45,935 bases of DNA from Bacteroidota bacterium (lineage in GTDB: Bacteria; Bacteroidota; Bacteroidia; Chitinophagales; Chitinophagaceae): positions 1-45,935 of the forward strand of contig JAFDXA010000293.1 in the NCBI GenBank assembly GCA_018268185.1, read 5' to 3'. Shown here piece by piece: positions 1-45,935 of this stretch; position 1 is the first letter of the stretch; each line of letters opens with the position of its first letter. The position numbers were made by a program, and so were the translations under genes. The notes under the pieces were generated by a model, which was given only the letters and a program-made list of their open reading frames with translations, made no database searches and had not been told where the DNA came from.

Positions 1-1120
1 TGTACATTGGTTTGGCCAGTTCTTCAATATGGCCACCGGATAAATGCTCGTTCGGGAAACCGATCCTTGCATTTAAACCGGTAACATATTCAGTTAACTG
101 TATAAGATGCTTTAACTGTGATCCACCACCGGTTAAGATGATGCCACCGTTAAGCATGCGGTTGTCGAGTCCAACCTGTTTCAGATGGTAAGCAACGAAA
201 TCCATGATTTCACTCATGCGTGCCTGGATGATGTTGGCAAGGTTCTTCACCGAAATTTCTTTTGGTGCCATGCCCCGTAGCCCAGGTATTGTGATGTAAG
301 CATTAGACTTGGCTTCATCGCTCAGTGCGCTGCCGAACTGTATCTTCATCTGTTCAGCCTGTGTTTTTAAAACACCGAGCCCTGTTTTGATATCATTGGT
401 GATGTTCTCTCCGCCGAATGGTATAACAGCTGTATGCTTCAGAATACCTTCATAGAAAACAGCGAGGTCTGTGGTTCCACCACCGATATCAACAATAGCA
501 ACACCAGCTTCCAGATCCTGGTCGCACATTACTGCTGCAGCTGATGCCAATGGTTGCAATACGAGATCTTTGGTACGCAGGCCTGCTTTTTCTACACTGC
601 GGTTGATATTGCGGATAGCATTTTTATCGCCTGTTATGATGTGGAAATTCGCTCCCACTTTTACACCGCTGTAACCGATCGGGTTTGGAATATTCTGAAA
701 ATTATCAACAGTGAATTCCTGTGGAATTACATCGATGATCTGGTCGCCTGCGGGAATATAAGTACGATACTGATCGGCCACGAGGCGATCGATCTCTTCC
801 TGTCTCACTTCTTCTTCGGTATTCTGGCGAACAATATCTCCTCTTGTCTGCAGGCTCTTGATATGATGACCTGCAATACCAACATATACTTCTCCTATCT
901 CCAGGTTTGGATTGGAAGCATAACAGTTTTCCAGGGCCTGCTGAATGGCTTTGATGGTTTGGTCGATGTTCAGTACCATACCATGTTGCACACCGTTGCT
1001 GTTGGCACGGCCAAAACCAAGGATCTCCAGCTTACCGAATTCATTTTTGCGGCCTGCTATAGCTGCAATTTTTGTGGTGCCGATGTCGAGGCCGACGATA
1101 ATGGGTTGTTCCTGATTCAT
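1..1120 (-). CDS. ftsA: Cell division protein FtsA (3' end runs off the window)
   Basis: Absent from the ORF track because it has no stop in the window. Manual translation from the ATG at 1120 gives MNQEQPIIVGLDIGTTKIAAIAGRKNEFGKLEILG, with the actin-like ATPase motif GLDIGTTK. It follows ftsQ. Confidence 0.97.
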   Translation of the reverse strand, partial: MNQEQPIIVGLDIGTTKIAAIAGRKNEFGKLEILGFGRANSNGVQHGMVLNIDQTIKAIQQALENCYASNPNLEIGEVYVGIAGHHIKSLQTRGDIVRQNTEEEVRQEEIDRLVADQYRTYIPAGDQIIDVIPQEFTVDNFQNIPNPIGYSGVKVGANFHIITGDKNAIRNINRSVEKAGLRTKDLVLQPLASAAAVMCDQDLEAGVAIVDIGGGTTDLAVFYEGILKHTAVIPFGGENITNDIKTGLGVLKTQAEQMKIQFGSALSDEAKSNAYITIPGLRGMAPKEISVKNLANIIQARMSEIMDFVAYHLKQVGLDNRMLNGGIILTGGGSQLKHLIQLTEYVTGLNARIGFPNEHLSGGHIEELAKPMY

Positions 1121-1158
1121 AGTTTGTATTTTTTGTGTTGTATGTTTTGTTTGTGTTT

Positions 1159-2340
1159 TTAATAATCATTTTTTTTGGGCATCACCGCTTTTGGCTTTGC
1201 TGCTGCCGGCTTGGGTTTCTGCGGTGCTACCTTCTTAGGCGGCGCCGGTTTAACAGGCAGTTTGGCTGATGGCCTGGCTGCTGGCTTTGCAACAGGCTTT
1301 GCCGGTGCCGGCGTAACCGGTTTAGGAATCACCGGTGCTGCCCCCAATTTTTCTTGTGGTTTAGGTTCTTCATTAGTATCAGGAGAATATGCTGCGTCGT
1401 CACGTTCAATAGATTGCTGAATCATACTGCTATCGTTCTCCTTTCGCTCTTCCTGCATCACTGCGTGAATTGAATCTTCAGTCCACCGGGCTGCATTGGC
1501 TGCAATGATGTCCATCATCTGAATGGTGCGTAGTGAATCGGAACTCACATCATCCTTACCCCGGATCTTCGCCACGACCTGGTTTTTATATTGCAGATTG
1601 ATAATGCTGTACTTACTCCATCCCATCTGCAGCATCACTTTTTTATAGAACAGTTTCAGCTTCCTGAATTTGGCTGCCGCATCGGATGCATCACCGAAAA
1701 CGATCACCTGGTTGCCGATCTTGGGAACCATTTCAAATGTCCGCTGTGAAGTAATATCCACCTGGTCGATCATGGCCATCAGGAAAGAATCTGCCTGTAT
1801 CTGTGTGCTTAGATCCCTGATATCGCCGAGCAATGAACTATCAGGCTTAGTCAGAATTCTTGCTTCCGATGGAAACCCTGTGAATACCGGAACACGTGCT
1901 GAAAATTTCTCGCTCAGCGGAAGCATCTTCGTTGTATTATCAATGTAAAATGTATTTCCACCCGGTGTAAAAACCCTTGCTATGGGTTCTCTTTCAGCTA
2001 CAGCAACCTGCAGTACTTCATTGTTATCAAAGAACATTTCTGCTTCTTTAATCCACACATCTTTCTTCAAAGCGCTTTCCATTTTTACCAGGTCGAAATC
2101 GGCAATTGGCTTTCCTACAGCACCGGCTCCTGCAAAATGGTTTATGATCTTCAGCACATCTGCTTTATCAATAAAGAAATTATTGCTTACTCCCGAGATA
2201 TTCACTTCAATACCGCGGCATTTTTTGGTATCTTTTTTATTCACCGCCGCAACCAGCAATACAATACTGCCTGCACCCAGCAGCACCCAAAGTGTTCCCA
2301 GCAGGATGTTTTTAATATTATATCGCTTTTTATTTTCCAT
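1159..2340 (-). CDS. ftsQ: Cell division protein FtsQ/DivIB-like, with a long low-complexity C-terminal tail
   Basis: Single N-terminal TM helix, POTRA-like region (LVKMESALKKDVWIKEAEMF, EREPIAR), position between murC and ftsA, and a Pro/Ala/Lys-rich tail. Confidence 0.88.
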   Translation of the reverse strand: MENKKRYNIKNILLGTLWVLLGAGSIVLLVAAVNKKDTKKCRGIEVNISGVSNNFFIDKADVLKIINHFAGAGAVGKPIADFDLVKMESALKKDVWIKEAEMFFDNNEVLQVAVAEREPIARVFTPGGNTFYIDNTTKMLPLSEKFSARVPVFTGFPSEARILTKPDSSLLGDIRDLSTQIQADSFLMAMIDQVDITSQRTFEMVPKIGNQVIVFGDASDAAAKFRKLKLFYKKVMLQMGWSKYSIINLQYKNQVVAKIRGKDDVSSDSLRTIQMMDIIAANAARWTEDSIHAVMQEERKENDSSMIQQSIERDDAAYSPDTNEEPKPQEKLGAAPVIPKPVTPAPAKPVAKPAARPSAKLPVKPAPPKKVAPQKPKPAAAKPKAVMPKKNDY

Positions 2341-2361
2341 TACACTGTTGTTACAATGCTT

Positions 2362-3714
2362 TTATTGAATTACTTTTTTAATGGGCTCAACCAGCATATC
2401 TATATCTCCTGCTCCTGCCGTAATCAGAAAAACCGGTTTTGTGTTCTTCATTTCTTCCAGCAACGCTTCTTTGCTTAATACCCTGGCATTACTGTGTTTC
2501 ATCCTGTTCAATATCATTTCACTGTTCACAGCTTCCATTGGCTTTTCCCTGGCCGGGTATATTGGCAACAGTATGAGTTCGTCGGCCATGCTGAGCACTT
2601 CTGCAAACCCATCAGCAAAATCATTTGTTCTGCTGAACAGGTGTGGCTGAAAAACCACTGTGCATTTCTGGCCGGGGAACAATCCCTTTGCGCCATTGAT
2701 CAGAACCCTCAGTTCTTCAGGGTGGTGTGCATAATCATCGATCATCACCCGTTCATCATTCTTGATGATGTATTCGAACCTCCGTTTCACACCCCGGAAT
2801 GAGGCCACAGCTGCCCTTATTTTATCATCTTCAATTCCTACATGCTTTGCAACTGCGATCGCAGCTACAGCATTCTCAATATTGTGCATGCCCCCCATAT
2901 TCAATTCAACATCTTTTATCAACTCGCCTTTTATTTCCAGGTCAAAAACATAAGATCCTTTGCTGATCTTAATGTTAACCGGATGCACATCTGCTGCTGA
3001 ATCACTAACACTGTAACTGATCTTCGCTGCTTTGAATTCATCACTTCTTTTTAAAACCGATTTGTAGATCAGCAAGCCGCCTGGTTTTACCTGGTTGGCA
3101 AATTCTACAAAAGCATCCTGGAGATTTTCGGGTGTTCCGTAAATATCCAGGTGATCAGGATCCATGGCTGTGATCACAGCTATGTCAGGAAAGAGTTTCA
3201 AAAAACTCCTGTCATATTCATCAGCTTCTGCCACAGATACATTTTTCTCGCTATACCAGAAATTAGTTGCATAATTACTGGCAATACCGCCGAGAAAGGC
3301 ATTGCAGCCAAAGCCACTATCGCGTAATATGTGTGCCACCATGGAACTTGTTGTTGTTTTACCGTGGGTACCTGCTATGCAGATGCTGTAAGTTCCTTTT
3401 GTGATCATTCCCAACACATCACTGCGTTTTAAAACAGTATAATGATGGCTGAGCAGGTAGTTATACTCTTTGTGATCTTTGGGAACTGCCGGCGTATACA
3501 CAACCAGTTCTGCTTCTTTGTCAATGAGCTCTGTATTATCTTCAAAATGAATACTGATACCTTCCTGTTGCAACTTATCAGTTAACGGTGTTGGTGTTTT
3601 ATCGTAACCACTCACCCTTACACCATTGCTGTTAAAATACCGGGCCAGGGCACTCATTCCTATTCCACCAATGCCGAGGAAATAAACTGCTTTTATATCT
3701 TTCAGGTCTTTCAA
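2362..3714 (-). CDS. murC: UDP-N-acetylmuramate--L-alanine ligase
   Basis: Motifs GIGGIGMSALA, GTHGKTTTS, EADEYDRSF and DDYAHHP. Confidence 0.98.
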   Translation of the reverse strand: MKDLKDIKAVYFLGIGGIGMSALARYFNSNGVRVSGYDKTPTPLTDKLQQEGISIHFEDNTELIDKEAELVVYTPAVPKDHKEYNYLLSHHYTVLKRSDVLGMITKGTYSICIAGTHGKTTTSSMVAHILRDSGFGCNAFLGGIASNYATNFWYSEKNVSVAEADEYDRSFLKLFPDIAVITAMDPDHLDIYGTPENLQDAFVEFANQVKPGGLLIYKSVLKRSDEFKAAKISYSVSDSAADVHPVNIKISKGSYVFDLEIKGELIKDVELNMGGMHNIENAVAAIAVAKHVGIEDDKIRAAVASFRGVKRRFEYIIKNDERVMIDDYAHHPEELRVLINGAKGLFPGQKCTVVFQPHLFSRTNDFADGFAEVLSMADELILLPIYPAREKPMEAVNSEMILNRMKHSNARVLSKEALLEEMKNTKPVFLITAGAGDIDMLVEPIKKVIQ

Positions 3715-3715
3715 T

Positions 3716-4843
3716 TTATTTCCCGATCGTTTTTAAAATTTCATTAGCAATAATCGTGTCGGCATTCGCAATCCCCAATCCGCCAATATTATTAATCATT
3801 TCCTGTTGCAGGTTCGCATTCTTTGATAATTCAATAACGGCCGGCACCAACTTATTCAACGCTTCTCCGTCTTTTATCATGATGGCGGCGTTTTTATTAA
3901 CTAAACTTTGTGCATTAGCCGTTTGGTGATCCTCCGCCGCAAACGGGTATGGCACAAATATCACCGGCTTTTTTACAAGGCAAAGTTCTGCTACTGCCAT
4001 GGCACCGCTCCTGCTGATTACCATATCTGCCGCTGTATAAGCATATTCCATTTCTTTTAAGAAATCATTAGCATATACATTGCTCTTTCCCTTACTTCTT
4101 TCGATGGCTTTCGACAAATAAGGTTTACCGGTTTGCCAGATCAACTGCAGATCATTCTCTGCAAACAGGTCAATATCCTTATCAACTGCTTCATTGATAT
4201 TTTTGGCCCCAAGGCTTCCGCCGATGCTCAGCACTGTTTTCTTTGTGGTATCCAATCCGAAATAACGCAAGGCCTGTTCTTTGGTGATTGAATGGCTGAT
4301 GATCGACTGCCTTACTGGGTTACCGCTGACCATGATCTTTGAGGCGGGGAAAAATTTTTCCATGCCATCTGATGCCGTGAAAATTCTTGTAGCCTTTTTG
4401 CCGAGCATGATGTTTGCTTTACCGGCAAACGAATTGCTTTCGTGTATGAATGTTGGTATTCCTTTCGATTGTGCATACCGCAGCACTGGGAAACTGGAAT
4501 AGCCACCAACACCAATTACAGCATCTGGTTTAAAATTTTTCACGATCCCTGCAACCTGGAAAAAACTCTTAACCAGTTTAAAAGGAAGGCTTATATTTTT
4601 TATCAAAGAACTTCTGTTGAAACCCGCTATCGTTAACCCTACAATTTCATATCCAGCCTGCGGAACTTTTTCCATTTCCATTTTCCCTGCAGCGCCTACG
4701 AATAAAAAGACTGTACCGGGCGCCTGCTTTTTTATTGCATTGGCAATGGCAATAGCAGGAAAAATATGCCCGCCTGTTCCACCTCCTGCAATAATGACCT
4801 TTGCTGCAGATCCGCTATCACCGTTTCTATTCATAGCACTCAT
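3716..4843 (-). CDS. murG: Lipid II N-acetylglucosaminyltransferase MurG
   Basis: Motifs GGGTGGHIFPA, GNPVR, GGSLGA and HQTANA. Confidence 0.98.
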   Translation of the reverse strand: MSAMNRNGDSGSAAKVIIAGGGTGGHIFPAIAIANAIKKQAPGTVFLFVGAAGKMEMEKVPQAGYEIVGLTIAGFNRSSLIKNISLPFKLVKSFFQVAGIVKNFKPDAVIGVGGYSSFPVLRYAQSKGIPTFIHESNSFAGKANIMLGKKATRIFTASDGMEKFFPASKIMVSGNPVRQSIISHSITKEQALRYFGLDTTKKTVLSIGGSLGAKNINEAVDKDIDLFAENDLQLIWQTGKPYLSKAIERSKGKSNVYANDFLKEMEYAYTAADMVISRSGAMAVAELCLVKKPVIFVPYPFAAEDHQTANAQSLVNKNAAIMIKDGEALNKLVPAVIELSKNANLQQEMINNIGGLGIANADTIIANEILKTIGK

Positions 4844-6142
4844 TTATTCTGCAACCTCCTCTTCTTCTGTTTCTGCATTTGTTTCCTGTACAGGAACAGG
4901 CTTCAGTTTGCCTTCCTGTTGCTCCACATTTCTTGCAACACTCAATATGATGCCAATCGCCAGGCAGGTAAACAGAAAACTACTTCCACCCATACTTACC
5001 AGCGGAAGCGTAACCCCTGTATTCGGAAACAGGTTTACATTTACTCCCATATTGGCGATCGCCTGGATCACCAACGTAAAACTGAGCGCCAATGCGAGGA
5101 AGGCTCCAAAAGCATAAGGACATTTTTGGTAAAGCCTGATACACCTGAAAAGGAAAAGCAGGTAGATGCCAAGAATTACCGCAGCTCCCAGTAAGCCATA
5201 CTCTTCTATGATGATGGCATAAATGAAATCACTATAGCTGTGCGGCAAAAAGTTTCTTTGCAGGCTATTCCCCGGCCCACGTCCCAGCCAGCCACCATTC
5301 GCAATAGCGATCTTGGCCTGGTTTATCTGGTAAGATTTTTCATTGTCATCTTCTTTCTTACTGTAAACAAAAGTCTGGATCCTGCTGATCCATGTGGGAA
5401 TACGACCTGCAGCAAGCACAGCAGGTAATTTTTTTGTTTCCCCTGTTTTGGAATCATAAGTTGCCACTGCGAGTGATAACAACAATACGATCGGGATAGC
5501 TGCAATGCCAAGCGTATATAAAATATGTTTTGTACTTACCCTTCCGATGAACATGATCATCAGGCTTGTACCAAATATCAGCAATGAAGTAGACAGGTTT
5601 GCCGGCGCCACCAACAGGCAGATGATTGCAACCGGAACAATGATCGGCAGAAAACCTTTTTTGAAATCTTTGATCACATTCTGTTTGCGGCTGAGCTGCC
5701 GGCTCATATACATGAACAGGGCAAGCTTGGCCAGGTCAGATGTCTGGAACGTCATGTTGATTACCGGTAGTTTGATCCAGCGACTTCCCGCATTCAGCTG
5801 CACACCAAACAACAAGGTGTAAAGCAGGAGCGGTATGGAAGCAAGGAATAAGATCAATGCCACCCTTGAGTACACAGCATAATTAATACGGTGTGCAAAG
5901 TAGATGATGATCAAACCAAGTATAATAAAAGCAAACTGTTTAAAAAGATAACTCTCTGTACTCTTGCTCATACGGTAGGCCAGTGAACCGGTACTGCTGT
6001 ACACCAGCAACAGGCTGGCCAGTGTTAATATGATCACGAGAGCCCATATAAACTTATCCCCGCGTGTTTTACTCACGAGGTTATCACCCATGTTACTGAA
6101 TGAGGGTGTAAGTATTGACCGTATGTTTATATTTTCCGACAT
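4844..6142 (-). CDS. ftsW: SEDS peptidoglycan glycosyltransferase FtsW
   Basis: Multi-TM protein with AGSRWI, SDFIYAIIIEEYG and TGVTLPLVSMGGSS; dcw position. Confidence 0.95.
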   Translation of the reverse strand: MSENINIRSILTPSFSNMGDNLVSKTRGDKFIWALVIILTLASLLLVYSSTGSLAYRMSKSTESYLFKQFAFIILGLIIIYFAHRINYAVYSRVALILFLASIPLLLYTLLFGVQLNAGSRWIKLPVINMTFQTSDLAKLALFMYMSRQLSRKQNVIKDFKKGFLPIIVPVAIICLLVAPANLSTSLLIFGTSLMIMFIGRVSTKHILYTLGIAAIPIVLLLSLAVATYDSKTGETKKLPAVLAAGRIPTWISRIQTFVYSKKEDDNEKSYQINQAKIAIANGGWLGRGPGNSLQRNFLPHSYSDFIYAIIIEEYGLLGAAVILGIYLLFLFRCIRLYQKCPYAFGAFLALALSFTLVIQAIANMGVNVNLFPNTGVTLPLVSMGGSSFLFTCLAIGIILSVARNVEQQEGKLKPVPVQETNAETEEEEVAE

Positions 6143-6160
6143 CGAAGTGTCTCAGTTCGT

Positions 6161-7501
6161 TTATAAATTCTTTACTGCCTGTTTGAATTGCTTTCCCCTG
6201 TCTTCATAGTTCTTGAAGAGGTCGAAGCTGGCGCAGGCCGGACTCAGCAAAACCACATCACCCTTATTGGCAAAATGAAAAGCTGCCTGAACGGCTTCAT
6301 CTGCATTGGTTGTATTCAGCATCAGCGAAACAATGTCGCCAAATGCCTCGTGTATCTTCCTGTTATCAGTCCCCATGCACACTATCGCCTTCACTTTTTC
6401 CTTAACCAGGTCTGTAAGCAGGTTATAGTCATTGCCTTTATCAACACCACCCAGGATAAGGATCACGGGTTTGGTCATACTTTCGAGTGCATACCAGGTG
6501 CTGTTTATATTGGTTGCTTTACTGTCATTGATAAATTCAACTCCTTTGATCGTAGCCACATGTTCCATGCGGTGTTCCAGGCTTTCAAATGTCTGAAGCG
6601 CTTCCCTGATCTTTTCTTTTCTTATGTCAACGGCTGTTGCAGCCATACTTGCAGCCATACTGTTGTATTGATTGTGTTTTCCTTTAATAGTAAAATCCTC
6701 TACGCTCATGCGCATTTCTTCAGCTTTCCATTTGAGGTGCATCTGTGCATTGGTCAGGTAAGCTCCTTGTGGCAGTTCTTTGTTCATGGTAATGGGGGCT
6801 TGGCTTGATTTAATGGGATAATGAGTCAGGTATTTCATAGTCATTTCATCATCGAGGTTGTAAATGAAAACATCATTTTCAACCTGGTTTTCTGCTATCC
6901 TGAATTTGCTGTGTGCATAATTTTCGATCTTGTAATCGTAACGGTCGAGGTGATCTTCCGTTATATTAGTTAGCACGGCAACGTCAGGCCTGAATGTGAT
7001 GATATCATCCAGTTGAAAAGAACTTATTTCGGCTACATACAATTGCTTCGGATCTTCTGCCACTTGTTTTGCAAATGAGTAACCGATATTTCCGACCAAA
7101 GCACAATCTTTACCGGCGTGTTTGCAGATGTGATAGATGAGGGAAGTGGTGGTGGTTTTACCATTACTCCCGGTAATCGCGATCACTTTACTGTTACCGA
7201 TAAACCTGAATGCGAATTCGATCTCACTGATCACCGGGATCTTCTGCGCCCTGATCTTTTTCATGATCGAAGCCTTTTCCGGTATCCCCGGGCTTTTGAT
7301 CACTTCCGAGGCATTCAAGATCTTCGCTTCGGTGTGACCTGACTCTTCGAAAGCTATGTTGGCTTCCGACAGTTCTGCCCGGTACTTTTCGGCGATCATT
7401 CCGCCATCGCTCACAAAAACATCATAGCCTTTTTTATTTGCCAGTAGGGCGGCGCCAATGCCGCTTTCCCCTGCTCCTAATATGACTATCCTTTTTTGCA
7501 T
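6161..7501 (-). CDS. murD: UDP-N-acetylmuramoyl-L-alanine--D-glutamate ligase
   Basis: Motifs ITGSNGKTTT, DHLDRY, NDSKATN and LSPACASFD. Confidence 0.98.
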   Translation of the reverse strand: MQKRIVILGAGESGIGAALLANKKGYDVFVSDGGMIAEKYRAELSEANIAFEESGHTEAKILNASEVIKSPGIPEKASIMKKIRAQKIPVISEIEFAFRFIGNSKVIAITGSNGKTTTTSLIYHICKHAGKDCALVGNIGYSFAKQVAEDPKQLYVAEISSFQLDDIITFRPDVAVLTNITEDHLDRYDYKIENYAHSKFRIAENQVENDVFIYNLDDEMTMKYLTHYPIKSSQAPITMNKELPQGAYLTNAQMHLKWKAEEMRMSVEDFTIKGKHNQYNSMAASMAATAVDIRKEKIREALQTFESLEHRMEHVATIKGVEFINDSKATNINSTWYALESMTKPVILILGGVDKGNDYNLLTDLVKEKVKAIVCMGTDNRKIHEAFGDIVSLMLNTTNADEAVQAAFHFANKGDVVLLSPACASFDLFKNYEDRGKQFKQAVKNL

Positions 7502-7523
7502 GCTCTACCTGCACATTCAGATA

Positions 7524-7826
7524 AAAATTGGTTTTTCAACAGCATAGAATTTAACAGGGATAGCTGGTGTTCCCGTTAGCTAAAAAGTGGTTCTTCAATA
7601 GTATTGATATTTACAGGACAACATCTTCCTGGTTTCAATACCGCAGGATTTTATTAAAAGTGGTTCTTCAAGAGCATAGAATTTAACAGGTATCTTTATT
7701 AAATCCGTTTAACTCAAAAAGTGGTTCTTCAATAGTATTGACTTTTACAGGACAAATTTTCCTGGCAAGAATACTGTTGTGCATTCAGGATAAAATTGGT
7801 TTTTCAACAGCATAGAATTTAACAGG
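7524..7826. repeat. Array of five 35-nt direct repeats with 24/38/26/40-nt spacers (CRISPR-like layout, no cas genes)
   Basis: Copies at 7524-7558, 7583-7617, 7656-7690, 7717-7751 and 7792-7826. Consensus AAAA(T/G)TGGTT(T/C)TTCAA(C/T/G)AG(C/T)AT(A/T)GA(A/T/C)(T/A)TT(A/T)ACAGG. 27 of 35 positions are invariant and copies 1 and 5 are identical. Confidence 0.95.
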
Positions 7827-7906
7827 TCGGGCAATTTCACAGGTAAAGCTGTATATGAACGAAAGAACCAAGACCTGCATGAGCAGGCAAACTTCTTCTC
7901 TACTTC

Positions 7907-9220
7907 TTACCTTAATTTGAGTGTGCCGATTGCCAGCGCCACACACAATATTGTTATGATCCAGAACCGCACTGCTATCTTACTCTCATGATAACCTAAC
8001 TTTTGATAATGATGATGAAGCGGACTCATCAGGAACACCCTTCTCCCTTCACCATATTTTTTCTTCGTGTATTTGAAATAGCTCACCTGTATCACCACGC
8101 TCAGGTTTTCCACGAGGAAAATGAAACAGAATATCGGTATCAGTAATTCTTTCCTCACAATGATTGCCAGCGCTGCTATGATACCACCAAGTGCCAGGCT
8201 TCCCGTATCTCCCATAAACACTTGCGCAGGGTAAGCATTGTACCAGAGAAAACCGATACAGGCTCCTACAAATGCTGCAATGAATATGGACAACTCCCCG
8301 ATATTCGGTATGTACATAATATTGAGATACTCTGCCAGTTTTATATTACCACTCAGGTAAGCGAATATGCCGAGGCAGATACCGATCACCGCACTTACTC
8401 CTGTTGCCAATCCATCCAGCCCGTCTGTTATGTTTGCACCATTGCTTACTGCCGTTACAATGAGTATCACAATGATGATATACAGGATATAGGTGAATCC
8501 TTCCATCGCTTTGGGCAGCAGTTTTGCATAATTGAATTCATGGTTCTTTACAAAGGGTATGGTTGTGATCGGTGTTTTAACTTTTACAAACAGGTGCTCT
8601 TTTCCATCAAGCCTTACCACATGAAAAGAATCACTCATCAGTTTCTCACCACGGTTCAAATGTGATTTCACAAATTCCAGGTCAGGATTATAAACCTCTC
8701 TTTCTACAACCACGCTTTTTGTAAAGTACAGTGTTGCCCCAACGATGATCCCCAGCATCACCTGTCCGAAAATTTTAAACCTCCCCGCCAAACCATCCGC
8801 ATCTGTTTTCTTATAATCAATTCCTTTTTCTTTGGCGATGCGTTTCGCTTTTATTTTGAGATAATCATCAATAAAACCGATGGCTCCCAACCAAACCGTA
8901 CAGAGCAACATAAGCCTGATGTATACTTTGTTGAGATCTGCCAGCAACAGAGTTGGTATGATGATGGCCAGGATCAGGATGATACCCCCCATTGTTGGTG
9001 TTCCTTTTTTCTGCTGCTCACCTGCCAGGCCAAGATCCCTTACTGTTTCACCCAACTGCTTTTTCTGCAATAGGCGGATCAGGCGTTTTCCATAAACTGT
9101 TGTAATGATCAGCGAGAGCATCAACGCCAGGATAACCCTGAACGAGATGAACCTGAAAAGAGCGCTCCCAGAGAAATGGAAGTTTTCTTTTGTGAGCCAA
9201 TCAAAAAAATGATACAACAT
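7907..9220 (-). CDS. mraY: Phospho-N-acetylmuramoyl-pentapeptide transferase
   Basis: Motifs [32 protein letters not shown] and PLHHHY. Confidence 0.98.
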
Positions 9221-9259
9221 ATTGGTTACGCAGCCGGGGACGCCAGCTTATTGTTTAAT

Positions 9260-10720
9260 TTATTTTTCCAGCAATTCGAACATTTCCCTCAACACCTTCT
9301 TGTCATCAAAATCATGCTTCACACCTTTGATCTCCTGGTATTTTTCATGACCTTTTCCAGCTACAAGCACTATATCTTCTTTGTCACTCAAACTCACTGC
9401 CGTTTTAATCGCTTCCTTCCTGTCGGCTATGGTGATGTATTTCTTCCTCGCCGCAATGTTTACGCCCGCCTCCATTTCTTTGAGGATTTCCATTGGATCT
9501 TCATTTCTTGGATTATCGGAAGTGAAGATCACCCTGTCGCTGTATTCACAGGCTACTTCTGCCATAACGGGGCGTTTGGTTTTATCCCTGTTCCCGCCGC
9601 AACCAACAACTGTAATTACCTGTTCATTTCCATGCCTGAGATTTTTAATCGTGGCAAGTACATTAAGCAGCGCATCCGGCGTATGAGCATAGTCAACTAT
9701 GCCTACAATATGTTTATTGGCGCTGAGTATATAATCAAATCTTCCTTCAGCTCCCGACAAACCACTCAGCACCTGCAATACAGTGGTCTTATCCTGCCCC
9801 AGGCAAACTGCCGTACCAAAAACAGCCAGCAGGTTGTAGGCGTTGAACTCACCGATCATTTTAAAATGAACATCTGTTTCATTGATGGCAAGATGTAATC
9901 CACTTAAACTGTTATCAAGGATCTTTCCTTTAAAATCAGCCATTGTTTTAAGGCTGTAGAAATATTTTTTTGCTGCTGTATTCTGCAGCATCACTGTTCC
10001 TCTTTTATCATCGGCATTGCTGATGGCGAAAGCTGACCGGGGCAAAGCATCGAACCATGATTTTTTTACCCTGATGTATTCCTCAAAAGTTTTATGATAA
10101 TCCAGGTGATCGTGGGTAATATTGGTAAAGATGGCACCGGTAAACAATAAGCCTGTGATGCGATGCTGCTGAATAGCATGACTGCTGCATTCCATGAAAA
10201 CATATTCGCAGCCTTCATCCAGCATTTCCCTTAACAGTTTATTCAGGCTGATGGCATCCGGTGTTGTATGGGTAGCTTCAATAACCCTGTTGCCAACCTG
10301 GTTCTGAACCGTACTGATCAAACCACAGGTATAGCCAAGCGAAGTGAACAGGTTCCGAAGCAGTGTTGCTACTGTTGTTTTGCCATTTGTTCCTGTTACG
10401 CCAACCAGCTTGAGTTTACTACTTGGTTCGCCATAAAAATTATGGCTCATGTAACCGGCTGCAGCAGCAGAATTTTCAACCTGTACATAGGTGATACCTT
10501 CTTTCATTTGCAGTGGCATGGTTTCGCAGATGATGGCAACAGCCCCATCTTCTACCGCCTTGTCAATGAACTGGTGACCGTCAACAGTTGTTCCTACCAA
10601 CGCAATAAAGCAACTGCCCGCAGTAATTTTGCGGGAATCCGTTTGCAGGTCTTTCACTTCTACAGAAGTGCTTCCATTAACAGATTTGATGTTTACTTTA
10701 TATAGTATGTCGTTCAACAT
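9260..10720 (-). CDS. murE: UDP-MurNAc-tripeptide synthetase (meso-DAP ligase)
   Basis: Motifs VTGTNGKTT, DHLDYH and DYAHTPD, plus the DNPR motif associated with meso-DAP specificity. Confidence 0.98.
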   Translation of the reverse strand: MLNDILYKVNIKSVNGSTSVEVKDLQTDSRKITAGSCFIALVGTTVDGHQFIDKAVEDGAVAIICETMPLQMKEGITYVQVENSAAAAGYMSHNFYGEPSSKLKLVGVTGTNGKTTVATLLRNLFTSLGYTCGLISTVQNQVGNRVIEATHTTPDAISLNKLLREMLDEGCEYVFMECSSHAIQQHRITGLLFTGAIFTNITHDHLDYHKTFEEYIRVKKSWFDALPRSAFAISNADDKRGTVMLQNTAAKKYFYSLKTMADFKGKILDNSLSGLHLAINETDVHFKMIGEFNAYNLLAVFGTAVCLGQDKTTVLQVLSGLSGAEGRFDYILSANKHIVGIVDYAHTPDALLNVLATIKNLRHGNEQVITVVGCGGNRDKTKRPVMAEVACEYSDRVIFTSDNPRNEDPMEILKEMEAGVNIAARKKYITIADRKEAIKTAVSLSDKEDIVLVAGKGHEKYQEIKGVKHDFDDKKVLREMFELLEK

Positions 10721-10726
10721 GCTTTC

Positions 10727-12907
10727 TCAATTAAGCACCAGGACTATCCGCTGGCCTTTTTTAAATAACTGGCCGGGTGCTATGCTCTGGTTGATCACCC
10801 TTCCCCTCCCTGATACTGATGTTACAAACCCCTTGTTTTCGAGGAGGTAAACCGCATCTTTCAATCCCATACCGGAAACATTTGGTGTTATATTATCCGA
10901 TGTTATGTAGGTGATCTTTGTACTGTCGGTCACCTGCATTTTCAGCATGGCAGCATTGTACTGCATCTTCAGTGTACGCCAGTATCCGGAATTGGATGAA
11001 TCAATTGAAGTCATATCCAGATATTTGAATATGGACTGCATATCATTCCTGTTCCCGTAATAATTATAAGCCAGTGTATCAGGTATTTTAGGCAGATCAA
11101 GAGATGCCTTGCTCAGGTAATGATTGTAAATACGATCACTGATCTCTTTAAATACACGTCCAGACACATCGGCTCCGTAAATCAGTTTTGATTCGTTACT
11201 GTTCTGTATTACCACTGCCATGGTGTATTTCGGATTCTCGGAAGGGAAATAACCGATAAAGGAAGCCTGGTATATTTTATTTCCTTTGTTATAACCTTTA
11301 TTGTTCAATGCCGTTACTGCTGTTCCTGTTTTACCGGAAATAGAGTACACACTATCGAACAAAACTTTGTGGCCTGTACCATGAGTACTGTCTACAACAG
11401 CTTTCAGGCATTCCTTCAGTTGAACAAGTGTTTCAGCGCTGCATATCTTCTCTTCCAATACCTGTGGCTGAACCTGCTTTACAACAACGCCATAATCTTC
11501 GATGGCACTAACCAGGTAAGGCCTCATCATCCTGCCATTATTTGCAACAGCATTGTATACCATGAGCATGTGTAATGGTGTTACGAGTTCACCATACCCA
11601 TGTGCCATATAGGGAATGGATGTTGCGTGCCAGTATTTGCTACTGGGTTTATAGATGATGGGATTGCCTGATGATGCAGTTATGTCTACACCCGTTGGCA
11701 GGTCAAGCCTGAGTTTGTGAAGATGTTCAGTAAACTTCTCGGGCTGGTTGTGATAATACTGATCGGCCAGTTTTGCAAACGCCACATTACTGCTTCGCAG
11801 GAAAGCATCTTTTACGGTGATTTGTCCGGCACCCAGGTGTGAATCTTTTATCCGCAGGCCATAAAAGTATTTGGCGCCGCCTTCACAATCCACAATTGAA
11901 TTCTTATCAACATACTTGTCTTCCAGCAGGCTGATCAGTGTTGCCAGTTTGAAGATGGAACCCGGTTCAGTACGTTTACCAATACCATAGTTAAGATCTT
12001 CATCGTACACGCTGTTACCATCCTTGTCTTTTTTTACCGATCCATCAGGATTTTTTTGCTGCCCGAGGTTAGCGATTGCTTTTATTTTGCCAGTAGCTGT
12101 TTCCATTACGATGGCAGTTCCGTGAATGGAATTGTTATCAACGAGCATTTTCATCAATGCATTCTCTGCCACGTCCTGCATGTATGTGTCGATGGTTGAA
12201 ATAATATTACTTCCGTTCACCGGATCAACTTCAGCGCCTTCTACCGGCATATATGCACCGGCAGCATAACGCATCAGGCGTTGACCGGTTGTACCACGGA
12301 GCAAACTGTCGTAAGTACGTTCCAGACCAACATTTTTGGAAGAATCATCTCTTGACAGCCCAACGGTCCTGTTTGCCAGTAATACGTAAGGATTGATGCG
12401 CTTATCCCTGGGGTCGACGATGATACCGCTTTTATTTCTCCCCTGTCTTACCAGCGGGAAATTGCGGAACTGTTTGAATTCGTCGAATGAGATTTTCCTT
12501 TTCAATAAATAATAGCGCTCTTTATTGTTATAAGCCAGTTGTAATTGTTTTTTGTATTCTGCAGCCGTTTTATCTTTAAAAAGATCAGCCATGCAAATGC
12601 TCAGCGAATCAATATTGTCTTTAAATCGTTTGCCAGCTTTTTCCCTCAATCCATCAGCCATGAAATCAACATAGATATCAAAAATGGGAACCGATGTACT
12701 CAACATGTTTCCATCTTCACTGTAAATGGTTCCCCGCTCGGCCTCAATGGGCTGGTATTTTAAATGAAGGCTGTCGCCCATACCTACCCAATATTTTCCC
12801 TGTACCTGCTGAATGTATACAGCCCTTCCCAAAACCATCACCCCCAGTAATATGATGCCCAGGAAGCATAGGTACACCCTCCACAATATGTCTTTTTTTA
12901 CTTCCAC
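10727..12907 (-). CDS. ftsI: Class B penicillin-binding protein FtsI/PBP3 with a C-terminal PASTA domain
   Basis: N-terminal TM, ERGTIY, SxxK (SIFK), SSN and KTGT motifs, PASTA-like C-terminus (PNVSGMGLKDAVYLLEN). Confidence 0.93.
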   Translation of the reverse strand: MEVKKDILWRVYLCFLGIILLGVMVLGRAVYIQQVQGKYWVGMGDSLHLKYQPIEAERGTIYSEDGNMLSTSVPIFDIYVDFMADGLREKAGKRFKDNIDSLSICMADLFKDKTAAEYKKQLQLAYNNKERYYLLKRKISFDEFKQFRNFPLVRQGRNKSGIIVDPRDKRINPYVLLANRTVGLSRDDSSKNVGLERTYDSLLRGTTGQRLMRYAAGAYMPVEGAEVDPVNGSNIISTIDTYMQDVAENALMKMLVDNNSIHGTAIVMETATGKIKAIANLGQQKNPDGSVKKDKDGNSVYDEDLNYGIGKRTEPGSIFKLATLISLLEDKYVDKNSIVDCEGGAKYFYGLRIKDSHLGAGQITVKDAFLRSSNVAFAKLADQYYHNQPEKFTEHLHKLRLDLPTGVDITASSGNPIIYKPSSKYWHATSIPYMAHGYGELVTPLHMLMVYNAVANNGRMMRPYLVSAIEDYGVVVKQVQPQVLEEKICSAETLVQLKECLKAVVDSTHGTGHKVLFDSVYSISGKTGTAVTALNNKGYNKGNKIYQASFIGYFPSENPKYTMAVVIQNSNESKLIYGADVSGRVFKEISDRIYNHYLSKASLDLPKIPDTLAYNYYGNRNDMQSIFKYLDMTSIDSSNSGYWRTLKMQYNAAMLKMQVTDSTKITYITSDNITPNVSGMGLKDAVYLLENKGFVTSVSGRGRVINQSIAPGQLFKKGQRIVLVLN

Positions 12908-12945
12908 GCCAACCGTAGTATTATTTGGTTTTTCTTTCTTTAAAC

Positions 12946-13284
12946 TTACCTGGTACTGTCTGTTAACTGAACGGGTGGCTTTTTAAGTTCCCGTAATCCC
13001 AGAGGTTCTACTGCTTTTACCAATTCACTCGCCTTGCTTCTGAATATCACTTCGCTTTTGATCGATTTATATTCATATTCCAGTTCTTTAATGTTTTTCT
13101 CACTGGTTGCGATCTTTCTTACCAGTTTATCGGCATAGTGACCATTGTAGATATATGCAACAGCCAGGGCCGACAGGAAAAGGAAGAAAGGGATATTCTT
13201 TACGAGGAAACGGTAATTGAAAAATTTCTTCCAGTCGGATTTGCTATTTGCCGGCTGGCTTTTATTTACCTTTTCTTCACTCAT
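12946..13284 (-). CDS. ftsL: FtsL-like cell division protein
   Basis: Short protein with one TM and a coiled coil, between rsmH and ftsI. Confidence 0.85.
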   Translation of the reverse strand: MSEEKVNKSQPANSKSDWKKFFNYRFLVKNIPFFLFLSALAVAYIYNGHYADKLVRKIATSEKNIKELEYEYKSIKSEVIFRSKASELVKAVEPLGLRELKKPPVQLTDSTR

Positions 13285-13292
13285 TGTTTGTT

Positions 13293-14237
13293 TTACTTTT
13301 TAGAAGCGATCCTCAGTTTGGCGCTCCTGGACCTTGGATTTCTTTTGAGTTCATCTGCTCCTGCAACGATCGGTTTCTTTGTTATGATGTTGAAGGGTGA
13401 TTCATGCTTTCTTCCGAACACATCATCATCTTCCGTTTCATCAAAAGAACCCTTTTTAAAAAAGTTCTTTACAACCCGGTCTTCCAGCGAGTGGAAAGTG
13501 ATGATGGCAATTCTTCCGCCGGTTTTTAATACTTCGGTTGATTGCTGCAGCATCTCTTTCAGCACTTCCATTTCCTCATTCACTTCTATCCGCAAGGCCT
13601 GGAATACCTGGGCAAAATATTTGTTTGGGTTTCCTTTTACGATTGGCTGCAAAGCCTGTTTTAACTGGCTGATTGTTTTAACCGGAGCTATGACTCTCTG
13701 CGAAACAATCGTTCTTGCCAGGGTTTTGGCATTGGTTACCTCTCCGTATCTTTCAAACAGCTTGTGCAGTTGCGCTTCGCTGTATTTTTCAATTACTGTT
13801 GCAGCTGTGGCACTGTTGCGTGTGTCCATCCTCATGTCGAGGGCTGCATCAAATCTTGTTGAGAACCCTCTTGCTGCTTCATCAAACTGGTGACTTGAAA
13901 CGCCGAGATCTGCCAGTATACCATCTACTTTCGGACTCCTGTTCACCCTCAGGAAACGCTGGAGATGCCGGAAATTCTGTTGCACGAATGTCACCCGTTC
14001 GTCATCCGGCAGGTTTTGTTTTGCTTCAGCATCCTGGTCGAACACGATCAATCTTCCTTCGCTGTTAAGCTTTTCAAGTATCGCCCTGCTGTGTCCTCCA
14101 CCGCCAAATGTGCAATCCACATATGTGCCGCCTGGTTTTATCTCCAGTCCATTGATCACTTCTGAAAGAAGCACCGGAACATGGTATTGATCCCCGGCTG
14201 AAGCCCGACTGTCGTCTATTTGATGTTGGTCGGCCAT
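13293..14237 (-). CDS. rsmH: 16S rRNA m4C1402 methyltransferase
   Basis: Motifs HVPVLL, DCTFGGGGHS, DLGVSSHQ, FHSLEDR and NPRSRSAKLR. Confidence 0.98.
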   Translation of the reverse strand: MADQHQIDDSRASAGDQYHVPVLLSEVINGLEIKPGGTYVDCTFGGGGHSRAILEKLNSEGRLIVFDQDAEAKQNLPDDERVTFVQQNFRHLQRFLRVNRSPKVDGILADLGVSSHQFDEAARGFSTRFDAALDMRMDTRNSATAATVIEKYSEAQLHKLFERYGEVTNAKTLARTIVSQRVIAPVKTISQLKQALQPIVKGNPNKYFAQVFQALRIEVNEEMEVLKEMLQQSTEVLKTGGRIAIITFHSLEDRVVKNFFKKGSFDETEDDDVFGRKHESPFNIITKKPIVAGADELKRNPRSRSAKLRIASKK

Positions 14238-14243
14238 AACTTA

Positions 14244-14711
14244 TCAGCCCATCAGGCGGTCATCCTTTTTATTCATCACTTCATTGGCAAGGTTGCTGAA
14301 TGATTCTGATGAGAAGGAATCAAAGAACTGCTGGTATTTATTCTTGTCCCAGATTTCAATTTTGTTGATTGCAGAAACCAGCACAATGTCTTTCCCGAGC
14401 GAAGCATGGTCAAGCAGGTTTTTGGGCAAAAGGATCCTGCCTGCTGAATCAAGTTCGATCTGTACAGCTCCGTTCAAAAAATAACGCCTGAATTCCCTCA
14501 CTTTAGGGTCAAAATCATTCAGTTCGCTGATTTTTTTGTAGATGGGATCCCAACTTTGAATCGGGTATAACGTGAGGCATTTTTCGAACCCCCGGTTGAG
14601 CACAAAGACATGACTTTCCTGCTCCGGAAGCTGCTTTTTAAAGCCGGCCGGAAGTAGAAAGCGCCCTTTGGCATCAATTGTTGATTCGTATTCGCCAATA
14701 AACCCGATCAT
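14244..14711 (-). CDS. mraZ: dcw cluster transcriptional repressor MraZ
   Basis: Two DxxGR motifs (DAKGR, DSAGR); first gene of the dcw cluster. Confidence 0.97.
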   Translation of the reverse strand: MIGFIGEYESTIDAKGRFLLPAGFKKQLPEQESHVFVLNRGFEKCLTLYPIQSWDPIYKKISELNDFDPKVREFRRYFLNGAVQIELDSAGRILLPKNLLDHASLGKDIVLVSAINKIEIWDKNKYQQFFDSFSSESFSNLANEVMNKKDDRLMG

Positions 14712-14745
14712 TCAGGGGGATTTTTGTGCTATTCTGCAATTAATC

Positions 14746-14780
14746 AACACAAAATAACACATTTTCCCACTTTCAGACAC
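14746..14780 (-). promoter_or_regulatory. Four GTG-core boxes at 10-nt period: probable MraZ operator
   Basis: Minus strand reads GTGTC-tgaaa-GTGGG-aaaat-GTGTT-atttt-GTGTT, 35-69 nt upstream of the mraZ ATG. Confidence 0.75.
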
Positions 14781-14913
14781 ATTTTTAGCGAAATCTTTTT
14801 TTTCACATATATATGAAGCAGTTAGGGCGAGGGTTTGAGGGGACAAACTGACGGGTTATTGACCTTTGAGTGTGAAATAGGTGTGAATTGCAGTGAATTA
14901 ATGTGGATAAGCA

Positions 14914-16236
14914 TCATTTTGCTAACGGAATGGAGATATGGAATATGGTACCTTTTCCCAGGGTACTTTCAGCTTTTATGGATCCTTTGTGGGCTTCAAC
15001 CATGGTCTTCACATAACTCAACCCAAGACCAAAACCTTTTACGTTATGGATATTACCCGTATGGGCACGGAAGAATTTCTCGAAAATGCGGTTCAGGGTT
15101 TCCTTATTCATGCCGATACCATTGTCTTCTATCTTTATTTTGATGGCATCGCCTGCATTGCTGGTCTGCAGTTTGATAACAAGTGACTCCTTAGAATATT
15201 TTACAGCATTATCAAGCAGGTTATTCACCAGGTTTGTAAAATGAACTTCATCAGCCATGATCATGTCGTGCTGAGCATCGAGGTGAACTTCAAGGATGCC
15301 CTGCTTCTCCTGAACAGGCAGTTCAATATTATTAAGTGCACTCCTGATCATTGTATGAGCAGAAAGTTTTTTCAGGTTTAGCTGCACCTCCTGTTTATCA
15401 AGCAAAGCTGCCTGCAGGATCGTTTCAACCTGCTTATTCATACGCCTGTTCTCTTCTTTGATAACAGCAGTGAAATAGTTTGCTTTCTCTTTATCAGCAA
15501 TTACTTTTTCATTCTTCAGGGCATCTACCGCAAGTGAAATGGTTGCCAATGGCGTTTTGAATTCGTGCGTCATATTATTGATGAAATCAGATTTGATTTC
15601 GCTCAGTTTTTTCTGACGCAACAGGGTTCTTATTGTAAGAAAAAATGCAGTTGTTATGATCAGCGTAAAAAAGATCGCTCCCAGTATGAACCACGTGATC
15701 TCCTTGAGAATGATACTTCGTTGATGAGGCACAATGATTACTAGAAACTCTTCCCTGGCAAGGTTTTCAAGGTTGCTTCCGCTTGGAGCAATGAGTGGTA
15801 TGATGTGGTGCGTATTATTGACTGTATCTATATAATACTTAAAAAAATTCTCGGTCTGAATCTCGTCTCCCGTAATTGAATTCTGTGTAACAGCAAACTC
15901 AAAGGGAGCATCTTTCAGGTTATTACGATCAAGCGACTGGCGTATAATATCAGCAATCTCTTCTTTAGAATAGCGTTGCAAAACGGAAGGCCGGTAAAAT
16001 TCCCGCTGCAATTTATCGTTGGGAAAAAGAATGTTTGAGTTTTTCCCGGGCATGGTGGGAAAACGTTTATCCTGCATGAGTTTTTCTGCAGCTTCATTGG
16101 TAGCCCTGTTGATATTATCTATCAACTGCTGCTCCTTTACCTCTTTAGCACTCTTCAACCACAGGAATTGAAAAAATATCAATCCCAGCAATGAAAGCAA
16201 AATCAAAATGGTAATGATAGGGAAAATTCTTTTCAT
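14914..16236 (-). CDS. Orphan membrane sensor histidine kinase (HisKA + HATPase_c, RprX-like)
   Basis: H-box NNMTHEFKTPL, N-box NLLDNAVKYS, G-boxes DNGIG and GFGLGL, two TMs. Start moved to the ATG at 16236 (MKRIFP). Confidence 0.92.
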   Translation of the reverse strand: MKRIFPIITILILLSLLGLIFFQFLWLKSAKEVKEQQLIDNINRATNEAAEKLMQDKRFPTMPGKNSNILFPNDKLQREFYRPSVLQRYSKEEIADIIRQSLDRNNLKDAPFEFAVTQNSITGDEIQTENFFKYYIDTVNNTHHIIPLIAPSGSNLENLAREEFLVIIVPHQRSIILKEITWFILGAIFFTLIITTAFFLTIRTLLRQKKLSEIKSDFINNMTHEFKTPLATISLAVDALKNEKVIADKEKANYFTAVIKEENRRMNKQVETILQAALLDKQEVQLNLKKLSAHTMIRSALNNIELPVQEKQGILEVHLDAQHDMIMADEVHFTNLVNNLLDNAVKYSKESLVIKLQTSNAGDAIKIKIEDNGIGMNKETLNRIFEKFFRAHTGNIHNVKGFGLGLSYVKTMVEAHKGSIKAESTLGKGTIFHISIPLAK

Positions 16237-16268
16237 AACTGCTGATAACCCCGGCAATATTGCAACCG

Positions 16269-16276
16269 CAAAAGTA
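16269..16276 (-). promoter_or_regulatory. Bacteroidota -7 promoter element for the kinase gene
   Basis: TACTTTTG matches TAnnTTTG, about 33 nt upstream of ATG 16236. This supports the revised start. Confidence 0.6.
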
Positions 16277-16396
16277 AAACACAAATATGGTTATAAATAT
16301 AATCAGAATGCCGCACATTAAATTTAACTAAGGTTTACAAAGAACCGGGCGAATGTTTTTTGATTTATTTCTGCAATAATATCTTACTTTAGAAAC

Positions 16397-16948
16397 ATGA
16401 TTGAACCGGCTGAAAACATATTACTTATTGCCGATCCTTTTCTAAAAGATCCGAATTTCATGCGTACCGTAGTGTACCTGTGCCGCCATTCTGATGAGGG
16501 GAGTTTTGGCTTTGTACTGAATAAGATGTTTGAACAGACACTCGATGAACTCATTAACGGACTGGAAGGAATAGAAATGCCTGTATATTATGGAGGACCG
16601 GTTCAGACTGACACAATTCATTATCTTCATCAATACCCCGACCTTATCCCCGAATGCTACCAGGTTTCCGATGAAATATACTGGGGTGGCGACTTTGAAA
16701 CTGTGAAAGAACTGCTGAAAAACAACCGGATCGACCGTAATAAAATAAAATTTTTTATTGGTTACAGCGGCTGGGAGAAAGAACAACTGGCACAGGAACT
16801 TACCGAGAAGAGCTGGCTCACTGTTTCGTCTACACGCAAAATTGTATTTGACACAGATATTGATGATATATGGAAAGAAAGCCTCAAGCACCTTGGCGGC
16901 AAATACGAAATGCTTATCAATTACCCCATTGACCCCCAGTTAAATTAA
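16397..16948 (+). CDS. YqgE/AlgH family protein (UPF0301)
   Basis: Motifs DPNFMRTVV, GFVLN, GGPV and FIGYSGWEKEQL. Confidence 0.92.
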   Translation: MIEPAENILLIADPFLKDPNFMRTVVYLCRHSDEGSFGFVLNKMFEQTLDELINGLEGIEMPVYYGGPVQTDTIHYLHQYPDLIPECYQVSDEIYWGGDFETVKELLKNNRIDRNKIKFFIGYSGWEKEQLAQELTEKSWLTVSSTRKIVFDTDIDDIWKESLKHLGGKYEMLINYPIDPQLN

Positions 16949-16957
16949 TCTTTTCAC

Positions 16958-17917
16958 TTGCTGTACCGACTGCTTTATATACCGGCACAATTTGCGCTGT
17001 GGATCTATTGCAGGAACCTGCGTATCAATAACAAGAAACTACTCTCTCACCCCGGCCCGCTACTGATTGCAGCAAATCACCCAAACTCTTTTCTGGATGC
17101 CATCATAGTATCTACTTTATTCAAGAAACCTGTTTATTCCCTGGCCAGGGGCGATGCTTTCACCAAACCATTTTACAGGAAACTGCTTATGTCGTTGAAT
17201 ATGTTTCCCGTTTACCGCATCAGTGAAGGCAACGAAAACCTGGAAAACAATTACGAAACATTTGAGAGTTGCCGAAAACTCTTCAAGGAAAACTGCATCG
17301 TTCTCATATTCAGCGAAGGACGCTGTATCAATGAATGGAAGCTGCGCCCGCTCAAAAAAGGAACAGCCCGGCTGGCTTTAAGCAGCTGGCAGGAAGGTAT
17401 TCCGCTTGAGATCGTTCCACTGGGCATCAATTACCAGTCATTCACCAGTTTTGGCAAAAATGTAGAGCTGAATTTCGGAAACATCATTACTGAAAAGGAA
17501 ATAAATGCAGAAGATGTATTCGGAAAAAAAGTGAACGACTTCAATGATAAGCTCAGGTATTCTTTACAAGGCCTGGTGTTTACTGCAGAAAAGCATGACA
17601 GGAATACCATTGAAAAAAAATTTCATATTTTCCAGTCTTCGGCTAAAAAAGTATTGCTTTCGATACCTGCTTTTACCGGCTACCTGTTGCATGCTCCATT
17701 GTATTTGCCGATCAGGAGACTATCTGTAAAAAGAGCTCTTCACAACGATCACTATGATTCGGTAATGGTTGGACTGCTTTTTCTTTTATACCCGATCTAT
17801 CTTCTATTGGCCTCTTCGCTGGTTTATTATTTACTTGGAAGTTATTGGTGGCTGCTCTGTTTTATTTTGCTTCCATTTACAGCCTGGAGTTTTGTACAGG
17901 TGAAGAAACAGTTTTAG
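16958..17917 (+). CDS. PlsC-like phospholipid/glycerol acyltransferase
   Basis: NHPNSFLD (catalytic H...D), FSEG and LKKGTAR blocks, C-terminal TMs. Confidence 0.88.
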   Translation: MLYRLLYIPAQFALWIYCRNLRINNKKLLSHPGPLLIAANHPNSFLDAIIVSTLFKKPVYSLARGDAFTKPFYRKLLMSLNMFPVYRISEGNENLENNYETFESCRKLFKENCIVLIFSEGRCINEWKLRPLKKGTARLALSSWQEGIPLEIVPLGINYQSFTSFGKNVELNFGNIITEKEINAEDVFGKKVNDFNDKLRYSLQGLVFTAEKHDRNTIEKKFHIFQSSAKKVLLSIPAFTGYLLHAPLYLPIRRLSVKRALHNDHYDSVMVGLLFLLYPIYLLLASSLVYYLLGSYWWLLCFILLPFTAWSFVQVKKQF

Positions 17918-17952
17918 GTGAAAGAGTATTTTCGGCAAGAATTACACAAATT

Positions 17953-17982
17953 AAAAAGCCCACTCCTTTCGAATGGGCTTTT
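17953..17982. terminator. Probable bidirectional intrinsic terminator
   Basis: AAAAAGCCCA-ctcctttcgaa-TGGGCTTTT between the convergent acyltransferase and atpC. Confidence 0.8.
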
Positions 17983-18002
17983 AATATTTTAATAGTAACT
18001 AC

Positions 18003-18254
18003 TTATTTTTCTGTAGCTGCTTCCACCAGCACCGTTGTTTTGTTATTCAGCACCTCAACAAATCCACTCTGGATCGTATATGAAACTGTATTGGTTTTAT
18101 CCTTCAGAATTTTCAGGCTTCCGGCTTTCAGGGCGCTTACCAATGGAGCATGCCTGTCGAGCACTTCAAACAAACCGCTGATGCCAGGGAGCTGAACGCC
18201 ATAAACATCGCCGCTGAAAATTTTCTGATCTGGTGTTAATATCTCTAATGTCAT
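18003..18254 (-). CDS. atpC: ATP synthase F1 epsilon subunit (short, 83 aa)
   Basis: MTLEILTPD...LPGISGLFEVLDRHAPL...GFVEV. Start moved to 18254 because the track's extension translates a repeat. It lacks the C-terminal helical hairpin. Confidence 0.93.
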   Translation of the reverse strand: MTLEILTPDQKIFSGDVYGVQLPGISGLFEVLDRHAPLVSALKAGSLKILKDKTNTVSYTIQSGFVEVLNNKTTVLVEAATEK

Positions 18255-18260
18255 AAAAAC

Positions 18261-18345
18261 AATTTGATGATTTGATGATTTGATGATTTGGAAATCAGAT
18301 GTTGAATACAATCATCAAATCACCAAATTGATCAATTATCAAATT
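18261..18345. repeat. ATTTGATG tandem octamer plus inverted arm (long hairpin)
   Basis: (ATTTGATG)x3 at 18262-18285. Bases 18310-18329 are the reverse complement of 18261-18280 at 19/20. Confidence 0.85.
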
Positions 18346-18347
18346 AA

Positions 18348-19862
<1,515 letters not shown>

Positions 19863-19892
19863 TTAAAATTGATTACTTATTATTTCAGGGCG

Positions 19893-19900
19893 CAAAGGTA
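19893..19900 (-). promoter_or_regulatory. -7 promoter element for atpD
   Basis: TACCTTTG matches TAnnTTTG, 40 nt upstream of the ATG. Confidence 0.65.
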
Positions 19901-20073
19901 AGGCTTGGGGGATGTAAAAAAAAATCGGGAAAGATGTTTTTTTGAGTCCGGCAGCAGTTCCCTGGTTGGCCCGCAGTGGCGACGCTCCGTTCAACAGCAA
20001 ATCCCTGTTCAACCCTTTTTTGATGCCGATTTAACCTTAGTTTTGCCGCAACAGGCTTTCAATCCCTGTGAAC

Positions 20074-20412
20074 ATGAAGAAACCCTTATTTTTCCTTGCT
20101 TTTATCCTCTTTTCGTGCAGCGCCGGGCATAATTTCAGTCAAGACAAAGCCCTTTTTGATGCATCAGCCATACTTGTGAGCTATAAATCCGTGGCCGACA
20201 TGAACGATGCCTATTTCGTGATCCGGGAAAACAACTTTTTTGAATTCTACCGGCAATTGTTCGACAGCGTAAAGAACAGCAGCTACCCCGGCAGGTATAC
20301 CAAAAAGGGAGATACGCTCCTGCTTCATTTTTACAACCCAAAAGGAGCTGAAATACTGGGTTCAAAAGCGCTGATTGATGGGGAGGAGAATAATATCAGG
20401 TTTTTTAAATAA
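20074..20412 (+). CDS. Hypothetical lipoprotein
   Basis: MKKPLFFLAFILFSC is a signal peptide with a lipobox-like Cys. A TAGTTTTG promoter motif lies at 20038-20045. Confidence 0.7.
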   Translation: MKKPLFFLAFILFSCSAGHNFSQDKALFDASAILVSYKSVADMNDAYFVIRENNFFEFYRQLFDSVKNSSYPGRYTKKGDTLLLHFYNPKGAEILGSKALIDGEENNIRFFK

Positions 20413-20591
20413 TATGGAAATATGAAGACGTGAGGATTAAAAAAAATCAGCTAAGTCATACCTTTCAAACTTCCTCACAACAGATCAGGTAATATCGAAC
20501 AAGGAATTTTGAATAAAGAAATTTTACCACGAAGGGGCCAAGGCACAGAATAACACAAGGATAATTTTCAAATTGACTCCTCTCCAAATTA

Positions 20592-21479
20592 TCACATCTC
20601 CTTCTTAAACTTCAAATTCGCCACATACACGCCGCCAAGAATAACCGCAAGGCTTAACACCTGTTTCCAGCCAACCTGTTCTCCGTAGATGATTCCCCAC
20701 ATTATAGCTACAACCGGGATGCCATAGGTAACCATGGAAGAAAATACTGCGCCGGCTCTTTTGATCAGCATGTAAAAAATTATAGACGCTATAGCTGTTC
20801 CCCCGATGCCAAGTAAAGCAGAAAAGCCCGTAGAAGAAATCACTGCCTTATTGCTGAGCTCAAGATCGAAGTAACCGGTGAAATACAACACCACCAAAGC
20901 AGGAACTGCATTCAGTCCCAGTGCGAGGGATGCAATCTGTATTGAGGGAATATGATTAAGATAACGATGAACCATGTTTACATTCAATCCATACATGATG
21001 GTAGCAATCACCACCAGCAGGATGTAAAAGAAATTGCTCTTCTCTGAAAAATTCGGCTGAGAGAAAAAAAGCAATACACTGCCACTGAATGCTATGATGA
21101 TCCCGATCACCTTATTGGTAGGCGTTCTTGCCTTGAAGAAAAGCGCCCCGATGATGATCACAAAAATGGGCGTGAGCGAATTGAGCACTCCAGCCAGGGC
21201 GCTGTCGATCTCCTCTTCTGCAATACAGAAAAGGTAGGCCGGCAGCAGGCTTCCCAACGTGCCCGACATAAATGTTACAAATATTTTATTAGCTGGTATC
21301 TTTCCAAAGCTCCTGATGGCCACCGGTAGTAATACCAGGCCGGAAAAAATGATCCGCAGGGACGCCACCTGGTAAGCTGTAAGCGCCACCAGTCCTTCTT
21401 TCATTAAAATAAAACTACTTCCCCAGATAAATGAAAGCGCAATAAAGATGAGCCAGTTTATGAGTTTATGATTTGACAA
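20592..21479 (-). CDS. EamA/DMT family transporter
   Basis: About 10 TMs, IWGSSF start motif, duplicated EamA architecture. Confidence 0.92.
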   Translation of the reverse strand: MSNHKLINWLIFIALSFIWGSSFILMKEGLVALTAYQVASLRIIFSGLVLLPVAIRSFGKIPANKIFVTFMSGTLGSLLPAYLFCIAEEEIDSALAGVLNSLTPIFVIIIGALFFKARTPTNKVIGIIIAFSGSVLLFFSQPNFSEKSNFFYILLVVIATIMYGLNVNMVHRYLNHIPSIQIASLALGLNAVPALVVLYFTGYFDLELSNKAVISSTGFSALLGIGGTAIASIIFYMLIKRAGAVFSSMVTYGIPVVAIMWGIIYGEQVGWKQVLSLAVILGGVYVANLKFKKEM

Positions 21480-21615
21480 TTATTGATTTTTTTAAAAAAA
21501 AGGCCGTAAAAATACCAACAATGTTAACTATTCCAGCGCTTTTGTTTGAAATAATCTTTTAGTTCCTGTATATTTATCTGCTCTAACCTTATCTTATAAC
21601 CTAAAACTCTACATT

Positions 21616-21987
21616 ATGGGATTCCTCAAAGAATTTAAAGATTTTGCCATGAAAGGCAATATTGTTGATCTTGCTGTTGCTGTGATCATCGGTGGAGCCT
21701 TTGGCGCCATAGTATCGTCACTCGTTGATGATATTATTACACCTTTGCTTTTAAATCCAGCTCTAAAAGCCGCAGGAGCTGAAAATATTGGACAATTATC
21801 ATGGCATGCTGTTAAATATGGTAACTTTTTAGCTGCCATTATTAAGTTTGTTGTTATTGCACTTGTATTATTCTCGATTATCAAAGCGATGAATTCTTTA
21901 AAAAAGAAGGAAGAAGCAGCCCCTCCTCCCGCTCCATCTTCTACCGACCAATTGCTGATGGAAATACGGGATTCGCTCAAAAAATAA
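21616..21987 (+). CDS. mscL: Large-conductance mechanosensitive channel
   Basis: Motifs FKDFAMKGNIVDLAVAVIIGGAF and LLMEIRDSL. Confidence 0.97.
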   Translation: MGFLKEFKDFAMKGNIVDLAVAVIIGGAFGAIVSSLVDDIITPLLLNPALKAAGAENIGQLSWHAVKYGNFLAAIIKFVVIALVLFSIIKAMNSLKKKEEAAPPPAPSSTDQLLMEIRDSLKK

Positions 21988-22064
21988 TGAGCAATATCAT
22001 TTTTATACATCAACGGCTGCAGCTAACTTTGCAGCCGTTTTTTAATCACCACAAACTACTAAAC

Positions 22065-23009
22065 ATGAAAAAAACCTTATCACTTTCCTTATTACTGGTT
22101 CTGTTTTCTTTTGCTAACGCACAGGATCAAACGGTGAAAGATCTCAAAAAAGAATCCGAGAAAACAATTGCCAAAGACCCTAAAGACACGGCTCAAAAAA
22201 CCTGGAAAACGGGTGGCATCTTTAACCTCAACATCAACCAGGGCTCTCAAAGCAACTGGGCTGCGGGTGGCGATAAATTTTCATTCTCATTAAACGCATA
22301 CCTGAACCTTTACGCTTTTTATAAAAAGAACAAACATTCCTGGGATAACAATCTTGATCTTGCTTATGGCATTGTAAACACAACCAGCCTCGGTTCACGC
22401 AAAGCCAGTGATCGTATTGATTTCTTATCCAAGTACGGTTATGCAATTGCAAAGCACTGGAATGCCGCTGCCTTGCTGAATCTTCGCACTCAGTTTGCGA
22501 AAGGTTATGCTTATTCAAAAACGGCAGCCGGAAAAGATACCTCAAGTGTGATTTCTAATTTCTTTGCACCGGCATATATGCTTTTATCATTGGGCGTTGA
22601 CTATAAACCGAAAGATAACTTCTCCGTTTTCATTTCGCCAATTACCGCCCGCTATGTATTTGTAACTGATGATATCCTTGCTCCCAAATTCGGGCTTGAT
22701 TCAGGCAAAAATGTAAAATCAGAATTCGGTGCGTTCCTTTCTGCCAATTACATGAAAAAGATTGGTGAAAAATTCACTTTCAAAACAAGGCTCGACCTGT
22801 TCTCGAATTATAAAAAGAACCCACAGAATATCGATGTATTCTGGTCTAATGTGCTGACAGCCTCCATAACCAAACACATTAATTTTTCTTTGAACGTAGA
22901 CATGATCTATGATGACGACACCAAAAATGTTGACCCTACGAAAGGACCTGCCCCACAATGGCTGGAGCTGATGGGAATCGGTTTTGCCTATAATTTCGGT
23001 AAAAAATAA
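22065..23009 (+). CDS. Outer-membrane beta-barrel protein, DUF3078-like
   Basis: Signal peptide from ATG 22065 (MKKTLSL...ANAQ), NWAAGG motif, alternating beta-strand pattern. A TAACTTTG promoter motif lies at 22024-22031. Confidence 0.8.
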   Translation: MKKTLSLSLLLVLFSFANAQDQTVKDLKKESEKTIAKDPKDTAQKTWKTGGIFNLNINQGSQSNWAAGGDKFSFSLNAYLNLYAFYKKNKHSWDNNLDLAYGIVNTTSLGSRKASDRIDFLSKYGYAIAKHWNAAALLNLRTQFAKGYAYSKTAAGKDTSSVISNFFAPAYMLLSLGVDYKPKDNFSVFISPITARYVFVTDDILAPKFGLDSGKNVKSEFGAFLSANYMKKIGEKFTFKTRLDLFSNYKKNPQNIDVFWSNVLTASITKHINFSLNVDMIYDDDTKNVDPTKGPAPQWLELMGIGFAYNFGKK

Positions 23010-23031
23010 TTCAACAGACATCAATACCAAC

Positions 23032-23058
23032 GGCCCTGCCTCATGGCGGGGCTTTTTT
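23032..23058 (+). terminator. Intrinsic terminator
   Basis: GGCCCTGCC-tcat-GGCGGGGCT followed by a T run. Confidence 0.85.
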
Positions 23059-23156
23059 CATTCCATTAGCTGGATTATGTGTTTATAACTTGAGCTTGGC
23101 CGGGTTTTTACATACACTGAAACCCGTTAACTTTGACGCCTCACAAAACAGCATAC

Positions 23157-23963
23157 GTGAACGCAAATACACCGAATTACCAGATCAAGTTAGACCAGTT
23201 CCAGGGGCCTTTCGATCTCCTGCTTTTCTTCATTGAAAGAGATGAACTGGATATATATAATATACCGATCACGAAGATCACGAACGACTTCCTGGATCAT
23301 ATACACCAGTCAGAAAAACTGAATATTGAACTCAGTAGTGAGTTTATCCTTTTTGTAAGTACGCTGATGCGTATCAAAGCAAAAATGTTGTTGCCACGCA
23401 AAGAGCTGGATGAACAAGGCAACGAGATCGATCCACGAAAAGAACTTATCGACAAGATCCTTGAATATAAAAAGTTCAAAGAGGCTTCGGTTAAAATGGC
23501 TGAAATGGAAGCTACCCGTATGCTGATGTTGAAGCGGGGAAACCTGCAGAAAGAGCTTTCTAAAATAGGGGAAGAAGCCGGCGAAGGAACCGAGATCCAG
23601 GCTGTTACCCTGTTCAAACTGATGAAGGCATTTGAAAAAGTTGCCAATCGTCTTCGTGAAAAGAATAACAAGCCCGTACACACCGTGGTGCGATACAATT
23701 ACACCATGGAAGGCATCCGCGATTATGTACTTGATGTGTGCAGTAAGGAGAAAACGATCTCTTTTGAAAAAATGTTTGAAGTATGTAATGACCGTATTCA
23801 CGCCATATTCATCTTCCTCAACATGCTGGAACTTGTTCAGCAGAAATACCTGCAGATCCTGATCGGTGAAGGCAGAAACAACTTCATTGTTGAATACAAT
23901 GAGAACCGGGAAGAAGATCATTTTGTACAGCTAACGCAGGAAGATTTCGGTCACCTGAATTAA
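23157..23963 (+). CDS. scpA: Segregation and condensation protein A (kleisin)
   Basis: FQGPFDLLLFFI, LMRIKAKMLLP, and C-terminal IFIFLNMLEL. The track's TTG start at 23133 lies inside a TAACTTTG promoter motif (23128-23135), so GTG 23157 is preferred. Confidence 0.92.
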   Translation: MNANTPNYQIKLDQFQGPFDLLLFFIERDELDIYNIPITKITNDFLDHIHQSEKLNIELSSEFILFVSTLMRIKAKMLLPRKELDEQGNEIDPRKELIDKILEYKKFKEASVKMAEMEATRMLMLKRGNLQKELSKIGEEAGEGTEIQAVTLFKLMKAFEKVANRLREKNNKPVHTVVRYNYTMEGIRDYVLDVCSKEKTISFEKMFEVCNDRIHAIFIFLNMLELVQQKYLQILIGEGRNNFIVEYNENREEDHFVQLTQEDFGHLN

Positions 23964-23966
23964 TTG

Positions 23967-24001
23967 AAAGGGTTGTAAATGAAAGTTTGCAACCCTTTTT
24001 T
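23967..24001 (+). terminator. Intrinsic terminator after scpA
   Basis: AAAGGGTTGTAAA-tgaaag-TTTGCAACCCTTT followed by Ts. Confidence 0.8.
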
Positions 24002-24025
24002 CTTACAAGTATTCATCAGAAAAAT

Positions 24026-24703
24026 ATGAACAATACAAATACGGTTGAAAAGCTGGTAAATATGTTTGATGTAAAAGCAGCCATTTTCGACCTGGATGGA
24101 ACTTTGATCGACAACAATGCCTTCCACCTTAAAACATGGAAAATATATCTTGAAAACCTGGGCATAGATATCAGTGAAGAAGCTTATCGTAAAAATATCA
24201 ATGGCAGAACCAACAAGGATGCGCTTGAATACATCTATAACCGGAAGATGACCGATGAAGAAGCCATGGTTTATGCCATGGAGAAAGAAGCTTTATACCG
24301 GGAGATATACAGGCCCTTTATAAAACCGGTTGATGGGTTGCTTGATTTACTGGATTCATTGCATCGACTAAATATCCCGATGGCGATCGCCACATCAGGC
24401 ATCCAGGTCAATATTGATTTTATGTTCGAGCATATTCCCCTCAGGCCATATTTCAAAGAGATTGTGAATTCATCACATATAAAAAAAGGAAAACCTGATC
24501 CTGAAATTTACCTGAAGGCTGCTTCCCTCCTTGAAATTGCCCCGGCCAACTGCCTGGCTTTTGAAGATGCGGCCGTTGGCATCAGGTCGGCAAAAGATGC
24601 CGGCATGAAAGTAATTGCCATCACTACTACCCAAACTTCTGAAGAATTGAAAGAAGCTGATATGATCGTAGCTGATTTCAATGCTTCCAGCTTCATGCTA
24701 TAA
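24026..24703 (+). CDS. HAD family phosphatase (beta-phosphoglucomutase-like)
   Basis: Motifs FDLDGTL, ATS, KPDPEIY and FED. Start is at 24026 or 24062. Confidence 0.9.
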   Translation: MNNTNTVEKLVNMFDVKAAIFDLDGTLIDNNAFHLKTWKIYLENLGIDISEEAYRKNINGRTNKDALEYIYNRKMTDEEAMVYAMEKEALYREIYRPFIKPVDGLLDLLDSLHRLNIPMAIATSGIQVNIDFMFEHIPLRPYFKEIVNSSHIKKGKPDPEIYLKAASLLEIAPANCLAFEDAAVGIRSAKDAGMKVIAITTTQTSEELKEADMIVADFNASSFML

Positions 24704-24724
24704 TGTCAGCAATATATCTGGCCC

Positions 24725-24747
24725 TATATTTGATGTTTAAACATCAA
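24725..24747 (+). promoter_or_regulatory. -7 element overlapped by a perfect 18-bp palindrome (putative operator)
   Basis: TATATTTG at 24725-24732; TTGATGTTTAAACATCAA at 24730-24747. Confidence 0.75.
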
Positions 24748-24761
24748 TTAAATTTACTATT

Positions 24762-25478
24762 ATGAAAATGTTGATACAAAGGGCCGGTGAAAGAGGCTCG
24801 GCCGACTATGGCTGGTTAAAACCCAATTATTATTTCAGTTTCTCTCATTATCATGACCCTGAAAAAGTTCATTTCGGTATGCTGAGGGTACTGAATGATG
24901 ACTACATCGCTGGTGGCGGCGCTTTTCCCCCGCACCCTCATGATAATATGGAGATTGTAACCATACCTTTTACGGGGGCTCTCAAGCACAAGGATAACAC
25001 AGGGGGACAAGGTGTTATACAGGCCGGCGATATACAGATCATGAGTGCCGGTTCCGGCATCACACACTCTGAAGCAAATGCTTCGGCTACCGACCCGGTT
25101 ACACTTTTCCAGGTTTGGGTGTTTCCTAAAAAGAGGAATATAACGCCGAGGTATGATCAAAGGAAATTTGATATCAATGAAAGAAATGACAGTTGGCAGG
25201 TTGTTGTTTCTCCAAGAGAAGAAGACAATGCTTTATGGATAAACCAGGATGCCCGTTTCTCGCTTACAAATTTGAGCTCCGGCAACAGCCTTACTTATGA
25301 AAATGCATTCAAAGGCAATGGCGTTTACCTGGTTGTGATAAAAGGTTCGGTTGAAGTGAATGGAACTGTTTTTAATACAAGAGATGCAGTGGGTATTTCT
25401 GAAACAGACAGTTTTGAAGTTAAAGCCTCAGAGGATTCAGAACTGCTGGCTATAGAAGTTCCTATGAACCTTTCTTAA
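24762..25478 (+). CDS. Pirin family protein (YhhW-like)
   Basis: Motifs FGMLRVLNDD, HPHDNMEI and MSAGSGITHSE. Confidence 0.93.
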   Translation: MKMLIQRAGERGSADYGWLKPNYYFSFSHYHDPEKVHFGMLRVLNDDYIAGGGAFPPHPHDNMEIVTIPFTGALKHKDNTGGQGVIQAGDIQIMSAGSGITHSEANASATDPVTLFQVWVFPKKRNITPRYDQRKFDINERNDSWQVVVSPREEDNALWINQDARFSLTNLSSGNSLTYENAFKGNGVYLVVIKGSVEVNGTVFNTRDAVGISETDSFEVKASEDSELLAIEVPMNLS

Positions 25479-26128
25479 TAATAGATCCAGAGTGTTACTG
25501 GCTTGTCTGCCTCTTCAATATACTTTTTAAGGATTTTTAAAAAAGCTGGGGAAACCGTAGGGCAACCCCAGCTTTTGCATATAGGGAACGGGTCTGTTTC
25601 AGATTCAGGAACACAACTGTGCGAATGCAATACAACAAAACGGTTGAATGCATTGCTGTTTGTTCTATCGAGTCCGTATAACTTAAAAGCCAGTCCGAAC
25701 TTACCAACATAAGAGTTGCCAATACGGTATTTTCCCAAAGAAGTGCAGTTGCTATTCGCTGTATTGGAAAAAAACAGATCACCGGCGCCTTTATCAGAAC
25801 CACTTCCATGTGTTACCAACCCTGCTGCTTCCACTGAATCTTTTTGCAGGTTGTAAACAAAGAAACGATTCTTGCCGGATGCTATTTTCATATCTACCAG
25901 GAAACAATAACCTGTATCGTAATCATTGATTTCATTGAAGGCTCCTGCCAGTCGGGCTTTTTGTTTTAGCCTGGTATAAACCGTTTCATTGATAACGGGC
26001 TTCTTTTTAAAAACTGCCGATGAAACATGATGATCGAATTTCGGTTTGTACCAGAAAAAATAACCGCATACAGTAACGCAGGTAAACAGCAGGAATAGAA
26101 ATGCAAGAATTTTCAGGAAGATGCGCAT
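25475..26128 (-). CDS. Murein L,D-transpeptidase catalytic-domain protein (YkuD_2-like)
   Basis: VTHGSG, SLGKY, NSNAFNRFVVLH and SWGCP (catalytic His/Cys), with an N-terminal anchor. Confidence 0.85.
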   Translation of the reverse strand: MRIFLKILAFLFLLFTCVTVCGYFFWYKPKFDHHVSSAVFKKKPVINETVYTRLKQKARLAGAFNEINDYDTGYCFLVDMKIASGKNRFFVYNLQKDSVEAAGLVTHGSGSDKGAGDLFFSNTANSNCTSLGKYRIGNSYVGKFGLAFKLYGLDRTNSNAFNRFVVLHSHSCVPESETDPFPICKSWGCPTVSPAFLKILKKYIEEADKPVTLWIYY

Positions 26129-26215
26129 AGAAAGTATACTGCCTTTGGATGCATAACGGAAGGCTTTCCATAAAATTTCTTTTGTGCTGTTAAAGAAACC
26201 TTATACCCTGCTCAT

Positions 26216-26239
26216 AAAAAAAGCCGGCTTGTGCCGGCT
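26216..26239 (-). terminator. Intrinsic terminator after dxs
   Basis: Minus strand AGCCGGC-acaa-GCCGGCT followed by a T run. Confidence 0.85.
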
Positions 26240-26263
26240 GTATCAAATATTTGTCTCCATGTA

Positions 26264-28192
26264 TTAAACCAGTGCTTTGGCTTTTATTTTCACAGATGCC
26301 ATTTCCCTGATCACTCCTGCTATTCCATTAGCATCAATGCCGATCTCATCGTACAGTTGTTTCGGGGTACCGTGCTCTACCAGCCTGTCGGGAATTCCCA
26401 TAACCCCCACATCAGCCTTATAACCATGTTCGTTCATGAACTCAAGTATGGCAGAACCAAATCCGCCTACAACGGTACCGTCTTCTACCGTAATTACTTT
26501 ATTGAATTTGCCAAAAACCTCATGGAGCATGGCTTCATCTAATGGCTTTACAAAGCGCATGTCGTAATGTGCAGGATTAATGCCTTCAGACTTTACATCA
26601 CGTATAGCCGCGGCAGCAAAGTTTCCTGGATGCCCGAATGTAAGGATGGCGATGTCTTCTCCATCCTTCAGTTTTCTTCCTGTTCCCACTTTGATCTCTT
26701 CCATCTTCGTTTTCCATTCCGGCATCACACCTTCTCCTCTTGGATAACGGATCACAAAAGGATATTGATTGCTTTCCAGTTGAGCCGTATACATGAGGTT
26801 ACGCAATTCGGCTTCATTCATCGGAGAACTCACGATCATATTCGGGATACAACGCATGTAAGCAATGTCATAACAGCCGTGGTGTGTTGGACCGTCTTCG
26901 CCTACAAGGCCAGCCCTATCGAGGCAGAATACAACCGGCAATTTCTGAATAGCCACATCATGTATCACCATATCGTAAGCCCTTTGCATAAAGGAAGAAT
27001 AGATATTACAGAACACCCGCATGCCCTGTGTAGCCAGGCCGGCACTCAATGTAACTGCATGCTGTTCGCAGATACCTACGTCAAAAGCACGGTCTGGCAT
27101 TTGTTCCATCATGAATTTTAAGGATGAACCGCTCGGCATGGCCGGTGTTATTCCCATGATGGTTTTATTCTGTTCTGCCAGTTCTATGATGGTATGACCA
27201 AATACGTCCTGGTATTTCGGAGGTTGAGGAAGATCGAATTTCTTTTTCACGATCTCGCCGGTAACCTTATCGAACAGGCCGGGTGCATGCCATTTGGTCT
27301 GGTCTTTTTCTGCCAGTTCATAACCCTTTCCTTTGACTGTTTTGATGTGTAGCAGTTTTGCACCGGGAATATCTTTCAGGTCGTTCAGGGTATCGATCAG
27401 CTTGGTGATATTGTGCCCATCAATCGGCCCGAAATAACGAAGTTTCAAAGCTTCGAATAGATTACTGCTCTTACTCACGATACCTTTCAGGCTAGCTTCT
27501 ACTTTACTGGCCATATCGCGACTGAAATTCTTTCCCGGAAGTTTACCGAGTGCTTTCCACACATTGTCACGCAGGTCATTATAAGTATGCGAAGTAGTGA
27601 TATCCGTAAGATATTCTTTCAATGCACCAACGTTAGGATCAATGCTCATGCAGTTGTCATTCAGAATGATGAGCACATTACTTTTCTCGATACCGGCATG
27701 GTTCATGGCTTCAAATGCGAGGCCGGCTGTCATCGCTCCGTCGCCTATGATGGCTACGTGTTGCCTGTCGGTTTCACCTTTATAATGTGATGCCATCGCC
27801 ATACCCAAAGCGGCAGAAATAGATGTTGAAGAGTGTCCAACACCGAAAGTATCATACACGCTTTCACTTCTTTTCGGGAAACCACTCAAACCATTGTACT
27901 TCCTGTTGGTAATGAAATTATCGCGGCGGCCGGTAAGTATTTTATGGCCATAAGCCTGGTGGCCTACGTCCCATACGAGCTGATCGTAAGGTGTGTTGAA
28001 AACATAATGAAGGGCCACACTTAATTCTACTACCCCAAGGCTGGCTCCAAAGTGCCCGCCATGAACACTTACTACGTCGATGATGTATTGTCTCAACTCC
28101 TGGCAAACCTGGAGCATCTGATCCTTACCCAGTTTCTTGAGATCATCAGGGCTATTGATGTGCTGCAATAGCTGACCTGGTTTTATTTCCAT
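26264..28192 (-). CDS. dxs: 1-deoxy-D-xylulose-5-phosphate synthase
   Basis: Motifs WDVGHQAY, GDGAMTAG...NDN (ThDP binding) and DRAGLVGEDGPTH. Confidence 0.98.
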   Translation of the reverse strand: MEIKPGQLLQHINSPDDLKKLGKDQMLQVCQELRQYIIDVVSVHGGHFGASLGVVELSVALHYVFNTPYDQLVWDVGHQAYGHKILTGRRDNFITNRKYNGLSGFPKRSESVYDTFGVGHSSTSISAALGMAMASHYKGETDRQHVAIIGDGAMTAGLAFEAMNHAGIEKSNVLIILNDNCMSIDPNVGALKEYLTDITTSHTYNDLRDNVWKALGKLPGKNFSRDMASKVEASLKGIVSKSSNLFEALKLRYFGPIDGHNITKLIDTLNDLKDIPGAKLLHIKTVKGKGYELAEKDQTKWHAPGLFDKVTGEIVKKKFDLPQPPKYQDVFGHTIIELAEQNKTIMGITPAMPSGSSLKFMMEQMPDRAFDVGICEQHAVTLSAGLATQGMRVFCNIYSSFMQRAYDMVIHDVAIQKLPVVFCLDRAGLVGEDGPTHHGCYDIAYMRCIPNMIVSSPMNEAELRNLMYTAQLESNQYPFVIRYPRGEGVMPEWKTKMEEIKVGTGRKLKDGEDIAILTFGHPGNFAAAAIRDVKSEGINPAHYDMRFVKPLDEAMLHEVFGKFNKVITVEDGTVVGGFGSAILEFMNEHGYKADVGVMGIPDRLVEHGTPKQLYDEIGIDANGIAGVIREMASVKIKAKALV

Positions 28193-28351
28193 GCTGTTAG
28201 TGGATTGAATATCGTGTAAAATTATGCTTTTAATCTGCTTTACCTACGATTGCAAGACAATTTTTTATCTATAAAGTTCAATACTGGCAAAGATTTGCAC
28301 AGATTTAAGTACTTGTGGGTTGATTACCCGGTAATATAGACTGCATTTTTT

Positions 28352-29071
28352 TTATATGTACCTGTTCAGTTGGAGTACAAGGTCCGGTTCGGGACAGTTC
28401 TGAAGAAAAGCCTGGGAATCCCTTGCGGTACATACACCGGGATAATCCCCTTCATAATTTTCCATATCGATGATAAGCTGGAAATGCAGGTGCGGTGGCC
28501 AGTTTCCATTCTCTGCAGGCTTGCCGAAATGGGCAAAGCATTGCCCATGGGATATAGGCATTCCTTTCTCAAGAGAATCAAGATCGGAAAATGACAGATG
28601 CCCATACAAGCTGTGGAACTTCATGCCATCCAGTTGGTGCTCAAGTATGATGGTAGCGCCGTAATCTCCATGGTTATCATTGAATGCAAAACTGTGAACG
28701 ATTCCATTAAGCGGGGCGAATACCGGTGTTCCCGCCGGCGACCAGATATCGGTACCGAGGTGAATGCAACGAGGTTCGGGTATTTCATTACCTGTTGGCA
28801 AAAGATTCTTATCAAACAATTCGCTCCGGCTGTACATACCCCTGTGTTCATTGTAACCGCCGATGAGATATGTTGCCTGTTGGGAGATCAATTGCTGATG
28901 GATATATGCGGAAAAAACCGCCGTATCTGTAAAAACAGTTTCATCAAAGCCAGGACTATCTTTAGAAAGATCAATCGAAGCGATACGATTTTCTGCTGGA
29001 TCAAAAATTACTACGGTATGAAGATCACCTGCATATTTTTGAAGAATACTATGAAGCTGACCTGTTGCCAT
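28352..29071 (-). CDS. M23 family metallopeptidase domain protein
   Basis: Zinc motifs HxxxD (HLGTD), YGHL and HLHF. No obvious signal peptide. Confidence 0.85.
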   Translation of the reverse strand: MATGQLHSILQKYAGDLHTVVIFDPAENRIASIDLSKDSPGFDETVFTDTAVFSAYIHQQLISQQATYLIGGYNEHRGMYSRSELFDKNLLPTGNEIPEPRCIHLGTDIWSPAGTPVFAPLNGIVHSFAFNDNHGDYGATIILEHQLDGMKFHSLYGHLSFSDLDSLEKGMPISHGQCFAHFGKPAENGNWPPHLHFQLIIDMENYEGDYPGVCTARDSQAFLQNCPEPDLVLQLNRYI

Positions 29072-29079
29072 TTTTCTTT

Positions 29080-29153
29080 CTTTGTGGGGCTTTGTGACTT
29101 ATCAGCTTTGTGGCAAATACCACGGAGACACAAAGACACTAAGAAACACAAAG
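29080..29153. repeat. Imperfect inverted repeat built from CACAAAG modules
   Basis: Two 34-nt arms (29080-29113 and 29120-29153), 22/34 complementary, 6-nt loop. Confidence 0.75.
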
Positions 29154-29159
29154 CTTTTT

Positions 29160-31940
29160 TTAGATCACCACGTTGATCATCTTACCTTTTACAAAAATTA
29201 TTTTCTTCGGCGCCTTGCCTTCCAGCCATTTCTGCACAACATCATTCTCTACAACCAGCTTTTCCACTTCCTGTTGCTGAATATCAACGGGCAGACTCAT
29301 ATTGGTACGCAGTTTACCATTTACTGAAACCGGGTAATCCTTGCTTGTTTCAACAAGATACTTACCATCGAATACGGGATAAGCTGCATCCAGCACAGAA
29401 CCATTGTTACCCAACTGGCTCCAGAGTTCCTCTGCAATATGCGGTGCATAAGGCGTTAAAAGGATCAGTATTTTTTCAAGTATTTCCTTCTTAAAACATT
29501 TTGCGTCGGCCAATTCATTTACACAGATCATGAAGGAACTTACTGCCGTATTAAAACTGAACCGCTCCGTATCTTCTTCAATTTTTTTAATAGCTTTATG
29601 CAGTATTTTCAACTCTGCATCTGTTGCTTTCTCTTCATTCCATATCTTTCCTTTTAACTCATCATTGAACAAACGCCAGAGTTTTCTTAAGAAACGATGT
29701 ACACCTTCGATACCTTTTGTATCCCATGGTTTGCTAGCTTCCACCGGCCCGAGGAACATTTCATACATGCGGAATGTGTCGGCTCCGTATTTTTCAACCA
29801 GTACATCCGGGTTTACTGTATTGTATTTTGATTTGGACATTTTTTCTACTTCCGAACCGCAGATATACTTCGCCTCGCCCCCGGCCCCTCTTCCTCCGGA
29901 GATTGGAGTATTCAGGCTTCCGTCTTCGCAGATAAAAATTGCTTCCGAAAATTCAGGTTTCCATTTTCTGAAAGCATTTATATTAAGCTCAATACCATCT
30001 ACAATGTTTACATCAACATGCAATGGATCTGTTTCATATTTATTCTTCAATCCCAGGGAAACAAATTCATTTTTCCCTTTGATCCTGTATACAAACCTCG
30101 AACTTCCCTGTATCATTCCCTGGTTTACCAACCGCTTAAATGGTTCATCAAAACTGATATAGCCAAGATCAAACAATACTTTCGTCCACATTCGGCTGTA
30201 CAACAGGTGCCCTACCGCATGTTCGGTTCCGCCGATATAAACATCAACCTGGTTCCAGTAATCACTCGCTTTGCGATCGCAGAAGGACTGTTCATTGTGC
30301 GGATCCATATATCGCAGGAAATACCAGCTGCTGCCGGCATAACCCGGCATGGTAGAAGTTTCTCTTCTTCCTCCTTCCACATTAACCCAATCATTGAGGT
30401 TAGCCAGCGGACCTTCTCCTTCCGGGCCAGGTCCATATTTATCAACGTGTGGTAATTCGAGTGGCAATTCACTTTCATCCAAAGGAACAGCAATACCATC
30501 TTTCCAGGTGATCGGGAATGGTTCGCCCCAATAACGTTGCCTGCTGAAACCGGCATCACGCATTTTATAGTTCACCTTGCGTTTGCCGATACCGAGTTCT
30601 TCGATCTTATTTACAGCAACAGAAATAGCATCCTTCATCAGCATACCATTGAGAAAGCCTGAATTTTCCAGGATGGCTTCTTTGGTAGGATTGGCTTCTT
30701 CACCATTATAATGGCTGCCAATGATATTCGTGATCGGTATGTTGAAATGCTTTGCAAATGAATAGTCACGCTGGTCACCGCAAGGCACGGCCATGATTGC
30801 CCCGGTTCCGTAACCAGCCAGTACATATTCGGCTATCCAAACGGGAATCTTTTTACCATCAAAAGGGTTCAATGCATAGGCCCCGGTAAAGCAACCGGTG
30901 ATCTGTTTTACTTCGGCCATGCGTTCCCGGTCGCTCCGGCTTTTTACATAACCAAGGTATTCATCAATGGCCTGTTTTTGTTCCGCTGTGGTAATGGAAG
31001 CAACCAGTTCATGCTCCGGCGCCAGTACCATAAAGTCGACGCCAAAAATAGTATCTGGTCTTGTTGTGTAAACACGAAGTTTTTTTTCTGAGCCATCAAT
31101 GGCAAACTCAACTTCCGCGCCTTCCGATCTCCCGATCCAGTTTCGCTGCATTTCTTTCATGCTTTCGCTGAAATCAACGGTTTCCAAGCCTTCCAGCAAA
31201 CGATCGGCATAAGCAGTAATGCGCAGGTACCATTGGCGCATTTTCTTTTTTACCACCGGGAAACCGCCGCGTTCACTCACGCCATTTACCACTTCATCAT
31301 TGGCAAGCACTGTTCCCAAAGCCTCACACCAGTTCACTTCGCCATAAGCGCTGAAAGCGAGGCGGCGCGACATCAGTATATCTTCCTGCTCCTTTTTACT
31401 AAATGCATTCCACTGTTCAGCGGTAAAATGCCGGGAGCCCTTCGTTTCATATTTTTTTATGAGGTCTGCAATTGGTCTCGCCTTTTTTTGTGTATTGCAG
31501 AAATAACTGTTGAATAATTTCAGGAAGAGGGTCTGCGTCCACCTGTAATAAGATGGATCACTGGTTCGTACTTCGCGGTCCCAATCGTAACAGAAACCGA
31601 TCTTATCAAGCTGAGATTTGAATGTTGCAATATTGATACGGGTGGTTTCAGCCGGGTGCTGACCGGTTTCCAGTGCATACTGTTCGGCCGGAAGCCCGAA
31701 GCTGTCGAAGCCCATCGGGTGCAGTACATTGAATCCTTTCAGCCTTTTGTACCTGCTGTAAATATCACTGGCAATATAACCCAGCGGATGCCCCACATGC
31801 AGCCCTGCGCCGCTCGGGTAAGGAAACATATCCAGCACATAATATTTAGGTTTCGCCGAATCGTTGGAAACCTTGTATGCTTTACCGGCTTTCCATTTTT
31901 CCTGCCATTGCTTTTCAATCTCCCTGAAATCGTATTCCAT
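29160..31940 (-). CDS. leuS: Leucine--tRNA ligase
   Basis: FPYPSGAGLHVGH (HIGH), KMSKS, and CP1 editing motifs TTRPDT and GTGAIMAVP. Confidence 0.99.
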   Translation of the reverse strand: MEYDFREIEKQWQEKWKAGKAYKVSNDSAKPKYYVLDMFPYPSGAGLHVGHPLGYIASDIYSRYKRLKGFNVLHPMGFDSFGLPAEQYALETGQHPAETTRINIATFKSQLDKIGFCYDWDREVRTSDPSYYRWTQTLFLKLFNSYFCNTQKKARPIADLIKKYETKGSRHFTAEQWNAFSKKEQEDILMSRRLAFSAYGEVNWCEALGTVLANDEVVNGVSERGGFPVVKKKMRQWYLRITAYADRLLEGLETVDFSESMKEMQRNWIGRSEGAEVEFAIDGSEKKLRVYTTRPDTIFGVDFMVLAPEHELVASITTAEQKQAIDEYLGYVKSRSDRERMAEVKQITGCFTGAYALNPFDGKKIPVWIAEYVLAGYGTGAIMAVPCGDQRDYSFAKHFNIPITNIIGSHYNGEEANPTKEAILENSGFLNGMLMKDAISVAVNKIEELGIGKRKVNYKMRDAGFSRQRYWGEPFPITWKDGIAVPLDESELPLELPHVDKYGPGPEGEGPLANLNDWVNVEGGRRETSTMPGYAGSSWYFLRYMDPHNEQSFCDRKASDYWNQVDVYIGGTEHAVGHLLYSRMWTKVLFDLGYISFDEPFKRLVNQGMIQGSSRFVYRIKGKNEFVSLGLKNKYETDPLHVDVNIVDGIELNINAFRKWKPEFSEAIFICEDGSLNTPISGGRGAGGEAKYICGSEVEKMSKSKYNTVNPDVLVEKYGADTFRMYEMFLGPVEASKPWDTKGIEGVHRFLRKLWRLFNDELKGKIWNEEKATDAELKILHKAIKKIEEDTERFSFNTAVSSFMICVNELADAKCFKKEILEKILILLTPYAPHIAEELWSQLGNNGSVLDAAYPVFDGKYLVETSKDYPVSVNGKLRTNMSLPVDIQQQEVEKLVVENDVVQKWLEGKAPKKIIFVKGKMINVVI
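29872..29908 (-). repeat. Degenerate REP-like GC-rich element inserted in frame in leuS
   Basis: Minus strand CTCCAATCTCCGGAGGAAGAGGGGCCGGGGGCGAGGC encodes TPISGGRGAGGEA. It is a local GC island. Confidence 0.55.
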
Positions 31941-32230
31941 CTTTTTATTCCCGTTTATATGATTTTAATGTACCCGGCCTCAGTATCAATATCAACTTCA
32001 TTGGCGTCGCACTCTTGTACGACATCAATTCTGGCAACAAAATTTTATTGAAAAAAACAAGATGCTTTTTAACAAATAAATAAGCAATCTCATTCCTGCA
32101 ATAAAAATATATTTGGCGGGCAATCGTTTTTTTGCAGGTGACAAAAATAAAACAAACCACTTAAAAACCTTTATTTTTGTCCACTTTAACGACGTTCATA
32201 CTATTCATAATCCTGTTATAAGACACTGTT

Positions 32231-33109
32231 ATGGCTCAATTCGGAAAAGCATCCAGCAAAAGAGGTAAGCCCAATTACACGGGTGCCATCATTGGCGTTG
32301 CCCTTGTACTGTTCCTCTTCGGCATCGTAGGATGGTTCTTCTTAAATCTCCGTAAAACCGGCGATTATTTTAAAGAGAATATCCAGGTACATGCCTGGCT
32401 TAACAGGGACGCTTCCAAAAAACAGATCGACAGCTTAAAGAATTACATCAGTTCTATTCCCTACGCCAATCGTGTTGAATATGTGACCAAGGAGATGGCC
32501 GTTCAGAAATGGAATGCTGATAATGACAGCACCTGGAAACAATTTCTCAGCAATAACCCATTACCCGAGAGCATTGATTTTTACGTAAAGGCGGATTATG
32601 TGGAACGCGACAGCCTGAACCACCTGGCGCTTAACCTGCAGGACGCATACCCGGGTGTGATCTCAGAATTTCAATTTCCCACTGAAACAGTTTCCAAAGT
32701 GAGCAGTTTTGTAAAAACAGCTGCGGTCATATTTCTTATCGCCGCCATATTGCTCACCATACTCGTAGTGTTCTCGATCGACAATACGATCAGGCTGGCC
32801 ATGTACAGCAACCGTTTCCTCATTAAAACCATGCAGATGGTAGGAGCTACCCGGTGGTTCATCTCTAAACCCATCAACCAGCGGGCAATTGTGAACGGGC
32901 TGGTAGCCTCCCTGATCGCCATCATAGCTGTTTGGGGCAGTGTTTTCCTGGTTGAACAGTTCATTCCTGATTTCAAACAACTGCATGATACAAGAGGTAT
33001 GCTCCTCCTGTTCTTCATCATTATCATATTAGGAGTTACCATTACACTGGTAAGTACACACCGCTCCGTTGTGAAGTACCTCCGCATGAAACTGGATGAC
33101 CTTTACTGA
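32231..33109 (+). CDS. ftsX: Cell division permease FtsX
   Basis: Four TMs, NPLPESI, IDNTIRLAMYSNRFLIKTMQMVGAT. A TATTTTTG promoter motif lies at 32172-32179. Confidence 0.92.
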   Translation: MAQFGKASSKRGKPNYTGAIIGVALVLFLFGIVGWFFLNLRKTGDYFKENIQVHAWLNRDASKKQIDSLKNYISSIPYANRVEYVTKEMAVQKWNADNDSTWKQFLSNNPLPESIDFYVKADYVERDSLNHLALNLQDAYPGVISEFQFPTETVSKVSSFVKTAAVIFLIAAILLTILVVFSIDNTIRLAMYSNRFLIKTMQMVGATRWFISKPINQRAIVNGLVASLIAIIAVWGSVFLVEQFIPDFKQLHDTRGMLLLFFIIIILGVTITLVSTHRSVVKYLRMKLDDLY

Positions 33110-33156
33110 TACCGTACTGAAATTTTATACTATCTTGCAGCACAATACAGATTTTT

Positions 33157-33411
33157 ATGGCAAACGAAAAATCAAAACCGGTTTACGTTAAGACCAACCT
33201 TTTTGGTAAAGAGAATTATATCCTGATGCTCGCCGGGTTACTTGTACTTGCCCTCGGGTTCTTCCTGATGGCAGGAGGTAAAAGCACCGATCCGAAAGTG
33301 TTTGATCCTAAGGAAGTATACAGCACTACACGCATCACGATCGCCCCGATACTTATCATCGCTGGCTTTATTATTGAGATCGTTGCGATCATGAAAAAAC
33401 CAAAAGGATAG
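33157..33411 (+). CDS. DUF3098-like small membrane protein
   Basis: FGKENY...LMAGG...RITIAPILI pattern; usual Bacteroidota position between ftsX and uppP. Confidence 0.85.
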   Translation: MANEKSKPVYVKTNLFGKENYILMLAGLLVLALGFFLMAGGKSTDPKVFDPKEVYSTTRITIAPILIIAGFIIEIVAIMKKPKG

Positions 33412-33452
33412 CATTTAAACCCATTACGATCAAATAACCTGTTTCAATAAAT

Positions 33453-33476
33453 GCGCTGTATCTTACAGCGTTTTTT
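33453..33476 (+). terminator. Terminator-like hairpin upstream of uppP
   Basis: GCGCTGTA-tct-TACAGCGT followed by a T run. Confidence 0.7.
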
Positions 33477-33511
33477 ATTTGATCCACGTTGAACCAGTAA
33501 CCTGCAACAGT

Positions 33512-34303
33512 ATGACCACCATCCAGACAACCATTGTATCAATCGTAGAAGGCCTCACCGAATTTCTCCCTGTTTCCTCTACCGGTCACATGATCATCAC
33601 GGAGAAACTTCTAAAAATACCGGATGATGAATACACTAAGATGTTCACGGTTGCAATACAATTGGGAGCCATCCTGGCCGTAGTAGTGCTATACTGGAAA
33701 AAATTCTTTGATTTCAAAAACATATCATTCTATTTCAAACTGGCTGTTGGAGTTGTTCCTGCCATCATACTTGGCATGTTGTTCTCTAAAAAGATCGATG
33801 CTTTGCTGGAAAGCAGTACAACCGTAGCCGTTTCACTGCTGGTTGGAGGCGTTATCCTGCTGTTCATTGATAAAGCCTTCAATCATCCCCGCATTGAATC
33901 TGAAAAAGACACGACCTTTCTCAATGCATTCATCATCGGCACCTGGCAATGCCTTGCTATGGTTCCGGGTGTGAGCAGGAGCGCCGCTTCCATCATCGGT
34001 GGTATGCAACAGAAACTTACCAGGAGTGCTGCTGCAGAATTCTCATTCTTCCTGGCCGTACCTACCATGCTCGCAGCAACAGGTTACAAACTGTACAAAC
34101 ATTATAAAGAAGCCGGGGGCTTTTCCGGCGAAGACATCAAGCAGCTTGCCATAGGCAATGCCGTTGCTTTTATCGTAGCGATGATAGCCATCAAGTTCTT
34201 CATTGGCTTTTTAAAAAAACACGGGTTCAGGGTGTGGGGCATTTACCGCATCGTGCTGGGGCTTGTGCTCTTATTACTGATCTGGAAAGGAGTGATTAAT
34301 TGA
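33512..34303 (+). CDS. uppP: Undecaprenyl-diphosphate phosphatase
   Basis: Motifs VEGLTEFLPVSSTGH, PGVSRS and AAEFSFFLAVP. Start moved to ATG 33512. Confidence 0.96.
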   Translation: MTTIQTTIVSIVEGLTEFLPVSSTGHMIITEKLLKIPDDEYTKMFTVAIQLGAILAVVVLYWKKFFDFKNISFYFKLAVGVVPAIILGMLFSKKIDALLESSTTVAVSLLVGGVILLFIDKAFNHPRIESEKDTTFLNAFIIGTWQCLAMVPGVSRSAASIIGGMQQKLTRSAAAEFSFFLAVPTMLAATGYKLYKHYKEAGGFSGEDIKQLAIGNAVAFIVAMIAIKFFIGFLKKHGFRVWGIYRIVLGLVLLLLIWKGVIN

Positions 34304-34458
34304 TATTGAATTGTTGCTGATTCACCATTTATTCCCGGTGCTGTATTTATTTTCTTAGCCTGCCCCAAATCCTACTTTCTCCCGGGAATGAACAGATCGA
34401 TCATAAATCGTTTGCGTTTTACTGATTAATCATTAATTTTTCATTCTTAATTATCCAA

Positions 34459-35748
34459 ATGCAGACTGCTTCCAAAAAAGTCGTAAACGGTTGGGCTATG
34501 TATGACTGGGCCAATTCCGTTTACAACCTGGTGATCACAACAACATTCTTCCCTGCCTATTATGCAGCAGTAACAGGAACACAAAATGAACAGTTCAAAA
34601 ACGGCATCCCGTTTCTTGGCAGAACCTTTGTGAATACGGAACTGAAAGACTATGTTCTTTCTGTGGGCTTCTTCATCATAGCAGCATTATCACCCATCCT
34701 TTCTTCCATTGCCGATTACAAGGGCAACAAGAAAAATTTCATGCGCTTCTTCTGCTACCTGGGAGCATTGAGTTGTTCGCTCATGTTCTTCTTTGATGAA
34801 AACCATGTTACCCTCGGGCTCATGTGTTTTATGTTTGCCGGCATCGGCTTTTATGGCAGCCAGGTTTTTTACAATTCCTACTTACCGGATATTGCCGCCG
34901 AAAAAGACATGGACCGTATCAGCGCCAAGGGATACACGATGGGATATATCGGGAGTGTGATCATGCAGTTGATCGGCTTCGCCCTCGTTTTATTCATGCC
35001 CAAAGGAGAGCTTCCGCTTAAACTTACATTTCTGCTTGTAGGTATCTGGTGGGTTGCATTTGCTCAGATCACTTTCAGGGTATTGCCGATAAGACCTAAA
35101 TCCGAAAGACAATCAAAAACAAATGTGCTGAGCAATGGGTTCATCGAACTCAAAAAAGTTTGGAACCAACTGGTGCACCTGCCGGTATTGAAAAGATTCC
35201 TCACGGCTTTCTTTTTTTACAGCATGGGTGTACAAACTGTAATGCTGATCGCAATCGACTTTGGCATCAAAGAATTAAAACTGGAAGACACCAAGCTAAT
35301 CATTGTAGCTGTAGTAATTCAACTGGTGGCCATTGTTGGGGCAATAGGCATGAGCCGCTTGTCTGAGCGGTTTGGCAATATCAAAGTGCTTATACTTACA
35401 GTAATGCTGTGGATAGGTGTTTGTATTACCGGGTATTTCGTTACATCAGAAACTACATTTTACACCCTGGCAGCACTTGTTGGACTGGTAATGGGCGGCA
35501 TACAGTCGCTAAGCCGTTCTACTTACAGCAAGTTGATGCCTGAAACAAAAGACACGGCATCTTTCTTCAGCTTTTATGATATCACTGAAAAAATAGCCAT
35601 TGTGATCGGGCTCTTCAGTTTTGGATTCATCGAAGGATTAACAGGAACCATGAGAAACTCTATACTGGCCTTGATCACATTCTTTGTATTGGGATTGATA
35701 TTCCTTTTGCTAACAGCGCAGAAAGAAAAGAAACACGCAACTGCATAA
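34459..35748 (+). CDS. MFS transporter (UMF1/Atg22-like)
   Basis: WAMYDWANS and GGIQSLSRS motifs, about 12 TMs. Confidence 0.9.
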   Translation: MQTASKKVVNGWAMYDWANSVYNLVITTTFFPAYYAAVTGTQNEQFKNGIPFLGRTFVNTELKDYVLSVGFFIIAALSPILSSIADYKGNKKNFMRFFCYLGALSCSLMFFFDENHVTLGLMCFMFAGIGFYGSQVFYNSYLPDIAAEKDMDRISAKGYTMGYIGSVIMQLIGFALVLFMPKGELPLKLTFLLVGIWWVAFAQITFRVLPIRPKSERQSKTNVLSNGFIELKKVWNQLVHLPVLKRFLTAFFFYSMGVQTVMLIAIDFGIKELKLEDTKLIIVAVVIQLVAIVGAIGMSRLSERFGNIKVLILTVMLWIGVCITGYFVTSETTFYTLAALVGLVMGGIQSLSRSTYSKLMPETKDTASFFSFYDITEKIAIVIGLFSFGFIEGLTGTMRNSILALITFFVLGLIFLLLTAQKEKKHATA

Positions 35749-35767
35749 CTTTACTGAAAATTACCGC

Positions 35768-36604
35768 ATGAATTTATATACGATCAATACAGGCAATTTT
35801 AAACTTGATGGCGGCGCTATGTTCGGCGTTGTACCGAAAAGCATCTGGCAAAAACTCAATCCACCCGACAACAACAATATGTGTACCTGGGCCATGCGTT
35901 GCCTGCTCATTGAAGATGGCAACAGGTTAATATTGGTGGATAACGGTATCGGCGATAAACAAGATGAAAAATTCTTCAGTCATTATTATTTACATGGCGA
36001 TGATACCCTTGATAAATCATTGGCAAAACACGGGTTTCATAAAAATGATATTACCGATGTGATATTGACGCACCTCCATTTCGATCATTGCGGAGGAAGC
36101 ATTGTAAGAGAAGCAGACAAACTCGTACCGGCATTTAAAAATGCCACTTTCTGGAGTAACAAACGTCACTGGAAATGGGCCACAGAACCCAACGACCGTG
36201 AGAAAGCTTCCTTTCTTAAAGACAATATCCTTCCCATTCAGCAAAGCGGCCAGTTGAAATTTATTGAAGACAACCCCGGAGATTTTCCGGCACAGGTGAG
36301 CATCCGGCAGGTATTTGGTCATACAGATGCCATGATGCTTCCACAGGTTAACTACAAAGGAAAAACGATCCTGTTCATGGCCGACCTGCTTCCTTCAGCA
36401 GCGCACATCCCTATTCCTTATGTAATGGCATATGATATGTTCCCGCTCACCACACTGAATGAAAAGAAATCATTTATTACAGAAGCACAACAGAATGATT
36501 ATGTCCTTTTCTTTGAGCATGACCCGGTAAATGAATGCTGCAACCTCCAGTTAACAGAAAAAGGCATCAGGCCTAAAGATCTTTTTAAGCTGGCCGAATT
36601 GTAA
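35768..36604 (+). CDS. MBL-fold metallo-hydrolase (YtnP-like)
   Basis: LDGGAMFGVVPK and THLHFDHCGG (HxHxDH). Confidence 0.92.
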   Translation: MNLYTINTGNFKLDGGAMFGVVPKSIWQKLNPPDNNNMCTWAMRCLLIEDGNRLILVDNGIGDKQDEKFFSHYYLHGDDTLDKSLAKHGFHKNDITDVILTHLHFDHCGGSIVREADKLVPAFKNATFWSNKRHWKWATEPNDREKASFLKDNILPIQQSGQLKFIEDNPGDFPAQVSIRQVFGHTDAMMLPQVNYKGKTILFMADLLPSAAHIPIPYVMAYDMFPLTTLNEKKSFITEAQQNDYVLFFEHDPVNECCNLQLTEKGIRPKDLFKLAEL

Positions 36605-36618
36605 TTGTAAGCAAATAA

Positions 36619-37422
36619 TTAACGGATATCCCTGAATGAACTGAGTGGGTAACGAAGGTTTTTGTAAGACATCATATCTACTTTGATACTTCCTACAGAA
36701 ATCGGGCTTTCTACCCGCAGTATGATATGATTGGGATCATCACTGATCCAGGCGGTCATCTTTTCACCACCTTCAAAAATGGTTCCCTTAATAAGCAATG
36801 GTTTTATCTTGATGGCATTGAAGCGGCCATAACGTGTTTTCACTTTCTCTTTACCCATGTAACGGATGTAGAGGTGAAATATCTCATCATCCAGGAACAT
36901 GTCGAAAGGTATTTTATCATCAACCTTGTATTTATCAAAATTGATATTGCGGGCATAATAAACGGCGCTCATCACATCCTGCATGCAATCCGTGATCGGG
37001 AAAACGCCATTGTTGCTGGTTGCTGTATTAACCGCCTGGTTGAAACTTACGTTATTATATTTTTTATAAGACCCCTCCTCAATGTTTCTTATGAACCTGT
37101 AGGGCAATAGGCTGGCGGTATCAACATAGCTCTCGTAGCGGTCGCGTACCTTGAAAAAATTATCGAACGTTGAATAAGTTTTTCCCTCTCCAACGTGGTG
37201 ATAAACCGGTTTGCCGTTGAATCTTTCGAGCGTGGTGGTAAAAGTTGCCTCCCCGGCCCCAATATAAGCGCCGAGCCAACTGTAGTAAACCTTAAACGTT
37301 ACCACTTCGCCTTCCTTGTAAGCGGTGTTTTTTATTCCGCAGAAATCTCCGCCCTTATGGCCTGTAAAGCCGAAAGTGAATATGCTGAAAATAAGAATGG
37401 CCGGTATGGTAAATTTCTTCAT
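36619..37422 (-). CDS. Exported protein, DUF3108-like
   Basis: Signal peptide; FKVRDRYESY and WISDDPNHI resemble DUF3108 (from recall, not searched). Confidence 0.72.
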   Translation of the reverse strand: MKKFTIPAILIFSIFTFGFTGHKGGDFCGIKNTAYKEGEVVTFKVYYSWLGAYIGAGEATFTTTLERFNGKPVYHHVGEGKTYSTFDNFFKVRDRYESYVDTASLLPYRFIRNIEEGSYKKYNNVSFNQAVNTATSNNGVFPITDCMQDVMSAVYYARNINFDKYKVDDKIPFDMFLDDEIFHLYIRYMGKEKVKTRYGRFNAIKIKPLLIKGTIFEGGEKMTAWISDDPNHIILRVESPISVGSIKVDMMSYKNLRYPLSSFRDIR

Positions 37423-38399
37423 CGTTCTTTCATGATTTTAATTCCGAGTATCAGCAGGCTGCCCAACACAGCCGGTATAACAAGGTTGATCAGCCATATC
37501 CCAAAAGCTGCCGCCTGTATGCCAATAATATTTGTGCTGAATAAATTAAAGAGCGCCACACTTGCAATAGCCCTTACAGGTAATTCTGTAAAACCAGCCG
37601 TTGGGGCTACTGCCATTACAAGGTAAAACAAGGTGAGTAATAAAAAAGAAACAGGGTATGCTATGTTCACCTCCATTACCTTTAATAGCAGGATGTATTG
37701 CAAAATAAATACCATATAACGGAAAAAAGATAAATTTAAAATTCTTAACAATTGTTTACCTCCAACTTCCTCCACTACAACAATGTGTTTTACGATATTT
37801 TTAAGAAATCCGATCCTTGAAACAACCGAAACAATAAAATGCATCCTGATTAGCAACAACAGCAGTATAACGGTAACGATAAGGCTTATCAATATAAGGG
37901 TATTGCCCAGCATCCATGAATAACCCGCAAACCTGTCTGCTTCAATTATTCTTCCGGCCCGTATCATGATCAACCCGATAGTACCCATGATCATCGTAAT
38001 GGTAAGCTGCGCCATACTTCCCAAGATGGTTAGTGATATTGCCCGCAACCGGTAAGCTTCGTTCACATACATGATTCTTCCGCCGTATTCACCGATCCTG
38101 TTCGGGGTTAACATGGTAATGCTGCAACCGGCCAGCACAGCTTTAAAAGCTCCGGCCAGGCTGAATTTCTGCAGGGGTTTCATGAGCAATTGCCATTTTC
38201 TTGCTTCAATCCCCCAATTGATAAACATAAGTGCAAAAACCATCCAGAACCCGGGCCGCTTCCAGCTCATCCTGATCTCCAGCCACCTGGTACCAAGGTC
38301 TTCCTGCCGTATGATCTGCCGGTAGAGGCTCCATGACAACAATACAAAGAGCAGCGGGCCCAACAGGTAATTGACTATTAATTTGATATTTTTGTTCAA
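37419..38399 (-). CDS. Lysylphosphatidylglycerol synthase TM-domain (UPF0104, flippase-like) protein
   Basis: Multi-TM protein with NWGIEARKW and TPNRIGEYGGR. TTG start. Confidence 0.8.
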   Translation of the reverse strand: MNKNIKLIVNYLLGPLLFVLLSWSLYRQIIRQEDLGTRWLEIRMSWKRPGFWMVFALMFINWGIEARKWQLLMKPLQKFSLAGAFKAVLAGCSITMLTPNRIGEYGGRIMYVNEAYRLRAISLTILGSMAQLTITMIMGTIGLIMIRAGRIIEADRFAGYSWMLGNTLILISLIVTVILLLLLIRMHFIVSVVSRIGFLKNIVKHIVVVEEVGGKQLLRILNLSFFRYMVFILQYILLLKVMEVNIAYPVSFLLLTLFYLVMAVAPTAGFTELPVRAIASVALFNLFSTNIIGIQAAAFGIWLINLVIPAVLGSLLILGIKIMKER

Positions 38400-38431
38400 G
38401 CAGGAAAATATCTATAAAAATAAGTTGCACT

Positions 38432-39001
38432 TTGCAAAAAGCATCAAAAATCATTTTGGGGATCGACCCTGGCACGATCGTAATGGGATACGGCATTATT
38501 GCCATAAAGGGAAATGCGATGACGCTGGTAGAAATGGATGTACTCAAACTACCCGCAAAAGCCGATGCTTATGAGAAACTGGAAAAGATACATGCAAGGG
38601 TGAATACCTTGATTAAAACACACAAACCCGACTGCTTCGCTATTGAAGCACCATTCTTTGGCAAAAACGTTCAGAGCATGCTGAAACTGGGCCGGGCACA
38701 GGGTGTAGCGATTGCTGCAGCCATCCAGGCCGGGCTTGCTGTTCATGAATACTCTCCCAAAAAAATAAAACAATCGATCACAGGCAATGGAAATGCAGGT
38801 AAGGAACAGGTGATGAAAATGCTGCAGCACCTGCTCAGGTTTGACCAGGGGCCCGCTTACATGGATGCCTCGGATGCTGTGGCTGTAGCTGTGTGTCATC
38901 ACTTTCAACAGGGCAGTTTACCGGTTACAAAGGGCAGGCAGGCAAAACCACTGTCCGACTGGAAAACATTTGTTGCCCGCAACCCGGCAAGAGTAAAATA
39001 A
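38432..39001 (+). CDS. ruvC: Holliday junction resolvase
   Basis: Motifs ILGIDPG, AIEAPF, KLGRAQG, TGNGNAGKEQV and DASDAVAVA. Confidence 0.97.
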   Translation: MQKASKIILGIDPGTIVMGYGIIAIKGNAMTLVEMDVLKLPAKADAYEKLEKIHARVNTLIKTHKPDCFAIEAPFFGKNVQSMLKLGRAQGVAIAAAIQAGLAVHEYSPKKIKQSITGNGNAGKEQVMKMLQHLLRFDQGPAYMDASDAVAVAVCHHFQQGSLPVTKGRQAKPLSDWKTFVARNPARVK

Positions 39002-39021
39002 ATCCGTTCTAAACAGTAAAC

Positions 39022-40293
39022 ATGACCATACGCTCCAAAACATTGAGATGGCTGATCTTATTGAGCACCCTTATCGTGGCCATTATTGTAGCGGTACAGA
39101 TTTACTGGCTGCAACGTATTTACAGGGTTGAGCGCAGGCAGTTCAATAACAACGTAAACAAAAGCATCAAGAACCTGTATAGGAATATCAAGCTTACAAA
39201 AGACAGTACTTTTATTTTCAGTAAAAGTGTTGAACTTCCGGTATTGACTTCTTTTGTTGCCCGGATTGACAGGATACCGGATATTGATTCCATCAGTGTT
39301 TTATTCAGCAAAGAACTTACAGATTATAACCTGCTTGCAGATTGCAATATTTCGATCTATGATGCCGGGCAGAAGAAATACACCGAATCACGTTTTATAG
39401 ACATGCCCAATTCCTACAACCAGTATTCAACTGAATTTACGGTACCCGTTTTTGATAAAAAGTATTCTTATATCTGTTTCCATTTTCCACATCGCCGGTT
39501 ATATATTATAACACAGATGATATTCTGGATCATTTCAACGGTATCATTACTGCTGGTATTGATCGGTTTCGGCATCAGCGTTTTTTATTTATATAAGCAG
39601 CGGTTTCTCAATGAAACACAAAAAGATTTTGTGAACAATTTTACACACGAATTCAAAACGCCCTTATCGGTAATAAAAATAGCCGCCGGGGTGTTACAGC
39701 AGCCAACGATCAGCGCAAATCCTGAAAAACTGAGGAACTACGCTAACATCATACAGGTTCAAACGGCTCACCTTCAGAACCAGTTGAGTCGCATGCTTTC
39801 GGTAGCCTATACAGAACACAGTTCACTTGTTCTTAAAAAAGAAACATTTGATGCAAATGCTTTAATGGACCAGGCGATCAGCAATATCAAACCATTGCTG
39901 GAAGAAAAATCCGGCAGCCTTTCTTTTAACAGCAGGGAAGATGACAGCCTGGTTACTGCCGACAAATCCTATATACTGGTAGCATACACTAACCTGCTCG
40001 AAAATGCCGTTAAATATTCTTTAAAACCCGGCATAATCATCTCAACGTATATTGATGGAAACGATTTTTGTACATCAGTTAGAGATAACGGCATTGGCAT
40101 TGAAAAAAAACAACACCGTAAGATCTTTAAAAAATTTTACAGGGTTACGGATGGAGAAATACACCATGCAAAAGGATTCGGTCTTGGTCTTAACTTTGTA
40201 AAGCAGATAGCGGATGCTCATAAAGGAAGTATCAGCCTGGTGAGTGAACCAGGGGAAGGAAGCACATTTACGATCAAAATACCAAGAAGCTAA
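39022..40293 (+). CDS. Sensor histidine kinase
   Basis: NNFTHEFKTPL, NLLENAVKYS, DNGIG, GFGLGL and two TMs. Confidence 0.93.
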   Translation: MTIRSKTLRWLILLSTLIVAIIVAVQIYWLQRIYRVERRQFNNNVNKSIKNLYRNIKLTKDSTFIFSKSVELPVLTSFVARIDRIPDIDSISVLFSKELTDYNLLADCNISIYDAGQKKYTESRFIDMPNSYNQYSTEFTVPVFDKKYSYICFHFPHRRLYIITQMIFWIISTVSLLLVLIGFGISVFYLYKQRFLNETQKDFVNNFTHEFKTPLSVIKIAAGVLQQPTISANPEKLRNYANIIQVQTAHLQNQLSRMLSVAYTEHSSLVLKKETFDANALMDQAISNIKPLLEEKSGSLSFNSREDDSLVTADKSYILVAYTNLLENAVKYSLKPGIIISTYIDGNDFCTSVRDNGIGIEKKQHRKIFKKFYRVTDGEIHHAKGFGLGLNFVKQIADAHKGSISLVSEPGEGSTFTIKIPRS

Positions 40294-40301
40294 AACAGGC
40301 A

Positions 40302-40982
40302 ATGAAACCAACAATATTACTGGCAGAAGATGATACAACTTTGAGCTTTGTCATTAAAGACAATCTTGAAGAGGCCGGTTATGAGGTTACCACATGCAGC
40401 AATGGAGAACTGGCCTGGCAACAGTTTCAGAAAAAGAGCTACGACATCTGCCTGCTTGATGTTAATATGCCCATACGGGATGGTTTTTCTCTTGCTAAAA
40501 GAATACGGCAGAGCAGTGATGTAGTGCCGATCATTTTCATTACAGCCAAAGGACAGGAGGAAGATAAAATCAAAGGCTTTTCTTCAGGAGCGGATGATTA
40601 TGTGGTAAAGCCTTTCAGCATGCAGGAACTGATCATGCGTATCGAAGTGTTTCTGAGGAGGACAAAAAAACTGAAATCCGACGTAAAGCAAGAATACAAT
40701 ATCGGGAAACTGAGATTCAACTATAGTGAATTGAAAATATACAACGGCTCCGAAATCATCAGCCTCACACAGAAAGAGGCCGACCTCCTCAAATTCCTGG
40801 CCTCCAATACCAATAAGATCCTCAAAAGAGAAGAGGTGTTGATCAATGTATGGGGTAAGGATGATTATTTTCTCGGAAGAAGTATGGATGTATTCATCAC
40901 CAAACTCCGCAAGCATTTCAAAGCCGATCCGGGAATCGTACTCGAAACGATCCATGGTGTTGGTTTCCGTCTTAACCAATAA
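40302..40982 (+). CDS. OmpR-family response regulator (RprY-like)
   Basis: Receiver domain (AEDD, LDVNMP, KPF) plus winged helix (RSMDVFITKLRK, IHGVGF). Confidence 0.95.
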   Translation: MKPTILLAEDDTTLSFVIKDNLEEAGYEVTTCSNGELAWQQFQKKSYDICLLDVNMPIRDGFSLAKRIRQSSDVVPIIFITAKGQEEDKIKGFSSGADDYVVKPFSMQELIMRIEVFLRRTKKLKSDVKQEYNIGKLRFNYSELKIYNGSEIISLTQKEADLLKFLASNTNKILKREEVLINVWGKDDYFLGRSMDVFITKLRKHFKADPGIVLETIHGVGFRLNQ

Positions 40983-40984
40983 TT

Positions 40985-41377
40985 CTACAACAGTTTACCC
41001 AATATTTTTCCCTGAACAGATTGCAGTTCTTCTTTCGATAATTTCAGCTTGGGTCTGCTGAAATTAAGATCATCAGCACTGTTGATTGGAATAAGGTGCA
41101 TGTGTGCATGAGGTACTTCCAGCCCGATCACACTGATACCACAACGATTGCAATCAAACGAAGCTTCAATAGCTTTGGCAATAGGTTTTGCAAATACAAG
41201 CATCTGAGAAAGCAGTTCATCTGTAAGGTCAAATATTTTATCCGTTTCTGATTTCGGCACTACAAGCACATGACCTTCCACTAATGGGAAAATATCCAGG
41301 AAAGCATAAAAATGCTCATTCTCGGCAATTTTGTATGAAGGAATTTCGCCTTTTATTATTTTGGAAAAAATGGTCAT
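40985..41377 (-). CDS. HIT family protein
   Basis: TIFSKIIKGEIP and the histidine triad HAHMH. Confidence 0.95.
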   Translation of the reverse strand: MTIFSKIIKGEIPSYKIAENEHFYAFLDIFPLVEGHVLVVPKSETDKIFDLTDELLSQMLVFAKPIAKAIEASFDCNRCGISVIGLEVPHAHMHLIPINSADDLNFSRPKLKLSKEELQSVQGKILGKLL

Positions 41378-41691
41378 CTCTTTTTTGAATTTGATGATTT
41401 TGAAAATGTGTTGATCCAGGGATTTTACTCAGTTCATTGTTCCTTGTTCAATATTTATTTGTAATGTGAAAATATGAAAATGGGATGATTTGAAAATTCC
41501 TTTGTACCGGGTTTCTTGTTCACTATTTATAAATGCGGTAATGTAGAGGTACAAAAAACTTCATTCTCCTTCATGTCTCCGAAGCACTATTCACTCCACC
41601 ATTCATTATTTCATATTCAGTATTCAACCGATTTTAATTGATGGCAGATTAACCTGAATTACGGAACTTTAATGTAATTAGATTAGCCGGT

Positions 41692-42702
41692 TTGGATTCA
41701 CTTACTCATATTGCCATTGGCGCCTGTATCGGCGAGGCTTTTTTTGAAAAGCGCATTGGCAAAAAAGCTATGGCTTGGGGAATACTCAGCCAGAGTATTC
41801 CGGATATTGATTTCCTGGCTACTTTATGGTTACCACCAGCAGATAATTTACTGGCCCACCGGGGGTTTACACACTCAATTCTGTTTGCTCTAGTGGTAAT
41901 TACCTTATTTGCATTGTTGGCAGACAAAGTTCACAAACCTCATAACATATCATTTAAGAAATGGATCTTGTTCTTCAGCATTGAAGTATTTGTTCATTTA
42001 TTTATAGACAGCTATAATAATTACGGTATCGGCTTATTAGAACCCTTCAGTCATGAACGCTATTCGCTGAATGCCATTTATGTGGCAGATCCATTTTTCT
42101 CCATCTGGCCCGGCATTGCATGCATTGCTTTACTGGCCCTTGGCAGGAATAGCAATAAAAGAAAGCTGTGGTGGAAGTTTGGCCTCTTTATCCCGCTGCT
42201 TTATCTTGGCTATTGCAGTATCAATAAAATAATTATTGATAAAGAAGTGAATCGGCTGATCTCAAAACAACATGTTCCTGCCAGCAAATATTTTACAACC
42301 CCTGCCCCCTTGCAGAACTGGTTATGGTTCGTGGTGGCCGGCAATGACAACGGCTACTATGTGGCTTACCGATCGGTATTTGATAAAGGCGACAGCATCC
42401 GTTTTCAATATTTCCCCAAAAATGATTCCTTGTTAAATCCCCTGGCCGACAGCCGGGAACTGCAGCAGCTAAAACAATTTTCTAAAGGATTTTACACCAC
42501 AGAACAATGGGGCGACAGCCTGGTATTTAATGACCTTCGTTTCGGGCAGGTGATCGGATGGGTTGATCCACGGGAAAAATTCGCTTTTCATTATTTCCTG
42601 CAACATCCATCTGCCAATAAGCTGGTAGTACAACGGGGGCGATTTGCCAAATGGAACTGGTCTGTAGTAAAATCGTTGTTTAACCGTGGCATAGGGTATT
42701 AA
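41692..42702 (+). CDS. Membrane-bound metal-dependent hydrolase (YdjM-like)
   Basis: Motifs DSLTH, PDID, HRGFTHS and HLFID. TTG start. Confidence 0.88.
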   Translation: MDSLTHIAIGACIGEAFFEKRIGKKAMAWGILSQSIPDIDFLATLWLPPADNLLAHRGFTHSILFALVVITLFALLADKVHKPHNISFKKWILFFSIEVFVHLFIDSYNNYGIGLLEPFSHERYSLNAIYVADPFFSIWPGIACIALLALGRNSNKRKLWWKFGLFIPLLYLGYCSINKIIIDKEVNRLISKQHVPASKYFTTPAPLQNWLWFVVAGNDNGYYVAYRSVFDKGDSIRFQYFPKNDSLLNPLADSRELQQLKQFSKGFYTTEQWGDSLVFNDLRFGQVIGWVDPREKFAFHYFLQHPSANKLVVQRGRFAKWNWSVVKSLFNRGIGY

Positions 42703-43880
42703 GGCCTGTGTTTGAAATAGAAAGTAAAAATATAGATGAGGAAACGAACCGACTGGTAAGACAGCCACCTGTTGAATCTTACAAACAGGTTGGCTGTTTT
42801 TACCTGGTACTCTTCTGTTATTTTTTTACAGCCTGAAGCAATGATGTTTTCCAGTTCTGCCCGAAGCCTTTTTGTAAACCCGGGGTTTTCTACATCGAGG
42901 TTAAGCTCTATGCTTGCGTGAGCACTGATATTATTGAGATTGTATGAACCAAGTGTGAACCATTCATCATCACATACAGCCAGCTTTGCATGTAACACAT
43001 TTTCTTCATACTCGTATAATTCGATGCCCTTCCGTAACAGCCAGTCATACAACCAGCGTTCTGCATTCTTGGATATTTTAACATCTGAACGCCCTGCTGC
43101 TATTACCCTCACCTTAACGCCCCGCTTCACTGCCGTCGCCATATGACGGCGGATTGCTTTGCCCGGTAAAAAATAACTACTCATAATGGTAATATGCGAT
43201 TTGGCATGCAGCAACATTTCGATATATATTTTCGATATATCATTTTTTTTCCGAACCCAGTCATTCCTGAGTATCCTTACCCGGTATTCATCACTGGTTT
43301 CCTTAGTAACGGAAAGGGGTTCGGCACAAAGAAAAGAAGGGAATTCAGATTTGAAATTATTCCATGCTTTACTGCATACAACACAAAGTTCTTTGGCTAT
43401 AATACCTTCAATGTAGATTGCGAAATCGAGCCATGCCCTGGTTTCTCTTGTATCATTGTAATTATTGGAAATATTGATGCCGCCCAGGAGAGCAAAGGAA
43501 CTGTCAACCACAAAGATCTTATGATGCAGGCGTCGTCCGAAATAAAGAAATGGGCTCTTAAGCACCGGGCTGAAAAAACGAAACCTGATTCCGGCTGCTT
43601 CCAGTTCTTCGATAAATGAAGCAGGTAAAGAACGGGAAGCATATCCATCAACCATGATATAAACCGCTACCCCCGAAAATGCAGCTTTTTTCAACGCTTC
43701 TATAACCAACTGGCCTGTTTCATCATCTTCTAAAATGTATACCTGCAGGTGTATGGTATGCCGGGCATTCCGGATCATTTCAAGCAACCGGTCAAAATAC
43801 CCTTTTCCGCTACGCAGCAATTCCATATTGTTACGTACCTGGTAAAAGAACGCTTTTCTCCGTGATGGTACTGCAGGCAT
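42699..43880 (-). CDS. Cardiolipin synthase ClsB-like phospholipase D
   Basis: Two HKD motifs (HHKIFVVD, HAKLAVCD); no N-terminal TMs. Confidence 0.88.
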   Translation of the reverse strand: MPAVPSRRKAFFYQVRNNMELLRSGKGYFDRLLEMIRNARHTIHLQVYILEDDETGQLVIEALKKAAFSGVAVYIMVDGYASRSLPASFIEELEAAGIRFRFFSPVLKSPFLYFGRRLHHKIFVVDSSFALLGGINISNNYNDTRETRAWLDFAIYIEGIIAKELCVVCSKAWNNFKSEFPSFLCAEPLSVTKETSDEYRVRILRNDWVRKKNDISKIYIEMLLHAKSHITIMSSYFLPGKAIRRHMATAVKRGVKVRVIAAGRSDVKISKNAERWLYDWLLRKGIELYEYEENVLHAKLAVCDDEWFTLGSYNLNNISAHASIELNLDVENPGFTKRLRAELENIIASGCKKITEEYQVKTANLFVRFNRWLSYQSVRFLIYIFTFYFKHRP

Positions 43881-44014
43881 ATATCTTTCTAAAATTATGT
43901 AACCAATAAAACCTCAATCTATAGTTACATGATAAATTTCATGATCCGGGGAAATAAAACTCATTGGCCTTAACTCCCCGGTTGAATACCTTACAAAAGA
44001 TAAAATATTTTTTT

Positions 44015-44239
44015 ATGAAAAAGAATGTTGGTAATAAAGACAGGATTATGAGGTTATTGATTGCAGTTTTTTTCATAATCTTGGTATCCGCTGGTGCAAT
44101 TATTTCGCCGGAAAGCTTCCTCGTTTTAATAGTTACAACAGTATTTATTGTAACCGCCCTCCTTTCCTATTGCCCGGTTTATACTTTATTCGGAATCAAC
44201 ACGAGTTCGGGGAAAAAAGATACGAGGCGATACCATTGA
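44015..44239 (+). CDS. DUF2892/YgaP-like small membrane protein
   Basis: MKKNVGNKDRIMR...CPVYTLFGINT. Start moved to ATG 44015. Confidence 0.85.
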   Translation: MKKNVGNKDRIMRLLIAVFFIILVSAGAIISPESFLVLIVTTVFIVTALLSYCPVYTLFGINTSSGKKDTRRYH

Positions 44240-44390
44240 GCTATGATGGGAATGGGAAAATATGAAAATGGTTAATATGGATCTGATGATTTGGTAAGGA
44301 GTTGATTTGATATTGTCTTTTTACTTTAATAGTTTTCACTTCAGCATTCTCTGTTCTTTATTTGCTATTACTCTGTAACAAGCACTATCT

Positions 44391-44423
44391 AAAACAAAAG
44401 AGGCCCCGTGAATGGAGCCTCTT
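44391..44423 (-). terminator. Terminator after greA
   Basis: AAGAGGC...GCCTCTT stem with a T-rich tail on the minus strand. Confidence 0.7.
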
Positions 44424-44444
44424 GAAAGCTTTGGTATAATAGCA

Positions 44445-44918
44445 TTATACTTCGATCTTATCCACCTTGAGTTTCAGTTTACCAGCAGGCACCGACACTT
44501 CTACTACATCCCCGATCACTTTACCAAGTATACCACTTCCTATGGGAGACGTAACGGAAATTTTTCCTGATTTGAGATCTGCTTCTTTTTCAGAAACAAT
44601 TTTATAAGTAACCGTTTTATTAGTTGCCATATTGGTAAGTGTTACTTTGGTAAGAATACTCACCCTGCTTGTATCAATATTGGTTTCATCCAGTATCCTG
44701 GCCGTTGCCACAACGCCTTCAAGGTATTTTATTTTTGCTTCAAGAATACCCTGGGCTTCTTTGGCCGCATCGTATTCTGCATTCTCTTTGAGATCCCCTT
44801 TTTCACGGGCTTCCGCAATAGCTTTGCTGGCTGCATACCTGTCAACTGTTTTAAGGGTATGGAGCTCTTCCTGCATTTTAGCGAAGGTTTCCTTTGTTAC
44901 ATAATTTGTTTCTGCCAT
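44445..44918 (-). CDS. greA: Transcription elongation factor GreA
   Basis: Motifs GDLKENAEYDAAK and ISVTSPIG. Start is ATG 44918 (MAETNY), 157 aa. Confidence 0.97.
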   Translation of the reverse strand: MAETNYVTKETFAKMQEELHTLKTVDRYAASKAIAEAREKGDLKENAEYDAAKEAQGILEAKIKYLEGVVATARILDETNIDTSRVSILTKVTLTNMATNKTVTYKIVSEKEADLKSGKISVTSPIGSGILGKVIGDVVEVSVPAGKLKLKVDKIEV

Positions 44919-44939
44919 AAAATTCCTGTTAGTAGATAG

Positions 44940-44993
44940 AAAAAAAATACAACGCTTCGGGGAAACCAAAGCGTTGCATCATTCACAAATATA
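44940..44993 (-). promoter_or_regulatory. greA leader: -7 element followed by an intrinsic terminator (putative attenuator)
   Basis: TATATTTG at 44986-44993, then CAACGCTTTGG-tttcc-CCGAAGCGTTG (44950-44976), then TA-T8. Confidence 0.7.
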
Positions 44994-45049
44994 ATAAATG
45001 AAATATGAAAATCCAGCCTTTTTAAGGTTTATTAACAGCTCTGGCTGAC

Positions 45050-45935
45050 TTAAATCCCGAGTTTCTCAAGCAAAATCTTACTCATCTTAAAAAAGGCTTC
45101 CTGAGAATAGCCTGCTATATGTGGTGTAATAATCACATCCGCTCTGTTGTTAAGCCATCGGAACCATTGTTCCTCTTCGCCCGATAAAGCCCCGATATGC
45201 TCATTCTCCAGTACATCAAGTGCAGCCCCCTTTATAAGCCGCTGTTCAAGAGCATTGATCAATGCCGTTGTTTTTACCACTTTGCCACGGGATGTATTTA
45301 TAAAGTATGGAGCCTGTTTTAATGATGAAAAAAGATCTTCATTGGCCATATAGTAGGTTTCTTCTGTAAGAGGAACATGGAAACTTATCACATCGGCATA
45401 CCTGCAGAGTTGTTCGAGGTTCGCTTCTTTTACATTACCAGAACCAAAACCGAATTTGTATTTATCGTAGGCCAGTATCGTTACATCAAATGCAGATAAA
45501 AGTTTTGCAAAAGTCTGGCCGGTATTGCCATAACCAATAATACCTACCGTTTTACCTGTAAGTTCTATCCCTCTGTTCTCATCACGTAACCACTTACCTT
45601 GTTTCACTTCCGCATTGCTCCGGCAAATATTATTCATCAGGTTGAGCAACATGCCCAGTGCATGTTCTGCCACGGCATTTCGATTACCCTCCGGCGAGCT
45701 GACGCAACGGATGTTTTTTGATTCAGCATATTCAACATCTATCAATTCCAATCCACTTCCCAGCCTTCCTATCCACGTAAGTTTTGATGCTTTGTCGATA
45801 AGAGCCTTGTCTATCTTTAACCGGGTGGTAACTACAAGCCCTTCTGCACTACCGATCTTCTCCAGCAGTTCGCTGTAGTTAATAGCAGGTTCATACAACA
45901 CTTCATACCCCTTTTGCTGAAGTGTATCCAATAAA
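45050..45935 (-). CDS. D-isomer-specific 2-hydroxyacid dehydrogenase (SerA-like); 5' end probably off the window
   Basis: GIIGYGNTG (Rossmann fold), INTSRG, LDVLENE and TPHIAG. Confidence 0.9.

What the first reader, a model, noticed from the sequence alone, without database searches (positions are those of the whole stretch)
7502..7906. Gene-less repeat-spacer array inside the essential dcw operon, between mraY and murD
Seen: every other gap in this 12-gene cluster is 0-39 bp, but mraY-murD is 405 bp. It holds five 35-nt repeats (starts 7524, 7583, 7656, 7717, 7792; 27/35 positions invariant; first and last identical, and both preceded by CATTCAG) with spacers of 24, 38, 26 and 40 nt. A 7-bp direct repeat ACCTGCA (7507-7513, 7873-7879) brackets the array. 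No cas, toxin, transposase or reverse transcriptase gene is in the window. Known: the repeat length fits CRISPR repeats and ToxI-type antitoxin RNAs, but uneven, mutually related spacers fit neither. Inference: an undescribed structured-RNA array, non-autonomous element or protein-binding array, placed where it would be co-transcribed with, and could tune, murD-ftsW-murG-murC-ftsQ-ftsA.
Basis: partly seen in the sequence, partly recalled or inferred. Interest (0 to 1): 0.8.

Follow-up and report, generated by a model that had tools for sequence, protein, structure and literature searches.

The report
Tandem hairpin RNA inside dcw operon
Between the cell-wall genes mraY and murD, many Chitinophagaceae bacteria carry a conserved non-coding element, here repeated five times, that matches no catalogued RNA family and is predicted to fold in the messenger RNA and likely tunes how much of the downstream cell-wall and division genes is expressed.

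Summary
The array is real: five 35-nt repeats, 27/35 invariant, found nowhere else in the genome and tiled by independent DNA runs. It is not CRISPR, an antitoxin array, a small-ORF array or an insertion with target duplication. It is the amplified form of a non-coding element at the mraY-murD junction. 19 of 23 readable same-genus genomes (Ferruginibacter by record titles) carry it, in 1-6 copies; 4 have an empty junction. A single-module homologue occurs in 35 of 108 other Chitinophagaceae genera and 0 of 52 junctions outside the family. All 360 cores lie in the dcw sense direction. Each module is a 16-nt core (ATRCYNNTGAARAACC) at the 3' foot of a predicted hairpin whose 5' strand is the variable 'spacer', followed by a U-rich tract; a 5' hairpin after mraY shows covariation and G-U bias for the sense RNA. 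Structure support is moderate and absent outside the genus. RNA-library contigs from three studies cover the junction but not murD. Best reading (0.42): a cis-acting mRNA element that lowers or processes read-through into murD-ftsA. No Rfam match or paper found; the scan had not noted it on other DNA.

The parts
7907..9220 (-). mraY, the upstream gene; its last ~60-75 nt are covered by the RNA-library contigs
7857..7906 (-). 5' hairpin domain just after the mraY stop: degenerate first motif copy (about 7892-7901), inner hairpin 7873-7888, partner strand 7861-7870
   Evidence: z -2.98; inner hairpin flagged; homologous helix 82% paired in 49 genus sequences
7835..7843 (-). semi-conserved linker (CCTGTGAAA on the sense strand) between the 5' hairpin and the first module
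   Evidence: sequence; similar words after the helix in alignment A1
7792..7826 (-). repeat, subtype A, first in transcription order; core 7798-7813; U-rich tract follows
7717..7797 (-). module 2: spacer (predicted 5' strand) plus subtype B repeat 7717-7751; core 7723-7738
   Evidence: z -1.05
7656..7722 (-). module 3: spacer plus subtype A repeat 7656-7690; core 7662-7677
   Evidence: z -3.64
7583..7661 (-). module 4: spacer plus subtype B repeat 7583-7617; core 7589-7604
   Evidence: z -1.88
7524..7588 (-). module 5: spacer plus subtype A repeat 7524-7558; core 7530-7545, ending 28 nt before the murD ATG
   Evidence: z -1.08
6161..7501 (-). murD, first downstream gene (then ftsW, murG, murC and the ORFs read as ftsQ and ftsA)

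Best explanation
The array is a tandemly amplified, lineage-conserved non-coding element in the dcw operon that likely acts as RNA, each module being a predicted hairpin plus a conserved 16-nt core and U-rich tract that would be read by a host RNA-binding factor and would make part of the transcripts stop or be cut before murD. Shown: fixed site and orientation, nucleotide-level conservation of the core, 1-6 copies, repeated complete loss, and non-coding character. Supported but not proven: hairpin folding on the sense strand in Ferruginibacter, and an RNA over the junction that is better represented than its flanks. Inferred: a protein reader of the core; partial termination or processing at the modules, which would set murD-ftsW-murG-murC-ftsQ-ftsA below mraZ-mraY and leave a stable intercistronic fragment; copy number as a way to strengthen the effect. 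A possible switch (untested): the partner strand of the 5' hairpin is complementary to the first motif copy and also to the downstream cores. The first copy starts 6-10 nt after the mraY stop in 31 of 47 genus junctions, so a terminating ribosome could decide which pairing forms.
For: Site and orientation: 112 of 119 genome-collection pattern hits and 118 of 119 metagenome hits lie at mraY/murD, and the rest are inside long ORFs. All 29 model hits with E<1e-3 in 121 family genomes are at this junction; 20 of them are training sequences. Cores: 360 sense, 0 antisense in 217 junctions. Selection: repeats differ 9.6%, spacers 23.6% and mraY third codon positions 22% in 29 close pairs. Two strains with 12-13 differences in 654 nt on the murD side have 0 in 7529-7821. 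RNA structure: the 5' domain has 82% of cells paired against 77.2 in shuffles (0/500), 38 double changes against 20, and slid controls of 38-55%. G-U wobble favours the sense strand 39:7 and 45:9. Modules fold better than with shuffled spacers in 117 of 154 and better with their own repeat than a foreign one in 108 of 154, or 49 of 74 loci. The final CC stays unpaired (p<=0.03). The own junction folds at z -2.77 sense and 0.04 antisense. At least 6 T lie in the 10 nt after the core in 206 of 301 sites. RNA-library contigs from 3 studies cover 7549-7983 only, three of four ending at 7962-7964, where DNA contigs go on. Precedent for partial termination and processing in a dcw transcript: UpsM (PMC8266604, abstract; PMC8625941, passages).
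Against: RNAalifold found no consensus pairs in either alignment. Whole junctions fold no better than shuffles (mean z -0.34 in 40 genus and -0.12 in 38 family junctions). The family-type helix is 78% paired but shows no covariation (315/500; p 0.84 on 103 metagenome rows). For the modules the antisense strand does almost as well (109/154, 96/154), and a direct complement test of the core showed little or no signal. A cognate-duplex test of the first copy was negative (40 of 81, with a window that cut off many partners). The helix was named by eye on 49 of 63 candidate rows. The modules are not canonical terminators: the only site flagged is the inner 5' hairpin, at chance level, and other genera mostly lack the U tract. 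The RNA data are unstranded contigs of low depth from runs found with this stretch, so they are a weak hint. No binding protein was identified. The conservation estimate is biased, because loci were found by the repeat itself.
Confidence: 0.42

Rival explanations
1. DNA-level sites: tandem binding sites for a transcription factor, or internal promoters for an alternative sigma factor, that drive or block murD-ftsA.
For: A contiguous, near-invariant 16-nt core with fixed internal spacing; no covariation outside the genus; weak 10.5-bp phasing of module lengths (R 0.15, p about 0.03 on non-independent rows).
Against: No other intergenic copy in the genome: the 9 other core matches are inside ORFs. 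The distance from the upstream conserved word to the core varies from 7 to 21 nt. G-U bias and spacer-repeat co-variation. RNA contigs cover the array rather than murD. The MraZ-type GTG boxes sit upstream of mraZ and look different.
Confidence: 0.15
2. A processive antitermination element like B. subtilis EAR: the folded RNA modifies RNA polymerase so that it completes the distal dcw genes.
For: Intercistronic position in a long operon, sense orientation and predicted structure; EAR precedent (PMC7858274, passage).
Against: Only one sense-strand terminator-like site lies in 1-7500, and the total is at chance level. Lineages lose the element cleanly. The organism's own rrn boxA differs from the core. 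The RNA hint shows less signal over murD, not more.
Confidence: 0.12
3. A trans-acting small RNA cut from the dcw transcript, whose repeated cores sequester a protein (CsrB-like logic, recalled) or pair with other RNAs.
For: Multiple copies of one motif on hairpins; variable copy number; junction-restricted RNA contigs; UpsM acts in trans on dcw mRNAs (section title seen in the outline of PMC8266604).
Against: It never occurs at another locus; many genomes have one module; no intergenic partner sequence in the genome and none in two rRNA operons; no conserved promoter signature in the mraY end.
Confidence: 0.12
4. A tandem riboswitch that senses a peptidoglycan precursor or related metabolite and controls read-through into murD.
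For: High nucleotide invariance, position in front of a biosynthetic gene, alternative pairing possible, tandem arrangement.
Against: Conserved bases form one run on one strand, with no conserved multi-helix junction and no consensus fold; the distance to murD varies from 13 to 221 nt.
Confidence: 0.08
5. A site-specific non-autonomous mobile element or REP-like insertion without host function.
For: All-or-none presence: 4 genus genomes have a 4-32-nt junction; this junction holds a different repeat in 14 other genera.
Against: One locus per genome; lineage-specific subtypes; clustering on the MraY tree (13 changes against 30.4 shuffled); empty junctions nested among carriers; no target duplication; no match in viral contigs; slower change than third codon positions.
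Confidence: 0.05
6. An array of tiny upstream ORFs (the repeat reads PVKFYAxEKP in one frame and MLLKN in another).
For: Some variation looks conservative in both frames; 251 of 347 sites have an in-frame ATG in the second frame.
Against: Synonymous positions do not vary (TAT 202: TAC 0, TTC 198: TTT 3, AAC 328: AAT 3). 310 of 347 sites have no ATG in the first frame. TAG appears in 4 sites, ORF lengths run from 3 to 58, and 1-nt indels occur in 21 of 238 repeats.
Confidence: 0.04
7. An orphan CRISPR array or type III antitoxin array.
For: Repeat length of 35 nt only.
Against: Uneven, mutually related spacers that pair with the repeat; single-copy homologues; no Rfam match; no Cas1 or ToxN (whose control rang nowhere) in the 87%-complete genome.
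Confidence: 0.01

Closest known systems
UpsM / dcw 5' leader of Rhodobacter sphaeroides (PMC8266604, abstract and outline; PMC8625941, passages)
   Same: Non-coding RNA within a dcw transcript, linked there to partial termination, processing and read-through into dcw genes.
   Different: [quoted passage not shown] This element is intercistronic (mraY-murD), modular and present in 1-6 copies, gives no Rfam match, and has no known sRNA partner.
EAR (eps-associated RNA) of Bacillus subtilis (PMC7858274, passage)
   Same: Cis-acting RNA in an intergenic region inside a long operon.
   Different: EAR antiterminates; here the direction of the effect is untested and the hint points the other way. No Rfam match; tandem copies here.
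CsrB/RsmZ-type multi-motif sponge RNAs (recalled)
   Same: One short motif repeated on several hairpins.
   Different: The motif is 16 nt at the hairpin foot, not GGA in loops; the element is embedded in an operon; single-copy versions are common.
CRISPR arrays and ToxI-type antitoxin repeats (recalled)
   Same: Repeat length of about 35 nt in a direct array.
   Different: Spacers are related and predicted to pair with the repeat; no cas or toxin gene found; fixed core-genome site.
boxA (NusB/NusE site) and MraZ boxes (recalled)
   Same: Short oriented motif; superficial likeness to boxA; dcw context for MraZ.
   Different: The family's own rrn boxA-like word differs; the MraZ-type 10-nt-periodic GTG boxes lie upstream of mraZ.

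Membership tests
CRISPR array | Unique spacers of similar length | tested here: not met
   24/38/26/40 nt, alternate spacers related; modules 50-90 nt in relatives
CRISPR array | Known repeat family or cas genes | tested here: not met
   No Rfam hit; no Cas1 in an 86.75%-complete genome; CRISPRCasFinder not available
Type III antitoxin (ToxI-like) | Directly tandem repeats followed by a toxin ORF | tested here: not met
   Repeats are separated by spacers and followed by murD; ToxN search negative but without a ringing control; CptN and TenpN not searched
Mobile element / MITE / REP | Several genomic loci | tested here: not met
Mobile element / MITE / REP | Target-site duplication | tested here: not met
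Mobile element / MITE / REP | Empty site in relatives | tested here: met
   4 of 23 readable genus genomes, nested among carriers; also explained by loss
boxA | Matches the organism's rrn boxA | tested here: not met
   5 of 5 spacers from 4 family genomes share a different word
MraZ operator | GTG boxes at 10-nt period | tested here: not met
   Present at 14748-14780, not in the array
Upstream small ORFs | Conserved start and frame, synonymous variation | tested here: not met
Cis-regulatory structured RNA (general kind) | Fixed position and orientation to one gene | tested here: met
Cis-regulatory structured RNA (general kind) | Covariation-supported structure | tested here: inconclusive
   Positive in the genus; negative in other genera and by RNAalifold
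Cis-regulatory structured RNA (general kind) | Transcribed on the sense strand | tested here: inconclusive
   Unstranded RNA-library contigs cover it
Cis-regulatory structured RNA (general kind) | Changes downstream expression; ligand or protein bound | not testable with these tools
   Needs reporters, probing and pull-down
Intrinsic terminator | GC-rich stem directly followed by a U tract | tested here: not met
   No module flagged; one site in the 5' domain at chance level

The most novel reading that the evidence does not exclude
A copy-number-tuned, multivalent RNA control unit in the middle of the dcw operon: 1-6 modules, each sensing a cell-wall or division signal through a dedicated protein or a peptidoglycan precursor and coupled to ribosome termination on mraY, act in series to set the ratio of early to late dcw genes.
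Probability: 0.15. Interest if true: 0.85.

Novelty: new variant of a known kind. Interest (0 to 1): 0.55.

Why it matters
Post-transcriptional control inside the dcw operon is little described: my searches turned up only UpsM in Rhodobacter and nothing for Bacteroidota. A conserved element between mraY and murD, with natural 0-6-copy variants and close relatives that lack it, is a ready-made series for testing how cells balance lipid I synthesis against the later division genes. It may also lead to an unknown RNA-binding regulator. If it proves to be only an mRNA-stability element, it is a modest new RNA family.

Tried and rejected
Rfam: two chance-level hits far below threshold on the window and none at gathering score on 20 relative loci. 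Peptide reading in two frames rejected. boxA, MraZ site and target duplication rejected. A conserved promoter in the last 40 codons of mraY was not seen: synonymous positions vary freely. The sigma-70 and terminator scans are at chance level and do not cover Bacteroidota promoters. No pairing partner in two rRNA operons. No match in viral contigs. Whole-junction folding z-scores, RNAalifold, the first duplex test and family-type covariation gave no support; one search used a mis-registered structure and is replaced. The absence of murD cover in RNA runs is a hole in contigs and proves nothing alone. The 2-mismatch family pattern search gave mostly unrelated hits: 24 of 30 loci were not at the junction. 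The loose genus-wide pattern search added nothing usable. The careful tree did not finish; the quick tree has few supported branches. Three look-ups of earlier findings returned nothing on this element. Eight paper searches listed no description of it. The main texts of two motif surveys (PMC11109978, PMC8632094) do not mention Chitinophag-, Bacteroid- or mraY; their supplements were not read and could hold a related motif.

Full report
Observation. The junction is 405 bp, against 0-39 bp for the other gaps. The genome holds no further copy at up to 9 mismatches or by profile. Independent DNA runs tile the array. The copies alternate A-B-A-B-A, an order seen in 6 junctions.

Distribution. BLAST found the region in 19 of 24 same-genus genomes and 0 of 16 from other families, always beside murD. 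Of the five negatives, four have a junction of only 4-32 nt without any core, and one (71% complete) gave no murD. An exact pattern scan of the genome collection stopped at 119 loci, mostly titled Ferruginibacter or Chitinophagaceae; 112 lie at the junction and the other 7 are inside long ORFs. In 113 distinct complete junctions the strict core occurs 1, 2, 3, 4, 5 or 6 times in 37, 37, 16, 10, 11 and 2 cases; these were found through the repeat, so none can be empty. For other genera I read 108 of the 118 junctions located. 35 carry the strict core (the mraY end was located in 96), and a few more carry degenerate forms. None of 52 junctions from other families and orders does. A sequence model built only from non-Ferruginibacter copies gave 29 hits with E<1e-3 in 121 genomes, all at this junction by coordinates. 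20 were training sequences, 7 were new, and 2 were repeats of this window, which ties the array to the family element. 118 of 119 metagenome hits of the family pattern lie at mraY or murD. On MraY trees carriers cluster (13 changes against 30.4 shuffled; quick tree, 110 columns, 6 rows without a usable sequence), and the four empty genus junctions are nested among carriers (3 changes). Vertical descent with repeated complete loss is the simplest reading (inference).

Anatomy on the dcw sense strand. After the mraY stop comes a first, partial copy of the motif, an inner variable hairpin and a partner strand. A short linker follows, then one or more modules ending in the core ATRCYNNTGAARAACC and, in this genus, a U-rich tract. 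All 360 cores in 217 junctions are in sense orientation. In other genera the partner word is different (TGTGGTGCAG-like), there is usually one main core, and a CCG-containing word replaces the U tract.

Not coding. The repeat can be read as a peptide in two frames, which I pursued first. Synonymous positions are frozen, most sites lack a start in one frame, stops and 1-nt indels occur, and module lengths show no preference modulo 3. Selection acts on nucleotides: 152 of 1583 repeat positions differ in 29 close pairs, against 1325 of 5619 spacer positions and 22% of mraY third positions (one identical pair left out; biased by how loci were found). Strains X5 and X7 differ from the window at 12-13 of 654 positions on the murD side and at none in 7529-7821.

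Structure, for and against. For the 5' domain I aligned 49 of 63 candidate genus rows, leaving out 14 by eye as near-duplicates or doubtful rows, and named two helices. 82.2% of cells pair (shuffles 77.2, 0/500), with 38 double changes (20.3 expected), and slid registers give 38-55%. Wobble pairs favour the sense strand 39:7 and 45:9. A strict pattern for this hairpin is present in 47 of 117 genus junctions, and the window's own version folds at z -2.98. For 154 distinct modules from 74 loci, the repeat is the 3' strand and the spacer the 5' strand of one imperfect hairpin. 117 fold better than with a shuffled spacer and 108 better with their own than a foreign repeat of the same subtype (49 of 74 loci). 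Against: the antisense strand scores nearly as well for modules (109 and 96 of 154), and a direct complement test is flat. RNAalifold finds no consensus, whole junctions fold like shuffles, and duplex tests are weak (28 of 79 at p<=0.1 sense, 20 antisense). The family-type helix (23 of 27 rows) is complementary only at invariant positions. Structure is therefore moderately supported in the genus and unproven beyond it.

Expression hint. Four RNA-library runs from three studies hold near-identical contigs at 7721-7983, 7549-7962, 7730-7964 and 7739-7964, and none of this organism's murD or further mraY. DNA contigs run through 7964. Contigs give no strand or level, depth is low, and the runs were found with this stretch. 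This only hints at a junction RNA that outlasts or exceeds its flanks. No conserved promoter is visible in the mraY end, so processing is the likelier source of that end (inference).

Mechanism. I commit to a cis-acting mRNA element read by a host factor that causes partial termination or cleavage before murD, with tandem copies adding strength (0.42). Position, orientation, conservation and non-coding nature are shown; folding is supported; reader, direction and effect are inferred. The modules are not canonical terminators. Rivals are DNA sites or promoters (0.15), EAR-like antitermination (0.12), a trans-acting sponge (0.12), a riboswitch (0.08), a selfish insertion (0.05), small ORFs (0.04) and CRISPR or antitoxin (0.01).

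Comparison and novelty. It fails the tests for CRISPR, type III antitoxin, mobile repeat, boxA and MraZ operator. It may work like UpsM (PMC8266604, abstract and outline; PMC8625941, passages) or EAR (PMC7858274, passage), but shares no detected sequence family with them. Eight paper searches and two survey main texts gave no description; subscription papers and supplements were not seen. The scan's earlier notes held nothing on it. Verdict: a real, apparently undescribed, clade-restricted element of a known general kind with an unusual tandem amplification; interest 0.55.

Noticed in passing
window 14748-14780 (minus strand): Four GTG boxes at exact 10-nt spacing upstream of mraZ, as expected for an MraZ operator (pattern recalled).
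   Followed up: no
window 2-14711: No murF ORF lies in the 12-ORF cluster (best hits); its place elsewhere in the genome was not sought.
   Followed up: no
L200, L215, L220, L222, L224, L226, L228, L231, L233, L235, L238, L240, L243, L246 (mraY-murD junctions): 14 genera lacking the element carry a different shared repeat at the same junction, in either orientation, REP-like in look.
   Followed up: partly
L211 and L308 (mraY-murD junctions): A short extra reading frame appears to sit between mraY and murD (519-nt and 397-nt junctions); not identified.
   Followed up: no
G016:C9:453831-454993 (L508, L509): murD matches in two overlapping pieces with a stop in one, in a genome whose junction is empty; broken gene or assembly error.
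   Followed up: no
window 1364-1379: A core-like word inside the ORF read as ftsQ, in its low-complexity Pro/Ala/Lys-rich tail region; taken as chance.
   Followed up: partly
L280-L284 (rRNA spacers of four family genomes): A shared boxA-like word (AAGYTCTTTGACATATTGG) stands before the 23S gene in all five spacers.
   Followed up: partly
window 7549-7962: RNA run X16 holds a strain variant of the array with 10 substitutions and two 2-nt insertions.
   Followed up: no
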